Both the position numbers and the translations under genes were made by a program. The notes under the pieces were generated by a model. That model had not been told where the DNA came from and made no database searches. It was given only the letters and a program-made list of their open reading frames with translations. Positions 1 through 64,000 of a stretch of 64,000 nt of DNA are shown here, piece by piece. The stretch lies in the NCBI GenBank assembly GCA_048885525.1, contig JBHLLP010000017.1:1-64000 (forward strand). The letters run 5' to 3'. This DNA comes from Candidatus Hermodarchaeota archaeon. GTDB taxonomy: Archaea; Asgardarchaeota; Lokiarchaeia; Sigyniarchaeales; SOKP01. Every line of letters begins with the position of its first letter. Position 1 is the stretch's first letter.

Positions 1-14
1 TACATATAACTTAT

Positions 15-269
15 TTAAATTCCACCAGCTTGAGTGGCCATAACAGTAATTACATCTTTTTTTGGATGAATTCCAATCTTTGCAAATTTAAGTTGATCTG
101 GTAAAACTTTGCCTTTAAATATAAACTGAATAGCTAAAATTGGATTTAATTTATATTCACGCTGTACAGTTTTTTTAATTTCTGCTATTGAGTTATTTGG
201 ATCGAGTTCTATTAGCTTTATTGCTTGATCTGGAGGAACCCCCGTAAGTCTGAAACGATATTGAGTAAT
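15..269 (-). CDS. Ubiquitin-like (beta-grasp) protein, 84 aa, ending ...QAGG-I; not in ORF track
   Basis: Manual translation: ITQYRFRLTGVPPDQAIKLIELDPNNSIAEIKKTVQREYKLNPILAIQFIFKGKVLPDQLKFAKIGIHPKKDVITVMATQAGGI*. Shows ubiquitin-like SIAEIK, FIFKGKVL and di-Gly. Inferred ATT start 6 nt after GGGTGTGA. Confidence 0.85.
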   Translation of the reverse strand: MTQYRFRLTGVPPDQAIKLIELDPNNSIAEIKKTVQREYKLNPILAIQFIFKGKVLPDQLKFAKIGIHPKKDVITVMATQAGGI

Positions 270-427
270 TGTTAATCACACCCTTTTTATTATTTTTAAA
301 TTGATTTGAATTAGTTATAGATTATCCAACTGATATATTAAGGATTTTCGTCCAACATTCCGAACTTCAGTTTAAAGATTAAAAATTTCGGTTCTTATTC
401 TACTTTAAATGATCTTAAGAAGATTTT

Positions 428-625
428 TTAAAATCGAAAAGGTTCTGGAGGAGGTCCTGGTCGATCAGGTGGACCTGGAGGATGAATAGGGCCTGGTTTA
501 GGTAAAGGAGGAGATGGAAACCTACCTATTCTATTTTCTAAATTTGAAATCCGTTGCTCAATTTTATCTAATCTTTCTTCAATGGATTTTATCCTTTTTA
601 ATATATTTGGGTCCTCTATTGACAT
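428..625 (-). CDS. Small coiled-coil protein with proline-rich C-terminus
   Basis: Heptad pattern LKRIKSIEERLDKIEQRISNLENRI followed by FPSPPLPKPGP...PPPEPFRF; ATG preceded by TGTGA. Confidence 0.7.
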   Translation of the reverse strand: MSIEDPNILKRIKSIEERLDKIEQRISNLENRIGRFPSPPLPKPGPIHPPGPPDRPGPPPEPFRF

Positions 626-814
626 AAACTCACATTTTTAAATAATTTTTTAATAATTTCCAATTTCTAATATTAAATTTTTAAATTTTAAAATTTTGCC
701 AAGTATAGTGATTAATATATACTAAATTTATATATATTTGTTTTTTTAAACTTTTTTAGTCTAAGTCCAGGAAAAAAGTATAAATTTATATATTTTTTAT
801 AATATATTATCATT

Positions 815-1921
815 ATGGAAACTTGGAATATATCAAAAAAATTAAAGATAGAGTTATTAAAGAAATCTGGTAACATTGAAGATAACAGTAGGAGAATATT
901 GTTTATTCTTAGAAACTTAGGTCCACAAAGATTTATTAATTTAGTAAAATATTCAAACTTAAGTAGATCAACGGTATCTAAATATCTTAATCTTCATAGA
1001 AAAAATAAAAACATAGAACAAAGATTAATTACAGATAAGACAACAAATAAACAGTACAGAAGTTATGTAATAACAGAGAGAGGGATAGAAAAACTCGGAG
1101 AGGAACCGTTAAAATTAAAGGATGAAATATTTATTGTTAATGAACTAAAAGAAAATGTCAGAAAGCTTGAAAATTTAATTAATTTTTATAAAGAAATAAG
1201 CGTAGAAGACCCCTTTATTATTCAAATTGTAAGAATCATCTCTAAAATAGGAGATAACTTTTTTGAATTACAACAAGATCGAGATTTGTACTTATCTTTA
1301 TTTTATATCTTTTATAACTCAATTCTAGGACAAGGAGCATTCGCAAGAAATTACTGGCACTTTGATGAGTCCAGTTCTCAAAAATTTGTAGGTTATAAAT
1401 TAAATTTAGAACAGTTTAGTGAAGTATATAATGTGTCAAGGGAAGCAATCAACTATTTAGCACGATTTAAATTAATAACAAATGATTTTGGTTTTTATTT
1501 AATTAAACGTGAAAATAGTGATTTCTTCTTTCATGAAGAAGATTTATTGGGAACTACTACCTTAAGGCTAATTAAAGATAGATTAATAAATGAGATCATT
1601 AATCTTCAAGAAGGAATTTATGATGAGATCTATGACCTTGATATTATGGCTGAAGAAATAACTGATCAATTAAAAGATATGGGCTTGATTTGGGATGCGA
1701 TTAAAGATCAATTTCAATTATTAGTATTAAATTTGATTGTAAAGAATGCAATAGAGATGGGATTTTTAGACATTGAAAGAGAAATTTTGATGGAGGGAGT
1801 TACTCAATCGAAAAAAATGCCAATGTCTCTTGAAGGTAAAAAGCTCCAAGAAAATTTATTAGAAAATTCAAAAAAAGATTTGAATTTAAATGTACTTACT
1901 CTGATTGAGAATCTTAAATAA
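815..1921 (+). CDS. Winged-HTH (MarR/ArsR-like N-terminus) protein with unknown helical C-terminus
   Basis: LVKYSNLSRSTVSKYL...YVITERG wHTH pattern. Confidence 0.7.
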   Translation: METWNISKKLKIELLKKSGNIEDNSRRILFILRNLGPQRFINLVKYSNLSRSTVSKYLNLHRKNKNIEQRLITDKTTNKQYRSYVITERGIEKLGEEPLKLKDEIFIVNELKENVRKLENLINFYKEISVEDPFIIQIVRIISKIGDNFFELQQDRDLYLSLFYIFYNSILGQGAFARNYWHFDESSSQKFVGYKLNLEQFSEVYNVSREAINYLARFKLITNDFGFYLIKRENSDFFFHEEDLLGTTTLRLIKDRLINEIINLQEGIYDEIYDLDIMAEEITDQLKDMGLIWDAIKDQFQLLVLNLIVKNAIEMGFLDIEREILMEGVTQSKKMPMSLEGKKLQENLLENSKKDLNLNVLTLIENLK

Positions 1922-2178
1922 AAAGCTTCAAATATTTTTACTCCGATTATTTTAAAATATTGTTTAAATTCCCTCTTTAAAAAAATTTGAAAAAGTTGGG
2001 GTTTTAATATGGATTCAAAGATAATTTTATAGAATTGGTTAAAACTGGAAAACTAATTCTAATTTTAAAATTCTCAAGAAAATCCGGAGTAATTCTAACC
2101 TTGTGTGAAATTCAATTCTTATGGTGTTTCCTGTCTATACCTTTCGTTTTTTATTTTAATTTTAGATTATCCAAACCT

Positions 2179-3711
2179 ATGAGGGAATTTGAAATTAATA
2201 AATACCTTAAATTAAAACTCGAAGGTGGGAGAACAAATATTTACGTTAAGGGGCGTAGATTTCAACAATGCATGTACCTATTACTTAATATCCCTATTGA
2301 TAGAATTGAAGATTATGATGAAATTGAATCTATTGATGAAGCTGCTGAAAAATTAGATAGATCCATGGAAGGGCATCATAATAATTTAGGTGGGAGGATC
2401 ACTCCTGAAGAAGAATTTCAAGGACATTGCTCCAATATTCAGGTATGGGCAGAAAATGGTTATGATACAAGAATTCTACATCGAAACCTTGCTTTTCCTT
2501 TATTAAAGAGATTAAGTGAGGTAGGTGATCCTATAGCAAAAAGAGTCTTTTCTGAAGAGATCGCCATAAGGCTTGCAAGTAAACACCCAACTGTTATTCA
2601 ATTTTTAACTCAAAACGGATATTTAAGATATTTGAACCTTGATGAATTTGAAAGCATTTTAGATGACTTAAATCCAACCTTTTTGCAAAACATAACTACT
2701 GATTTAAAATATATAATTGAAAATAATCAAGGTACGAATTTAGTTTCTCAAATAAATTTTTTAATTCATAGAATAATAAGGGATTATGGAATTGAACATA
2801 TTTCATTAATCACTTCAAAAATAATACATGAAATTCCAGAAAACTATAGACATAGTCTAGTTAAAGAGATATATAGTATATTAAGAGATAGAAAAAAATT
2901 TCCTTTGATTCAATATGTCAATAAACATCTTGAATATTTTGAAGACTTCAAGTTTGAACATAATTTTGTTAAATATGATAGTAGGATTGTAGCTATTTTT
3001 AGAAATAATAAAATTTATTTGAATAATCAAAACATTAGAAAAATATCAAGTTTAAATTTAATTAATGCTAAAGCAGATGATGTGAAATATCTTGATCTGA
3101 GTAATAACCAAATTTCTGATCTTAATGGGATTGAGATATTTTCAAATTTAAGTGTCTTAAAATTGAACAATAACAAAATTTCTAAAATAGATGGAATACA
3201 AAATCTTAGGAGATTGGAAAAGCTATTATTAAGGCATAATAGAATTACCGAAATTAAAGGTCTTAAAGATTTAACTAATCTGAAATATCTCGATTTAACT
3301 AATAATCCAACAATAACCGAAATACCTGAAATATTAACCGAATTGCCCGCTCTGGAAACTATAAAATTATGGAATTGTAATATTAATAAATATTCTGAAT
3401 CTACAGGAAAGATTTTCTGGATGAATCAAAATTATCGATTTTTCACCGGTTATAATGAAAATGACAAAAGTTATTATGAGAATTCATACAATAGAGTTGT
3501 CTCATCAGACAATGGGCTATACAAACAATTTGTAGAATGGTTGTTAAAAATGAGATATTTAATGAAAATTTATAAGTTTTCGTATCAGGATATTTATAAT
3601 TTTAATGAAGAAACTTCAAAAAATGCAATATGGTCGGGAAGATTAACAAATGATTTTAAAAAATGGTTAGATAATAAAAAATATCAAAAAAAAATTACAT
3701 CTTTTTTTTAA
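2179..3711 (+). CDS. Leucine-rich repeat protein with Lokiarchaeia-type N-terminal domain
   Basis: LDLSNNQISDL / LKLNNNKISKI / LLLRHNRITEI repeats; N-terminal ITPEEEFQGHCSNIQVW domain. Start moved from 2035 to ATG 2179 (MREFEINKYLKLKL). Confidence 0.85.
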   Translation: MREFEINKYLKLKLEGGRTNIYVKGRRFQQCMYLLLNIPIDRIEDYDEIESIDEAAEKLDRSMEGHHNNLGGRITPEEEFQGHCSNIQVWAENGYDTRILHRNLAFPLLKRLSEVGDPIAKRVFSEEIAIRLASKHPTVIQFLTQNGYLRYLNLDEFESILDDLNPTFLQNITTDLKYIIENNQGTNLVSQINFLIHRIIRDYGIEHISLITSKIIHEIPENYRHSLVKEIYSILRDRKKFPLIQYVNKHLEYFEDFKFEHNFVKYDSRIVAIFRNNKIYLNNQNIRKISSLNLINAKADDVKYLDLSNNQISDLNGIEIFSNLSVLKLNNNKISKIDGIQNLRRLEKLLLRHNRITEIKGLKDLTNLKYLDLTNNPTITEIPEILTELPALETIKLWNCNINKYSESTGKIFWMNQNYRFFTGYNENDKSYYENSYNRVVSSDNGLYKQFVEWLLKMRYLMKIYKFSYQDIYNFNEETSKNAIWSGRLTNDFKKWLDNKKYQKKITSFF

Positions 3712-3718
3712 TTTAAGA

Positions 3719-4654
3719 TTATTCAAGCATTTTCTCTATAGGTTTTAGTGCTCTTTTTGCAATATCTGAAGGAACTTTAACCTCATGTGTTTTATCATCT
3801 AAGTTTTCTAGAAGGTATTTAATCAATTCAAGGCTATGCTTTTTCATATTATAGCATACTAACTTATCTTTTGCTGTGTAAAAAGTTTTTTGTGGAAAAT
3901 CTTTTGCCATACGTTCCAAGAGTCCAATTTCAGTTCCTATGATAAATTCTTTTTCATCAGAATTACTATTCTTAACTTTATTATACATTTTCGCAGTCGA
4001 TCCTACATAATCAGATAGGTTTCTAACCTCTCTAATACATTCGGGATGAACAAGGAGTTTTGCGTTAGGATATTTTTGCCTTACCTTTTTTATATCCTCT
4101 GCTTTAATCTGTGAATGCACATAACAATGACCATTTTCTGGCATTTGAATACACTTTATACCAGATAGTTCCTCCGCGTAATCTGCCAAGTTTGCATCAG
4201 GACCGAATAATACAGCATCTTCATTAAATTCTTTACTCATTCTCTCCACTATTTTGACTGCATTTGAAGATGTACAGCAAATATCAGATTCAGCTTTAAC
4301 TGCTGCAGTTGAGTTTATATATACTACAACTGGAAGTCCGGGATGTTCTTTTTTAAATTTATTAACCATATCGGGAATTAAAAAAGCCGCCATGGGGCAA
4401 CAAGACTCATAATTCGGAATTAGTACGTGTTTATCTTGATTAATAATTGAGGCAGTTTCTGCCATAAAATCCACACCTGCAAATATGATATATTCTGTAT
4501 TTGCCTTTTTTGCAGAACGAGATAATCCAAGAGAGTCGCCTACAAAATCAGCGATTTCTTGGATTTCTATTGTTTGATAATAGTGAGCGAGGAGAACAAC
4601 GTCTTTTTTTTTCTTTAAACTGAGAATTTCTTGTTGTAAGTGGTTAACTGTCAT
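3719..4654 (-). CDS. nadA: Quinolinate synthase
   Basis: LAHYYQ, GDSLGL, GVDFMAE, CPMA, YINS, CTSSNA, HPEC, GST motifs. Confidence 0.95.
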   Translation of the reverse strand: MTVNHLQQEILSLKKKKDVVLLAHYYQTIEIQEIADFVGDSLGLSRSAKKANTEYIIFAGVDFMAETASIINQDKHVLIPNYESCCPMAAFLIPDMVNKFKKEHPGLPVVVYINSTAAVKAESDICCTSSNAVKIVERMSKEFNEDAVLFGPDANLADYAEELSGIKCIQMPENGHCYVHSQIKAEDIKKVRQKYPNAKLLVHPECIREVRNLSDYVGSTAKMYNKVKNSNSDEKEFIIGTEIGLLERMAKDFPQKTFYTAKDKLVCYNMKKHSLELIKYLLENLDDKTHEVKVPSDIAKRALKPIEKMLE

Positions 4655-4837
4655 TTTAAACTGTAACTTATATAAATTACCTATATCATTAAAAGGTGTA
4701 AATACAAATAAGTCCTCTTTTTATTATTTTTAATGATCATTAATAAACAATATTTTTTTTTTAATTAATGCGTTTTCAAAAGATTATTATATTTAAATAA
4801 ATTTTGTTGAACTTAACGAGATAAACGGGACATTATT

Positions 4838-6511
4838 ATGGAATTCATATATAAAGAGGAATTCTGGTTTATTAGCACTTTTTTGAATAGGTCTCTAGTG
4901 GATGGGAATAAAAAAAGTCAAGAAATTGAGAAGCTAATAAAAGAACACCTAAAAAATCTGAAAAAAGAGGATATCTACTACAAAATTAGAGATGACTTTG
5001 GCGATGATATAATAGATATGGCAAGAAATATATCATTAAAGTGCAATTGGATACCTTATTTAGAGAGTTTTCCATATGAAGATGAAAATAGCCAAAGAAC
5101 TTATGACACCTTAGGATTTTTTCAATTCGATGTTGAATATTATAAAGACCAGCCTTTTAAAAAACAAATTGTTAAATCTAACTTTATTCAACAGATTCCA
5201 CAGACTTTATTAGCATTTTTAAAAAATCATTCTATAAAAGAGGAGAATAGAGGGATTATTTTCGATTTAGAAAGTCCAATATATATATTTGTGACTTCTA
5301 ATAAATTAAAACCTGAAAATTTCGAATGGACGCAAGAGAATATTAATAAATTTAAAAAGACCATTGGATATTGGACCGAAATATATTCTGGGCAATGGGA
5401 AGATTATTCTGAAACATTATATGACAAACGTATTGAGAATAATTTATCTAATCGCCTTTCTGAGCTACATTTCATTCGTAGAAATTCTGGATTTATATAT
5501 ATGGCCGAAGAGAATTACGAAAATTTTTTTGAATCTTATATGAAACAATTTGTTCTAACCCCAACACCAAAAATGAGGGCAGTGTTATTTGCATTAAGAT
5601 TGATAAATGAATCACTTGATTTATTATTCTTAAAAGCCCAATCGGAAGAATTTAAGGATGTAGAAACTATTGAAAAAAAAATCAGAAATTTAAGGCTTTT
5701 AAGAGGTTTAATTCAAACTAATTTAAGCATTATTTATAATGAATTAGATTATAATAGGAGACAACACTATACAAGTGTGTTAAAACATCTTCTAAATGAA
5801 TTTGAAATTGAAAGTATTGTAAATAGAATTAATGAGAAATTTAATATTATATATGACTCTATGCAACAGTTGTATCAAAAGAAAAATGAAGAAATTCAAA
5901 AAAGAACGGAGAAAGGTCTTAATTTACTGAATCTACTTTTCGGAGCAGGAATATTAGCAGATCTAGGAGGTGTTATCATGATTGCTTTAAGTTTACAAGA
6001 AGGAGATCTCATATCAGTATTATTAAATAGTCTAATTGCTGTAGTGATAACCGGAATTTTAATCGTTACAATATTTTTCAACATTTACATGCGAATACAA
6101 ATTAAAAAAGTTAAAGTTGGACATACAGTAGATGCAATTATCGAAGATGGACAGGGAAATATAGTACTTATAAGGCGTAAATACCCTCCATTTCAAGGAT
6201 TCTATGCTCTTCCAGGAGGGTTTATTGAAGAAGGCGAAAAGCCGCAACAAGCATTACTCCGAGAAGTTAGAGAAGAGACAAACTTAAATATAAAAATTCT
6301 AAAAAAAATAGGAATTTTTGATGAAAAAGGACGCGATCCTCGAGGAAACATTCATAGCACTGCTTTTAAATGTATGGTTGATGACACTTCAAATATGAGA
6401 AGCGGTGATGATTCGAAAGATGTAGAACTTGTCTCAATAGAGCGATTGAAAGATATAGAATTAGCATTTGATCATAAAAAAATAATAAGAGCAGCAAATT
6501 TATTAGATTAA
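4838..6511 (+). CDS. Fusion: CorA-like soluble/helical domain + 2 TM + C-terminal Nudix hydrolase
   Basis: Long helical stalk into two hydrophobic helices (about 5917-6090), then Nudix box GGFIEEGEKPQQALLREVREETNL and RDPR, LAFDH motifs. Confidence 0.75.
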   Translation: MEFIYKEEFWFISTFLNRSLVDGNKKSQEIEKLIKEHLKNLKKEDIYYKIRDDFGDDIIDMARNISLKCNWIPYLESFPYEDENSQRTYDTLGFFQFDVEYYKDQPFKKQIVKSNFIQQIPQTLLAFLKNHSIKEENRGIIFDLESPIYIFVTSNKLKPENFEWTQENINKFKKTIGYWTEIYSGQWEDYSETLYDKRIENNLSNRLSELHFIRRNSGFIYMAEENYENFFESYMKQFVLTPTPKMRAVLFALRLINESLDLLFLKAQSEEFKDVETIEKKIRNLRLLRGLIQTNLSIIYNELDYNRRQHYTSVLKHLLNEFEIESIVNRINEKFNIIYDSMQQLYQKKNEEIQKRTEKGLNLLNLLFGAGILADLGGVIMIALSLQEGDLISVLLNSLIAVVITGILIVTIFFNIYMRIQIKKVKVGHTVDAIIEDGQGNIVLIRRKYPPFQGFYALPGGFIEEGEKPQQALLREVREETNLNIKILKKIGIFDEKGRDPRGNIHSTAFKCMVDDTSNMRSGDDSKDVELVSIERLKDIELAFDHKKIIRAANLLD

Positions 6512-6596
6512 TCTCTATTTCTATTTTTTATTAACATAAGTTTCTTATTTATAGATTAATTCTTCAACTTCATAAAATTTTAATTAGTGAAGAAAA

Positions 6597-7142
6597 ATGA
6601 TAATTATACCAAGTCCAATAACAAAAAAACAACCCCAAATTCACAAATCTGTTTATATAGCTCCAACAGCAGTTATTATTGGGGATGTATCCATTGGAGA
6701 ATTATCGAATGTTTGGTTTGGGGCAGTTTTAAGAGGGGATCAAGGACCAATTAAGATTGGAAAGAATACAAGTATCCAGGAAAATGTTACAATTCACATG
6801 GAGAAGGGGACATCTGTCAAAATTGGATCAAATTGCATAATTGGGCACCATGCGATGATTCATGGACCCGTAGAAATTGGGGATGGATGCTTGATTGGGA
6901 TCGGGAGTAATGTGCTTCATAATACTATAATGAATGATGGTGCAATGATAGCTGCAGGAGCCGTAATTACTAACAGAGAAATTCCTACCAGACAATTATG
7001 GGCGGGTCTTCCGGCTAAACTTCTAAAAAATCTACCAGAAGAGGAAGAATTGATAGGTGAGAAGACTGCTAGTGATTATGTAAATAATGGCTTAAAGTTT
7101 AGAAAATTTTTTGAAAAGAATCCAGAGTTTACTAAATTTTAA
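6597..7142 (+). CDS. Gamma-carbonic anhydrase family (hexapeptide repeat) protein
   Basis: VIIGDVSIG, VWFGAVLRGD, IQENVTIH, IGHHAMIHG. Confidence 0.9.
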   Translation: MIIIPSPITKKQPQIHKSVYIAPTAVIIGDVSIGELSNVWFGAVLRGDQGPIKIGKNTSIQENVTIHMEKGTSVKIGSNCIIGHHAMIHGPVEIGDGCLIGIGSNVLHNTIMNDGAMIAAGAVITNREIPTRQLWAGLPAKLLKNLPEEEELIGEKTASDYVNNGLKFRKFFEKNPEFTKF

Positions 7143-7166
7143 TTTTTTCTTTTTAATAAGATTTTC

Positions 7167-7904
7167 TTACATTGAGCAGATACATTTGTTATTTTTTACA
7201 ATATCAATTTTATTAAATCTTAGATCTATTAAGTTAACCATCAAAACTTTATTTTCTAAGTTAGGAAGTCCTAAAGTTGTTTTTATCACTTCCAATGCTT
7301 CTAATGTTCCTAGGATTCCTGGAGTAATCCCAATTACAGGTAAAGGACCCTCATCTGGAGGTGTTTCTATTGGTGAGAAAACACATTGATAACAAGCGCT
7401 CTTTTTTGGATTAATAGTTATGATTTGACCATAAAAGTCCTTTATTCCTGCTATTACACATCGTAAATTGTTTTCAATGGCAATCTTATTAACTAAGAAT
7501 TTTGTCTTAAAATTATCACTACAGTCTACAATGAAATCATAATCTATGTTCATTAAATATTTCTTGATGGAATCTTCATTTATGTAATCTTTATATGTAT
7601 TAATCTGAACATCAGAATTAAGTCTCGATAACACATCTTTTGCTGCCTTTGCTTTATCCTCTCCAATTTGAGTTTCATTATAGAGTATTTGCCTTTGCAA
7701 ATTAGAGATATCTAACACATCGTTATCAATTATTGTTAATTCGTTTATACCTGCAGCAGTGAGATATAATGCAAAAGGAGACCCTAAACCTCCCGCTCCA
7801 ATTTGGAGAACCTTTATTTGTGAAAGTTTTTCTTGTCCTTCCTCTCCAATTTCAGGAGATATTATTTGCCTTGAAAATCTTTCTTTTTGACTCTCGGTTA
7901 AAAT
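7167..7904 (-). CDS. ThiF/MoeB/E1-like adenylyltransferase (true start upstream of track ORF, probably ATT 7904 or 7907)
   Basis: Frame stays open upstream of 7718: ILTESQKERFSRQIISPEIGEEGQEKLSQIKVLQIGAGGLGSP...DNDVLDISNLQRQ; CYQC Zn site. Confidence 0.9.
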   Translation of the reverse strand: MLTESQKERFSRQIISPEIGEEGQEKLSQIKVLQIGAGGLGSPFALYLTAAGINELTIIDNDVLDISNLQRQILYNETQIGEDKAKAAKDVLSRLNSDVQINTYKDYINEDSIKKYLMNIDYDFIVDCSDNFKTKFLVNKIAIENNLRCVIAGIKDFYGQIITINPKKSACYQCVFSPIETPPDEGPLPVIGITPGILGTLEALEVIKTTLGLPNLENKVLMVNLIDLRFNKIDIVKNNKCICSM

Positions 7905-7910
7905 AATAAA

Positions 7911-8294
7911 TCACTTATTTATAATATTTTTGACATTTTGAACAAATTCTTCAATCTCGATGAAAATTAAACCCAAATCAACATTTAAGTCAAACAAAGA
8001 AACGAAGATTATATTATCATCTATATCTACAACAATAAATTGATAGTCTTGATATTCTACAGTTATATTATTAATTTGATTAGTTCCTAAACTTGAAGTA
8101 GCTGTTTCGGTTGCTTGAAACATAGCTGCTGCGAGTGCCCCAAATCGCCTTTCATCAATATCTCTTGGTAATCGTGAAGAAATCAGTAGTCCATTACGAT
8201 TTACTAATGCAGTACCTATTACTTCGCTAAAATTTTCTAATCGCTCAAGTTCTTCCTTAATATTTTTGATCATAAAATTATCAATTAAGATCAT
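7911..8294 (-). CDS. Roadblock/LC7 domain protein
   Basis: VIGTALVNRNGLLISS, FGALAAAMF, VDLGLIFIE pattern. Confidence 0.85.
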   Translation of the reverse strand: MILIDNFMIKNIKEELERLENFSEVIGTALVNRNGLLISSRLPRDIDERRFGALAAAMFQATETATSSLGTNQINNITVEYQDYQFIVVDIDDNIIFVSLFDLNVDLGLIFIEIEEFVQNVKNIINK

Positions 8295-8450
8295 TTTTAA
8301 TTAAAATTGAATTCTCTTTAGAAATTTGACGTAAATGAAGTTTTAAATTATTAGGCTTAAAATTAGTAAATTAGCCAATTATATTTATAATTTTAGGATC
8401 GATTTTATTCTAAACAATATGAATTAGCTAATTCTTAATTATTAAAATTT

Positions 8451-8651
8451 CTATCTATAGAAGGACTTCTTTCCATTAAAACTTCGATATCTGTTACGCC
8501 AACTTGGTTGTCTAAGTTTGGATGTGTTTCCAAAACCACAACTTGCACAAAATCTTTTTCGGCGATGGTAAGAGTGATTTCCACAACGCCTACATGTTTT
8601 ATGAGTCGGAGCCTTATTCTTTTTTCCTTTACTCGGAGTTCCTTTTCCCAT
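8451..8651 (-). CDS. rpl37e: 50S ribosomal protein L37e
   Basis: MGKGTPSKGK, THKTCRRCG, CASCGFG. Confidence 0.97.
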   Translation of the reverse strand: MGKGTPSKGKKNKAPTHKTCRRCGNHSYHRRKRFCASCGFGNTSKLRQPSWRNRYRSFNGKKSFYR

Positions 8652-8668
8652 TAATTACCATCTCTTAC

Positions 8669-8977
8669 TTATATATCCTCGTTTTCCTCTCTATGCATTA
8701 ATTTTTCCTCATCCCCAGCAGCAAAAATTAATTTTTCCCGATCCTGTCCTATGAAAATTATAGAAGCACCTCTGATCATTACAGTTCCTAAATCCTTACT
8801 CCTTTTACCTCCACGTCCAAAATAGATCTCTTTAGCATCTGTTACTATTAAATTCATATAATTATCAAATCTAGTTAATTTTCCAGTTAAATAGGTATTC
8901 CAAATCTTTAATTTTATGCGGACAGAATCTTTCAAAATCGCTTTACTAAGTGTTCGTGATATTGTTGGTTGACTCAT
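8669..8977 (-). CDS. Sm/LSm family protein
   Basis: GKLTRFDNYMNLIVTDA (Sm1), LGTVMIRG (Sm2); conserved position upstream of L37e. Confidence 0.9.
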   Translation of the reverse strand: MSQPTISRTLSKAILKDSVRIKLKIWNTYLTGKLTRFDNYMNLIVTDAKEIYFGRGGKRSKDLGTVMIRGASIIFIGQDREKLIFAAGDEEKLMHREENEDI

Positions 8978-9090
8978 CGAATAATCTTCTAAAAATTATG
9001 CTTTGATAATTTTATGAATTTAAGTTAAAATAAATATTTTTTTAAATATTTGAGAATTTAGGATAATAAATTAATATAACGGGGATACAT

Positions 9091-10128
9091 ATGGCAAAAC
9101 TCGCTTATTTTGATGCTGATGTTGTCACTCCAGAAGAAATTTTTATGGCTGCTGGATTCACTCCCTATAGACTTCTAGGAGATCCCATAATTGAACATGA
9201 TAAAGTTAATGAGCATGTACCGCCTACACATTGTGTTTGGGCAAAGAATGTCCTTGAACAAGCGATGAGGGGTCTTAACCCTGATATAAAAGGAGTCATC
9301 ACAAGCCATTCTTGTGATTGTACTAACCGAGAATTTGATATTTGGGTTGAAACAGTTGATTGTGACTTCCTATTTTATTTAAATGTACCATTAAAGAGAG
9401 ATAAGATTGCTTTGAATTTTTTTTTAAATGATCTTAAAGAAATGATATCTCAAATCGAAGATAAATTTAAAATTAAAATTCATTCTAAAGAGATTAGCGA
9501 TGCAATCAAATTAAATAATCAAATCCGTAAGTTATTAAAAAAAATCTCTGAATACAGAAATAAAATGATTTTGAAAGGATCAGAATTTCATGAATTAGTT
9601 AAATTATCACAAACAAAAGATAAAGAAAAAGTGTTAAACATTTTAAAAGAAAAACTGATTGAATTGAAAAACAAGGGTTCTTTTCCTGAAAAGAAAATGA
9701 AGCGGATATTGCTCACAGGTTCGGTTATCGATGATACAGATTTTTTGAGATTTTTAGAAGATAAAGGATTTCAAGTTGTAACAGATGATTTATGCATAGG
9801 CTCAAGATACTTTTGGAATACTATTGAGGAGGATAAAGATCCTATAGAAGCTATTGCTGAATATCATTTAAGCAAACCATTATATTCTACAAAAATGCCC
9901 TCTTATGAGAGATTTGAATTCTTGAAATTTTTAGCCGAAAAATATGAAGTAGATGGTGTTATTAATATTGCAATGAAATTCTGTGAACCTATGCTTTATG
10001 ATCACCCATATATGAACAAAAAGTTTAAGGAATTGGAAATTCCATATCTCTTTATAGAAATGTTATATAATAGAGAACAGTATAAACAACTATCAACGAG
10101 ATTCGAAGCTTTTGCTGAGATGATTTGA
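9091..10128 (+). CDS. 2-hydroxyacyl-CoA dehydratase family subunit (HgdB/FldC/BcrC-like)
   Basis: HSCD, DDLCIGSRYF, VDGVI...KFCEP, QLSTRFEAFAEM. Confidence 0.85.
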   Translation: MAKLAYFDADVVTPEEIFMAAGFTPYRLLGDPIIEHDKVNEHVPPTHCVWAKNVLEQAMRGLNPDIKGVITSHSCDCTNREFDIWVETVDCDFLFYLNVPLKRDKIALNFFLNDLKEMISQIEDKFKIKIHSKEISDAIKLNNQIRKLLKKISEYRNKMILKGSEFHELVKLSQTKDKEKVLNILKEKLIELKNKGSFPEKKMKRILLTGSVIDDTDFLRFLEDKGFQVVTDDLCIGSRYFWNTIEEDKDPIEAIAEYHLSKPLYSTKMPSYERFEFLKFLAEKYEVDGVINIAMKFCEPMLYDHPYMNKKFKELEIPYLFIEMLYNREQYKQLSTRFEAFAEMI

Positions 10129-10139
10129 AGGTGATATGA

Positions 10140-11405
10140 ATGCCAGAAAAGAAAAGTAAAATGTTAAACGCTACACAAGGATTGAAAAATATTATGGGTA
10201 GGCATTATTTAGCAATTGAACAAGCCTATCGAGATGGAAAGCCAACAGCATGGGCTACATCTGGATGTCCTGTAGAAATTCTCTATTCTATGGATGTCCA
10301 ACCAATGCTTCCCGAAAATTCAGCTACAATTTCAGCAGCTCAGAAGTATTCTAAAAAATTTATTGAGTTAGCTGAAGAAGAAGGATTTTCTTATGACATG
10401 TGCAGCTATTTCAAGACTAATGTAGGGGCAGTAATTGAGGATGTAGACGTATATAAGGGAGGCATTAGAAAGCCTACATTTATGTTATCTAGTGATGTTA
10501 TCTGTGATACTCATAGCCATTGGTTCCAAGTTCAAGCGGAAAGGTTTGGAGGTGTTCCACATTATATTATCGACGTACCTCATGTTGTAAGTAATACAAG
10601 TAAAAAACAGTTACATTACTTTAAAAAATATGTTCAAGAGCAGATGTGGGAGCTTCTAGATTTTATCCAAGAGCAAACTGGTAATGAAATTGACATGGAA
10701 AAATCAAAAGAGGTAGCTGCTAATTCTTATGATCTTAGTTCAGTCTGGAGAGATATATATGAATTAAGAAAAAATGTTCCCTCACCAATTTCAACAAAAG
10801 ATACTTTTGGAGGGCTATTTCCATTATTTACCATGCCCGGTTTGAGAGCTCCAATTAAATTGTACAAGAGGATGTATAGAGAAGCTAAAGAAAGAGTGGA
10901 AGCTGGACAGGGTGCACTAGAGAATGAAGAATTTAGATTAATGTTTGAAGGAATACCATTTTGGTATCAACTTAAGTATTTCGCAATGTTAGAAAGATTT
11001 AATGCAGTTATTGTTTATGAACCTTATACTTTCGCTTTTTCTAAATTCTTTTCAAACCCATTTGAAGAATTTTCAAAGGAAAGGTTATTGAAAGATCCTA
11101 TCGAATGCATGAGCGCGTTAATGCTAAGTTTCTGGTACATTTTTGATCTCGAAACTAGGGTAAAGTGGTTTAAGCAAACAGTGAAAGATTGGAAGGTTGA
11201 TGGGGTGATAATGCATAATAATGTATCATGTCGACCTAATACTACCACTTTCTATGATTTGAAGCGCCGGTTAAGTGAAGAGGAAGAAATACCTTCCCTC
11301 ATAATTGATAGCGACCAGAATGATCCAAGAAAATTTAATGAAGTTCAAGTATCTAATCAAATTGAAAGTTTTATTGAGATACTAAGAAAGCGGAAGAAAC
11401 AATAA
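10140..11405 (+). CDS. 2-hydroxyacyl-CoA dehydratase family subunit (HgdA/FldB/BcrB-like)
   Basis: PEN, DMCSY, ICD, VDGVIMHNNVSCR, DSDQNDPR; GGTGA SD upstream. Confidence 0.85.
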   Translation: MPEKKSKMLNATQGLKNIMGRHYLAIEQAYRDGKPTAWATSGCPVEILYSMDVQPMLPENSATISAAQKYSKKFIELAEEEGFSYDMCSYFKTNVGAVIEDVDVYKGGIRKPTFMLSSDVICDTHSHWFQVQAERFGGVPHYIIDVPHVVSNTSKKQLHYFKKYVQEQMWELLDFIQEQTGNEIDMEKSKEVAANSYDLSSVWRDIYELRKNVPSPISTKDTFGGLFPLFTMPGLRAPIKLYKRMYREAKERVEAGQGALENEEFRLMFEGIPFWYQLKYFAMLERFNAVIVYEPYTFAFSKFFSNPFEEFSKERLLKDPIECMSALMLSFWYIFDLETRVKWFKQTVKDWKVDGVIMHNNVSCRPNTTTFYDLKRRLSEEEEIPSLIIDSDQNDPRKFNEVQVSNQIESFIEILRKRKKQ

Positions 11406-11510
11406 TTTTTTTTATCCTTTTTATCTTTTCGTTCACATTGGTGAAATATAAAAAAGAGTTAAATATAAATTAATTCCTAAAATCTACTGAAACTAGATGA
11501 TCATAATTGA

Positions 11511-13184
11511 TTACCTAAATATTACTCCTTCAAGGGGAGTTAATTTAATATTTCCATCATAAGCTTCTGGATTTAAAGCTTTTCTATTAGGCAAGGTTGA
11601 AAATAAAAGTTTTGGATCTAGACAGGGGCTTTTAATAAGTAATTCCTTGTTTGAAAAATTTAGGTATATATAAAGTTCTTGTGCATCTTGAATCCTTCTA
11701 TATACCAAGCACTTCTTTTTTAATTTCCCGATTTCAATGAACTCAAATTTCCCTTCTTGTAACGCGGAGTTTTCCTTTCTTACTCTTAATAATCTTTTAT
11801 AAAAATTCAATAATGAACTTGGATTCTTTTCTTCATTGGAAACATTTATTTTTTTATAATTATCTGAGACTCTTAACCATGTTTTAGCCTCAAGATTAGA
11901 AGAAAATCCAGCATTAATTTCATCATTCCATTGCATTGGAGTTCTACATCTATCTCTCGTTAATGAAAATCCTATTAATTTTGCTATTTGAGGAACGGGG
12001 AATTTTGAAAATTTATGTCCTAATGGGTCTTCACTTTTTTTTAATTTAAAACTTACATTTGACATTCCAATTTCCTCACCATAATATATATAAGGAACTC
12101 CTCTCAATGTCAGTTGAAGTGTAGCTAATATTTTTGCTTTTTGAAAGTCATTTTTTAGGCATGAGAGATATCTATCTCGATCATGATTTCCAAGCACATA
12201 AGTAGGAGTATAGGGTAAAGGCAGAATTTGTTCAATTTTGGAGATGATTTTAGCAATTTTTATTGGACTAAAAGACAATGCTGCAGATGTAAACTCAAAC
12301 AGAAAGCTCATATTTAGACCATTATTATTTGGACCATAATAATTTCTTAAATCTTTAATTGTACCAAAGGCTTCTCCAACCAAAAATCTCTCAGGGTCGT
12401 ATTCTTCCATTATTTCTCGTAATTTTAACACAAATTCAAAAGTTTCAGGAAGATTTAAATCGTATTTGTGGAGTTGAAACATTGATGCTGCCTTTTTATC
12501 AGACAAAGTCAAAATCCAAGTAAAAGGATTATTTCGTAACTCAATGTCTTCATATATAGCATGCAAGATATCCAATCGAAATCCATCAACTCCTTTATCT
12601 AACCAAAATCGTATAATATCAAACATTTCTTTCTTGACTTCTGGATTTCTATAATTTAAATCAGGCTGGAATGGTAAAAAGTGAAAATAAAACCATTGAT
12701 CCGTATTTTCATAATATTGCCATGCTGAACTTCCGGGTATCGCTTTCCAATTATTTGGTGGTTTCTTCCCACCAGGTTTTTTTCCATCACGCCATATATA
12801 CCAATCTCGTTTTGGATTATCTTTATTTGAAGCAGATTCTAAAAACCAGGGATGTTTAATTGAAGTATGATTAAGTACAAGATCTAAAACAATTTTCATG
12901 TGTCTATCATGGATTTCTTTTAATAATTTATCGAAATCACTCATAGTTCCATATACGGGATCAATTTTACGAAAGTCTGATATATCATAACCGTGATCTT
13001 GTTGAGGAGATACAAAAAAAGGACTGAACCATATAGTTTCAATTCCTAACTCTTCTAAATAATCCAGTTTTTCAATAATACCTTGGAGATCTCCAATACC
13101 ATTTCCAGTAGTGTCTTTAAAAGATCTGGGATAAACTTGGTATACTACAGTTTTTTGCCACCATTTATAAGATTTTGCAGCCAT
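11511..13184 (-). CDS. GH13 alpha-glucosidase / oligo-1,6-glucosidase
   Basis: YQVYPRSF, DLVLNHTS, QPDLN, GVDGFRLD, VGE, GNHD, RDRCRTPMQW. Confidence 0.95.
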   Translation of the reverse strand: MAAKSYKWWQKTVVYQVYPRSFKDTTGNGIGDLQGIIEKLDYLEELGIETIWFSPFFVSPQQDHGYDISDFRKIDPVYGTMSDFDKLLKEIHDRHMKIVLDLVLNHTSIKHPWFLESASNKDNPKRDWYIWRDGKKPGGKKPPNNWKAIPGSSAWQYYENTDQWFYFHFLPFQPDLNYRNPEVKKEMFDIIRFWLDKGVDGFRLDILHAIYEDIELRNNPFTWILTLSDKKAASMFQLHKYDLNLPETFEFVLKLREIMEEYDPERFLVGEAFGTIKDLRNYYGPNNNGLNMSFLFEFTSAALSFSPIKIAKIISKIEQILPLPYTPTYVLGNHDRDRYLSCLKNDFQKAKILATLQLTLRGVPYIYYGEEIGMSNVSFKLKKSEDPLGHKFSKFPVPQIAKLIGFSLTRDRCRTPMQWNDEINAGFSSNLEAKTWLRVSDNYKKINVSNEEKNPSSLLNFYKRLLRVRKENSALQEGKFEFIEIGKLKKKCLVYRRIQDAQELYIYLNFSNKELLIKSPCLDPKLLFSTLPNRKALNPEAYDGNIKLTPLEGVIFR

Positions 13185-13332
13185 ACATTATTTAACATAT
13201 ATTTATTTTAATATTTGATTAAAGATCAATTAAAAGATCTGGGTTAAGTATAGAATAAAAGGAGTTTATCTAAAATAAAGGAGTTTAACCCTAATTATAT
13301 CTGTAATAAATTAATTTTAATTATAATTTTTA

Positions 13333-13683
13333 TTAATTTGCTATTTTAACATGCGCATTAGGAGTAATTATCAAATATTGATCTCCAAGTCTTCCCATAC
13401 TCCCTCCACTTTCTCTTAGGAAGGACTTTAAATCCTCTATTTGCCTTTTAAGCTCTGAAACATCAACATTTTCAAGGATTTCTTTTGCATTAATGATTAA
13501 TATTTTTCTTTTTATTAATTGATTCTTTATATCTTCAACCTGATTAAGATTTGTAAAGTCATATTTTCTTATTATAAAATTCTGGAGTAATGAAGAATAT
13601 TCCTTTGAAAAACCCATCGTTTCTTGTGGTGAGCCTAATAGCTCGTTATCTTCCTTTTTTCCCCAAAGTTTACCCATTAACAT
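13333..13683 (-). CDS. sepF: Archaeal SepF-like cell division protein
   Basis: DIKNQL...ILIIN, GGSMGRLGDQYLIITPNAHVKI; GAGGT SD. Confidence 0.75.
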   Translation of the reverse strand: MLMGKLWGKKEDNELLGSPQETMGFSKEYSSLLQNFIIRKYDFTNLNQVEDIKNQLIKRKILIINAKEILENVDVSELKRQIEDLKSFLRESGGSMGRLGDQYLIITPNAHVKIAN

Positions 13684-13810
13684 AACCTCAATATTTTTTC
13701 TGGAAGGAGTCTAAAATTCTTATAATCAGTGTATTAATAATCTCTAAGAAACATAAATAGAAGAAATATTGAGATGCATATCTGAATAATACACAGAAGA
13801 CAGTGAGGTT
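13684..13810 (-). promoter_or_regulatory. Putative structured leader of sepF-like gene
   Basis: Three inverted-repeat pairs: 13684-90/13804-10, 13687-700/13760-73, 13729-36/13787-94. Confidence 0.35.
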
Positions 13811-13851
13811 TAGGAAAAGTTTTTATTAGTATATTTACCAATGTTTTAAAT

Positions 13852-14388
13852 ATGGATCTAATGAAAAATGATTTTATAGAATTTATTAAACAAAGAAAAA
13901 GTGTTAGGAGTTTTATCTATCAAAAAATTGATAAAGAGACAATACTAAACATTTTGGAATGTGCGCAATGGGCGCCGTCTGGGAATAATAGCCAACCATG
14001 GCGAGTTTGTATAGTAATTCATCCTACAGTTAAAAGAATGCTAGCAGAACTCTCTGAATATGGTGGTATTATTGAAGATGCATATGTTAATTTAGTAATA
14101 TTCTTGGATCTTGAAAGAGGATATGATAGAGTAAAAGATCTTCAAGCTATTGGAGCCTTCATTGAAAATATTCTGTTGGGGGTTCATGCACTAGAGCATA
14201 TTGGTGGTGTATGGATAGGAGAAATTTTAAATCGAAAAGACGAGGTTAATGAGATTTTTAAATTTCCAAAAGATAAATTTGAGTTAATGGGTATCATTGC
14301 CATAGGATATATCGATGAAGCTCGAGAAAAAGTACGTGAGAAAGAAAGAAATAGGCGTTCTTTAGACGAGTTTATCGATTGGTATTAA
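13852..14388 (+). CDS. Nitroreductase family protein
   Basis: RKSVRSF, WAPSGNNSQPW, ENILL, IAIGY. Confidence 0.92.
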   Translation: MDLMKNDFIEFIKQRKSVRSFIYQKIDKETILNILECAQWAPSGNNSQPWRVCIVIHPTVKRMLAELSEYGGIIEDAYVNLVIFLDLERGYDRVKDLQAIGAFIENILLGVHALEHIGGVWIGEILNRKDEVNEIFKFPKDKFELMGIIAIGYIDEAREKVREKERNRRSLDEFIDWY

Positions 14389-14423
14389 ATAAATTAGTAT
14401 ATAAATTGATTTTCTAGTTCTCA

Positions 14424-15743
14424 TTATTTTATTTTTTGGTCTTCTATAGATTCTACTAGGTAAGGATTGATAATACGGATCCCTATAACAAAAAATGATA
14501 TTAAGGACCACTCAACAATAATTGAAATCATAAACGGAGCTTGAGGGCTAATAGTCTCCCAGACGATTCCTCCCAAGAATGGTCCAATAATCATTCCAAT
14601 TGACTCAAAAAGAGTAATTGTACTAAAAATCTTTCCACGATGTTTGATTGAAACACGGCTAAGAACATTAATAAATATAAATCCAGCAGTTAACATTATT
14701 GTATTATCAAATATAAGTAAAAAAGAAAAAAACCATAAATCTTGAGTATAAATAATAAAAAAGGTTATAATACCTCCAAAAAAACTAGCTATTGAAATTC
14801 CAAGATAAGGATTAACTTTATCTGCCATTGTACCTAATTTAGGTGCTATTAAAGCTCCTATTAAAGCTGTTGGTAAATAAAACCAAGAAACTACAGACGG
14901 ATTGCTATTAACATTTTCTAATATATATGGTTGAATATAAGGACGATAGAATCCAACATTTATTGCACTTAAAAAAAGTCCAGTAAAAACTAGAATAATT
15001 CCAAGCAAAAAAGCTTTTTTTAGCTTTGTTTCTAATGCTATTATAGGAGACTCCAATTCTTGTCCTGATTTAACTTCATCCAAATCTTCTGGATAAATGA
15101 ATTTTTTATGTTCATCCACTTTTCGTGAGAATTGAATTCCTGCGTAAAAATTAGCAATTCCATATATTGGAATTGCACCATATATTATAAAATCATTAAG
15201 TGGTGTGAGAATATTCGCTATACTAAAGATAGTAAATCCTATTATTGTTCCAAGTACCATTCCGATGCCTAAGGCAAATCTTCTTTTTCCAAAAGCAGAA
15301 GATCGATGATATTTTGAAGATTTTTCAGAAATTATGGAATCCAATGGATTCCAGAAAATATATGCTCCCAGACCTAATAAAAATGCACTAATATACATCC
15401 CTATTAAAGAATGTAGTATTATTGAAGTATAGAGCCCAAAGTAAGATAAACCTCTACCAAAAGAACCTATCATTACTAAAATTCGCTTAGAAAAACGATC
15501 AGTTAAATATCCAATAAAAGAGGAACTTATTAAACCACCAAGAGTAATAAATGAAAAAAACAAACCAAGGTTTGGAGCAGGATATTTTAAAACCTGTTTA
15601 ATTAAGTAAGCCATAATAAACTCGATAAAGAAGAAGCCGAGTGAATTCCAAACTACAATAAATATAACTGAATTGAAATCAGAAGTGAATTTATGATGGT
15701 ACGGTATCAATTGCTTTTTGTCATTCTTTATAGTTAACCGCAT
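14424..15743 (-). CDS. MFS transporter
   Basis: About 12 TM; GYLTDRFSKR motif A; HRGK. Confidence 0.9.
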   Translation of the reverse strand: MRLTIKNDKKQLIPYHHKFTSDFNSVIFIVVWNSLGFFFIEFIMAYLIKQVLKYPAPNLGLFFSFITLGGLISSSFIGYLTDRFSKRILVMIGSFGRGLSYFGLYTSIILHSLIGMYISAFLLGLGAYIFWNPLDSIISEKSSKYHRSSAFGKRRFALGIGMVLGTIIGFTIFSIANILTPLNDFIIYGAIPIYGIANFYAGIQFSRKVDEHKKFIYPEDLDEVKSGQELESPIIALETKLKKAFLLGIILVFTGLFLSAINVGFYRPYIQPYILENVNSNPSVVSWFYLPTALIGALIAPKLGTMADKVNPYLGISIASFFGGIITFFIIYTQDLWFFSFLLIFDNTIMLTAGFIFINVLSRVSIKHRGKIFSTITLFESIGMIIGPFLGGIVWETISPQAPFMISIIVEWSLISFFVIGIRIINPYLVESIEDQKIK

Positions 15744-15869
15744 AGGATTAATTTAAAAAAAAAAGCAAGGAAAAAAAGATTTACGTTTATGAAGATTCTT
15801 TTCAATTTATTAATCTGATTTAGGAATTTTTTTTAATTACTATTCTCGTTGTTTTAAATATACTCCTTC

Positions 15870-16523
15870 TTATAACCAGAAGTGAATTATCGGTGAGAAA
15901 GTCTCTCCAAGCCAATAAAAGAACGTAACCCAATATGTATAAGTAATACCAAGATACAAAAGGGCATATAAAGTAGCAAAAACAAATCCAAAAATTACAT
16001 CTATTGGGAAATGTACTCCAAGGATTAATCTTGAAATTGCCATAATAATGTCCAATATAATAAATACAATTAAAATAATCCAAAAATAGTTTGTAAAATA
16101 ATAAGCAAATATGAAACCAAAAAATAATATAAACGTTACATGCCCCGAAGGGAATGATTGCTTTTCTGATTCTTTCATTATGTAGGGAATTCTTATAAAA
16201 TCATCGTGTTTCTTCACACCTTCTTTTTGAAGTGTAATAAATGGACGGTTTCTTTTAATAATTTTATATCGTATAATAATATGAATAATGATACTTTGTT
16301 CAAAACCACCAGTAAACAGAACCCAAAGATAATAATCTTTTGTAACATATCCGTAGAAAAACCATATTAACCATATCAATCCCCAAAAATACATAGAGCC
16401 AAAAAAACTATATAGAATGGCGAACTTTTTAGTTCTTCTGCTAAAATCACTTTTATAAATACTTAAGAATGCCCGGTGGTCCCAATCTTCTATTTTTCCA
16501 AGATATTCGGATAAGGTTGACAT
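15870..16523 (-). CDS. PAP2 family membrane phosphatase
   Basis: KRNRP, SFPSGH, SRLILGVHFPIDV. Confidence 0.92.
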   Translation of the reverse strand: MSTLSEYLGKIEDWDHRAFLSIYKSDFSRRTKKFAILYSFFGSMYFWGLIWLIWFFYGYVTKDYYLWVLFTGGFEQSIIIHIIIRYKIIKRNRPFITLQKEGVKKHDDFIRIPYIMKESEKQSFPSGHVTFILFFGFIFAYYFTNYFWIILIVFIILDIIMAISRLILGVHFPIDVIFGFVFATLYALLYLGITYTYWVTFFYWLGETFSPIIHFWL

Positions 16524-16873
16524 GATTAATTTTTGAGTTTATTCTGGGGCAGGATTTAGATAGTTTACAAAAATTGATATTTATACTTTTTGCTACTCTT
16601 AATCATCTGGATTAATTTTATTATTCCGAATATAATTAGTATTATTTCAAAGAAATAACTTAGTTAAAAGATTTTGAAAAACTTTAGAGTCATTTTCACG
16701 TCTATCATTAATATTTAGAAATCACTTCCTTCCAATAATTTGGAATTTTAAAAATTTGAAGCTTGCTGCACTTATTGTATTGGTATGTAGAATCAACAAG
16801 TATATATATTAGAATTTATTTTTTTAATTTATATGAATTAAACTTATGATTTTCCAAGAATTATGATGTAATT

Positions 16874-17392
16874 ATGACTGAAAATAATGCATTCTCAGAA
16901 GAAAACCTAAGAAAAATTGCTGCGCAAAAAGTTAGTTTTAGATTCTCTGTTAGGATTCATGTAGCTATTTTTATCATTGTCAACATTTTACTTTTTATAG
17001 TAAATTTACTTTTTACACCGGGATTTTATTGGATTATTTTTCCCTTTTTTTCATGGTTAATAGGTGTCAATATGCACATTTTAGCATATCTCTTATATGC
17101 AAGAGGAGTTTATCCGATGGCTAAACGAGGAGTAATTTATCATTTTATATCTTTTGTATCTGTTATGTTATTTCTGTTTATAATTAACTTTACGACACTT
17201 TCTGAATATTATTGGGTTATCTTTCCTGCTATTTTTTGGGGTACAGCTGTTATTTTACACACAATAATTTACATACAATACTTTAGTGGTAAGGCTGAAG
17301 AAGGCGGGAAGCTCAGATCAAGAAAAGAGCGTGCAATTGAAAAAGAATTAGAAAAAATGAGAAAAAAACAAAAAAGGCAACAGCAAGGATAG
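16874..17392 (+). CDS. Tandem 2TM-domain membrane protein
   Basis: Two copies of H...VN..LF.IN....YW..FP...W.....H; ends IEKELEK. Confidence 0.75.
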   Translation: MTENNAFSEENLRKIAAQKVSFRFSVRIHVAIFIIVNILLFIVNLLFTPGFYWIIFPFFSWLIGVNMHILAYLLYARGVYPMAKRGVIYHFISFVSVMLFLFIINFTTLSEYYWVIFPAIFWGTAVILHTIIYIQYFSGKAEEGGKLRSRKERAIEKELEKMRKKQKRQQQG

Positions 17393-17399
17393 TGTCAAA

Positions 17400-18032
17400 A
17401 TGTGGTTAGGGAAATTTTTAGATCTTGAAGATGATATTGAAGAATTAAGTTCTCTTATTAAAAAGGAGATATTTGACAACCTTCAAAAAAGTAAACTTAC
17501 TCCTCTTGAATTCACAATTATTGAGACAATTTTCAATAGTAAACAACTTTCTGGTTATGATTTAATAAAAAATTTAAATAGAAGTTTCGCAGGTACATGG
17601 GAAGCTCAATCTGGTACGATATATCCAATATTAAGAAAATTAGAAAAAGATGGATTTTTAAAAGCTAAGAAAGTAAAAAGTCCAATTGGACCATTAAGGA
17701 AAGTCTATTCATTAACTGAAGTTGGAGAAGAACTATTGAAATTTAAGGTAAACAAAAATTACTACGATCAACTTAAGTTTGTTGAAAATTTCTTAGTAGA
17801 ACTCTCTTCAATATTTATTCGGTCATTTCCAAGTGTAGAACAGAGCCAAAAGATAGTAGAAATACAAGATGCCCTAAATGAAACTTTTAAAAATGTGATG
17901 CAAAATATTCCTCCAACATTAGAATTTAAAATAACATGTAATAATTGTGGAGCTGAAATTGGTCGAGAAGTTGCTTATTGTCCTCAATGTGGAAAATCAC
18001 TATTTGATGAAAAAGAAAATAAAAAAAATTGA
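17400..18032 (+). CDS. PadR family regulator with C-terminal zinc ribbon
   Basis: SGYDL, GTIYPILRKLEKDG, RKVYSLTEVG; CNNC...CPQC. Confidence 0.9.
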   Translation: MWLGKFLDLEDDIEELSSLIKKEIFDNLQKSKLTPLEFTIIETIFNSKQLSGYDLIKNLNRSFAGTWEAQSGTIYPILRKLEKDGFLKAKKVKSPIGPLRKVYSLTEVGEELLKFKVNKNYYDQLKFVENFLVELSSIFIRSFPSVEQSQKIVEIQDALNETFKNVMQNIPPTLEFKITCNNCGAEIGREVAYCPQCGKSLFDEKENKKN

Positions 18033-18050
18033 TTAAATTAAGCTCTTTAA

Positions 18051-19352
18051 TCATTCAATTTCGATACCGTATTTTCTGAATATTTTTTTAAGCTCATCAT
18101 CAGCAAGGTGCTTTAAAATATCTTCTAATGGGCCTATAACTTCATCTTTTTTAGTAGTTCTGTTCTTAGATATCCTTCCCTCTTTCACTTCTAAAGCACT
18201 TTGAGCCCAACTAAACTCATCATTAAATGTGAAAAGAACTCCTTTATAAGCTCCTTCTGTTCCTCCATTTCTCGCAAGTGGTTTTTTTTCTACCGGTACC
18301 TCTGGGTCTTGTAAATAACACCAATCAAGTATTACCCATTCTAATTTTCTTTCGGATTCGGGTCTATCAGCGAGATAAAGACAATATGCATGACCTCCTA
18401 CTTCTGTGTCGGAAGGGGCAAATACTGGATCTGCCAACACTTCTGCGGCGGCTACTTTTACACGCCAACTGGGAATTCCTGCATTGATTAATAAAGCTGC
18501 AATCAGGATTGCTCCATCCTCACAATCTCCAATCTCTGCTTGTATACTCTCGAATGGGAATAGCCAAAATTCTGGTACCTCAGCAGTTAAATCATCATAT
18601 TTATATTTAAGAAAATTACACACGAAATCTTGTATTGCAAATGCTGTTTCGTTAGGAGTTTCTTTTCTTAAACCCACCTGGGTTATAACATGCCATAAAA
18701 TTGCATCATTTTTTTTAATAAATACCTTAACATCCACATCGATTTGTTTCTTATACTCTTCTGCCCTCAATGCTCTGCCAGTGTATATGATTGGCGCAGT
18801 TTCCCATTTACTATTCCAATACTTTGGGCCAAAATCTCCATATTCTCCTTTAAATTCCTCGATGGGTACATAATCAACCTTAGGAATAGGTGATGGAGCA
18901 GGTTCCTCTTTCTTTTCTGGTTTCTTTGTGGGTTTCTTCACTTGTTTTTTCTCTGGAACACCTGAAAGGTTATTAGCATCCTTAATCCAATTTTCAATTT
19001 CCTTTTGCGAAGGAATTTTTGCGAGAGCTTTAGGATTATTTTTTTTTAACTGTTTTAATTTTTCTAATGTATTTTTTGGATTTCTATAAGCAAATTCCTT
19101 TATTGAATCTATACCAATAAGGTTTAATGCATTTGCCATTTCAGGACCCATACCTTGAATTTGCATTAGTTCTGCATGTTCCTGCCAAGTATCAAGGGTT
19201 TTTACAGCAACACCAACTTTTCTAGCAAGTTTTCCAATTTCACCTTCAGTAAGTGGAATTAAATCTTCTGTACTTGATATCCCTTCCTTTTCTAAAAGCT
19301 TTGCATGCTTTTCTTCTAATCCAATAATCTCTGTTAATTTCAATTCTCTCAC
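18051..19352 (-). CDS. DUF4332-like HhH domain + transglutaminase-like cysteine catalytic domain
   Basis: N-terminal HhH repeats (IIGLEEKHAKLLEKEGI; IQGMGPEMANAL); GDCED, GHAY, ILDW triad. Confidence 0.8.
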   Translation of the reverse strand: MRELKLTEIIGLEEKHAKLLEKEGISSTEDLIPLTEGEIGKLARKVGVAVKTLDTWQEHAELMQIQGMGPEMANALNLIGIDSIKEFAYRNPKNTLEKLKQLKKNNPKALAKIPSQKEIENWIKDANNLSGVPEKKQVKKPTKKPEKKEEPAPSPIPKVDYVPIEEFKGEYGDFGPKYWNSKWETAPIIYTGRALRAEEYKKQIDVDVKVFIKKNDAILWHVITQVGLRKETPNETAFAIQDFVCNFLKYKYDDLTAEVPEFWLFPFESIQAEIGDCEDGAILIAALLINAGIPSWRVKVAAAEVLADPVFAPSDTEVGGHAYCLYLADRPESERKLEWVILDWCYLQDPEVPVEKKPLARNGGTEGAYKGVLFTFNDEFSWAQSALEVKEGRISKNRTTKKDEVIGPLEDILKHLADDELKKIFRKYGIEIE

Positions 19353-19520
19353 TACTTATTATACAGATAATTTGAATTTGATTAGTAAAAATATTGTATG
19401 CTTAGTTTAAATTCTTTTTCTAAAAATACTAAAAATAGGATTTTTGGAGTCTTAATGAAATTATTCTTTAATTTAATTCATTTCGAAATGGATAGAAAAT
19501 TCTTTTTTTAGCTATTCACT

Positions 19521-20153
19521 TTAAATGGGTAAAAAAACTTCATTTTCTACTAGATTATAGATTAAATCCGCAATATTCTCATTATTTAATATTGAGGATT
19601 TAGTTATTTCTTTAAATAATTTATCTAATAAAAATTGACCTTTTGATTTATGAGCCAAATCCTTTGCAGAACGGTATATACTTTTTAACCCAGGAGATAA
19701 TTCTTTTCCTCTTGTTGAGCCTAATTTAAAAGGCAAGGTTAAATATAAATGGAACAAATCTGTAATTATTTTTTCTAAACTCAGTTTTGAATAAGGATCT
19801 TGTTGAAAAATAGAAATATCTCCTTTAAAATCAGTATATAAATCTTTGATTTCTCTTTCATATTGATTTTCGAATAATTTACAGAAAGATTTTAAAACTT
19901 CTCTGGTGTAAACTATTGGTTTTTGTTTTACTACGAAAGTAACCCACACTAATTTTCCTGTAGGTGTTATTAAATATTTACCTTCAAGTGTGGCTTGTTC
20001 AATTACACCTACTTCTATTGGTAAATCCAAGATCTCATATTGAATTGAACTTCGAAACATATCAAGGAAATCAGGATCGAAATCACCAGCTGTTTTGTAG
20101 TAAATAATCTCTCTTGATTCCCTATGAATTATTACGATATATTCAATTGACAA
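19521..20153 (-). CDS. Longin-like domain protein with probable C-terminal winged helix
   Basis: IEYIVIIHRESREIIYYK beta-start, LKSFCKLFENQY helix, IYNLVENEVFLP end. Possible upstream ATT start at 20177. Confidence 0.6.
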   Translation of the reverse strand: MSIEYIVIIHRESREIIYYKTAGDFDPDFLDMFRSSIQYEILDLPIEVGVIEQATLEGKYLITPTGKLVWVTFVVKQKPIVYTREVLKSFCKLFENQYEREIKDLYTDFKGDISIFQQDPYSKLSLEKIITDLFHLYLTLPFKLGSTRGKELSPGLKSIYRSAKDLAHKSKGQFLLDKLFKEITKSSILNNENIADLIYNLVENEVFLPI

Positions 20154-20185
20154 TGCTAAAGAAAGATACTCAGAAATTGGAATCC

Positions 20186-20246
20186 TTACCTTTCACAGTG
20201 ATTTCTTTTTATATTGAATATTATCTTTTTTATTTATAATTTTGCT
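20186..20246 (-). repeat. 61-bp direct repeat copy 1 (TATA + leader + SD of 19521-20153 gene)
   Basis: 59/61 identical to 21543-21603; minus strand carries TTATAAAT and GAAAGGTAA. Confidence 0.9.
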
Positions 20247-20441
20247 CATTAATTAAAGTTAGAAATTATTAAAAATACCAATACTTTAAAATAGACTAAA
20301 TTTTTATATACACCATTAACCCCTATGGCTTAAATTTAAACCTTGTTCCAATCTTTACTTCTTTTGAATAAATTTAAAATATTGTTTAACATACTATAAA
20401 TTATACAATATTGTACAAAATTGGGTACTTAGAAATTCAAG

Positions 20442-21398
20442 GTGAAAAAGATTTCTGAAAAGCAAGATGATACTGAGAAAAAACTTTCTACGGAAATTAA
20501 AATAACAGACGAGGAGATGAGAAGGAATTATGATAAATTTCTTGGCATTACTTTCTTCGGATTTGAATTAATTATTATTAACTTAATCTATTTAGTGTTA
20601 GTATATATAACGATCAGTGTATCAACAGTTTACTATATAACGTTCTTTTTGTTAATTCCATTAGGTTTCGCAATAGGAGCCTATGGATTATATGGTATAT
20701 ATTCACGTAAGCGTAAACCAGAAAAATATAGTAAGGAAATTAAAATAACAGATGAGGAGATGAGAAGGAATTATAACAAATTTCTTGTCATTTCTTTCTT
20801 CGGATTTGTACCAATTATCATTAACTTAACCATCTCTCCTATACAGTTAATATTATTCAAGTTAATAGTGTTCATTTTGCTAATGTCATTAGGTATCGCA
20901 CTAGGTGCCTATGGATCATATGGTTTATATTTACATAAGCAGAAACCGGAAAAATATAGAGAAATAATTGAGAAGAAACTTGAGAGAAAGATAAGCCTTC
21001 GTTTAAGGAAAAAAATGGGTAGGAAAAAGATAAGCATTGGTTTAAGTGGGTTTGGTGGATTTTTAAATATAATTATTGGACTTCTTAGTTTGTTTGGCAT
21101 TGGATTATTTGGTATGGGGGGAAGTCCTTCTTCGCGTATTTTTTTTGGGATAACATTTCTACCTTCTGGAATTTTAGCTTTTGTTGGTGCATTCATTGAA
21201 TTCAAAAGTCTAATAATTGGAGGTTTTTTATGTCTACTTACAGGAATTTTAACTATAGTTTTGCCTCTTATTGTCAATTATAATTATTTTTTCACCATGA
21301 TAGCCTACATATTCCTCATTATCCCCACATTGTTAATAATAGTTGGAGGAATACTGGGGATTTTGGAACAAAAAAGTATGAAGTCAGAAAAAATTTAA
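20442..21398 (+). CDS. Multi-pass membrane protein with recent internal duplication
   Basis: EIKITDEEMRRNY.KFL...YG.YG.Y...KPEKY occurs twice (20492-20731, 20735-20959); Gly-rich TM C-terminus. Confidence 0.8.
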   Translation: MKKISEKQDDTEKKLSTEIKITDEEMRRNYDKFLGITFFGFELIIINLIYLVLVYITISVSTVYYITFFLLIPLGFAIGAYGLYGIYSRKRKPEKYSKEIKITDEEMRRNYNKFLVISFFGFVPIIINLTISPIQLILFKLIVFILLMSLGIALGAYGSYGLYLHKQKPEKYREIIEKKLERKISLRLRKKMGRKKISIGLSGFGGFLNIIIGLLSLFGIGLFGMGGSPSSRIFFGITFLPSGILAFVGAFIEFKSLIIGGFLCLLTGILTIVLPLIVNYNYFFTMIAYIFLIIPTLLIIVGGILGILEQKSMKSEKI

Positions 21399-21542
21399 AT
21401 TAAAAAAAATATCTTCTCATGAATATACTCCTTCTCATCTCACTTCGAGTGAGAAAATGTATGAAAGATTGGTAAATTTAATGTTTTCTAATGATTTCAA
21501 AGTAGTTTTGCATCTAGGACAAATAATCCTTTTCTCAAATCT

Positions 21543-21603
21543 TTACCTTTCACAGTGATTTCTATGTATATTGAATATTATCTTTTTTATTTATAATTTT
21601 GCT
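21543..21603 (-). repeat. 61-bp direct repeat copy 2 (orphan promoter/leader)
   Basis: 59/61 identical to 20186-20246; no long ORF follows. Confidence 0.9.
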
Positions 21604-21840
21604 TAGAACTTCTTAACATATTTCCCTAAATTCTGTATTTAATAAAACTATTATTTTATGAGATTTGAGAGATTATTGTAGAAAGAATTTTTGAGTAAAC
21701 TAAAGATAAAATTATTTTAAATTACCAGTAATTTCTAAAAGTTTACTACTAAATCAATTTTTTTTACCACTATTTTTAAAAATCACTTTTAAATAATCTA
21801 GAATCATTTAATAAAAACAATAAACCATTCTCTAAAAAAA

Positions 21841-24516
21841 GTGAATATAATGAGAAAAAATATAATAAAAGTATTAGTTATACTATTGGTAAATATTTTA
21901 GCGTTATCTACTCTTGTTAGTAATCAATTTATCAATGAAGCACCCTCGTCCCCTGAATTATCTTCGCCACCCCTGAACCAATCACTTGTATTTGGTATGT
22001 CTTTTAACCCTATTGATTTAGATCCGCATTTATGTTATGATTCTACAAGTCAAAAGGTAATTACCCAAATTTGTGAAGGTTTATATAAATATAATACAAC
22101 AGATCCATTATATCCATTAATACCGGTACTCGCTACAGCACTTCCAACATTTTCACCCGATGGTTTAAATATAACTATTCCACTTAGAACAGGAGTTATA
22201 TTCCACGATGGAACTAATTTTAATGCAACAGCAGTGAAATGGAACTTTGATAGATTAAATTATTTCTTAAATTATTCAGGTAATCAGTATTTACCTGCAC
22301 CCTTTAATATACCGCTTCCTTCAGATGGTTCTATCCAAAAAACCAAAGCACAAATAGTATATACTTTAAACGGTGTCCCTATTATAAATAGAACAGAAGT
22401 TATCAATCCAAATACCATAAAAATTGTGATGAATATACCCAAGGCGTCCATAATTAATATATTCACTTCTCATTCCGCCTTCTTTCTATCACCTACATCA
22501 GCCCAAAACCAAGGGAAAGAACTTAATTACCTCACATACAACGATGGTGATGTTTTAACTGGGACTGGTCCTTTTATCCTCCAAAATTATACTCTAAATG
22601 ACGAAGTAGAATTTACTGGAAATCCAGATTATTGGCAGGGAGCTCCAATTTTAGAAGATTTAACATTTACAATTTTTCCCAGTACTACTGATTTAAATAT
22701 GGCAGTATTATATGGTGATGTTGACTTATGTGATGACCCTAGATTCGATTTTGTGCCAATATTCGAATCTAGTGAAAATATAATCCTCATAGAAGCTGGA
22801 CCTACTGTAACTACTAGCTATATGGGATTTAATGGATATATGGTGAATACAACATTCCGGAAAGCAATCTCGTATGTAATTGATTATACGTATCTAATCG
22901 ATGTAATATCGTCAGGTAATGCTTACCGATTGAAATCTCCAATCCCAGCAGGTATTCCTATGTCAAATTACTCATTCAATTATCCTGTATATGACCGTGC
23001 ATATGCCCAATCAATCATGCAATCCATGGGATATGGAATTGGCTTCACTACAGATGCACATTGGACTGCCGTAGCGGACAGTGGGGGATGGGGTTTTGGG
23101 TGGAATATTACTGCCCAATTAGAAGGCACATTTCGAAGAGATCAAGCTTTATATATTTCAGATTGTCTGAGATATTTAGGGATTAATGCTCCTGTAGTAC
23201 AGATTTATTTCGCGGATTTACTTACATGTTTAGCGAATGATGTTGGAACCTTGAGAAGAGACAAAATACCAATGTATATGTTGGGATGGGGTCCTGATTA
23301 TGTAGATCCCGAGAATTTTATTTCACCATTATATAGCAATAGGTCATCAATTTGGTGCAATACCTATGATTATGAACTAGAGCAACTAATGCTAGCTGGA
23401 GAAACAATAGTTGAACCTATAGCCAGAGAAGCCATTTATGACGAGATTCAACGGAAGTTGGTTGAGGAACTCTACTTCTTTGTATGGATCTCAACAGGCA
23501 AGAATTATGATGTGTATTATAATTATGTTCACGGATGGGTTCCTAACGCCATCAATAGAGTAGATTTTTATCCTGTTTATATCAAAGATACAATACCCCC
23601 AACAATCACTATATATAATCCAATTCCAAATCAATTATTTGGTACCAATGCTCCTGACTTTAGTATCACTGTCAGTGATCAATTCCCTATAAATTACACA
23701 TGGTATACAATAGATGGGGGATTAACAAATTACACCTTTTCCGGATCAATAGGAACAATAAATCAGACCGCATGGGATAATGAAATTAGTGGACCAATTA
23801 CTATAAGATTCTACGCTAATGATTCGTTTGGAAATATTGGCTTTGAAGAAGTAAATATCATAAAAGACATCGATGCGCCTATTGTTACAATAATCTCACC
23901 AACGCCAAATCAATTATGTGGAATTACAGCTCCTAACTTTAATATCCAGATTACTGAACCGAATCTTCAACAAAAGTTATATTCTTTAAACGGAAGGCCG
24001 AATATCACCTTTACCACAGAAACTCAATTTAGTCAAACAGAATGGAATAATATTGGAAATGGTACAGTAACAATAGTTTTCTATGCTATAGATGGGATGG
24101 GAAACGTAAATTCAAGCCAAGTTATTGTCAGAAAAGACGCAATTATGCCAGATATTACAATTAATTCTCCAATTGCGAATGAGGAGTTCATAGATCCCCC
24201 TGATTTTACTATTTCTATAATTGAAGAAGATTTAGACTCTACGTGGTATACAGTAGAAGGAAGCACAACCCAATATCCATTCACAGGATTAACTGGAACA
24301 ATTGATACAGATGCATGGGATGGTGCGGATTATGGAGAGATTACTATAACTTTCTATGCTCAGGATAACGCGGGCAACGTTGGCACTGAAAGCGTAACTG
24401 TTGTAAAAAAACCCCCTACCAGAATCCCAGGATATAATGTGTTGATAATATCTGGTATTTTCTTAGCCACTCTTATCATCATAACGCAGAAGAAAAAGAT
24501 AAATCTTAAAAAATAG
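21841..24516 (+). CDS. Family-5 (peptide/nickel) solute-binding protein + three Ig-like repeats + C-terminal PGY-TM-basic sorting tail
   Basis: Signal peptide; LDPH, FHDGTNFNATAVKW, GTGPF, GWGPDYVDP; three D..P.ITI.SP repeats; IPGY-hydrophobic-KKK. Confidence 0.88.
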   Translation: MNIMRKNIIKVLVILLVNILALSTLVSNQFINEAPSSPELSSPPLNQSLVFGMSFNPIDLDPHLCYDSTSQKVITQICEGLYKYNTTDPLYPLIPVLATALPTFSPDGLNITIPLRTGVIFHDGTNFNATAVKWNFDRLNYFLNYSGNQYLPAPFNIPLPSDGSIQKTKAQIVYTLNGVPIINRTEVINPNTIKIVMNIPKASIINIFTSHSAFFLSPTSAQNQGKELNYLTYNDGDVLTGTGPFILQNYTLNDEVEFTGNPDYWQGAPILEDLTFTIFPSTTDLNMAVLYGDVDLCDDPRFDFVPIFESSENIILIEAGPTVTTSYMGFNGYMVNTTFRKAISYVIDYTYLIDVISSGNAYRLKSPIPAGIPMSNYSFNYPVYDRAYAQSIMQSMGYGIGFTTDAHWTAVADSGGWGFGWNITAQLEGTFRRDQALYISDCLRYLGINAPVVQIYFADLLTCLANDVGTLRRDKIPMYMLGWGPDYVDPENFISPLYSNRSSIWCNTYDYELEQLMLAGETIVEPIAREAIYDEIQRKLVEELYFFVWISTGKNYDVYYNYVHGWVPNAINRVDFYPVYIKDTIPPTITIYNPIPNQLFGTNAPDFSITVSDQFPINYTWYTIDGGLTNYTFSGSIGTINQTAWDNEISGPITIRFYANDSFGNIGFEEVNIIKDIDAPIVTIISPTPNQLCGITAPNFNIQITEPNLQQKLYSLNGRPNITFTTETQFSQTEWNNIGNGTVTIVFYAIDGMGNVNSSQVIVRKDAIMPDITINSPIANEEFIDPPDFTISIIEEDLDSTWYTVEGSTTQYPFTGLTGTIDTDAWDGADYGEITITFYAQDNAGNVGTESVTVVKKPPTRIPGYNVLIISGIFLATLIIITQKKKINLKK

Positions 24517-24717
24517 CTTTTATTTTTTTTTATTTTTTTACTAAAATCCTTATAAAACTAGAAGATTAAACCTTAATTACGTTCTTAAATTTAATTTTTA
24601 AACCTTATAGGATTAGCAATTATTAAATATATAAGAAGAATTAATGAATAATATTGTGTAGGTGAAAATCTATACATATTCAAATCCAAAATTAATAATT
24701 TTAAAAGGTCAAGAAAA

Positions 24718-25032
24718 ATGCTTTTCTTAACATATTGGGAATTAAATCCAGAATTCGATCCTTCAGAATTGGCTGAAATTGCACAAAAACTCATGAGTAA
24801 AAAACTTTATCCAGTTGAAGGAGTTAATCAAATAGGTTTCTACGTCAGCACATCAGATTATTGGGGAATTACTATAGAAGAAGCTCAAAATGAGGAACAG
24901 TTGGCAAAAGGTTCAATGATGTGGAGACTTGCTAAACCAGGATATATCACGGTAATGAAAACAACTCCTGCTATGGACGCTATAAAAATAATACCTCTCG
25001 TAATAAAATTAAAAAAGGAAATAGAAGGTTAA
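24718..25032 (+). CDS. DUF3303-like small protein
   Basis: MLFLTYWELN...WGITIEEA...KTTPAM pattern. Confidence 0.6.
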   Translation: MLFLTYWELNPEFDPSELAEIAQKLMSKKLYPVEGVNQIGFYVSTSDYWGITIEEAQNEEQLAKGSMMWRLAKPGYITVMKTTPAMDAIKIIPLVIKLKKEIEG

Positions 25033-25175
25033 ATTTAGATCACTTTATAACTATAAATCTTTTTTTTTTGTTTTATTTCGAAAATTACTTGTAGAACTAT
25101 AGAATAAATTATTTGTTTTAGGGATAATTAAGTTTATATTATTTGCTTTAGGATCTCCTGCATCTGATAATGTTT

Positions 25176-25349
25176 CTAGGTGCGGTAAGGATTTCCAAAG
25201 TACATGCGGTAGTATCCCCGATAGGAATCCAGATCTGGAATTTCTAATTCTGCTCTATGTTTTGATTTTTTTAGCTTTATTTCTTCCTTTTTTTGCTTTT
25301 TTTTTGCTTTTCGAATCTTTTTTTCCAAATTCTTGTTTTCTATATCCAT
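25176..25349 (-). CDS. Small basic hypothetical protein (57 aa, below ORF cutoff)
   Basis: MDIENKNLEKKIRKAKKKQKKEEIKLKKSKHRAELEIPDLDSYRGYYRMYFGNPYRT*. Confidence 0.45.
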   Translation of the reverse strand: MDIENKNLEKKIRKAKKKQKKEEIKLKKSKHRAELEIPDLDSYRGYYRMYFGNPYRT

Positions 25350-25510
25350 TTTCTTTAGAGTAATGATGTTTAATCGTTACTCTAGGATGAATTTCCATAC
25401 ATATATGTTTGTAACGTATATAAAAGAAATCTCCCCCTTATGAAACTATTTAAAGATAATAAAATAAAAATCAGATTATCTTAATAAAAAAAAATGAATT
25501 AATATTATGT

Positions 25511-25816
25511 TTATAAAGATTTACCTAATGCTTTTATAGCATCTCGCATTCCATATAGAGGTTCTATCTTCATCGAAAATCCTTCAATCTTCCAAAATGG
25601 AACTAGTAAATCAGCGATTGCTGTCATTGCATCGTCACCCTTTCCTTTTTCGACCATGACAAGACTGTAACCCTTTATGCCTCGATCTTCATCAACAGTT
25701 GTAAATGTTTGCCATTTCTTTATGAAAGATGGAAATTTACCTCTAACCTTTTGAAATATTTCAAACCATTGATTTGTTTTATTATATGGAGTCCACTGGA
25801 TAACCATAAAAATCAT
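25511..25816 (-). CDS. DUF3303-like small protein
   Basis: MIFMVIQWTPYNK...GIKGYSLVMVEKG...IEGFSMKIEP; GAGGGT SD. Confidence 0.6.
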   Translation of the reverse strand: MIFMVIQWTPYNKTNQWFEIFQKVRGKFPSFIKKWQTFTTVDEDRGIKGYSLVMVEKGKGDDAMTAIADLLVPFWKIEGFSMKIEPLYGMRDAIKALGKSL

Positions 25817-25925
25817 TACTTTTTCTACCCTCTTTAACTTTTTGTAAGAATTTTTTATTTGACAATTTTTATTATTCCCCCGATAATATTTAAGCTTTTA
25901 CACTTTTGGTGAAAATTGTCTTAAA

Positions 25926-26006
25926 GTTATAAAGACAACTCCAGCTATAGATGCAACAAAAATAATAGTTCTCATAATTAAATTGAAAAAGGAAATAGAA
26001 GGTTAA
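25926..26006 (+). pseudogene. 3' relic paralogous to 24718-25032
   Basis: VIKTTPAIDATKIIVLIIKLKKEIEG* versus VMKTTPAMDAIKIIPLVIKLKKEIEG*; similarity extends past the stop codon. Confidence 0.85.
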
Positions 26007-26156
26007 ATTTGGATGAATTTGAAATTTTAAATCTTTTTTTTCAAACTAATTAAGACTTGAAAAATTTTTTACTTGTTGTTAAAGTTCCTTGATCATATTA
26101 GTAGTTATTTAATCTATTATTCTAACATTAAATAATATTTAAGATATAAAAAAGTG

Positions 26157-26334
26157 TGGAGAGGGTGAGAATTTCTGCTGTAACCGATTCGGTTAAGCAG
26201 GATTCGAACTCACGAAGGCCTTTTGGCTCTATAGCTAAATGCTGATGATTTGCCACTGGATCTTAAGTCCAGCACCTATAGTCTTGACCCATTTTGGTGT
26301 AAAATGGCATTTGACCAAACTCGGTAACCTCTCC
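26157..26334 (-). tRNA. tRNA-Leu(UAA) with three introns (26278-26310, 26222-26249, 26171-26202)
   Basis: Spliced 85 nt: GGAGAGGTTACCGAGTTTGGTCAA^AGGTGCTGGACTTAAGATCCAGTGGCAA^AGGCCTTCGTGAGTTCGAA^TCTCACCCTCTCCA; perfect acceptor, anticodon and T stems. Confidence 0.93.
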
Positions 26335-26610
26335 ATGGTTTAAGTGTTAACACAATATTTTTAGATATTGTAATTCTAAGCTTTTAAGGGTAACAATAAA
26401 TCAAAGTTATAATTTTAATTTAAATTTTTTCTTGGTTTTATTTATATTAGGAATTTGATTTGTGTTAATGGTTAGATAAGGTATACATAAAAATAAAAAG
26501 AAATAAATAAAAGTAAGATATTAAAATAATAACATAAGGATTATTCTATAAAGTCTAGAATTAAATTTTCAAATTCATTGTAAAATTTTTCAATTTAATG
26601 GTATAAGATC

Positions 26611-26988
26611 ATGCCTGTAGGTATTCTCGTAATTCACTGGGATAATGAGATTGGTCCTATTAATGAAGGTTTTTATCCAGATACCTTAAAAATAACCAAT
26701 AATCTCCTAACACAAGTGTATAGTTCACATCGATATCAATCTTTGAAACCTGGCTTTGCTTCAATTGCTCTTAAAAATAATAAAGTAGTATCCTTTTTCT
26801 CTGGAGTTGGACAAGATTTTATTTCTGTTGAAAATTATGTTGTAGCACTTCTGCTTCGCCGAGATGAGAAGCCTGGTAAATATCGTGAAATATTAAAAAC
26901 AATAGCCGCTGAAATACTTGAAAAAATTCCAAATGAAGAATATAAAGAGATATTACCTGATTTATATGATAAGTTAGCTAAGGTTTAA
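26611..26988 (+). CDS. Stand-alone longin/uDENN-like protein
   Basis: GILVIHWDNEIGP...YP start typical of uDENN/longin folds; YVVALLL strand followed by helix. Confidence 0.6.
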   Translation: MPVGILVIHWDNEIGPINEGFYPDTLKITNNLLTQVYSSHRYQSLKPGFASIALKNNKVVSFFSGVGQDFISVENYVVALLLRRDEKPGKYREILKTIAAEILEKIPNEEYKEILPDLYDKLAKV

Positions 26989-27086
26989 AGAGATTTATTT
27001 TAAAACTTTATTTTATTATGAAGATACTTTTTAGCCAGAGTATAATCATTAAGCCAAGATTTTATAACAGTAAAATCAAAAATATT

Positions 27087-28091
27087 TTAAACCTCCTCTT
27101 CTCTTTTTACTACGATTTTTTTTCTCTCATCTGTTTCAATAAGACCGATGTTTTCAAGTTGTTGCACGTTTCTTTTTACTGTAACAATAGGGATACCCAG
27201 GGCATTTTTAAGATCTTCTAGTGTAATCCCCCCTACTTCTTCAATAATTAAAAAAGTTTTAAACAACGGGTCTTTTTCCATTATGGGTTTTAGTTTATCA
27301 TAAAAATTTATTTTATCAATATTATCTTTTTGAAGGGTCTTTATTTCATTAAGCTGTTTATTTAATTTTTCAATTTCATCATTTGCATCTCGGTTTGCAT
27401 CACTTAATTCTCCTACTTTAGCAATTAGTTCATCATATTTTGATCTCATACTTTCAAATCGGGAAGCAAAATCTTTAGCTTCCGATGTTTTTTCAGTAGA
27501 AATTAACTTACTATCCATTAAAAACGTATCAAGTTTAGTTATTTCTTCTTTTAATTCCATTGTTTCTTTTCTATGCTTCTCTTCTAGTTCTTGTATCATC
27601 TTAACTTGTTCTTCTTTAAATTTATCTGTAAATGCTTCTAATTCTTGTATTTTATTTTCCAAACCTTTCATCGCTTCCTTTTTTAAGATTATTTCTGAGT
27701 TTTTTTCCGCTAACTCTGCTCTTAAATTACCTATTGTTTCATAAGCTTCTTCTAATTTATTTTGAGTAGGAACAATTTGTTTTTTTACTAATTCTAATTC
27801 TTTTTGAGATTGAGCAATCTCACCTTTAGCATATTCTAATTCAAGCTCCTTTTCATTTATAGATTGTCGCTGTGCACCAATTAGTTCTTTGAGTTCAAGT
27901 ATATCTTCTGGGATATCTGACATCTTTGAGATTTTTCCTTTTTGTTCTTCGATTATTCCTTCTTGTTCACTTATTATACGTTTTTGGCGTTCTACTAATA
28001 CAGTTAATTTATCAATATTTGCTTTCATAGTAGCAATTTCTTTTTCACTGGATTCAATGCTGTCTAATTGTTTTCTTAAATCTTTTGGCAT
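27087..28091 (-). CDS. Long coiled-coil protein with C-terminal winged HTH
   Basis: About 265 aa E/K heptads, then ITLEDLKNALGIPIVTVKRNVQQLENIGLI. Confidence 0.8.
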   Translation of the reverse strand: MPKDLRKQLDSIESSEKEIATMKANIDKLTVLVERQKRIISEQEGIIEEQKGKISKMSDIPEDILELKELIGAQRQSINEKELELEYAKGEIAQSQKELELVKKQIVPTQNKLEEAYETIGNLRAELAEKNSEIILKKEAMKGLENKIQELEAFTDKFKEEQVKMIQELEEKHRKETMELKEEITKLDTFLMDSKLISTEKTSEAKDFASRFESMRSKYDELIAKVGELSDANRDANDEIEKLNKQLNEIKTLQKDNIDKINFYDKLKPIMEKDPLFKTFLIIEEVGGITLEDLKNALGIPIVTVKRNVQQLENIGLIETDERKKIVVKREEEV

Positions 28092-28310
28092 TGGTAATAA
28101 TCTCTATAATTTAATTTAAAATCGATATTTTTATGATATTTATATAACTAAAAGATTTATTAATTTTTTTAATCAAAACTTATAACTATTAAGAGAGATT
28201 ATTTTTAAATAATTTTCGAAATATAGGGTCATATTTCTTTCCAACAGCTATTTTTTTAGTTATTATAATTTACAAATCAATATAAATCCTTGAAGCTTTT
28301 AATTAATATT

Positions 28311-29513
28311 ATGGTGCGGATAACACCCTTAACACCCTATGTTCCTATTAATCCAGAAGAATTTTGTACAAATCCATATGACATTATCAGTAAAGAGGAA
28401 GAACTAAACTTAAAGAAAAATCCTAATTCATTAATACATCTTATTTTACCAGATGGAGATGTGAACGAAATTTATCAGAATGCTGCAAAAGCATATAATA
28501 ATTTTAAAGAGAAAAAGATCATTGAAAAAGAGGAGATTCCAAGTATATTCGTATATCGGCAAGAATCTCCACAATTTAATCATCAAGGTCTGATAATAGG
28601 AGTAGCTCTTCAAGACTATGAAAATGGTAAGATTGTAAAACATGAATATACCAGAGAAAAGCCATTAAAGGATCGTACAAACCATATTTTAGCATCTAAG
28701 GTTGCTGCTGGTTTGGTTTGGACTGTATTTCAATCAAATGGAAAAATTAATAATCTTATTGAAAAGATCAAAAATAATAAACCAAAATTTGATTTCAAGA
28801 AATATAATTATCGTCATTTAATATGGCAAGAAACTGATTCGAAAATTATTCAAAAACTAAAAAATTTATTTAAGAAAGAAAAAATTTACATTGCTGATGG
28901 ACATCACAGAGCTGCAAGTGCTGCTGAATATCGTAAATTTCAGTTGAAAAGACTTAATGTACATAAGCAACGAGAAGCACCTTGGCAATTTTTATTATCG
29001 TATGTAGCCTCTGACGATCAAATTCGAATTTTACCATATAACCGAGTAATTAAAAAATTACCATTAAGTGAAAACAAGTTTTTAGAAAGATTAGAAAATG
29101 ATTTTGAAATCATTTCTATGAACCATGCTTTCAACCCTGAGAAAAAAAATGAAATTACTATATGTTTGAAAGGGCATTGGTATAAGTTAGTAGTTAAAAA
29201 TAAAAAGTTTAAAAATAAAAGAGATAGCTTAGATGTTACTATTCTTCAAGATAAAATCTTGGAGCCAATTTTAGGTATAAAAGATCCTCGATCTGATGAG
29301 AACATTTTCTTTGTTGGAGGTATACAGGAACCTAAAGAAATGGAGAAATACATTATAGATCAAGGAAATGATTTATTTGTAAATTTATATCCCGTAGATA
29401 TCAGAGATTTAGAATCTATTGCAGATAAAGGAGGAGTAATGCCCCCAAAGAGTACTTGGTTCGACCCAAAAATCCTCTCGGGTTTGATTTTACACGATTT
29501 AGAAGGAAATTAA
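28311..29513 (+). CDS. DUF1015 family protein
   Basis: PYDII, IVKHEYT, YIADGHHRAASA, MPPKSTWFDPK; ATG 28311 preferred over TTG 28290. Confidence 0.9.
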   Translation: MVRITPLTPYVPINPEEFCTNPYDIISKEEELNLKKNPNSLIHLILPDGDVNEIYQNAAKAYNNFKEKKIIEKEEIPSIFVYRQESPQFNHQGLIIGVALQDYENGKIVKHEYTREKPLKDRTNHILASKVAAGLVWTVFQSNGKINNLIEKIKNNKPKFDFKKYNYRHLIWQETDSKIIQKLKNLFKKEKIYIADGHHRAASAAEYRKFQLKRLNVHKQREAPWQFLLSYVASDDQIRILPYNRVIKKLPLSENKFLERLENDFEIISMNHAFNPEKKNEITICLKGHWYKLVVKNKKFKNKRDSLDVTILQDKILEPILGIKDPRSDENIFFVGGIQEPKEMEKYIIDQGNDLFVNLYPVDIRDLESIADKGGVMPPKSTWFDPKILSGLILHDLEGN

Positions 29514-29529
29514 AAAAAAAAATAGTTGA

Positions 29530-30471
29530 TTATTTACTTTTTAGATAATTGACTATTTTTTCTGCAACCATAGTAGCTGCAGCTGTTTGATTTTCAATAC
29601 TCTGGGAAGCAATATGGGGTGTTAATACAAGATTCTCATCCCACTTAATTAATTCTTGATCCTTCAATGGTTCTTCACGATATACATCAAGAGCCGCACC
29701 AGCTATATCTTTGTTCTTTAAAGCTTTCAATAATGCTTTATCATCTATTAAATTACCTCTTGCAGTATTAATTAATATTGCATCTTTCCTCATTAAGTTT
29801 AATCGTTCTTCATTGATTATATTCTCAGTTTGGGGTGAAGAAGGAAGATGTAATGAAATAATTTGTGCTTCTTTTAATAAATCTTCAACCGAAGAATAAA
29901 TTGAACATCCAATTCCTTTAGCTTCATCAATAGCGACTTGACCTTTACTAAATCTAGAATAAACACCAACTTCCATTCCCATAGCAATCGCTATTTTTGC
30001 TAAATGTTTTGCAATATTTCCAAAACCCACTAAACCAAGTTTTTTACCATTTAATGTATAGCCTAAACATTCATTTTTTTCCCATTTTTCTTCGTGTGTT
30101 GTACGATCTGCAAAAGAAATTCTTCTTGCTAATGTTAACATTAAGCCCAAGGCGAATTCTGCAACTGAGACAGCGGGAGCTTCAGGTGTATTTATAACTT
30201 CAATATTCATTTCCGCAGCTTTTTCTTGATCCACGTTATCTAAACCAACCCCAGCTCTCCCTATTACTTGCAAGTTTTTAGCTCTTTCCAATACATCGGA
30301 AGTTAATTTTGTTCTAGAACGAATTACAATCCCATCATACTCTCCAATCTCATTTTTTAGTTCTTCCTTATTTATAGTAAATCGTTTTATAACCTCAAAT
30401 CCATTATCTTCAAATATTTTAATTCCGATATCTTCAAGTTTATCACTAATTAATATTTTCATTTCCATCAC
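29530..30471 (-). CDS. serA: D-3-phosphoglycerate dehydrogenase-like (short form, no ACT domain)
   Basis: GRAGVGLDNVD, GFGNIA, INTARG, AALDV, LTPHIA. Confidence 0.8.
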   Translation of the reverse strand: MMEMKILISDKLEDIGIKIFEDNGFEVIKRFTINKEELKNEIGEYDGIVIRSRTKLTSDVLERAKNLQVIGRAGVGLDNVDQEKAAEMNIEVINTPEAPAVSVAEFALGLMLTLARRISFADRTTHEEKWEKNECLGYTLNGKKLGLVGFGNIAKHLAKIAIAMGMEVGVYSRFSKGQVAIDEAKGIGCSIYSSVEDLLKEAQIISLHLPSSPQTENIINEERLNLMRKDAILINTARGNLIDDKALLKALKNKDIAGAALDVYREEPLKDQELIKWDENLVLTPHIASQSIENQTAAATMVAEKIVNYLKSK

Positions 30472-30639
30472 AAGGATTAAATTAATTCAAATTGAATAAA
30501 ATTTTAAGTTTTCAAATCTTTAAAGAGTTTTTGTTATTCTAATTAATTTCCTTTTTTATTTTCATATCCTATTAAGAGAACTGATATTTCTAAAAAGAAA
30601 TAAAATAAAAAAAAAGAAGTAATGAGATTTAAAAAATCT

Positions 30640-31752
30640 CTATTTTAACTCATTTATAATCTCTTTAAGTATATCCAACAGTTTTTCAAGATCTCTAACT
30701 TGAATTTCTCCCATATGACCTATTCTAAACGTTTTATTTACTAAAGAACCATATCCATTTACAATTTTATATCCTTTACTTGTAAGACTCTTCAACATAG
30801 CTGGAATATCAAGATTTATTGTATTCTTTATGGTTGATACTGTATTAGACTCATAACCCTCTTCTGGAAACATTTCTAATTCAGAGTTTTTTACCCACGT
30901 TCTTGCATACTTTCCCAATTGCTCATGTCTGATGAACCTGTTTTCTAAACCCTCTTGATTTAAAATAAAGTCTAATTGTATGACTAAACCTCTGATCTGG
31001 GGAATTGGAGGTGTAGTTGGTGTTTCATTATCTTTATTCTTTTTTATTGTAGTTAAAAAGTCAAAATAAACACCTCTATTTTTAACTTGAGCTGCTTTAT
31101 CGAGAGCATTTTCAGAAATTGAAGCAACAGCGATTCCGGGTGGTAATGCAAAACACTTTTGAACTGAAGCTAAAAATACATCTATATTTAATTTATCAAC
31201 TTCAACTTTAACACCACACATAGAGGATGTTCCATCAACACACACAAGAGCGCCATGATCTTTAATTATTGGAATAAGTTCATATATAGGATTATAAACA
31301 CCTGTTGAAGTTTCATTTGATTGCAAAAAAACTACAGAATATTTATCTTTTGACAAAATATCTTGCAAAAACTCTGGTTTTATAGCATGTCCCCATTCTA
31401 CCGCCTCTTTAACGGAACTTTTTCCATTTTCTAATCCAATTTTATACCACCTTTCACCAAAATCTCCAATTGATAAGAATAACCCCTTTTCATCATCTTT
31501 AAGCAAATTTCGGACGCAGGCTTCCATTATTCCTGTTGCACTAGACGCAAAAATTGCACACTCATTTTTAGTATATAACACTTTTTGAAGTCCTTCTTTT
31601 GCGATCTGATGCATTTCTCTATAGAATGTAGAACGATGTGTATCATTAGGCATTGCCATTGCCTTCAAAACTCGATCAGGCACATAAACAGGTCCAGGAG
31701 TAAATAGCGTCAATGGTGAACCTTTATCTTTATTAAAATGAATATCAGCCAT
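30640..31752 (-). CDS. Class V PLP aminotransferase (archaeal phosphoserine/serine-glyoxylate type)
   Basis: LFTPGP, NETSTGV, VDGTSS, SVQKCFALPPG, FRIGHMG. Confidence 0.9.
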   Translation of the reverse strand: MADIHFNKDKGSPLTLFTPGPVYVPDRVLKAMAMPNDTHRSTFYREMHQIAKEGLQKVLYTKNECAIFASSATGIMEACVRNLLKDDEKGLFLSIGDFGERWYKIGLENGKSSVKEAVEWGHAIKPEFLQDILSKDKYSVVFLQSNETSTGVYNPIYELIPIIKDHGALVCVDGTSSMCGVKVEVDKLNIDVFLASVQKCFALPPGIAVASISENALDKAAQVKNRGVYFDFLTTIKKNKDNETPTTPPIPQIRGLVIQLDFILNQEGLENRFIRHEQLGKYARTWVKNSELEMFPEEGYESNTVSTIKNTINLDIPAMLKSLTSKGYKIVNGYGSLVNKTFRIGHMGEIQVRDLEKLLDILKEIINELK

Positions 31753-31980
31753 AGCTAGTACCTTTTTTTGATTTTTTAAAATTTTTTTATTTAGGATAAG
31801 AAATTAACTAGTATGATTTGATATAATCTTTATCATTTTTTATCCATATATGAGAATAGTCAAAATTCAAGGAATAATAATAACTTTTGGTTAAAATTAT
31901 TCTTGTTTTCAAATTTAAAATTATATCAAGACTAACTCAATTTGAAATATTTATTTTATCAATAACAAAATATTATTCTA

Positions 31981-32637
31981 TTATATTTTTTTTAATATTA
32001 AATTTCCATCCGTATCGATAAATACTAAATAATCAGAGACTATATATAGAAAGAGTTTAAAATTTCTTAAGTGTACAAGAGATAATCCATATTCACTTAA
32101 GTATAATGCAGCTCTACTTAAAATATTGAATAGGAGAGTAAAAGAGAGAGCAACAATATTAAATAAAAAACTGTCCAATTCATAAAAGATCATTAAAACG
32201 CAAATTATTAAAGTAACTACACCAATAAAAATACTCATAATCCGATGCGTTATTGCGTAACTATCAATTAGATATCCTTTTATAATGCCTGCAAAACCCA
32301 CAATCATTATAGGAAAAGCATATAATGTGATCATAACTTGCATTGGTATACCAACCTCTATTAAAATAAAGTTTAACCACGTGACTGAAATCATTATGTA
32401 AATAATTCCAAGTAAAGTCTTATTAATATTTCCAAATTTATACTTTCTTTTCGTATTAAAAGCAGTTATAATTTTTATGAATCCACTAACTCCTAAAGAC
32501 ACAAAGGGATAAACAGCAATAGCTAATAACGCTTCTAAGTGAAAAAACATAAAAAATAATATATAACTGATAACAATAAAAATAGCAACATAATCATCAG
32601 CACGAATTTTTTTTTTATTGACTAATTCTAACCGCAT
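31981..32637 (-). CDS. Multi-pass membrane protein (HdeD/DUF308-like)
   Basis: About 6 hydrophobic helices with repeated G..KII/G.AGII pattern. Confidence 0.55.
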   Translation of the reverse strand: MRLELVNKKKIRADDYVAIFIVISYILFFMFFHLEALLAIAVYPFVSLGVSGFIKIITAFNTKRKYKFGNINKTLLGIIYIMISVTWLNFILIEVGIPMQVMITLYAFPIMIVGFAGIIKGYLIDSYAITHRIMSIFIGVVTLIICVLMIFYELDSFLFNIVALSFTLLFNILSRAALYLSEYGLSLVHLRNFKLFLYIVSDYLVFIDTDGNLILKKI

Positions 32638-32789
32638 GTTCTCGTTTTAAAAATAATATTTCATTATATAAAAAATAAATAATGCATTCCATTATTTTTA
32701 TTTTTCATCACAAAGTTATTATATAAATCAAAATATTAAATAAGAATTATTCTATATCAAACTTAAATTTATTTAATCCTATTATAATT

Positions 32790-33725
32790 CTATAAGAAAA
32801 GAATGATGTAATTGCCGACTATAATTAATATAACTGCAAGTAGAAATCTTTTGCGAAATTTTTCTTTTAAAATTAAAATTGAAAAAATCTGTTGAACCAT
32901 AGGTGTATTAACCGTAAATGTAGAGGTTAAAATTAGTCCATTAATTTCAGCAGCTTTAATGTATACAGCATCTGCGAAACCTAAAGATAAGATCCCTGCA
33001 ATTCCAATATAAACAAAATATTTTATTTTTTTTCTATTTTCTTTTTTAAATCCCCCGTAATATTCTCGTTGAAATATTCCTAAAATAGCAATTGTAATCA
33101 TACCAAAAACTACTCTAACAAAATTTGATACAAACACATCTCCAGTTAAAACTCGAGCTTGATTAAATGAAACATAAGCTAAACTCCAAAAAAATGCTGT
33201 ACCAATTGCTAATAAAACCCCAATTATTATATCTTCTGAAATTTTTTCTTTTATCTTTCTCTTTTCATGAATTTTTTCAGACTTGTCTTTTGAACTTAAA
33301 ATAAAAACACTTGAGAGTATTAACGCACCACCCACGCAAATTGAAATTGTAATTTTTTCACCGAAAAATGCAATAGAAAAGAAAATTACAAAAATAAGTG
33401 AGAGTTGAACTAAAGGATATGTACGTGATGCATCTATTTTCTTTAATGACATATAATAAAATAAATCTCCTATTGTAACACTTAGACCAGATATAAGGCA
33501 TGCTATTATATAATCTATTAGCTTTTGAGAACTGAGATCTGTTATGAGATAAAAGTTACCAAAGATTAAAGAAAAAATAAGGGTTCCTAGACTAGTACAG
33601 CAAAGTCTAAAAAATAAATTAGCTTTTGCTTCAGTTCTCCTAAGCCCCCATTTATATACTAATGATGCTAGAGCCCAAGTAAAAATGGCATCAAATGTTA
33701 AAATAAAACCTATTAACTCAACCAT
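32790..33725 (-). CDS. EamA/DMT family transporter
   Basis: Two 5-TM repeats; LKKIDASRTYP, FFGEK, ILKEK. Confidence 0.88.
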   Translation of the reverse strand: MVELIGFILTFDAIFTWALASLVYKWGLRRTEAKANLFFRLCCTSLGTLIFSLIFGNFYLITDLSSQKLIDYIIACLISGLSVTIGDLFYYMSLKKIDASRTYPLVQLSLIFVIFFSIAFFGEKITISICVGGALILSSVFILSSKDKSEKIHEKRKIKEKISEDIIIGVLLAIGTAFFWSLAYVSFNQARVLTGDVFVSNFVRVVFGMITIAILGIFQREYYGGFKKENRKKIKYFVYIGIAGILSLGFADAVYIKAAEINGLILTSTFTVNTPMVQQIFSILILKEKFRKRFLLAVILIIVGNYIILFL

Positions 33726-33773
33726 TTAAGAAATTAAATTTAAAAATACTATTAAAGTGTTTTTAAAATAAAT

Positions 33774-34952
33774 TTAATCTTTAGATTTTAATTTCAATAT
33801 GAATTCTTTTGGTGGTGCTTTATTGAAGAGAAACATATTCACTACATTTTCCCTAAAATCATCATCTTTTTCAGCAATCTCACAAATTTTTGAAAAGTTC
33901 CTCCCCTCGTTTTCAAAACAAAAATCAGAGATTGATAAGGTTAATTTATAACTACGTGCAATTTTTCTTATTGATGGATGAAATTTATAATTTTTTAATG
34001 TATGGGCTGATATCTTATCACTTTCTAATGCTTTAATTGCTGTTTCAGCAGCGACTTTTCCTGAGAGTATACCTGGGCATATACCTTCCCCACTGATTGG
34101 ATTAACAAAACCAGCAGCGTCTCCTACGAACATTAAATTATCACCATATAAGCTCTTATCTATAATTCCTTGTCCTGGTAAAGGATAAGAACCTTCCCAT
34201 ACTTTTTTATAGCTTCCTTTGGGTAGAAATTTTTGAATATTTGAGTCATTTAAGAAATCGTTATAAATTTGGTTTAAATTATACTTTATGTTATCTTCCC
34301 CCATTGTACCGCATCCTATATTAAATTTCTTCTCATCTAATGGAAACAACCACCCATAACCTTTATATGACTTAAAAAAAAGAGAGATTGTATCTTTGTC
34401 AATTTTATTTTCACCTTCCATTATCGCACATTTTGCAAGCATTATATCTTTAGTCTTCCATTTTTTCTTCAAACCTGATTTTAGTGCTAATTTTGAACTC
34501 ATCCCGTCTGCGATAACAATAATATTCCCTTTATATTCTTGTATTCCTGAAGAAGTTTTTGTTTTTATCCCAATTCTCTTATTATTTTTTATGATAAAAT
34601 CATAGGATATATTCTTATCAAATAATTCAGCACCGGCATCAATAGCTATATCTCTTAAGAGATTATCAAATTCCAATCGATCAACGTTTATTGAATAATC
34701 CAAAGCTCCTTTCCATTCATATCCAAATTTATGATAATCAGCAGAATATATTGAAATTTTATTGATACGATGAAAATTAAACTTACGTAATTGAGGATAA
34801 TATTTAAAAATCCTTGAATTCACTGCACCACCACATGGTTTACGCCAATTTGTATCTTTTTCAATTAATACCACCTTAAATCCACTTTTTGCCAACACTT
34901 CAGCACATTTTGAACCAGCTGGTCCTGCTCCAGAGATCACTACGTCATACAT
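33774..34952 (-). CDS. Geranylgeranyl reductase family flavoprotein
   Basis: GAGPAG, KPCGG, IADG, GYGWLFP, VGDAAGFVNPISGEGI. Confidence 0.92.
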   Translation of the reverse strand: MYDVVISGAGPAGSKCAEVLAKSGFKVVLIEKDTNWRKPCGGAVNSRIFKYYPQLRKFNFHRINKISIYSADYHKFGYEWKGALDYSINVDRLEFDNLLRDIAIDAGAELFDKNISYDFIIKNNKRIGIKTKTSSGIQEYKGNIIVIADGMSSKLALKSGLKKKWKTKDIMLAKCAIMEGENKIDKDTISLFFKSYKGYGWLFPLDEKKFNIGCGTMGEDNIKYNLNQIYNDFLNDSNIQKFLPKGSYKKVWEGSYPLPGQGIIDKSLYGDNLMFVGDAAGFVNPISGEGICPGILSGKVAAETAIKALESDKISAHTLKNYKFHPSIRKIARSYKLTLSISDFCFENEGRNFSKICEIAEKDDDFRENVVNMFLFNKAPPKEFILKLKSKD

Positions 34953-35083
34953 CTTAAATCGTTAAAACATAGTTTTTGTATACTATTTAATTTATACAAT
35001 CATAAAAAACTTAATGCTAAAAGGATTAATAATTAATAAAAAATTAAAAAAAATTATAAAAACAAGAGTTCTTTAATGAAATT

Positions 35084-35776
35084 ATGAGAAAAGAAGAATT
35101 ATTAAAGCCAATTGATTCTGAGTTTATAAGAAATTCAAAAGATACTCTCTCAAGAACTCAAAAAAATAATGTTCAAACTTTTAAAACTGGGACTACTACA
35201 GTAGGATTAACATGTAAAGATGCCATTATTTTTGGAACAGATAAAAGAGCTACAATGGCTTATTTTATAGCAAGTAAAATCTCTGAAAAAGTCTATAAAA
35301 TTCAAGAACATCTTTGGATGACAACAGCGGGAGGTGTAGCTGACACTCAATACCTTATAGATATTTTAAGGGCTGAAACAACCATTTATCAATTAGGACA
35401 TGATAGTCGACCAATATTAGTAAAATCTGCCGGTAAAATGTTATCAAATATATTATATCAAAATAAAATGTTTCCTTTTGAAGTAGGTTTAATGCTAGGT
35501 GGAGTTACAGAGGAAGAAGGCCCTACACTCTTAGATATTAGCGCTTATGGTTCAATTTTACCTGAGAAATATTGTGCTGTTGGAAGTGGACAGAATTTTT
35601 CTTATGGAGTTTTAGAAGCAAGATATAAAGAGAATTTAACTATTGAAGAGGGTAAAGAAATCGTAAAAAAAGCGGTAACTTCTTCAATAATACGTGATAT
35701 GGCGAGCGGGAATGGAATCGATATTGCTGTAATTTACAAAAACAAACCCGCCGACAGAGAGTTTATACCGATCTAA
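35084..35776 (+). CDS. psmB: Proteasome beta subunit
   Basis: KTG|TTTVG, DKRAT, AGGVAD, GSG, RDMASGNGID. Confidence 0.96.
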   Translation: MRKEELLKPIDSEFIRNSKDTLSRTQKNNVQTFKTGTTTVGLTCKDAIIFGTDKRATMAYFIASKISEKVYKIQEHLWMTTAGGVADTQYLIDILRAETTIYQLGHDSRPILVKSAGKMLSNILYQNKMFPFEVGLMLGGVTEEEGPTLLDISAYGSILPEKYCAVGSGQNFSYGVLEARYKENLTIEEGKEIVKKAVTSSIIRDMASGNGIDIAVIYKNKPADREFIPI

Positions 35777-36013
35777 AATTACTTCTTTTAAATTGTTGTC
35801 ATAAGAGTTTTTCTCTTCCTATTTAAGTTTTATCTATTACAATTTTCATTTAAAAAAATTTAAAAGAAAATATTTAATAATTGTGATAGCATAACTTTAT
35901 AAAATTATATTATATATTCTTAAGCTAGAAGGATTATCTCTTAATAGAACTTGAAATTATTTACCGATATTGGTACTAATCAATAGAAAACAAAAAATTA
36001 GCAACATATTACA

Positions 36014-36742
36014 ATGCCTTATGAAATTATAGTGGATTTATCTCACAAGGAAAAACTAGAAGAGTTTCCAGAGTTCGCTCTTGGTGAAGATGATTTTGAA
36101 ATAACCTATATTGATAAAAATGAAGGACCAATAGATTTTGAAACGCTTGAAGATTTTGATATTTTATTCATAGGAAATATTCAACACTCTAAAAATGACA
36201 AAAAAGATAAATTTTCCCAGGAGGAATTACGAGCAATTAAAAAATATATCGGAGAAGGAGGAGGTTTGCTATTAACAAGTGGAGAAGGGGGTGATGGGGA
36301 TATACCTATGAAAAATGGATCGATTAGAGTATTGTATAAAATGACAGGCGTTCGAAGATTTTGGAATGGAGTTATTCATGAAGCTCCCTCAAATTATCTT
36401 ATAAAAAAGAAGAATCTATTAATAACAGAATTATTTAATCATCCTATAACAGAAGGGATCTCCGAATTAGTTTTACCTAATTGTACTTTTTTTACATTAG
36501 CGGAAGAGGAAGTAGAAGATCTAATTGTAACATCCGAAAAAGCAGAATTTAAATATTATTCTGATGATGAAATTAGTGCTCTCGGACCAGTACCTATATG
36601 TGTTGTTTCTGAATTCTACAACGGGAGATGTGTTACTATAGGTTCATCAGATTGGCTTTTGGAAAATGATTTTGGTTTAGATGCTGGAGATAATCTTAAA
36701 TTTCTGTCAAATATTATCGAATGGCTCTCTTTTGAGATTTAG
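36014..36742 (+). CDS. GIFT (GldG/IFT52)-like class I glutamine-amidotransferase-fold protein
   Basis: VDLSHKE, FSQEELRAIKKYIGEGGGLLLTSGEGG, HPITEG, GRCVTIGS, DNLKFLSNIIEWL. Confidence 0.7.
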   Translation: MPYEIIVDLSHKEKLEEFPEFALGEDDFEITYIDKNEGPIDFETLEDFDILFIGNIQHSKNDKKDKFSQEELRAIKKYIGEGGGLLLTSGEGGDGDIPMKNGSIRVLYKMTGVRRFWNGVIHEAPSNYLIKKKNLLITELFNHPITEGISELVLPNCTFFTLAEEEVEDLIVTSEKAEFKYYSDDEISALGPVPICVVSEFYNGRCVTIGSSDWLLENDFGLDAGDNLKFLSNIIEWLSFEI

Positions 36743-36767
36743 CTATAAATATTAATTTTTCTTTACT

Positions 36768-37880
36768 ATGGTTTTTAGAATTCTTCGGCCTGATTCTTTA
36801 TCAGTCTGGAATGAAAAGGAAATTCTTAGACGATTTTCACGATATAGAGGGATTATTGATGGGACTCAATTAGCAAGATACTTAATTGCTAAAAGTGTAA
36901 AGTGCGATTTTAACTTAAATGACTCTGTAGAAAAACTTGAACAATTACTCAAAGTAAAATCACTTGAGTTTAATGAACTACTTACTGAGGATTTTGATTA
37001 TTTAAAAAATCGTGTTGTTCATGAAATTAATTATATAACTCTTGCTGAAACAATAGCGTTTAAATATCTAGCAAATTGTATTTTCTGTGAGAGACAATGC
37101 GAAGCAAATCGTATAAGTGGCGAACAAGGTTTCTGTTTAATTTTAAAAGATTCTTACGTATCTTCTGCTTTCCTTCATATGGGCGAAGAACCCCATTTAA
37201 TCCCGTCTGGCACAATTTTTTTTCAAGGGTGTAATTTTGGATGTGTCTTTTGTCAAAATTATGATATTTCTCAAGCATGGAAAGGGAGAAAAAATATTGA
37301 AGATATTTCTCAGAAAGTTAAAAATATTCAACTAGCAGCTATTGCTGAAAAACTTGTTGATAAAGGAGCCATAAACATAAATTATGTGGGAGGAGATCCC
37401 ATTCCAAACATACACACTATAGTAGGGAGTTTAAAATTTCAAAAATCTAATATCTGTCAGTTATGGAATTCAAATTTTTTCTTAACTGAAAAATCATTAT
37501 CATTAATAATAGATTTTATGGATTTCTGGCTTCCCGATTTTAAATATGGTAATAATCAATGTGCGAAAAAGTATTCTGGTATTGATAATTACTTCAATGT
37601 TGTTGCTAGAAATCATAAAAGCGTCCATGATAAGGGAAGCGGAGAGATATGTATCAGACACTTGGTTATGCCAAATCATATTGAATGTTGCACTAAGCCA
37701 ATATTAGATTATGTTGCTAAGGAACTTCCGAAGGCTGTATTGAACTTGATGGGGCAATTTCGGCCACAGTGGAAAGCCTTTGAATATCCTGAGATAAATC
37801 GAAGACCTACTTTACAAGAAATGCAAGAAGCTAGAGATTATGCTGATAAATTAAATATTCTCTGGAAACCTGTTTCTTAA
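36768..37880 (+). CDS. Radical SAM protein, PflX-like
   Basis: CIFCERQC, HMGEE, CNFGCVFCQN, PDFKYG, RHLVMPNH. Confidence 0.9.
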   Translation: MVFRILRPDSLSVWNEKEILRRFSRYRGIIDGTQLARYLIAKSVKCDFNLNDSVEKLEQLLKVKSLEFNELLTEDFDYLKNRVVHEINYITLAETIAFKYLANCIFCERQCEANRISGEQGFCLILKDSYVSSAFLHMGEEPHLIPSGTIFFQGCNFGCVFCQNYDISQAWKGRKNIEDISQKVKNIQLAAIAEKLVDKGAININYVGGDPIPNIHTIVGSLKFQKSNICQLWNSNFFLTEKSLSLIIDFMDFWLPDFKYGNNQCAKKYSGIDNYFNVVARNHKSVHDKGSGEICIRHLVMPNHIECCTKPILDYVAKELPKAVLNLMGQFRPQWKAFEYPEINRRPTLQEMQEARDYADKLNILWKPVS

Positions 37881-37895
37881 ATATTATAGCATTTT

Positions 37896-39167
37896 TTAGT
37901 CTCTGACACATAAAGTTTCAACTTCTTTAATTTCTTTCGGAGGTCCCGGGAGTATCTCGACGCCATCTGCAGTAATTAATACACCATCCTCAATCCTAAT
38001 TCCAATTCCTTCCTCAGGAACAGTGATGAATGGCTCAATTACTATAACCACACCTGGTTCAAAAGGATTATCATTCATAAACCATGAATTAGCGTCATGG
38101 ATATTTAAACCAACTGGATGACCACACGTCCCATATCCATATTTGTCTACCCCATATTTCTTAAAAGTTTCATAAACTGCATTATGGGCGTCTCTTTGTG
38201 TTGTTCCGGGTTTCATTATAGCAATCGCTTTTTTCTGGGCTTCGAGAACAATTGAATAAAGTTCTTTTTGCCTATCAGTGAATTTCCCATTTGCAGGAAA
38301 TGTTCTACTAATATCCGAACTATATCCCTTATATTCCACCCCTCCATCGATAAGTACGAGATCACCATCCTTGATTTCTTGGTTATTATCCATGTAATGT
38401 CCGATAGCGCTATTCTTTCCAGCAGCAATGATGATATTACTCTTATATTGATCATGCCAGTTACCACTTACTAATTTTGGATCGCGAATACTAATTTCAT
38501 AATCATAAATAGCTTTACCTAGAGATTCATTAACTCCAGGTGTAAGAGATCTCATAATTTTTTCAAAAATTTCTGAGTGTATTTGAAAAGCATGCCGAAG
38601 ACATTCGATTTCATAAGGATCCTTAATCCATCTCATTTGATGAATAAGAGGCGCAATATTTTGAAATCGAATCCAAGGAAATCGCTGACAAATTTCATTT
38701 ATTTTCATGGTATTTGGTGTAATCGGCATTTCGAGTTTTGGTCTAGCAGCAATATTACCCCAAAAAAGGGACTCTGACATTAAATTTCTCATCAAGATTT
38801 CTGGAAATTTGGAGAGTGATTTAATAGTATTTATCCCCGTTTTCTCTTTTACATTTTCGATTGCTTCGCTTTCCCCATCAACAAATTTCTCTCTCTCACT
38901 CAATTCGCGTAAAAAAAGTACTTCATTAACAATTCTGCCCCTTCCTAATTCGGGTGTTTGCTGGGTTTCAAAAATATCAATTTTCAAACCCTTTGGGGAA
39001 AGTAGAAGAATAATATCTTCATTAGAGATTCCAGATAGGTATTGGAGATTTTTATCAGATAATAATGAATCTGGGGAAGAAGCTGATTTTGTAATCATAG
39101 CTACACCACTTTCCATTTTTTTCATTAAATTTTTTCTTCGGTTTCTTAGGATTTCTGGTAAATTCAT
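37896..39167 (-). CDS. Xaa-Pro aminopeptidase (M24B)
   Basis: LIDGG, YSSDISRTFP, GHPVGLNIHD, IEP, GIRIEDG. Confidence 0.92.
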   Translation of the reverse strand: MNLPEILRNRRKNLMKKMESGVAMITKSASSPDSLLSDKNLQYLSGISNEDIILLLSPKGLKIDIFETQQTPELGRGRIVNEVLFLRELSEREKFVDGESEAIENVKEKTGINTIKSLSKFPEILMRNLMSESLFWGNIAARPKLEMPITPNTMKINEICQRFPWIRFQNIAPLIHQMRWIKDPYEIECLRHAFQIHSEIFEKIMRSLTPGVNESLGKAIYDYEISIRDPKLVSGNWHDQYKSNIIIAAGKNSAIGHYMDNNQEIKDGDLVLIDGGVEYKGYSSDISRTFPANGKFTDRQKELYSIVLEAQKKAIAIMKPGTTQRDAHNAVYETFKKYGVDKYGYGTCGHPVGLNIHDANSWFMNDNPFEPGVVIVIEPFITVPEEGIGIRIEDGVLITADGVEILPGPPKEIKEVETLCVRD

Positions 39168-39325
39168 ATTTACTCAATTTAAACCATTATTGAAAAATAT
39201 TTCTAAATTGTTTAAGCCGACATTAAAAGCAATTCTGTATATGAGAAAAATCTATAAGTAATCAAATATTGTAAGACTTAAGTTTTTACGATTCTACTTT
39301 TAATAATTAACTAAAATGAATTTAA

Positions 39326-40426
39326 ATGTCTCTTAAATTAGAAGATGTTAAAGGTCTTGGCAAAAAAGTTGATACATTAAAAGAAGCGGGAATAGACTCC
39401 ATTGAAAAATTAGCAAACTCTAAATTAGAAGATTTAATTGAATTAAAAGGGATTGGTAAGACAACAGCTGAGAAAATCATTGAAAATGCTAAAGAACTCC
39501 TACAACAAGAAACAAAAGAGGAAGAAACAGAACTGACCGAAAAGGAAGAGGAAGAAGAGAAGAAAATCCAAGAACAAATTAAAAAATTGGAACAGAAGAA
39601 AAGTAAATTGCAGGGAAAGAAAGTAGAAGAGGGAGATTTTGTTCTTGTTAAAATAACAGCACGGACTCAAAAAGGTCAAATTTTTAGAGTTTCATCTGAA
39701 GATGATGCAAAAAAAGCAGGAATATATGATGAGAATAAGGCTAAACAAGGATACTACACTCCAGAATTCATTATAGTAGGAAAACCAGGATTTGTAAATG
39801 AAGGACTCACGGAAACAATTAAAGAAATGAATTTTTTTGAGAAAAAGTCTGTTCGGATCCCCCCTACTAAGGCTTTTGGAAAACGAGATCCCCAAAAAAT
39901 TGAAAGAATAGGTATAGCAAAATTTAGAAAATTAAATGAAGGAAAAAATCCTGAAATTGGTAAAGAGTTTATTAAACAAACTCAAGGGCAAACCCAGAGG
40001 GGAACCATAACGAATGTTGTACAAGGAAGAGTTATTATTGATTATAATCATCCTTTAGCGGGACAAAGCATAGATTATAACCTAGAAGTTATTGATAAAA
40101 TCGAAGATTTTAATGAAAAAATAGAATATTTTATGATCAATAAAGGTATTCCAAAAGAAAATATATCTGATTTTCAAATCAGTTACATTCCTAAGAGTAA
40201 AGCTCTAGAGATTACTATTCCTAAAATATTTCTTTTTCAAAATTTAACATATGTTAAATTTGGTCTATCAATGGATCTTCAGACTCATATGGGGGATGAA
40301 ATTGATGATATAAAATTTATCGAAATCTATGAAAAAATACCTATTCCAACTACTCCATCTGAATCTGTAATGAAAAAAGTTGAGGAATTTAATAAAGAAC
40401 AAGAAAATAAAGAAGAACCTGGATAA
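39326..40426 (+). CDS. slyD: Long-type archaeal FKBP/SlyD PPIase with N-terminal HhH domain
   Basis: VKGLGKK / LKGIGKTTAEKII HhH; IPPTKAFGKRDP, IDYNHPLAG. Confidence 0.88.
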   Translation: MSLKLEDVKGLGKKVDTLKEAGIDSIEKLANSKLEDLIELKGIGKTTAEKIIENAKELLQQETKEEETELTEKEEEEEKKIQEQIKKLEQKKSKLQGKKVEEGDFVLVKITARTQKGQIFRVSSEDDAKKAGIYDENKAKQGYYTPEFIIVGKPGFVNEGLTETIKEMNFFEKKSVRIPPTKAFGKRDPQKIERIGIAKFRKLNEGKNPEIGKEFIKQTQGQTQRGTITNVVQGRVIIDYNHPLAGQSIDYNLEVIDKIEDFNEKIEYFMINKGIPKENISDFQISYIPKSKALEITIPKIFLFQNLTYVKFGLSMDLQTHMGDEIDDIKFIEIYEKIPIPTTPSESVMKKVEEFNKEQENKEEPG

Positions 40427-40447
40427 TGTTATTGAATTAATAAAATT

Positions 40448-41428
40448 TTATGTTATTCGAAGCTTAGGTTCAAGTTCTTGCTTTTTTTTCTCCTTCTGTT
40501 TCTTATATTCTACTTTTTTTTTACGATAGTGAGAATGTTTCCTTTGATATTCAAATCGTCTTTTCAGTGATTTTCCTTTCTTTTTTAAATAATCTTTTTT
40601 AGCTTTTTTATATTCCTTTTTAGCTTTCTTGTATTCTTTTTTTGATTTCTTATATTTTTTATATCTCTTTTTTATTTCATGTCGAACATCCTCACTAATA
40701 TCTCCAATTCCCAATTCATTGAGTTGTTCTTTGAATTTTTCAAATGATTCAAATCTGATTACTATAATTCCTAGTTGTCTTGCGGGGACTAAATTCTGAA
40801 TTTTATCGTCAATAAAGATACACTTTTTAGGTTTTGTATCTAACTTTTTAAGAACATATTTATATTTATCCATATCTGGTTTAATAAAACCAATTTCATT
40901 AGATAAGAATACATTATCAAAAATATCATAAAATCCTCTTAATAAGTTCGATTTAGCATGTATATCATGGGTATTAGACATCAAACTTACAGTGTAATCA
41001 GCTTGATGTAAACGTTCTATTATTTCTGCCATTTCAGACGAAATATCTGTTACTTGAGAATAAAGATCAAACCATAACTCTTCATAATATGCAGCATTTA
41101 CTTTTTTTGGAGGTATGGCTCCATCTTTTTTTTGAACTGGATAATAATATTTTTCAAAAATTTTTTCTAAAAATTCTTGAGTAGAAACTCTTCCAGAGCT
41201 TAGAGCCCTTCTAATTTTTCTAATATATGAATTTTCATCACGAGGTAAGGAGATATTCAAATCTTCTTCAATTATATCGAGTATGTTCTTTATCACAAAA
41301 GTTTTTTCAATCATTACTCCCCCAAAATCAAATATAAAGTGTTTAATCTTATATAATCTGACTTTCTGTTTTTCACCATAAATTTTAGATTTTTCCAGTT
41401 GTTTTTGACTAATCATTTTAAAATACAA
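40448..41428 (-). CDS. HAD phosphatase (YihX-like) with Lys/Tyr-rich basic tail
   Basis: FDFGGV, MSNT, GFIKP, FIDD; tail KKYKKSKKEYKKAKKEYKKAKKDY. Confidence 0.9.
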   Translation of the reverse strand: MYFKMISQKQLEKSKIYGEKQKVRLYKIKHFIFDFGGVMIEKTFVIKNILDIIEEDLNISLPRDENSYIRKIRRALSSGRVSTQEFLEKIFEKYYYPVQKKDGAIPPKKVNAAYYEELWFDLYSQVTDISSEMAEIIERLHQADYTVSLMSNTHDIHAKSNLLRGFYDIFDNVFLSNEIGFIKPDMDKYKYVLKKLDTKPKKCIFIDDKIQNLVPARQLGIIVIRFESFEKFKEQLNELGIGDISEDVRHEIKKRYKKYKKSKKEYKKAKKEYKKAKKDYLKKKGKSLKRRFEYQRKHSHYRKKKVEYKKQKEKKKQELEPKLRIT

Positions 41429-41441
41429 TAATGTAAAAAAA

Positions 41442-42248
41442 TTAATTATTATTACGGTTTCTTTTTATTTTCTCAAATTTATCCAATATTAAATTGGATA
41501 TTGTTTCTACGGCGGGAATGTTCTCTATTTGCCACCAAACGAACTCTGAAAAGCTGCCTGAGTCAACACAATACAGCTTACTACTTGATTCTTCCCTAAC
41601 AATATCTAAATGTCCAAATAAAAGATTTCCATTAAAATAATTTTTCCATCTAGTAATTACGTCTTTAACATCACTGGGAGTTTCAACTTTTTTCATGTCA
41701 ACATGCTCATCTGCTAAAGGAGGTTTAATTAGAGTACAAATCTCATTATCAATAAAATATGCATTATAATGGATACCTTTAATGTATTTTTCTAAATAAA
41801 AAATTGATTTATTATCTGATTTGAAATCTCTATATGATCTTATAATCCTTACTCCTTTACTTCCTGATCCCATAATTGGTTTCAAGATAAATGGAAAATC
41901 ATTTAAATCTAATTTATTTCTAAATGTATCAGTTGTACCCAAATAAATATTTGGGGTTATTAATCCCACCTTTTTCATCAAAAAATGAGATTGTATTCGA
42001 TTTTTTAGCATAAAAGAGATTTGAGGGTTTGGAATAACGGGAATATTATTAGCTTCCAAAAAAAAACCAGCATATAGAAAAAAAAGACTTTTTGATTTTA
42101 ATATATAAAAGTCTTGATTTAAAAGAGTTTCATTTATTACTAAATTTTCTAACGTGTAAATTGAGACATTAATCCCCTTATTCTCCAAATAATCTTTCAA
42201 TTTACCAGCCATCATTGTTTTTCTTTTCGATAATATTCCAATATTCAT
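41442..42248 (-). CDS. ATP-grasp protein (RimK/ITPK1-like, divergent)
   Basis: FPFILKPIMGSGSKGV, YLEKYI, FGHLDIV, YCVD. Confidence 0.8.
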   Translation of the reverse strand: MNIGILSKRKTMMAGKLKDYLENKGINVSIYTLENLVINETLLNQDFYILKSKSLFFLYAGFFLEANNIPVIPNPQISFMLKNRIQSHFLMKKVGLITPNIYLGTTDTFRNKLDLNDFPFILKPIMGSGSKGVRIIRSYRDFKSDNKSIFYLEKYIKGIHYNAYFIDNEICTLIKPPLADEHVDMKKVETPSDVKDVITRWKNYFNGNLLFGHLDIVREESSSKLYCVDSGSFSEFVWWQIENIPAVETISNLILDKFEKIKRNRNNN

Positions 42249-42261
42249 TTTCTTTATTGCT

Positions 42262-43077
42262 TCAGTTTTTAGTTTGTTCTAATAAAAAATTTGCCACAAT
42301 TTCATGGCCATTTTTAATATAATTAAAATTTGGAGTACAATTTATATCCGTTAGATAGAACTGGTCTTTGGATTTTAAAAAATCTAAAGAAGTTAATTTT
42401 AAATCCATTACTTCCATTGCTTTATAACAATAATCTTTTAGTTCCGAAATCTCATCAATCTCTCTTCTCGATTCCATCTTATTAGGATTTACGAGTATTG
42501 GTAGTTGTTTAAAAAAGTAAATATCTTCACCGATTCCATAGATCTTATATTCCCATTTACTTTTAATAAATTTTTGGTAATAAAGATAATTGTATTTTGG
42601 ATCCGTTATATCATATTCATCTAAAGCCCTTTGATCAGCAACTCTCAATTGTCCATTTTCTTTATGGACTATTGGTTTAAATTTATAATTTTTTTGATCG
42701 ATTATATTTTTAATAATATAATCCCTGAATGGTGAAATAGTTCCTTTAGGATTCAAGGAAAAATTAGGAATTGGAATTCCTGCTTTTTTTAAGTAAACAC
42801 TATTTAAAAATCTATTAATTGCCAACCATGTACCCTTGTAAGAGTTAATAACGGGAATAGAAGTTTGCTCTTCAAGGAATTTTGTAAACGTTAAAACTAA
42901 ATCTCCTTTTGCCTTAACAAAGAATAAATCCTCGTCAAAGATAATTTTCTCACTATCAAATAGAAAAGATTCCTCGACGTATAACCTAACATCTGCTTTA
43001 GTTTTTAAGTATTTTAAGAAATCTGCTACTTTATACTTCAAATGATATTTATCAATGATTATTCCTATTTTTTTCAA
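42262..43077 (-). CDS. ATP-grasp protein (ITPK1/RimK-like)
   Basis: YYQKFI, EYKIYGIG, SLDFL, YLTDINCTPNF. Confidence 0.8.
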   Translation of the reverse strand: MKKIGIIIDKYHLKYKVADFLKYLKTKADVRLYVEESFLFDSEKIIFDEDLFFVKAKGDLVLTFTKFLEEQTSIPVINSYKGTWLAINRFLNSVYLKKAGIPIPNFSLNPKGTISPFRDYIIKNIIDQKNYKFKPIVHKENGQLRVADQRALDEYDITDPKYNYLYYQKFIKSKWEYKIYGIGEDIYFFKQLPILVNPNKMESRREIDEISELKDYCYKAMEVMDLKLTSLDFLKSKDQFYLTDINCTPNFNYIKNGHEIVANFLLEQTKN

Positions 43078-43320
43078 AAAAATTTACCTTAAAAGCCTTT
43101 TTTAAAGAAAAAGGTTTTTCTCTTTAATATTAAATAAAAAAAAGATATAATATAAATACAATTAAAATTAAATTTTATACTATTTTACTTAGTGTCGGAA
43201 GAATATATTGTTCTAAATAGAGGGAATTTTTTCCACCAGAACGTCATAAAATAGTACATAATCAATATATTTATATATCTTAATTTATTCATAATTTATC
43301 AAACTAATAGGGTTTTATAC

Positions 43321-44235
43321 GTGTCAAATAAGCTAAGTAGAATCTACATAGGCACTATTTGTAATCGTGATCTCGAAATATTTGAAGAGATTAAAAAATT
43401 CTTTAATAAGAACTACAATATCTCTATGATAAATCTGTTAAAAAAAGATTCTAATATATTTAGTATTAAACATTTCAAAAAACAAGTTAAGAAATATCCT
43501 ATTTCTTTTATAATTGTAAAATTATTATCTGAAAAAGATAATCAAGAAATTTACCAAGCACTTAATGAAATTACGCCTCATGTACCCCTTTTAAATAGTT
43601 TAGAAGCTGTTCAGACCTGTGAAAGTAGGAGAGATACCTTTAGAAGTGTTGAACAAAAATATAAGAAAAAGATTATCCCTTGTTGTTTTTATACTTTTAG
43701 TGACGCACTTGAAGCATGTTCTAACGGAACAAAACTAGTTATTAAATTAGATAAGCATAATATTCCAAATCTCCCAAGAGATGATAGAATTATTGGAGTA
43801 GCTAAAAATTCCTACGAGTTTAAACAAATAACAAAAGGGTTTAAAGAAAATGAGTTATTTTTCCAAGAATATTTAGGTAAATTCGATATTATATATAAAG
43901 TATATGTGATAGGACGATGGACAGTTTCAATAACTTCACATAATCGATTGCGGCAAAAAGAAAATTTATCTCCCTTAGAGCTAATTCACATTCGTGTACC
44001 AATTGACAAACAATTAAAGAGACGAATATTACGATTAGGTAGAAAAATGGGACTCTCAATTTTTGGTATTGATTATATACTAACAAATGAGGGCGTTCCA
44101 TATATTATCGATATTAATGATTTTCCAAGTTTTAGAAGCATTCCTGAGGCGGTGAGTTTAATATCAGATTATATATATAATATAATATTACTACAACAAC
44201 AAATCTATAAAATGCGTGCTTCGGTTAAAGGTTAA
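43321..44235 (+). CDS. Inositol-phosphate kinase ITPK1-like ATP-grasp protein
   Basis: FFQEYL, YKVYVIG, GLSIFGIDYI, YIIDINDFPSF resemble ITPK1 QEF/FKVYVVG/FG.D/IDINYFPG. Confidence 0.78.
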   Translation: MSNKLSRIYIGTICNRDLEIFEEIKKFFNKNYNISMINLLKKDSNIFSIKHFKKQVKKYPISFIIVKLLSEKDNQEIYQALNEITPHVPLLNSLEAVQTCESRRDTFRSVEQKYKKKIIPCCFYTFSDALEACSNGTKLVIKLDKHNIPNLPRDDRIIGVAKNSYEFKQITKGFKENELFFQEYLGKFDIIYKVYVIGRWTVSITSHNRLRQKENLSPLELIHIRVPIDKQLKRRILRLGRKMGLSIFGIDYILTNEGVPYIIDINDFPSFRSIPEAVSLISDYIYNIILLQQQIYKMRASVKG

Positions 44236-44272
44236 AATTTAAGAAAGAGCTTATTATAATTCAGTAAGCTCA

Positions 44273-45397
44273 CTATCGCTCTCTTTTATTTTCCAAAAAC
44301 TCTAGAAGTCTCTCCTTTGCAATAAAATCATCTAATTGCTCTGGAGGATGTTTCGCAAAAAAAGAGCATGCTGAGTTAAGTACTCCTCCAATTTCTCTAT
44401 CCTTAGCAATTTTACTAATCCTAATACAGTCAGCAATAATTCCAGCAGAATTATTTCCATCTTCTACAAATAAAGTAATGTCAATTCTTACTGGTGCACC
44501 TCCAAAGACTCTTCCTTCAAGTCTCATATAAGCCTCTTTTTGATTCTTTAGAAAAGGAATGTAATCTACAGCGGAAATTTGACATTCTACTGTATCTCGA
44601 TTCTGGAGATTAGAAACCACAGCTTCAGTTTTAGATTGGCGTTTTCCTTCTTCATATCTTAATGATCCATCTGGCATAGGAGTTAATAAGTTGCAAAAAT
44701 CGCTAGAACCTCCCCAATCAAGTTGAATTGTTTTATCTAATAATGCTCCTCTCATAGGAAAGAGATTTGTTAATGCTCTATGGACAATTGTGGCCCCTAT
44801 CTGAGATTTTACATCGTCTCCCATTAATGAGAGACTATATTTTTCAGCTTTTTCGATTATTTCGGGATCTTTAACTACATGTGAAGGCATTCCATTTACA
44901 ACGCATGATCCTGCTTCAAGCGCACTCATAGCATAAAACTTTACAGCTTTATGACACCCTGTTGGAAGTAGGATTACACTAACATCAGTCTTTCTATTTT
45001 TTATTTCATTCATAATATCAGCAGGGTTTTGATTATTATCTACGGGGACTATGTTTTTAATATTACTATCTAATCCATCCATTATTGGACCTTTTATTAC
45101 TGGAGCATTTAAGTAACTAGGTTCAAAAAGCTTTATATTACAATTTGGTTCGGCAAAAATTGCTTCACTCAAATCTTTTCCGACTTTATTTGAATTTACA
45201 TCAATACCTAAAACAAAATTGATATCATTCAAACTATATTGAGTAATTTCTGGAAGAATACCAATGATTTTGTCAGGATTCTTTTTATAATTCTCAACTC
45301 CTTGAATCAAGGCAGAACAGACGTCACCAACGCCTATTACCGCTACACGTATTTCTCTTTCAGTAATTCTACTTTCAGTAATTCTATTTTCAGTCAT
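44273..45397 (-). CDS. ino1: myo-inositol-1-phosphate synthase
   Basis: GVGDVCSALIQG, KVGKDLSEAIF, GDDVKSQIGATIVHR, GGSSDF, EDGNNSAG; ATG 45397 preferred. Confidence 0.93.
   Translation of the reverse strand: MTENRITESRITEREIRVAVIGVGDVCSALIQGVENYKKNPDKIIGILPEITQYSLNDINFVLGIDVNSNKVGKDLSEAIFAEPNCNIKLFEPSYLNAPVIKGPIMDGLDSNIKNIVPVDNNQNPADIMNEIKNRKTDVSVILLPTGCHKAVKFYAMSALEAGSCVVNGMPSHVVKDPEIIEKAEKYSLSLMGDDVKSQIGATIVHRALTNLFPMRGALLDKTIQLDWGGSSDFCNLLTPMPDGSLRYEEGKRQSKTEAVVSNLQNRDTVECQISAVDYIPFLKNQKEAYMRLEGRVFGGAPVRIDITLFVEDGNNSAGIIADCIRISKIAKDREIGGVLNSACSFFAKHPPEQLDDFIAKERLLEFLENKRER
45350..45394 (-). repeat. 15-bp x3 tandem repeat encoding TENRI-TESRI-TEREI
   Basis: ACTGAAAATAGAATT ACTGAAAGTAGAATT ACTGAAAGAGAAATA. 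Confidence 0.75.
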
Positions 45398-45773
45398 TCT
45401 GCTCAATATCAAATAATTTTAATTTGGAATATTCTATATTAATAGATAAAAAATAAAAAAGCTTTAGATATTTATCTTTCGCTAATCTCAAAACAAAATG
45501 AACTTTTCTATGATTCAACAATTTTTAAGTTAAATATCATAAGAGGAAATATTAAAAGACTTAATAAATTTAATAAAAAAAAATATCTCTCACTAAGATT
45601 AATCCTTTTTTATGTGACAAAAATGATTTAAGTTGATTAATTATTATTGTTTTAATACTATGAAAAGCAATTAAATATAGCAATAATTAAAAATTAAGTT
45701 TATTAAATTCTAAAATATTTACTTTAACATCTCTAATGAAGTTTTGTCAAAAATTAAGATTCGAGTGGTTTAA

Positions 45774-48209
45774 TTGGAATTTAATATTTATATTTTTAAT
45801 CTGGTTCTTTTAATTATTATTTCTTTAGGATTATTTTTAACAATAATATATATACTTTTACCTTGGTTTTTCAATCTCTTTGTTTCTCCAAAATTTAACG
45901 CTACATACGTATTTAATTCAAAAGATTTCAAGAAAAAGGAAAAATTAAAACAACTTCCATATCAAAATAGGATAGCTCAAGTCAATTTTAACAAGAATCA
46001 AGGTACATATTCTATTTTATTTGGAACAAAACGAGAATTAATAGATGGAATTATAAAAATAAGGCATGAATTTAATGAATATATCAATAAAAATTCTTCC
46101 GACACTCAATTAAAAATGCTAAAATTAACCTCTATTAATGAATCTGATGGAATTGATAAATTAGGAGTATTCAAATCTTTAGAGTTAAAATATAAATTAG
46201 AGGATGAAGAAAGATATTTAGATACATCAATTAAGCATTATAATAACCAAGATTTTATAACTTTTGAGTTATCATTTCCAGATGGACTAAAAAACACATC
46301 CTCAGGTGAATTTTCTGAAATGATAACTAAATTTCCTTCATTTATCAATCAAAGTCTTAAAACTAAAATTTTTACTTTTAGAAATACCATTTTTTGCCCT
46401 CCTTCAAGAACAGTTGGGACTACTTCGGCACCCGTGCTATTTTATGATGATGATTTAAATTGTTTTATCTTGTCACCTTTAGATGGTTTTTTGAATACAA
46501 TAATCTCAAAAGATAAAAATAATAGGATAATGTGTGGTATTCAAGGGAATATTAAAGAAATTCCTAAAGAATTTTCACAAAAATTTATTCTTCTTTTTGG
46601 AAAAGGCATTAATCAATCAATGGAGCGTTTAGGTGGCATTTTATTAAAATATCACAATTCTAAGCGAAAAAGTCTTTATGCTAATATAATAACATCTTAT
46701 TTGGGTTTCTGGACAGATTGTGGTGGTTACTATTATTATAAAAAAGAAAAAGGATTGAATTATGAAGACACAATGGTTGCCATCAAGGAATATTTTGATG
46801 ATAAAAAAATCCCCATAAGATATTACAATTTTGATAGTTGGTGGTACTTAAAACATACAAATAAAATTTTTACAGACTTATTTCGACCATTAGTTCGATT
46901 GATGGGAGGTGGATTATATGGTAATATATTACGATGGGAAGTTGATCCTAAAAATTTCACTACAGATTTGAAGACATTTAATCGTGAAAGATTTCAAAAG
47001 CCAATTACTGCGCACAGTCGTCGTTGGGATGCGCGATCACCTTATGTTAAAAAATTTGAGTTTGAAACATATAAACATCATGCTGTGCCAATTAAAAAAG
47101 AATTCTGGGATTGGTTAATGACACATGCGAAAGAAAGTGGAATAGAAGTGTATGAACAAGATTGGATGAAAAACCAAATCGTAAGTATGCCAATTTTAAG
47201 GACAAACTTTAAAGCCCAAAGAGAGTGGCTGATTAGTATGGCAACTGCTGCAAAAGAACAAGGAATTGATATCTTCTATTGTATGCAGACTCCTGGAATC
47301 TTATTATACAGTATAAAACATTCAAATGTTAACATTTCTCGATGTTCAGGGGATTATAATCATAGATGGCCATTAACTTATAGGTTTATTCACTCTACTC
47401 AAACAAATATTCTTTTTAATGCTATAGGAATTAATTCTCATCCAGATGTATTCCGTTCAAGAACAATGGAAAATGTAAAATTAAGACCATTTGGAGAGAA
47501 ATATCCTAATTTAAATTGCCTTTATCAAATTTTAAATGCAGGGATTGTTGCTCCTGGAGATAAAAAAGAAAATGTCAATTGGCCACTTTTGCAAAAAACG
47601 TGTAGAGATGATGGTTTGCTACTGAAACCTGATAAATCATTAACTGCAAATGATTTAATGTTTAAGAAACATAAAAAATACTATATTTGTGATACCTACA
47701 CTAAAACAAATAATTTAACATGGAGATATATTTTAATTACTAATATCTGGCCAAGAAGAGTTAAAGAAACTTCTTTTACATTGGAAGAACTTGGATTAGA
47801 GAAAAAAGATTATGTAATATATGACTTTCATTCTGGTATCGTAAATCGGATCAAATTTGATGATTCTATTGAAGTAGGGAGATTAAGAAGATATAATTAC
47901 AAATATTACGTAATTTGTGCTATTTTGTTGAATGGAATGGCTTTAATTGGATGTCCTGACAAATTTATTACATGTTCGCGAAAATTAATTACACAAGTTA
48001 ATACTAATAAGAATTCTTTAAGTTTTTTAGTTGAGAACATAAAAAATACAGTTGTTAAAATATTAATTTACTCTGAACAAAGACCAAGTTCAATTCAAGT
48101 TGAAAATAAATTAATAGATTCATGGAAATACAACGAAGAAATTAATCTAATAGAGTTAAATTTAGAGTTTGAAAAATTTAGTCCAAAAGAAGTTTTAATC
48201 AATAAATAA
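45774..48209 (+). CDS. Membrane-anchored glycoside-hydrolase-like protein (clan GH-D / GH36 raffinose-synthase-like)
   Basis: N-terminal TM; FWTDCGGYYYY, NFDSWWY, YEQDWM, YCM, RCSGDY, DGLLLKPD. Confidence 0.6.
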   Translation: MEFNIYIFNLVLLIIISLGLFLTIIYILLPWFFNLFVSPKFNATYVFNSKDFKKKEKLKQLPYQNRIAQVNFNKNQGTYSILFGTKRELIDGIIKIRHEFNEYINKNSSDTQLKMLKLTSINESDGIDKLGVFKSLELKYKLEDEERYLDTSIKHYNNQDFITFELSFPDGLKNTSSGEFSEMITKFPSFINQSLKTKIFTFRNTIFCPPSRTVGTTSAPVLFYDDDLNCFILSPLDGFLNTIISKDKNNRIMCGIQGNIKEIPKEFSQKFILLFGKGINQSMERLGGILLKYHNSKRKSLYANIITSYLGFWTDCGGYYYYKKEKGLNYEDTMVAIKEYFDDKKIPIRYYNFDSWWYLKHTNKIFTDLFRPLVRLMGGGLYGNILRWEVDPKNFTTDLKTFNRERFQKPITAHSRRWDARSPYVKKFEFETYKHHAVPIKKEFWDWLMTHAKESGIEVYEQDWMKNQIVSMPILRTNFKAQREWLISMATAAKEQGIDIFYCMQTPGILLYSIKHSNVNISRCSGDYNHRWPLTYRFIHSTQTNILFNAIGINSHPDVFRSRTMENVKLRPFGEKYPNLNCLYQILNAGIVAPGDKKENVNWPLLQKTCRDDGLLLKPDKSLTANDLMFKKHKKYYICDTYTKTNNLTWRYILITNIWPRRVKETSFTLEELGLEKKDYVIYDFHSGIVNRIKFDDSIEVGRLRRYNYKYYVICAILLNGMALIGCPDKFITCSRKLITQVNTNKNSLSFLVENIKNTVVKILIYSEQRPSSIQVENKLIDSWKYNEEINLIELNLEFEKFSPKEVLINK

Positions 48210-48229
48210 TATAAATAGTATGTAAGAAT

Positions 48230-49123
48230 ATGGTTAAAAAGATTGTTTTTTCGGCACGAAAAGATCATGTTATTATTAAAAAACTAATTAAAAAGCTTAA
48301 ACAGATTCCAAAAATTGAGTTAATATTGCATGATCCTACAAAAGATTTTTTTTGCCTTTCTGAAATGCCAAACCAATTTAGGAAAGCAGATCTAATTATC
48401 GTAAAGGTAAGAAATGAATGCTCTCTTGATTTTTTACATTTTGCTAAACTCTATAATATACCTACTTTGCATGATATTGATACTATTTTAATGTGCAAAA
48501 ACAAAATTGCCCTTGATTTTGCATTAAGGAGAGCACTAAAGACTCATCAAAAGGACTTAAGGAATTTTTTAATACCCAATTCATGGAATCAATCTTTATC
48601 AGACGTAAGTCTATTTAAGAAGTGGACTTTGCCAAAAATGCCTATAGTTATTAAAAGTCATTATCAACATGATAAATATAACCGTTTTAACTTTTTGGTA
48701 CAAAAAATTGAGGAAGTGGATAAATTTATTGAGAAATATAAGGAATTCTTATACTATGATGTATATGTTCAAGAATTCATTGAGTGCGACGGTATTGAGA
48801 GAAAGGTATACGTAATAGGAGATAAAGTTTTTGGTATTAAAAGAGAAAATCCTATTTATAAATATTTAAGAGAAAAACCTGAAAATATTGATGTTGAATT
48901 GCTTGAAAGGGAAAAATTTGAAATTACATATGATATCTATAAATTAGCACAAATTTTATCGGCAGAGTTAAATCTTTACATTTTTGGTTTTGATCTAGTC
49001 CAGCCAATTAATGATGACAAATTATACATTATAGACTTAAATGACTTTCCAAGTTTTAAAGGAATACCCAATGTTGAAATTGTTTTAGCCAATTTCATCA
49101 AAAACTATATTCTAGGACTTTAA
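48230..49123 (+). CDS. Inositol-phosphate kinase ITPK1-like ATP-grasp protein
   Basis: PIVIKS, VQEFI, RKVYVIG, LNLYIFGFDLV, YIIDLNDFPSF. Confidence 0.78.
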   Translation: MVKKIVFSARKDHVIIKKLIKKLKQIPKIELILHDPTKDFFCLSEMPNQFRKADLIIVKVRNECSLDFLHFAKLYNIPTLHDIDTILMCKNKIALDFALRRALKTHQKDLRNFLIPNSWNQSLSDVSLFKKWTLPKMPIVIKSHYQHDKYNRFNFLVQKIEEVDKFIEKYKEFLYYDVYVQEFIECDGIERKVYVIGDKVFGIKRENPIYKYLREKPENIDVELLEREKFEITYDIYKLAQILSAELNLYIFGFDLVQPINDDKLYIIDLNDFPSFKGIPNVEIVLANFIKNYILGL

Positions 49124-49965
49124 TGAATGAAAATGAAAGGAATTATAATAAGGTACGCGATAATTCCATAAACAATACAAAAGTACCCAAAATTAATTTT
49201 TTGAGCAACTTTGAGTAAAAATTCAATAGTCAAATATCCTACGAAAAAACAAATTATTGTAGTTAGAATTATTAAAAATGGCTCTATTATTCCAAAAACG
49301 GAACCATCCCCAAAAATGATATCTACAATAATTGAAGCAATTGCAACTGGTACAGACATTGAAAAACTTAACTTTAATGCGTTGTGTTGGTTGTAATCTT
49401 CTAATAAGACTGCTGATACAGTAATTCCTGAGCGGGAAACACCCGGTAAAATTGACACTCCTTGAATAAGACCTGCTAAAAAACTATCTTTGAGGATCTC
49501 ATTTTGCGGAACATCTTCAAGGGATCTTTTTCCATAGATTTTTCGTGTTTTAAGCAAAATAATACCAGTAATAACTAGCAATCCTGAAATTATTAACGTA
49601 ATTAAATCTCCTTGGAAAGCAGTAAAGCTCCCCGAAATAAGTATTCTAAATATAAAATAAAGTGGTAGAGCAGTAATTCCTGTCCCTATTGTAGCAAAAA
49701 CTAACCAATTTCTTTTTTTAATATCTATATCATCTGCTATATATGTTTTTGGTAAAAAACCTTTAAAAATTTTAATAAAATCAGTTCTGAACTTTACTAA
49801 TACAGCTAAAGTTGTGCCTAAATGTAACCAAATTGCAAGGCTATATGCCTCCTCGGCAGTAATACCAAATAGATTCACTGAAATTATAAATGTCTGCCCG
49901 CTAGATGATATTGGGAGCCATTCAAATAATCCTTGTAATATAGCAACAATTATGTATTCAATCAT
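49120..49965 (-). CDS. uppP: Polyprenyl-diphosphate phosphatase (BacA/UppP)
   Basis: QGLFEWLPISSSG, LHLGT, LPGVSRSGIT. Confidence 0.93.
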   Translation of the reverse strand: MIEYIIVAILQGLFEWLPISSSGQTFIISVNLFGITAEEAYSLAIWLHLGTTLAVLVKFRTDFIKIFKGFLPKTYIADDIDIKKRNWLVFATIGTGITALPLYFIFRILISGSFTAFQGDLITLIISGLLVITGIILLKTRKIYGKRSLEDVPQNEILKDSFLAGLIQGVSILPGVSRSGITVSAVLLEDYNQHNALKLSFSMSVPVAIASIIVDIIFGDGSVFGIIEPFLIILTTIICFFVGYLTIEFLLKVAQKINFGYFCIVYGIIAYLIIIPFIFIH

Positions 49966-49968
49966 TAT

Positions 49969-50448
49969 TCAAAATTTATACCTGTTTAATCCTTTCATTA
50001 AACATTCAATAATCTCATTACGAGCTTCTCTAAATCCCTCAATTTCTTTCATTGATGGATCTTTAATATCACCTTTCTCTCCAGCAAATTCCTTGATTGT
50101 TAATATCTTTTTGCTATCTATGTTAAAAAAATCCTTAATTTCTTTTATATGATTTTCTGTTAATGTAAGTATCAGATCAACATCATCTAGAATTTCAGGA
50201 TGTTTTTTTAAATCAATAGATAAAGAGCTTTCTGATAATTTAATTCCAACCTCTTCCATAGCTAATTTAGCATCCATTGATATCAACATCCCATCTCTAG
50301 CATGAGATGATATACCACATGACTTTACTTTAACATCTAAATTAAGTTTTGAGAAATAATCTTTTAGAAATCCCTCAGCCATACAACTCCGAGCTGTGTT
50401 TACGCTACAAGTAATTAATACTGATTTATAAGGAAACTTATTTTTCAT
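49969..50448 (-). CDS. Low-molecular-weight protein phosphatase (CX5R)
   Basis: CSVNTARSCMAE, DLILT, DIKDP. Confidence 0.9.
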   Translation of the reverse strand: MKNKFPYKSVLITCSVNTARSCMAEGFLKDYFSKLNLDVKVKSCGISSHARDGMLISMDAKLAMEEVGIKLSESSLSIDLKKHPEILDDVDLILTLTENHIKEIKDFFNIDSKKILTIKEFAGEKGDIKDPSMKEIEGFREARNEIIECLMKGLNRYKF

Positions 50449-50484
50449 TATATGAATGAAAAGATAGATCTAAAAAAATAATTT

Positions 50485-51162
50485 TTATTTCTTAAAACTC
50501 TCATTATTTGCGAATTTAATACCAATCTTTTTCATAGTTTCTAAAGCGTTATTTACATTACCTTCTGGTAAATCAACACCCCTCGTTAGATCTGCTAAAA
50601 AGTAGACTTTATAGCCAAAGTTAAAACCATCCATGGCAGTGAAATAGCAACAATAATCTAATGCTAATCCACATACAAAAATTCGATTGATTTTTTTTGA
50701 ATTTAAATATTCTTTCAATCCAGTTTCTAATTTCTTATCATTATCTTGGAATCCAGAATAGCTATCTACATTTGGATTCATTCCTTTTTTAATTACTTTA
50801 TCAGCTAAATCAACTTTTAAGTCTTTATGAAATTCTGCTCCTTTAGTACCTTGTACACAATGATCCGGCCATAATACTGGACCTATAGCTCCATCCTCAG
50901 ACATAAATTCATCTCCCGGAGATTTCCCAAGATGACTACTAGCAAAAGATAAATGATTTTTTGGATGCCAGTCTTGAGTTAACACCACTTGTGCTCCTTT
51001 TCTTTTAAATAATTTGGTAACGTCATTAATTCCGTTTATAATTAAATCTCCCTCATCAACTGCCAATGAACCTCCAGGTGTAAAATCGTATTGCATATCT
51101 ACAATTATTAGTGCATCTTTTTTATCAATCTTAATGTTTTTTTCAAACTCAATAGATTCCAT
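50485..51162 (-). CDS. pncA: Nicotinamidase/pyrazinamidase
   Basis: VDMQYDF.PGGSL, QDWHP, LWPDHC, DSYSGF, GLALDYC. Confidence 0.95.
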   Translation of the reverse strand: MESIEFEKNIKIDKKDALIIVDMQYDFTPGGSLAVDEGDLIINGINDVTKLFKRKGAQVVLTQDWHPKNHLSFASSHLGKSPGDEFMSEDGAIGPVLWPDHCVQGTKGAEFHKDLKVDLADKVIKKGMNPNVDSYSGFQDNDKKLETGLKEYLNSKKINRIFVCGLALDYCCYFTAMDGFNFGYKVYFLADLTRGVDLPEGNVNNALETMKKIGIKFANNESFKK

Positions 51163-51212
51163 AATAAAATCACAAATATAATTTCAATGAATACAATACA
51201 TTATAGTATTAA

Positions 51213-51890
51213 TTAAATCTTTTTATGTAGTAGATAACTGGAATTGTATAAGATCCAAAAGAGAATACTAAAATATACTACCCATTCGAAGACAGCCATG
51301 ATTGTAAAGACTCTCTGCCCAAAAGCATAACAGATCTCTCTGAAATAATTACAAAAATTTGTTATAAAAAACGGAATCAGGTATACAATTAAAATTCCAC
51401 CAATTATATAACCTATTCTCACTGGATATTTCGAGAACTTTATATTTTTTGACATTGCTAAACTAAAAAGGATAAATACAGCAGTGTTTCCCAACCAGCT
51501 ACATAAGGCAAAGAAACCATGTAAAGATTTAATAAATTCATTAACTCCAGAAAAAGTTCCTGTAAGTGCAACGCAGATTGAGGAAAAAATAGAAAAAATA
51601 ATAGCAATCTTCCTTAAAACTTCATTAACATTATCATCCTTAACAGCTCTACCTAAATAAATAAAAAATGGTATTGCCATTAATCCTGAAATTATCAATC
51701 CAGTTCTTAAAAAGATTCCACCACTTAAATCACCCAATATACTTATTGATTGTCTCCACCAAATATATTCAGGTGTTGTAAGTAGAGCTAAGGAATCTCC
51801 AAGAAATCCGACAGTAAATGCTACAAAACCAAATAAATAGCCTGGAATAAGTTTGAAAAGTTTGTCAAAGAATTCATTAATCTTTTCCAT
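51213..51890 (-). CDS. DUF998-like membrane protein
   Basis: ISILG, GTF, LHG, FEW pattern; 5-6 TM. Confidence 0.65.
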   Translation of the reverse strand: MEKINEFFDKLFKLIPGYLFGFVAFTVGFLGDSLALLTTPEYIWWRQSISILGDLSGGIFLRTGLIISGLMAIPFFIYLGRAVKDDNVNEVLRKIAIIFSIFSSICVALTGTFSGVNEFIKSLHGFFALCSWLGNTAVFILFSLAMSKNIKFSKYPVRIGYIIGGILIVYLIPFFITNFCNYFREICYAFGQRVFTIMAVFEWVVYFSILFWILYNSSYLLHKKI

Positions 51891-51978
51891 AATATTTCCC
51901 TTACATGATTTACTTAATAAAAATTTTCTTTATAATTTACTAACTCCCATTTTAGAACAAGAGTATCTATTAAACTAA

Positions 51979-52629
51979 TTAAATTTTCTTATGTATCATA
52001 TATATAGGGACAAAAAAATACCACAAAATTACAGCTACTGTGCTAATCCACTCTATCAACGGCAATATTTCCATTATAAATCTTAAAACTGGAAAAAGGT
52101 GTAAGAAAAAGAGTACAATTAAAAGAGCAAATATAGAAGACACAAAAAAGCCAAAATAACCAAGATACTCTGAATAATTAGAATCTCTTATCATTAATAT
52201 ATTGAAGAGAGTAATATAACACAATCCGAAAATATAACTTATTATAGCTGCTATACCATGTAGATACTGAATTACTATATTAGACCCACAAAATATTCCT
52301 AAAATTATAAAACTTATACATGCAATATTAGCACTTATATTAGCACCATTAATCAAGTTTTTATTATTCTCTTTTTTAATGAATGTGCTACGAAAATAAT
52401 TAACAAAAATCAAAGCAAATGCTCCTGAGAAGATATTTCCAAGATTAAAAAATAAACCTCCAGGTCCTAAACATAATGCACTTACCGCCATTTCCATAAA
52501 ATTATATTCAGGGTACATTAATAATGCAATAATATCTCCTAAGATGCCCGAAGTGATTGATAACAACCCAAATAGGCTTGCTGGAATAATATTGTTCAAT
52601 TTTTCGATAAACTTATCAATTTTGGTCAT
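51979..52629 (-). CDS. DUF998-like membrane protein, tandem paralogue of 51213-51890
   Basis: Shared IP..LFG, LGD..ALL..PEY, LHG, EW and HKKI end. Confidence 0.65.
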   Translation of the reverse strand: MTKIDKFIEKLNNIIPASLFGLLSITSGILGDIIALLMYPEYNFMEMAVSALCLGPGGLFFNLGNIFSGAFALIFVNYFRSTFIKKENNKNLINGANISANIACISFIILGIFCGSNIVIQYLHGIAAIISYIFGLCYITLFNILMIRDSNYSEYLGYFGFFVSSIFALLIVLFFLHLFPVLRFIMEILPLIEWISTVAVILWYFFVPIYMIHKKI

Positions 52630-52854
52630 TTGAATTTTAATTTTTATTTTATTTGTGAATTTGAGGATTTTAGCAACATTTTGCCTATATATCTTATAAT
52701 AATAAAAATAAAATGAAAAAAATAATAAGAATTTCGAAAAATGAAGAAATCACTAATTTGGCTTGTTTTACAAAAAATTTTAATTATTAACCCAAATTAT
52801 TGTGATATATATTTTTTTGGTAAAAATTAATTAATAGAACTTTTATAAAAATTT

Positions 52855-52926
52855 GCGCTCGTAGTATAGGGGTTAGTATGCGAGGTTCCCAACCTTGCGA
52901 CCCGGGTTCAATTCCCGGCGGGCGCA
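52855..52926 (+). tRNA. tRNA-Gly(CCC), intron-less
   Basis: GCGCTCG/CGGGCGC acceptor, CGAGG-TTCCCAA-CCTTG anticodon arm, CCGGG-TTCAATT-CCCGG T arm. Confidence 0.96.
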
Positions 52927-53003
52927 CTTTACTTAGAAAATAAATGAAAAATAGTTGATTTCATTAAAAATTAACGTTTTAATATTAATATTACTATCAA
53001 TTT

Positions 53004-55193
53004 TTACCAGGAAATTCCCTTAAAAAACTTTATATCTTTAATAAGTTTTTGAGATTCATGTTTTGGAACTTCCATAAATGCAAAGAATTCATTCTGCCAA
53101 AAGGCTCTACCAGATGTAGCTGACCGGACTTCTTCAGCAAAATTGATTGAATATCTAACAGGTATTAAGATCTCAATAACCGCTTGATATTCTTTATCTT
53201 GATCAATACTATTAATTTTTGCAGAATATTTTGAAAGTAAAGTAATGGTATTCTTAATGTATTCTGGAGGAAGCTGGATGATTGTGTGGTAAATTGGTTC
53301 TAATAGGATTAATTCGCCTTCAATCAATCCTGCTTTTAATGCTTCATAGAACATGACTGATAATTCATTAAACACGTTTTCTTCAGAGATCTTCTCAATG
53401 TCTAAAGATTCAATAGTAATTTTAATTTCTGCAAGTTTTTCAGAACATAATGGACCATTTAACTTCACTTTTTCAAAAATCTCAAAAATAACATTTTTAT
53501 GAAAGTCATTTAGTTCAAATCCTCCATTATAAACCAATATGTTTTGGTCATAATCACACATTAGGAAATTTTCGATTTCTCCTTCACGTAGAGATGTTTC
53601 AGCTTTCAATATTTCTTTTAATTTGGAAAAGGGTTTAATCATTTTATAATCTATATTTCGGAAAAACTTTACAGTATTATCATCTAATCTTTCAATTTTC
53701 AATTCAAGAAAGCCTTGACCATTGGGAGAATTTACAGAAATCAACGAGGAATTTTTACGACAAGATTCTTTAAATACTGCTCTAGGTTCGGATGTGGAGA
53801 CATCTACCCCTCTCTTTCCAATTTCTTGAGCAGTAACTTCAAGATGCAATGGACCCATCCCTGATAATAAGAATTCTCCATTTTCTTCATTAATTTCAAA
53901 TCTTAAATTTGGATCTTCAATTAATATATTCTCTATTAATTCTTTCATTTTATCGAGGTCTCTTAGATATTCTGGTTCAACTGAAACAGTCACAACAGGA
54001 GTAGTAACATATTTTACACTTTCGAATGGTACCATTCCATCAATATTGTTGCTATCTATTATTGTCTCACCACTTTTTATTCTTTTTAAACCCTCTATCG
54101 CAACTATATTCCCTACAGGTATTTTTTCTACTTGTTCTCTTCTCTGTCCCATAAAGATAGCTATTCGTTGAATTCTATCATAATTATTTTCATTTAAAAG
54201 AAAGATCTCTTTTTTATTTGTACAACTTCCAGAAAATATCCTTCCTGTTGAGATTAAACCATGCTTATCTACTTGTACTTTACTTAAACAAACTATTAAA
54301 GGGCCATTGGGGTCACAATTAACCATAGCTTTTCCTAGTTCAGTATTAACATCTCCATCCCAGATCTTTTTAATTCTATATTTTTGCGCTTCTTTTGGAT
54401 TTGGTAAATGATCCACAACCATTTCCAATATAGCTCTATGAATTGGAAAATAAGTGCTTAAATCTGCATAAGAATCTTTTGTATATGTATCTTTATTATA
54501 CCTTTCCCTAATATCCTTAAATTTTATTGGGCTTTTTTCTAAGATCTTTAAAGTAAAACCCCATTTATGAAGTGCTGAACCAAATGCAACATTTCCAGCG
54601 AGAGGAGATACCTTCCATCTTTTATTGAATGGATATCCCGCATATCTTTCTATTAGTGTATTAAATGATTTAATAATTCTTATATATTTCTCTTTAATTT
54701 CCTCATCAGAAAGCTTTAATTCTCTTATTAAACGATCTATTTTATTGATGAATAATACTGGTTTAACCCCTTCTTGTAATGCTTGTTTAATCACGGTTTC
54801 TGACTGAGTTATTAGTTCTTCAACAACGTCAACAACCACAACACAGCCATCAACTAAACGTAAAGCCCGGGAAACTTTCCCACTAAAATCTAAATGTCCA
54901 GGAGTATCTACTAAATTAATCAGAAAAGGATCATGACCTTCAAGAGATTTTTCATAATATAAAGAGATATTAGCAGATTTCATAGTGATGCCTCTTCTTT
55001 GTTCCTCTTCAAGAAAATCTAGAGCTCGTGCTTCACCTGCCAAATCTGGTGATAAAAATCCTGCTTCGCTTAATAGAGAATCAGAAAGAGTTGTTTTTCC
55101 ATGATCTATATGGCCAACTAAACCAAAATTTCTTATATTTTCTGTTTTCTCCATTAAATTTAGTATTTCTGAAATTTCCTTTCTTCGAGGCAT
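53004..55193 (-). CDS. Elongation factor 2 paralogue (aEF-2p type, no diphthamide HRG motif)
   Basis: GHIDHGKTT, RGIT, DTPGH, NKID, GMGPLHLE, LLEP, RSATSGRA; domain IV loop lacks HRG. Confidence 0.9.
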   Translation of the reverse strand: MPRRKEISEILNLMEKTENIRNFGLVGHIDHGKTTLSDSLLSEAGFLSPDLAGEARALDFLEEEQRRGITMKSANISLYYEKSLEGHDPFLINLVDTPGHLDFSGKVSRALRLVDGCVVVVDVVEELITQSETVIKQALQEGVKPVLFINKIDRLIRELKLSDEEIKEKYIRIIKSFNTLIERYAGYPFNKRWKVSPLAGNVAFGSALHKWGFTLKILEKSPIKFKDIRERYNKDTYTKDSYADLSTYFPIHRAILEMVVDHLPNPKEAQKYRIKKIWDGDVNTELGKAMVNCDPNGPLIVCLSKVQVDKHGLISTGRIFSGSCTNKKEIFLLNENNYDRIQRIAIFMGQRREQVEKIPVGNIVAIEGLKRIKSGETIIDSNNIDGMVPFESVKYVTTPVVTVSVEPEYLRDLDKMKELIENILIEDPNLRFEINEENGEFLLSGMGPLHLEVTAQEIGKRGVDVSTSEPRAVFKESCRKNSSLISVNSPNGQGFLELKIERLDDNTVKFFRNIDYKMIKPFSKLKEILKAETSLREGEIENFLMCDYDQNILVYNGGFELNDFHKNVIFEIFEKVKLNGPLCSEKLAEIKITIESLDIEKISEENVFNELSVMFYEALKAGLIEGELILLEPIYHTIIQLPPEYIKNTITLLSKYSAKINSIDQDKEYQAVIEILIPVRYSINFAEEVRSATSGRAFWQNEFFAFMEVPKHESQKLIKDIKFFKGISW

Positions 55194-55552
55194 TTTCTAA
55201 TAATTACCATTTCTAAGATATTATTTAGGATTATAAATACTTTGATTAAAATCTTAGGATTTTTATCTGAAGAAAATTAGCGGGAAATGATTTTTCATAA
55301 CTCAAGATCTTCTACATTTACCAACTATTCAACGTTGATATCAGATGGGTCAGAGCAATCATTTTATCATTTCCCATTTAAATTTAAGATATGGTTTAAT
55401 TTAACTTATTATAATTTAACTTCACCGTTAAAATTATTTATAAAATATTTAAGAAATAAAATGAGAAAATGTGATTTAAGATTAGCAAAAAAGCATGTTA
55501 AGATATTTAGTTAGATCCTTAAAATATTTCTCCATTCTATTTAATAGTAAAT

Positions 55553-56995
55553 TTAGATTAAGTATGTATTATGATACCAATCTTTGAATTCCATAAAAAG
55601 ATCTGATTGGAAGGTTCTCAGTAGATTTCCTTTTGCGTCAACTTCAATTTTTTCAAAGAGCTCGTTACAAATATCAGTGTTATTTACAGCAATATTCTCG
55701 TTCCAATTTGGATCTGTAGTGAGATCAAACAATTTCAACTCTTTTTTATCATTTGAGGCAATTAGAGCATAATGGTCATCTTTGTATAAAGTCCATAAAG
55801 CCATTCCACAGGTAATATAATCACGGTTTTCTAATTTTTGGTCATCTGCATCTTTGAATAAAGATAAGTCTTCACCATCAAAAATGTCAAGCTTTTCAGC
55901 GCCAATAAAACCAAAAATAGTAGGTAAAATATCGTGATTATAGACATAAGATTTGCGAATTCGCTTAGGTCCATTGATTCCTCCTGGGGGTTTTATCATT
56001 AATGGGATATCTACTAATTCAGGAAACATAAATCTGGGAATCTTGCCCGTAGCACCATGTTCTCCCAAACTATGCCCATGATCGCTGATTAAGATTATCA
56101 GAGAATCATCGTATATTTCCATGTCTTTTAACTTATCAATAAAATGTCCAAACCATTTGTCGCAAAGGGAAACTTCTCCTGCATAATTCGCTTTCAAACA
56201 TTTTAATTCCTCATCTGAAATGTTATTTAGATTTTCACTGTAAAATGGATGGATTATATTATTTCCGGTATAACTCTTATCCATATATAGATCTGAATAT
56301 TTTTGAGGAGGATCCCATGGTTCATGGGGATCAAATTCATCGATTAGGCAAAAAACATTCCTAAAATCTTTTAAATTTTCAATAGTTTTAATAGCCCGCT
56401 TAAAAGTTCTCGCTGGAAAATGATCTTCCTCTGATTTTCGATCTTGTACATTTGAAAAATATTTTTTCAATAATAATTTGTGAATTTGGCGTGCTCCTCT
56501 ATTAATTTTGGTTTTTTTAACAAGATATTTTTCTATAAAGTGATTGATTTCACTTTTTTTCCCTCGCATTCGTGCCTTATATTTGTCATACTCATGCCCC
56601 CGTATAATATGCCATTCTTCAAATCCGAGATGATAATTCATATTTGGTTTAAATTGATGATAGGTACTCGTTATAAAACAGGTTATATATGCCTTTTTGT
56701 TCATATATTCTGAAAGATGAGTTTGATCTGGTGGAATAGGACCCCAACCAGGAGCTTCTACAATATCATCAGTTCTAAGTTTAGGTGCGTCATGATTAAA
56801 AGGGAATGTGCGAATTCCTGTATGGATAGAACGGCGAACGGGCAATGTTGGTAAGGATTCGGGATATGCATTCTCAAATACTATTGAATCCTTACCCAAC
56901 TCATCAAAATTTGGTGCTTTAATCCATGAATTATGATATATCTTGCCTGTATGGTCCTTTCTCAAAGTATCAAAAATTACTACAAATATTTTCAT
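55553..56995 (-). CDS. Sulfatase-like alkaline-phosphatase superfamily hydrolase
   Basis: DTLRKD, PTLPVRRSIHTG, FDPHEPW, SDHG. Confidence 0.88.
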   Translation of the reverse strand: MKIFVVIFDTLRKDHTGKIYHNSWIKAPNFDELGKDSIVFENAYPESLPTLPVRRSIHTGIRTFPFNHDAPKLRTDDIVEAPGWGPIPPDQTHLSEYMNKKAYITCFITSTYHQFKPNMNYHLGFEEWHIIRGHEYDKYKARMRGKKSEINHFIEKYLVKKTKINRGARQIHKLLLKKYFSNVQDRKSEEDHFPARTFKRAIKTIENLKDFRNVFCLIDEFDPHEPWDPPQKYSDLYMDKSYTGNNIIHPFYSENLNNISDEELKCLKANYAGEVSLCDKWFGHFIDKLKDMEIYDDSLIILISDHGHSLGEHGATGKIPRFMFPELVDIPLMIKPPGGINGPKRIRKSYVYNHDILPTIFGFIGAEKLDIFDGEDLSLFKDADDQKLENRDYITCGMALWTLYKDDHYALIASNDKKELKLFDLTTDPNWNENIAVNNTDICNELFEKIEVDAKGNLLRTFQSDLFMEFKDWYHNTYLI

Positions 56996-57068
56996 ATTTG
57001 AAAAATTGATGAGAATTATATAAATATTAAGATTTATTTGAAATAGTGAAAATTTTTTCTATGTCGCT

Positions 57069-58076
57069 ATGATTTTGAGTAAAACACCCGTTAGAATCGC
57101 ATTTGGGGGCGGTGGAACCGATATTGAGCCTTACTCTTCAGATTACGAAGGATATGTAGTAAATATTACAATTGACAAATATATTAAATGCGAATTAACA
57201 AAACAAAAGGATAACAGAATAAATATCTATTCGAATGATAAATTTTCTAATTATCATCTTAGAAGTATTCAAGATATTAGCAAAATTAAGGAACCTTCTA
57301 ATATCATTGAAGCTGTGCTTCAATTAATGTGTCCAAAACTGGGATTGGACATAAATATAGACGTTGAGCCTCCAAAACAAGCAGGATTGGGAGCATCCGC
57401 AAGTTTGAGTACAGCTTTAATCGCTGGCCTATTAAAAATTGAAAACAAGGAAATTAATCCAAATAAAGTTGCCGAAAAGGGTTATTATGTAGAACAATAT
57501 ATACTAAAAAATGAGGGAGGTCGTCAAGACCAATATGCTGCGGTTTATGGTGGCCTTAATAGTTTAATTTTTTCTGGTAATTCAAATGTAAAAGTTGAAA
57601 AGCTTAAAATTTCGGATTCTTTCTTAAAAAAAATCGAAAAAAATTTACTCCTCTATTATACTGGAGAGTCTCACACAAGTGGCGATATGGTACGCAGACA
57701 AGTTAAAAGTTATATAGATGATAAGGAGCAATCCAAAAGATCCTTAGATAAATTAAAAGGAATTGCCTATGAGATAAGAGATTCATTAATATCTGAAAAT
57801 TATGAAAGATTTGGTAAACTTTTAGCAGAAGATTTACAAGAAAAAACACAATTTAATCCTTTTCTGACAACCGATTATATGAAACACTTAGATAAAGTCT
57901 TAATGAAAAATGGTGCTATTGGGGGCCGTGTGTGCGGTGCTGGAGGTGGAGGTTGCATGATTTGGCTCCTTAAACCTGACAAGAACAAAATGATTAGACA
58001 ATTATTAAAACGAGAACTCGGAAATATTATTTCTTATAAGTTTGTGCATAAGGGATTGGAACTTTTAGAAGTCTAA
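57069..58076 (+). CDS. GHMP sugar kinase (HddA-like)
   Basis: PVRIAFGGGGTD, GLGASAS, GGRQDQY, GAGGGG. Confidence 0.9.
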   Translation: MILSKTPVRIAFGGGGTDIEPYSSDYEGYVVNITIDKYIKCELTKQKDNRINIYSNDKFSNYHLRSIQDISKIKEPSNIIEAVLQLMCPKLGLDINIDVEPPKQAGLGASASLSTALIAGLLKIENKEINPNKVAEKGYYVEQYILKNEGGRQDQYAAVYGGLNSLIFSGNSNVKVEKLKISDSFLKKIEKNLLLYYTGESHTSGDMVRRQVKSYIDDKEQSKRSLDKLKGIAYEIRDSLISENYERFGKLLAEDLQEKTQFNPFLTTDYMKHLDKVLMKNGAIGGRVCGAGGGGCMIWLLKPDKNKMIRQLLKRELGNIISYKFVHKGLELLEV

Positions 58077-58140
58077 TATCTAAATAAAATTTCTGGACAT
58101 GAATTTATAAATAATTGATATAAACATAATAAAGTAAGAG

Positions 58141-58773
58141 TTATAATTTAACTTCTCCATCAATACGTACAATTCTTCCATCAATATGTAATCTTCCATC
58201 ATAGAACAACTCAATTGCTTTAGCAAATGCCTTATGTTCCCATTCCAAGATTCTAGGACCTAGGGTATCTTTTGTATCTGTATCATAAACAGGTACTGCA
58301 TGTTGAATAATAATTGGGCCGTGATCTTCATGGATATCAACAAAATGGACTGTGACTCCCGAAATTTTAACACCATAAGCTAGAGCATCTTCATGAGCAT
58401 GCATACCTTTAAAGCTGGGAAGAAGGGCTGGATGAATGTTCATAATCTTACCTTTAAAATGGTTTATGAAAAGTTCGCTGACAAAACGCATGTAGCCAAC
58501 AAGCACAATAAGTTCACAGCCATATTTATCTAGTATTTCTATCATTTTTTGGTCAAATTCTTCTCTAGTTCCTCTATGCTTGTCTGATTCAATTAAAACC
58601 CATGGGATATTATGATTTTTAGCTCTTTCCATACAATATGCTCCTGCCTTATTACAAATGAGTACTTTTACTATTGCCTTATCTTTTAAAATCCCAGTTT
58701 CACATGCGTTAACTATTGCCTCAAAATTCGAACCCGATCCACTAGCAAGTGCTCCAATTTTTAACTTTCCCAT
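58141..58773 (-). CDS. purN: Phosphoribosylglycinamide formyltransferase
   Basis: SGSGSN, GYMR, NIHPALLP, GVTVHFV, DHGPII. Confidence 0.96.
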   Translation of the reverse strand: MGKLKIGALASGSGSNFEAIVNACETGILKDKAIVKVLICNKAGAYCMERAKNHNIPWVLIESDKHRGTREEFDQKMIEILDKYGCELIVLVGYMRFVSELFINHFKGKIMNIHPALLPSFKGMHAHEDALAYGVKISGVTVHFVDIHEDHGPIIIQHAVPVYDTDTKDTLGPRILEWEHKAFAKAIELFYDGRLHIDGRIVRIDGEVKL

Positions 58774-59203
58774 ATTATATTCAATTGTTTTCTATCAAAA
58801 AAATATATCTTATTAATGAAGAATTATGAGAAAAAAAGAGAGTTCAAAAAAAAGATTATATAATTATTTTGGTTATTTTATAATGAAAATGTTTTTATTT
58901 GATTAATTTATTTTAATCTTAGAAATTTAGTAATATTTCATTCTGAAAATAATTCTCTTCTTAAAATATACCATATTGTAAGAGAATATAATACTATTTA
59001 TTAAAAATAAGCATTTACAAATTATCAAACAATATTTAAGTATAAAAGACATTCCGATTGAGATTAATAGTTACATCAATAATAATCACATTAATAGGAG
59101 AGACAAAACAAAAAATAAAGAAAATTGATTCTAAATTTCGCAATTTAACAAGAAATAAATTTTGTAAACATAAGAAATTAAATAACTACAATAATGAAGA
59201 TTT

Positions 59204-61114
59204 ATGAGTTTTGAAAGTGAATTAAAGCGCATTAAAGATGAAATTTCCCTAAATCTTCCATCACAAATTACTGTCCAAAAGATTGAATTTGAGGGTCCAG
59301 AAATTGCTGTATATTCAGAAAACTCAGATGTTGAAGCTACAGAGGGTTCAACAATATTAAAGGACTTAGCAAAAACCATGCGAAAACGTGTTGTTTTTCG
59401 ATGGAATGTAGATAAACGTAAAGATCCTGTTGAGACTGAAGCTTATATTAGAAATTTAGTTAATGAAGATGCTGAGATTTCAAATATTGAATTTGATCAT
59501 ACAAGAGGCGAAGTAATAATAGAGTCAGGGAAACCAGGGCTCGTTATTGGCAAAAAAGGAGTCAATCTCAAAGAGATAAGAACCAATACTTTTTGGCAAC
59601 CTAAAACAATACGTACTCCGCCATTAACTTCAAGAACAATCCAACTAATTAGAGGAATGCTTCAAAAAGAACGACAAACTCAAAAAGATATCTTACTAGA
59701 AATAGGGAAAAGAATCCACAGACCCGCTCTTTTTAAAGATTTAAATATAAGATTAACTGCTTTAGGTGGGTTTCGAGAAGTAGGAAGATCGTGCATTTTG
59801 ATGCAAACTAGGGATAGCAATGTATTATTGGATGTTGGACTAAATGTAGGGAATCCAAATGATAAATTTCCTTTTTTTGAAATACCTGAGTTTTCCGTAA
59901 GAGATCTCGATGCTGTGATAATTTCACACGCACATTTGGATCATTGTGGACTTGTACCATTTTTATATAAATATGGATATCGTGGACCTGTTTATTGTAC
60001 ATTACCTACACGCAATCTGGCAACAATGCTACAATTAGATTTCATTCAAATTTGTGAAAAAGAAGGAACTCCATTACCCTATTCTAAAAGAGATGTAAAA
60101 TCAACTGTACTTCATACTATCCCGCTTTCTTGGGGAAAGGTGACTGATATTGCACCAGATATTAAATTGACACTCCATAACTCGGGACACATCTTAGGTT
60201 CATCTATGATACACCTTCACTTTGGAAAGGGAGACTATAACTTTGTATATACAGGAGATTTTAAATATCAAAAAACTCGGTTATTAGAAAAAGCTGCTGT
60301 CAAATTTCCAAGAGTAGAAAGTCTTCTAATTGAATCCACATATGGTGGACCACAAGATCGTATTCCTAGTAGGCAAGAATCTGAAAAAGAACTAAAACAG
60401 ATTTTAAACACGACTTTGAAAAGGGGAGGGAAAGTTTTAATTCCTGTGTTAGCTGTTGGAAGAGCTCAAGAATTACTAATTGTCTTAGAAGAGTATATTT
60501 CAAAAGGTTTTATTGATAAGGTCCCTATTTTTATTGATGGATTAATTAGTGAAGCTACTGCTATACATACAGCTAACCCAGATTACCTCAGTAGTGATCT
60601 AAGAGAAAAGATTTTACATCAAGGAAAAAATCCATTTCTAAGTGACTATTTTGAAACTGTATCTGCTCAGGAAGAACGATTAGATATTATTAAAGGAGGC
60701 CCTTGCATCATTATGGCTACAAGCGGTATGCTTATAGGTGGTCCTTCTGTACAATATTTAAAAGCTCTAGCAAGTGATTCTAATAATTCGCTTATTTTTG
60801 TATCATATCAAGTTTCAGGTACTTTAGGTTCACGCATTCAACGTGGATTCCGTGAATTCCAATATGTAGATGCAAAAGGTCGAACCCAACTTGTAAGACT
60901 AAATTTGAAAGTCTTTACATTGGAAGGATTCTCGGGTCATTCATCCCGTAGTCAAATTTCTCAATTTTTGAGGAGAATTCAACCACGACCTAAAACAGTT
61001 ATAGTGAATCATGGAGAAGAAAGTAAATGCATAAGCCTGTCAACAATGATTCACAAAAAGCTTAGAAAGACTACAAAATCCCCTAAAAATTTAGAAACTA
61101 TTTTTTTAAAATAA
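59204..61114 (+). CDS. fttA: aCPSF1/FttA beta-CASP ribonuclease with KH domains
   Basis: EFEGPEI, KPGLVIGK, GGFREVGRS, SHAHLDH, GHILGS, ESTYG, GFSGHS. Confidence 0.95.
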   Translation: MSFESELKRIKDEISLNLPSQITVQKIEFEGPEIAVYSENSDVEATEGSTILKDLAKTMRKRVVFRWNVDKRKDPVETEAYIRNLVNEDAEISNIEFDHTRGEVIIESGKPGLVIGKKGVNLKEIRTNTFWQPKTIRTPPLTSRTIQLIRGMLQKERQTQKDILLEIGKRIHRPALFKDLNIRLTALGGFREVGRSCILMQTRDSNVLLDVGLNVGNPNDKFPFFEIPEFSVRDLDAVIISHAHLDHCGLVPFLYKYGYRGPVYCTLPTRNLATMLQLDFIQICEKEGTPLPYSKRDVKSTVLHTIPLSWGKVTDIAPDIKLTLHNSGHILGSSMIHLHFGKGDYNFVYTGDFKYQKTRLLEKAAVKFPRVESLLIESTYGGPQDRIPSRQESEKELKQILNTTLKRGGKVLIPVLAVGRAQELLIVLEEYISKGFIDKVPIFIDGLISEATAIHTANPDYLSSDLREKILHQGKNPFLSDYFETVSAQEERLDIIKGGPCIIMATSGMLIGGPSVQYLKALASDSNNSLIFVSYQVSGTLGSRIQRGFREFQYVDAKGRTQLVRLNLKVFTLEGFSGHSSRSQISQFLRRIQPRPKTVIVNHGEESKCISLSTMIHKKLRKTTKSPKNLETIFLK

Positions 61115-61211
61115 ACTTTTTATCTTTTTTTTGTTTTTTTTAGAGAAAACTTAATTTTTTTAAACAGTATTAATTAATCTTTTTAAGAAAAAGAGTGCTT
61201 AGTGGTAATAA

Positions 61212-62153
61212 GTGGATTTAAAAAATTTTAAGATAAGAAATCATCTTATAACTATATTAAGACGTATTGTTCAAATTTTTGCATTTATCATAGTTAATTA
61301 TGTTATTTTAGAGTTAATATTTTCTATTAATTTAATCGGATTAAAGGGCTTATTAAGAGTACTTCCAATTTTGAACTCTCCTAGGAATAAACTTTCAAAC
61401 GGAACTGGAATTCTAGAAATTATTTTCTATTCAATCACGGCAGGAATAATTCCAATTTTTCTAATTGGAATTTTAATAATTATCATATTGTTTACAGGTA
61501 GATTTTTTTGTGGGTGGATTTGTCCTATCGGTACAATTCAAGACGCTTGTGCCACAATTCCTACCAAAAAGAAGACACTGAAAATCAGTAGACATAAATC
61601 CTTATTGAAAATAAAATATGTTATAGTTATCTTTTTAGTTATAATAGTCATCCCATTAGGATTTACATCCGCTGCTAATCCAACATTTTATACTGAATAT
61701 AGAGATAATCTAGGTGATTTGGGTACTAAACCACTTTCTTATTTTTCTTTATCAGAATACATTTTTGTATTTTTTCCAAAAATGTTTGTTGAAATCTTCC
61801 AAACTAAAAGTTTAGCTCCCATTTTTTCCAATATATTAGTTTTTTTCATTTCTATCTTCTATTTAGTTATTATTGTTTTATCCGTGTGGTATCCAAGAGT
61901 GTATTGTAGATATTTATGCCCATTTGCAGCAGTTTCCTCTCTGGTTAGTGAATACTCGTTTTTAAAATTATCTAGAAGTCCTGTAAGATGTGTTGGGCGA
62001 ACAGATTGTGGAATTTGTGAAAAATCTTGTCCAAAACAGATAAGATTATTAGACGAGCCATTTGAATTTTTTACAGGTAAAGGAGAATGTAACTATTGCT
62101 TGAAATGTAAAGAATCATGCCCCTACAAAGCTATTGATATAAAATTTGGTTGA
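61212..62153 (+). CDS. NapH/MauN-like membrane 4Fe-4S protein
   Basis: CGWICPIG, CRYLCPF, CGICEKSCP, CNYCLKCKESCP. Confidence 0.88.
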   Translation: MDLKNFKIRNHLITILRRIVQIFAFIIVNYVILELIFSINLIGLKGLLRVLPILNSPRNKLSNGTGILEIIFYSITAGIIPIFLIGILIIIILFTGRFFCGWICPIGTIQDACATIPTKKKTLKISRHKSLLKIKYVIVIFLVIIVIPLGFTSAANPTFYTEYRDNLGDLGTKPLSYFSLSEYIFVFFPKMFVEIFQTKSLAPIFSNILVFFISIFYLVIIVLSVWYPRVYCRYLCPFAAVSSLVSEYSFLKLSRSPVRCVGRTDCGICEKSCPKQIRLLDEPFEFFTGKGECNYCLKCKESCPYKAIDIKFG

Positions 62154-62314
62154 ATATAGTTATTCCTTTCAAATTTCTAAAGTTAGAACATATATATTAA
62201 TTTTTAATTCCAAATTTTTATTTGTTTTATCAGCAAAATCTTTATAATAAAATATCTAATCTTATATCAATAATAACGAAGATATAATCATCTAATATTG
62301 GATTATAGATAAAA

Positions 62315-63514
62315 ATGGATAAACGGACAATAGATCTTTTACAAACCCGGATGAAAAGAGATGTTAATGTCGGAATTCATGGTATATTAGATTCTGAAGC
62401 AAGTAGATTTTATGAAGAACAAAGTGAAGAAATTAGACCTCCTTTTTTTAGAGATGTTGATCGTATTGTCCATAGTAAGGTGTTTGCTAGATATATAGAT
62501 AAATCACAAGTTTTCTTTGATGTTAATAATGCAAATATCACTCATAGATCTTTGCATGTGACTCTGGTATCAAGAATTAGTAGACAAATTGGGCGTGTCT
62601 TAAGATTAAATACTGATTTAGTAGAAGCAATTGCTTTAGGTCACGACTTAGGGCATTCTCCTTTTGGGCATTTGGGTGAAGACATTTTAAATGAGATTAG
62701 TAGAACATATAATATGGGTAATTTTAGTCATAATGCTCAAGGAGTAAGATGGCTTTCTCGTCTTGAAAAAAGATTTCCGAATGAACCTGCTAAGGGTCTT
62801 AATTTAACGTTGCAAGTCCTTGATGGGATACTTTGTCATGATGGCGAAGTTAATGAACAAAAATTGAGACCAATTAAAAGAAATGGAAAGACTTGGGAAG
62901 ATCATTTTCAAGAATATGAAGATTGCTTTGGAGAAAATAAGATTAAGAGAATACCGATGACATATGAAGGTATTACAGTGAGATTTGCCGATTCTATAAG
63001 TTATATTGGGCGAGATATTGAAGATGCAATTCTGTTAAAGTTTATTAGTCGAGAAGAGATTCCCAATAATTGTAAAAGGATTCTTGGAGATACAAATGCT
63101 AAGATGATAGATACATTAATAACGGATCTTCTTAATTTTAGTTTAGATAATGATGTCATAGGATATAGTGATGAAATTTTCCATGCTCTGAAGGAATTGA
63201 AAGAATTTAATTATGAAAAAATTTACATTAGAAGAGATTTAGAAGCGACGTCCTCAGAAAAAACATTTTTAGATATACTAAAGTATAAGTTCTTATTGAT
63301 TTTTGAAAGATCTTTAAAAGATTTAGACCAAGAAAATTATAATACTCCAATTTTTAAGGATCATATTGAATATATCGATGACCAAAATTATAGTACATAT
63401 TTTGAACCCCTCAAAAAAAGTAACCAATTAACCCTGATTGTCCGAGATTACATTGCTGGGATGAGTGATAAATATTTCAATGAAATTTATGAAAGATTTC
63501 GAAAACAGACATAG
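62315..63514 (+). CDS. HD-domain dGTPase-like dNTP triphosphohydrolase
   Basis: RDVDRIVHS, KSQV, GHDLGHSPFGH.GE, HNAQG, ADSISY, DYIAGMSD. Confidence 0.9.
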   Translation: MDKRTIDLLQTRMKRDVNVGIHGILDSEASRFYEEQSEEIRPPFFRDVDRIVHSKVFARYIDKSQVFFDVNNANITHRSLHVTLVSRISRQIGRVLRLNTDLVEAIALGHDLGHSPFGHLGEDILNEISRTYNMGNFSHNAQGVRWLSRLEKRFPNEPAKGLNLTLQVLDGILCHDGEVNEQKLRPIKRNGKTWEDHFQEYEDCFGENKIKRIPMTYEGITVRFADSISYIGRDIEDAILLKFISREEIPNNCKRILGDTNAKMIDTLITDLLNFSLDNDVIGYSDEIFHALKELKEFNYEKIYIRRDLEATSSEKTFLDILKYKFLLIFERSLKDLDQENYNTPIFKDHIEYIDDQNYSTYFEPLKKSNQLTLIVRDYIAGMSDKYFNEIYERFRKQT

Positions 63515-63540
63515 CTTGGTTTTTTTATTTTTTTGATTTA

Positions 63541-63720
63541 ATAAAAAAATTAAATCTTAAAGAAGTGGTAGATAAATTAAAATACAATAGACAAACATTA
63601 AGTACTTATCTGAAAGCGCTAAATGCGAAAGGAGAAGTCGTAATCACACGCAATTTTGGAAAAATAAATCTTTATTCGGTTATGAAAAAAAATAATTTTA
63701 ACTCTTTCTTGAATTTTTAA
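63541..63720 (+). pseudogene. Winged-HTH reading frame without canonical start (relic or non-canonical start)
   Basis: IKKLNLKEVVDKLKYNRQTLSTYLKALNAKGEVVITRNFGKINLYSV...*. Confidence 0.55.
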
Positions 63721-63907
63721 AAATCTATAGTATTGATATATTACCCATATTCAATTATTTGTGAAGATATCAAAATTTAAATAGGAGTTAGAGCTTATTC
63801 TATATACACACAAACCAAAATATACACAAAGAATAGGAAGTATATTTCTATACTTTTTATTCTTATTCTCTCTTCTTATCTAATAACAGCATAATAATCT
63901 TCTTTAG

Positions 63908-64000
63908 TTATTCTTTGTTTGTATGTTTCTTTTCTTCTTGTAATTTTTTTAACTCTCTACGAAACACTTTTTCATTGACAATTATTCCTCGCGTTTTTTT
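63908..64000 (-). CDS. Possible 3' end of a gene entering from beyond the window
   Basis: Open frame KKTRGIIVNEKVFRRELKKLQEEKKHTNKE*. Confidence 0.3.
   Translation of the reverse strand, partial: KKTRGIIVNEKVFRRELKKLQEEKKHTNKE

Follow-up and report, generated by a model that had tools for sequence, protein, structure and literature searches.

The stretch of DNA analysed here (the window, 64,000 nucleotides of a contig from a Candidatus Hermodarchaeota archaeon) carries at positions 4838–6511 of its forward strand an open reading frame for a protein of 557 amino acids, in which an N-terminal membrane module is fused to a C-terminal Nudix domain. The frame is full-length and more than 100 homologues of 557–560 aa align with it at 100% coverage; therefore, it is not a chance ORF. 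It is flanked by the quinolinate synthase gene nadA, which also matches the NCBIfam NadA equivalog model (1.9e-111), and by a gamma-carbonic-anhydrase-like gene (Table 1). The head-to-head arrangement with nadA across a gap of 183 bp, as described in a sequence-only reading of this DNA, agrees with the coordinates. In current databases, the fusion protein is named either "NUDIX domain-containing protein" or "8-oxo-dGTP diphosphatase". Either name leaves three quarters of the protein out of account; 8-oxo-dGTP diphosphatase is probably also incorrect.

Table 1. Features of the fusion gene and its immediate neighbours, in window positions.
Feature	Residues	Position	Strand	Remarks
nadA (quinolinate synthase)	311 aa	3719..4654	-	Divergent neighbour; Pfam NadA 5.7e-110
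Divergent intergenic region		4655..4837	.	183 bp, AT-rich, between nadA and fusion gene; no element identified
Cytoplasmic alpha/beta domain of CorA-like module	aa 1–223	4838..5506	+	AF2 pLDDT mostly >90; most conserved residues of the family
Helical bundle; long stalk helix continuing as TM1	aa 224–360	5507..5917	+	AF2 helices
TM1	aa 361–386	5918..5995	+	Hydropathy and family alignment; no GMN motif
TM2, then basic stretch RIQIKKVK	aa 391–419	6008..6094	+	Hydropathy
Nudix domain, NrtR/ADPR-pyrophosphatase-like type	aa 427–557	6116..6508	+	Pfam NUDIX
GRDPRG motif	aa 498–503	6329..6346	+	Nudix domain
LAFDH motif	aa 542–546	6461..6475	+	Nudix domain
Gamma-carbonic-anhydrase-like hexapeptide-repeat gene		6597..7142	+	Pfam Hexapep 3e-23; co-directional with fusion gene

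The architecture that had been proposed from the sequence, namely a soluble part of about 360 residues, two transmembrane helices and a C-terminal Nudix domain, was confirmed by hydropathy, Pfam and AF2 modelling (pLDDT 91.3 and pTM 0.85 for the full-length protein; pLDDT 91.4 for aa 1–425 modelled separately). In the bundle and stalk, the AF2 model places helices at residues 224–240, 242–268, 275–305, 309–321 and 324–385, the last of which is the expected long stalk helix that continues into TM1. The two membrane helices are connected by a short acidic loop (QEGD). Given two TM helices with Lys/Arg on both flanks, the N-terminal and the Nudix parts lie on the same side, as previously suggested, and most likely both in the cytoplasm. 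The linker between TM2 and the Nudix domain comprises only about eight residues and is conserved in the family alignment. A predicted complex of four copies of aa 224–425 reached a score of 0.30 (mark 0.42), which speaks neither for nor against an oligomer.

The kinship of the N-terminal module was addressed by three structure searches, whose best matches were CorA, ZntB, Mrs2 and CmaX. Foldseek returned only Nudix structures with the whole 557-aa model; with the separately folded aa 1–425, the top matches were almost all CorA, with a probability of up to 0.99. An exhaustive VIA-align comparison with 48,161 chains ranked T. maritima CorA first (Z 7.4 over 240 aa), followed by M. jannaschii CorA (Z 7.2, 244 aa), human MRS2 (Z 6.8) and ZntB (Z 6.7). 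The resemblance to CorA and ZntB presumed in the sequence-only reading was seen again on a second look at the Foldseek matches: ranks 1–24 were all occupied by CorA-superfamily chains with Z scores of 6.2–8.5, which are moderate and fall in the range where the tool warns of a common helical arrangement. These alignments span positions 2–423 of the module, with about 245 aligned residues between positions 5 and 421 at Z scores of up to 8.5, and the first unrelated fold is ClyA, with a score of 6.0. The counterparts of aa 1–223 are cytosolic domains, namely those of E. coli CorA (5n77, Z 6.4), C. jejuni CorA (8zak, Z 6.6) and ZntB (3ck6, Z 5.3). Likewise, the neighbours of the module in the ESM Atlas include a cluster named "CorA-like protein" (TM 0.60), and family members that have no Nudix domain stop directly after TM2, like CorA.

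None of this is mirrored in the sequence. The fusion protein matches neither the Pfam CorA model (PF01544) nor DUF155 at E values up to 1, a search of PDB sequences with the family HMM yields only coiled-coil noise and no CorA at E values up to 10, and hhalign of the family against 19 Asgard CorA proteins gives a probability of 3.5%, with the entry to TM1 as the single aligned stretch. Thus, the earlier proposal of a CorA-like N-terminus stands for the fold but not for the sequence: the structural models support a CorA-like fold for aa 1–425, CorA kinship is visible at the fold level only, and the module is a separate sequence family with the CorA architecture and without GMN.

The absence of the GMN motif, already remarked upon for this single protein, is borne out by the alignment of 54 family members. 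TM1 ends in MIALSL-QEGD, no G-M/V/I-N motif follows it, and the outer loop varies across the family in both sequence and length. By comparison, YGMN or FGMN is found in every Asgard CorA control, and the same genome holds a separate canonical CorA with YGMNF. Since the motif is missing and the extracellular loop is variable, no selectivity filter can be named. The strongest conservation is found not at the outer mouth but in a polar and aromatic set of residues in the cytoplasmic domain and the helices. Within aa 1–223, at least 85% of the 54 members keep W71, G93, D143, W164, W179, Y183, S184, G185, D189, Y190, R198, N202, L203, S204, R206, S208, E209 (100%), H211, N216 and S217; Y234, D261, N306, H310 and K334 are conserved in the bundle and stalk. 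In TM1, N365 is conserved at the cytoplasmic end and an acidic residue is frequent in mid-membrane (D375).

The Nudix domain is recognized by Pfam (PF00293, aa 430–551, 3.8e-22; cut-off 21.1 bits). Its box at aa 461–483 (6218–6286) reads G-x5-E-x7-REVREETNL and was rightly called almost canonical: compared with the reference GX5EX7REUXEEXGU, it keeps G, E, RE and EE, hence the catalytic Glu residues, and deviates only in the final G, which is replaced by N. The RDPR and LAFDH motifs had been taken as typical of ADP-ribose pyrophosphatases and NadM. The former part of this assignment holds, as GRDPRG and LAFDH are common to 2yyh, 3i9x and the NrtR protein EF2700 (2fml), in line with an NrtR/COG1051 ADPR-pyrophosphatase-like type; the latter is slightly off, because NadM has GRSLRG or DRSVRG and EDH instead of FDH at these positions. 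In NCBIfam, NadM-Nudix models and NtrR score best, all of them below the whole-protein cut-offs because only the Nudix domain is shared. Among PDB sequences, 2yyh is the best match (6.8e-23, 38% identity), followed by 3i9x, 2fml (NrtR), 2qjo and 2qjt (NadM) and 3gz8 (NrtR with ADPR), and Foldseek aligns the domain with 2yyh at E 5.6e-12, TM 0.82 and an rmsd of 1.8. Domains of the NrtR type bind ADPR, and where their signature is intact they also hydrolyse the compound (PMC2330246). An assignment to the ADP-ribose-pyrophosphatase/NrtR type is therefore supported by sequence comparison, with the proviso that homology-based assignment of Nudix substrates is unreliable and that the closest structure, 2yyh, names no substrate in its entry title.

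Judged by its residues, the domain looks catalytically competent, and most fusion proteins retain RE..EE. In four divergent members (P0124, P0132, P0137 and P0138), the catalytic box is degenerate but the domain persists together with LAF[DN]H or LSFHH, which hints at a sensing role. In its genome, the domain is the only Nudix of its subtype, the next paralogue being 34% identical. Pfam found no HTH family in the protein, which ends six residues past the Nudix match (551 of 557).

The fusion is no assembly artefact. Rather than being unique to this assembly, it is conserved across Lokiarchaeia-type Asgard genomes, with more than 120 protein clusters of 557–560 aa at 65–82% identity, and of the 61 genomes sampled from its class, 41 contain it, usually in one copy. 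The fusions form one clade (SH-aLRT 97). Both modules are also carried by a paralogous lineage and by a full-length homologue from a red alga, nested within the family. A search of the literature on CorA plus Nudix architectures found no paper describing the fusion, in agreement with the sequence-only reading, which knew of no described protein of this kind.

The two modules can nevertheless be separated. Nudix-less forms of the membrane module occur in other Asgard families, the Heimdall-type P0143 being one such form, and P0139 has lost its Nudix domain. Conversely, two genomes of the same genus (G008 and G168) hold only a soluble Nudix protein of 141–152 aa, 64–65% identical, in the same slot. 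Upstream of the stand-alone Nudix gene in same-genus genomes a vestige of TM2 is left, and M418 of the fusion corresponds to the position of the start codon of the gene in G008. Coupling is therefore not obligatory, and the membrane module is dispensable: sister species keep the Nudix protein alone at the same locus.

The gene neighbourhood is a collinear housekeeping block (nadA, gamma-CA, ThiF, Roadblock, L37e, LSm). Of 23 orthologous loci (at least 59% identity), about 15 have nadA head-to-head with the fusion gene. In the relative L001, the two are separated by an aminotransferase gene, and nadA is missing beside most paralogues of 47–53% identity and beside distant fusions (L003, L004). 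The association with nadA noted for this locus thus extends only to close relatives, in which the entire neighbourhood is collinear; more distant members have lost it. As adjacency is confined to close orthologues, it was taken as synteny by descent, and nadA was not retained as a functional partner; a metabolic link with it may exist. The most constant neighbour is the gamma-carbonic-anhydrase-like gene, which lies downstream in about 19 of the 23 loci and also directly downstream of the stand-alone Nudix gene in G008 and G168. The neighbourhoods of two Nudix-less members (L005, L006) show no shared theme.

The reading favoured here, and held tentatively, is that of a two-module inner-membrane protein in which a CorA-fold oligomer that conducts ions or signals is coupled to the hydrolysis or sensing of an ADPR-type compound by the Nudix domain. 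Module 1 (aa 1–425) would assemble in a CorA-like manner into an oligomer and conduct ions or transmit a signal under the control of the conserved cytoplasmic site. Module 2 (aa 427–557) hangs directly from the cytoplasmic end of TM2; its putative activity at the membrane is the hydrolysis of ADP-ribose or of a closely related NDP-X compound. The modules would be coupled in that the Nudix domain removes or senses the nucleotide controlling the membrane module, a proposal modelled on CRISPR CorA effectors with their ligand-degrading enzyme and on TRPM2 with its NUDT9-like domain. A more specific version is an archaeal nucleotide-controlled CorA-fold channel, in which the conserved cytoplasmic site, the Nudix domain or both would take up ADP-ribose or a related NAD-derived nucleotide, whereupon an ion path would open; by hydrolysing this ligand, the fused Nudix domain would terminate the signal. 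Put in these terms, as an independent invention of the TRPM2/CRISPR CorA-NrN principle that serves NAD/ADPR signalling of a housekeeping kind in Asgard archaea and reached a red alga by a single transfer, the proposal is unlikely. The architecture is real and widespread, and the nucleotide-gated channel may be regarded as a candidate reading of it.

The protein might instead be a membrane-tethered housekeeping ADP-ribose (NDP-X) pyrophosphatase for nucleotide clean-up or NAD recycling, whose CorA-fold module anchors, oligomerises or regulates the enzyme via its own cytoplasmic ligand site and conducts nothing. Such a role, somewhat unlikely on balance, would fit the swap of the fusion for a soluble Nudix protein in sister species, the finding that genomes have one of the two, the fusion or a close stand-alone homologue, alongside one distant paralogue, the constant gamma-CA-like neighbour that stays with the Nudix part, and the lack of both a GMN motif and a conserved outer mouth. 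However, a module of 425 residues kept at 65–82% identity would be a costly anchor, its occurrence alone in other Asgard families means that it has a function of its own, and the solved structures with a CorA fold found in the searches are all ion channels or transporters. It is less probable still that a CorA-kind cation channel or transporter and a Nudix enzyme were fused without functional coupling, as neighbouring genes or through a neutral fusion. Each module does occur and is lost independently, but the fusion had a single origin and was then retained across several genera and families, the paralogous lineage and the red-algal copy still hold both modules, and the short linker between TM2 and the Nudix domain is conserved.

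An anti-virus effector acting by abortive infection, with a nucleotide alarm that opens a CorA-like pore and a Nudix domain that resets the signal, is suggested by the analogy with type III CRISPR CorA fused to NrN (PMC10600005). In its favour, the distant member P0142 adjoins a VapBC pair and has a SIR2-TPR gene some 5 kb upstream of it, and the Nudix part matches the PADLOC candidate PDC-S07. Against it, the N-terminal module matches no PADLOC model, the housekeeping block around the gene is stable and collinear, the gene is usually single-copy, and no cas or other defence genes are present in its vicinity, either in the window or at related loci; cas genes were sought within 16 kb around the fusion gene and in five related loci, and none was found. 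A role in defence is very improbable.

CorA-fold proteins are known as divalent-cation channels and, more recently, as nucleotide-activated CRISPR effectors. If the favoured two-module reading is true, ligand-controlled CorA-type membrane proteins would extend to ordinary archaeal physiology, and in those archaea most closely related to eukaryotes NAD/ADP-ribose turnover would be tied to the membrane. Natural controls exist within the family: Nudix-less forms, Nudix-only proteins encoded in the same slot, and members whose box is dead.

Among known systems, CorA, ZntB, Mrs2 and CmaX share with the module a cytoplasmic alpha/beta domain, a helical bundle, a stalk helix continuous with TM1, and TM2. 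Unlike them, the module exceeds CorA in length by about 75 residues, is followed by a Nudix domain after TM2, and has no detectable sequence similarity to the superfamily, no GMN motif and no conserved outer loop. TRPM2 is a 6-TM TRP cation channel with a C-terminal NUDT9-homology domain, and is likewise a channel-type membrane protein with a cytoplasmic C-terminal Nudix domain of the ADP-ribose type. The analogy is one of principle only: the fusion protein has two TMs and a CorA-like, unrelated membrane fold, and most members have an intact Nudix box.

Of the characterised proteins, those most closely related to the Nudix domain are NrtR and NadM-Nudix (COG1051; 2fml, 3gz5/3gz8, 2qjo, 2qjt). 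NrtR-type proteins have the GRDPRG and LAFDH motifs in common with the fusion protein, and many nrtR genes adjoin NAD-synthesis genes, as the fusion gene adjoins nadA (PMC2330246). In contrast to NrtR, the fusion protein has no C-terminal winged-helix DNA-binding domain, and in contrast to NadM it has no NMN adenylyltransferase domain, its partner being a membrane module. The best single Nudix match, 2yyh from Aquifex aeolicus, is a stand-alone soluble protein of 139 aa. Type III CRISPR CorA effectors are paired with or fused to an NrN or DEDD phosphodiesterase or a SAM-AMP lyase (PMC10600005). Similarly to the fusion family, they combine a divergent CorA-type membrane module, having a distinct cytoplasmic domain, with a nucleotide-acting enzyme, and their conserved residues lie in the cytoplasmic part. 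In the fusion protein, however, the fused enzyme is a Nudix domain rather than a DHH or DEDD phosphodiesterase and the CRISPR or defence context is absent; within a single archaeal class, the gene behaves like a stable part of the chromosome.

The target ORF, listed with genetic code table 11, encodes a fusion protein (P0001) that the sequence-only reading had described correctly in every detail that can be checked. NUDIX is its sole Pfam domain (residues 430-551, 3.8e-22); residues 1-425, here called the N-module, have no Pfam match. Hydropathy gives two transmembrane (TM) helices at about 361-386 and 391-419, in keeping with the claimed layout of two TM helices and a C-terminal Nudix domain. 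The acidic sequence QEGD connects them, and stretches rich in Lys and Arg lie on either side, an arrangement from which both soluble parts should be cytoplasmic. The ORF coordinates likewise agree with the 183-bp divergent region that the gene was said to share with nadA.

Features of the target locus and of related loci
Feature	Position	Strand	Remarks
368-aa protein	815-1921	+	weak N-terminal winged-helix match; syntenic in 65%-identity relative
Leucine-rich-repeat protein, 558 aa	2035-3711	+	beyond nadA from target; syntenic in 65%-identity relative
nadA	3719-4654	-	ORF listing; product vs Pfam NadA 5.7e-110
Target ORF, 557 codons (P0001)	4838-6511	+	ORF listing
gamma-CA (gamma-carbonic-anhydrase-like), hexapeptide-repeat	6597-7142	+	most constant neighbour of Nudix part
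ThiF/E1-like ORF, 183 aa, GTG start	7167-7718	-	profile positions 56-236 of 238
Stand-alone soluble Nudix gene, genome G008	L067:1495-1953	-	slot of fusion
Stand-alone soluble Nudix gene, genome G168	L068:1495-1953	-	slot of fusion
Eukaryotic full-length homologue (P0137, P0219)	L072:175-3045	+	JGI 3300016809, contig Ga0186638_100012

The AF2 model of the whole protein, built from a 64-sequence alignment, has a pLDDT of 91.3 and a pTM of 0.85 (pLDDT 91.4 for residues 1-425 alone) and resolves the N-module into an alpha/beta domain (1-223), helices (224-321), a helix of 60 residues (324-385) running from the cytoplasm through TM1, and then TM2. Foldseek against the PDB returned weak E-values (3e-3 and up) in a list that is nearly all CorA, and an exhaustive VIA-align comparison with 48,161 chains placed T. 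maritima CorA, M. jannaschii CorA, human MRS2 and ZntB at ranks 1-4 (Z 7.4-6.7, 215-244 residues aligned across the entire N-module). After re-scoring of the Foldseek candidates, CorA-superfamily chains hold all of ranks 1-24 (Z 6.2-8.5), the best other fold being ClyA (Z 6.0); isolated cytosolic domains are among them, and the match is therefore not one of long helices alone. An ESM Atlas shape search found the family itself (TM 0.83) and further clusters at TM about 0.6, namely MJ0711_N, 'CorA-like protein' and a bacterial cluster with GNAT instead; language-model neighbours point in the same direction. The kinship with CorA that had been proposed thus stands at the fold level, but sequence methods find nothing: the Pfam CorA model does not match P0001, the family HMM did not find CorA among PDB sequences, and hhalign of the family with 19 Asgard CorA proteins gave a probability of 3.5%. 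The family alignment also bears out the reported absence of the GMN motif, the outer loop is unconserved among 54 members, and a separate canonical CorA (YGMNF) is encoded elsewhere in the genome. We conclude that the N-module is CorA-like in fold, forms a separate sequence family and does not serve as the Mg2+ channel of the cell. The bacterial cluster (Bacteroidota, about 675 aa, shape match TM 0.60) carries a GNAT acetyltransferase domain in 79% of its members, a hint that the joining of CorA-like modules to cytoplasmic enzymes may be more widespread.

Over the same 54 family members (threshold at least 85%), most conserved positions fall in the C-terminal half of the alpha/beta domain: D143, W164, W179, Y183-S-G, D189-Y, R198, N202-L-S, R206, S208-E209, H211 and N216-S217, with E209 invariant. 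Conservation extends to Y234, D261, N306, H310 and K334 in the adjoining helices and to N365, where TM1 enters the membrane from the cytoplasm; an acidic residue (Asp or Glu) in mid-TM1 is frequent in the family. This distribution suggests a putative site on the cytoplasmic side, for a ligand or an ion, instead of a selectivity filter at the outer mouth.

The Nudix box (aa 461-483), rightly called near-canonical, keeps every catalytic position, the sole change being Asn for the last Gly. The motifs GRDPRG (498-503) and LAFDH (542-546) that follow were also read correctly and are common to P0001, 2yyh, 3i9x and 2fml, but 'NadM-typical' does not hold literally, since NadM does not match them to the letter. 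Among NCBIfam models the best matches are to the Nudix halves of bifunctional NadM and to NtrR, a repressor that responds to ADPR; by sequence, the nearest solved structures are 2yyh (6.8e-23), 3i9x, 2fml (EF2700, an NrtR), 2qjo and 2qjt (NadM) and 3gz8 (NrtR), a ranking with which the Foldseek match to 2yyh (TM 0.82, rmsd 1.8) is concordant. As the NrtR/NadM-type group is the ADP-ribose pyrophosphatase group, whose members hydrolyse ADPR when the signature is intact and only bind it when perturbed (PMC2330246), ADPR would be the best guess, by homology only, for the ligand or substrate. Four divergent fusion members retain the domain with a dead box, and the window's genome holds no second Nudix of this subtype.

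The fusion is not unique to this assembly. A word-indexed search yielded more than 120 clusters of 557-560 aa and 65-82% identity from MAGs of Lokiarchaeota, Promethearchaeota, Hermod-, Thor- and Hodarchaeota, whose current names go no further than 'NUDIX domain-containing protein' or '8-oxo-dGTP diphosphatase'. Exhaustive HMMER with residues 1-425 gave only 93 representatives (50% clustering); 15 of the 39 long ones include Nudix, and the others, about 400-440 aa, end after TM2. The N-module occurs in 55 of 251 sampled Asgard genomes: 37 of the 55 genomes sampled from the window's family have it (its own genome counted), as do 3 of 5 and 1 of 1 from the two sister families within the class; Nudix-less forms occur in three other Asgard families, one being labelled Heimdallarchaeota. 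In a tree of 35 proteins, rooted at midpoint only, the fusions group in a single clade (SH-aLRT 97), and Nudix-less forms branch outside it, except for P0139, which is nested within and has lost its Nudix. A eukaryotic homologue also nests in this clade, which suggests that a red alga acquired the gene from an Asgard archaeon. Represented by a 7.8-kb contig and an MMETSP transcript (849 aa), it is 34% identical to P0001 over N-module, both TMs and Nudix (BLASTP 3e-109), is extended at both the N- and the C-terminus, and has a degenerate Nudix box. GC on the contig is 46-51%, and the Pho88 gene that the contig also carries has its closest matches in the red algae Timspurckia (58%) and Porphyridium (52%). 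A literature search found no published description of this architecture, which newly combines known kinds, the N-module being an unannotated CorA-fold family.

The supposed synteny with nadA was borne out in part: at loci of at least 59% identity nadA stands head-to-head in about 15 of 23 and gamma-CA downstream in about 19 of 23, but both are missing beside distant fusions and most 47-53% paralogues. The collinear block in such relatives comprises ubiquitin-like, HTH, LRR, nadA, target, gamma-CA, ThiF, Roadblock, L37e, LSm and HGD genes; one relative has an aminotransferase gene between nadA and target. Because NrtR genes also adjoin NAD genes (PMC2330246), the link with nadA is suggestive, if weakly evidenced here. 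gamma-CA begins 85 bp downstream of the target, and the interval contains a T-rich stretch and a TATA-like sequence, so co-transcription is uncertain. In another genome of the genus (G153, locus L061), the same gamma-CA and nadA flank a 50%-identical paralogue-like fusion copy, which is inverted relative to both; this slot seems re-occupied or rearranged. The syntenic ThiF/E1-like gene of a relative encodes 243 aa, and the 5' part of the window's ORF may be read differently. The 65%-identity relative has a ubiquitin-family gene further upstream of its leucine-rich-repeat and 368-aa genes.

The layout of the protein, its fold, its intact Nudix box, its conservation and its modularity are findings. 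As to mechanism, we infer, by analogy, that N-modules would assemble into an oligomer like that of CorA, with control exerted from the conserved cytoplasmic site and an ADPR-type hydrolase coupled to the base of the oligomer; we prefer this reading tentatively, as somewhat short of probable. Its main rival, in which the N-module conducts nothing and the protein is an ADPR pyrophosphatase tethered to the membrane, is rather unlikely, and an uncoupled fusion of the two parts is improbable. On all three bears the finding that 8 of 17 other sampled genomes of the genus have no N-module match, with a stand-alone Nudix in 5 of the 5 re-searched. In G008 and G168 this protein (141-152 aa, 64-65% identical to the P0001 domain) is encoded directly upstream of a retained gamma-CA and beside ThiF, the same slot as the fusion; the Nudix is thus an autonomous enzyme, probably housekeeping, and the membrane module an optional partner. 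Both nest among fusion domains in the Nudix-domain tree, and the membrane module was therefore deleted there. In-frame sequence upstream of the G008 ATG still resembles the TM2 end, and since this ATG corresponds to fusion M418, M418 is a possible additional internal start in the fusion gene.

A role as defence effector is very improbable: the target's neighbourhood has no defence genes, and no PADLOC model recognises the N-module. This role and the uncoupled fusion are less likely than the preferred reading and its main rival. For the preferred reading, a controlled oligomer coupled to a hydrolase, the CRISPR CorA effectors, which are paired or fused with an enzyme degrading their ligand (PMC10600005), are a precedent for combining a membrane module with a ligand-degrading enzyme, and TRPM2 is a second published one.
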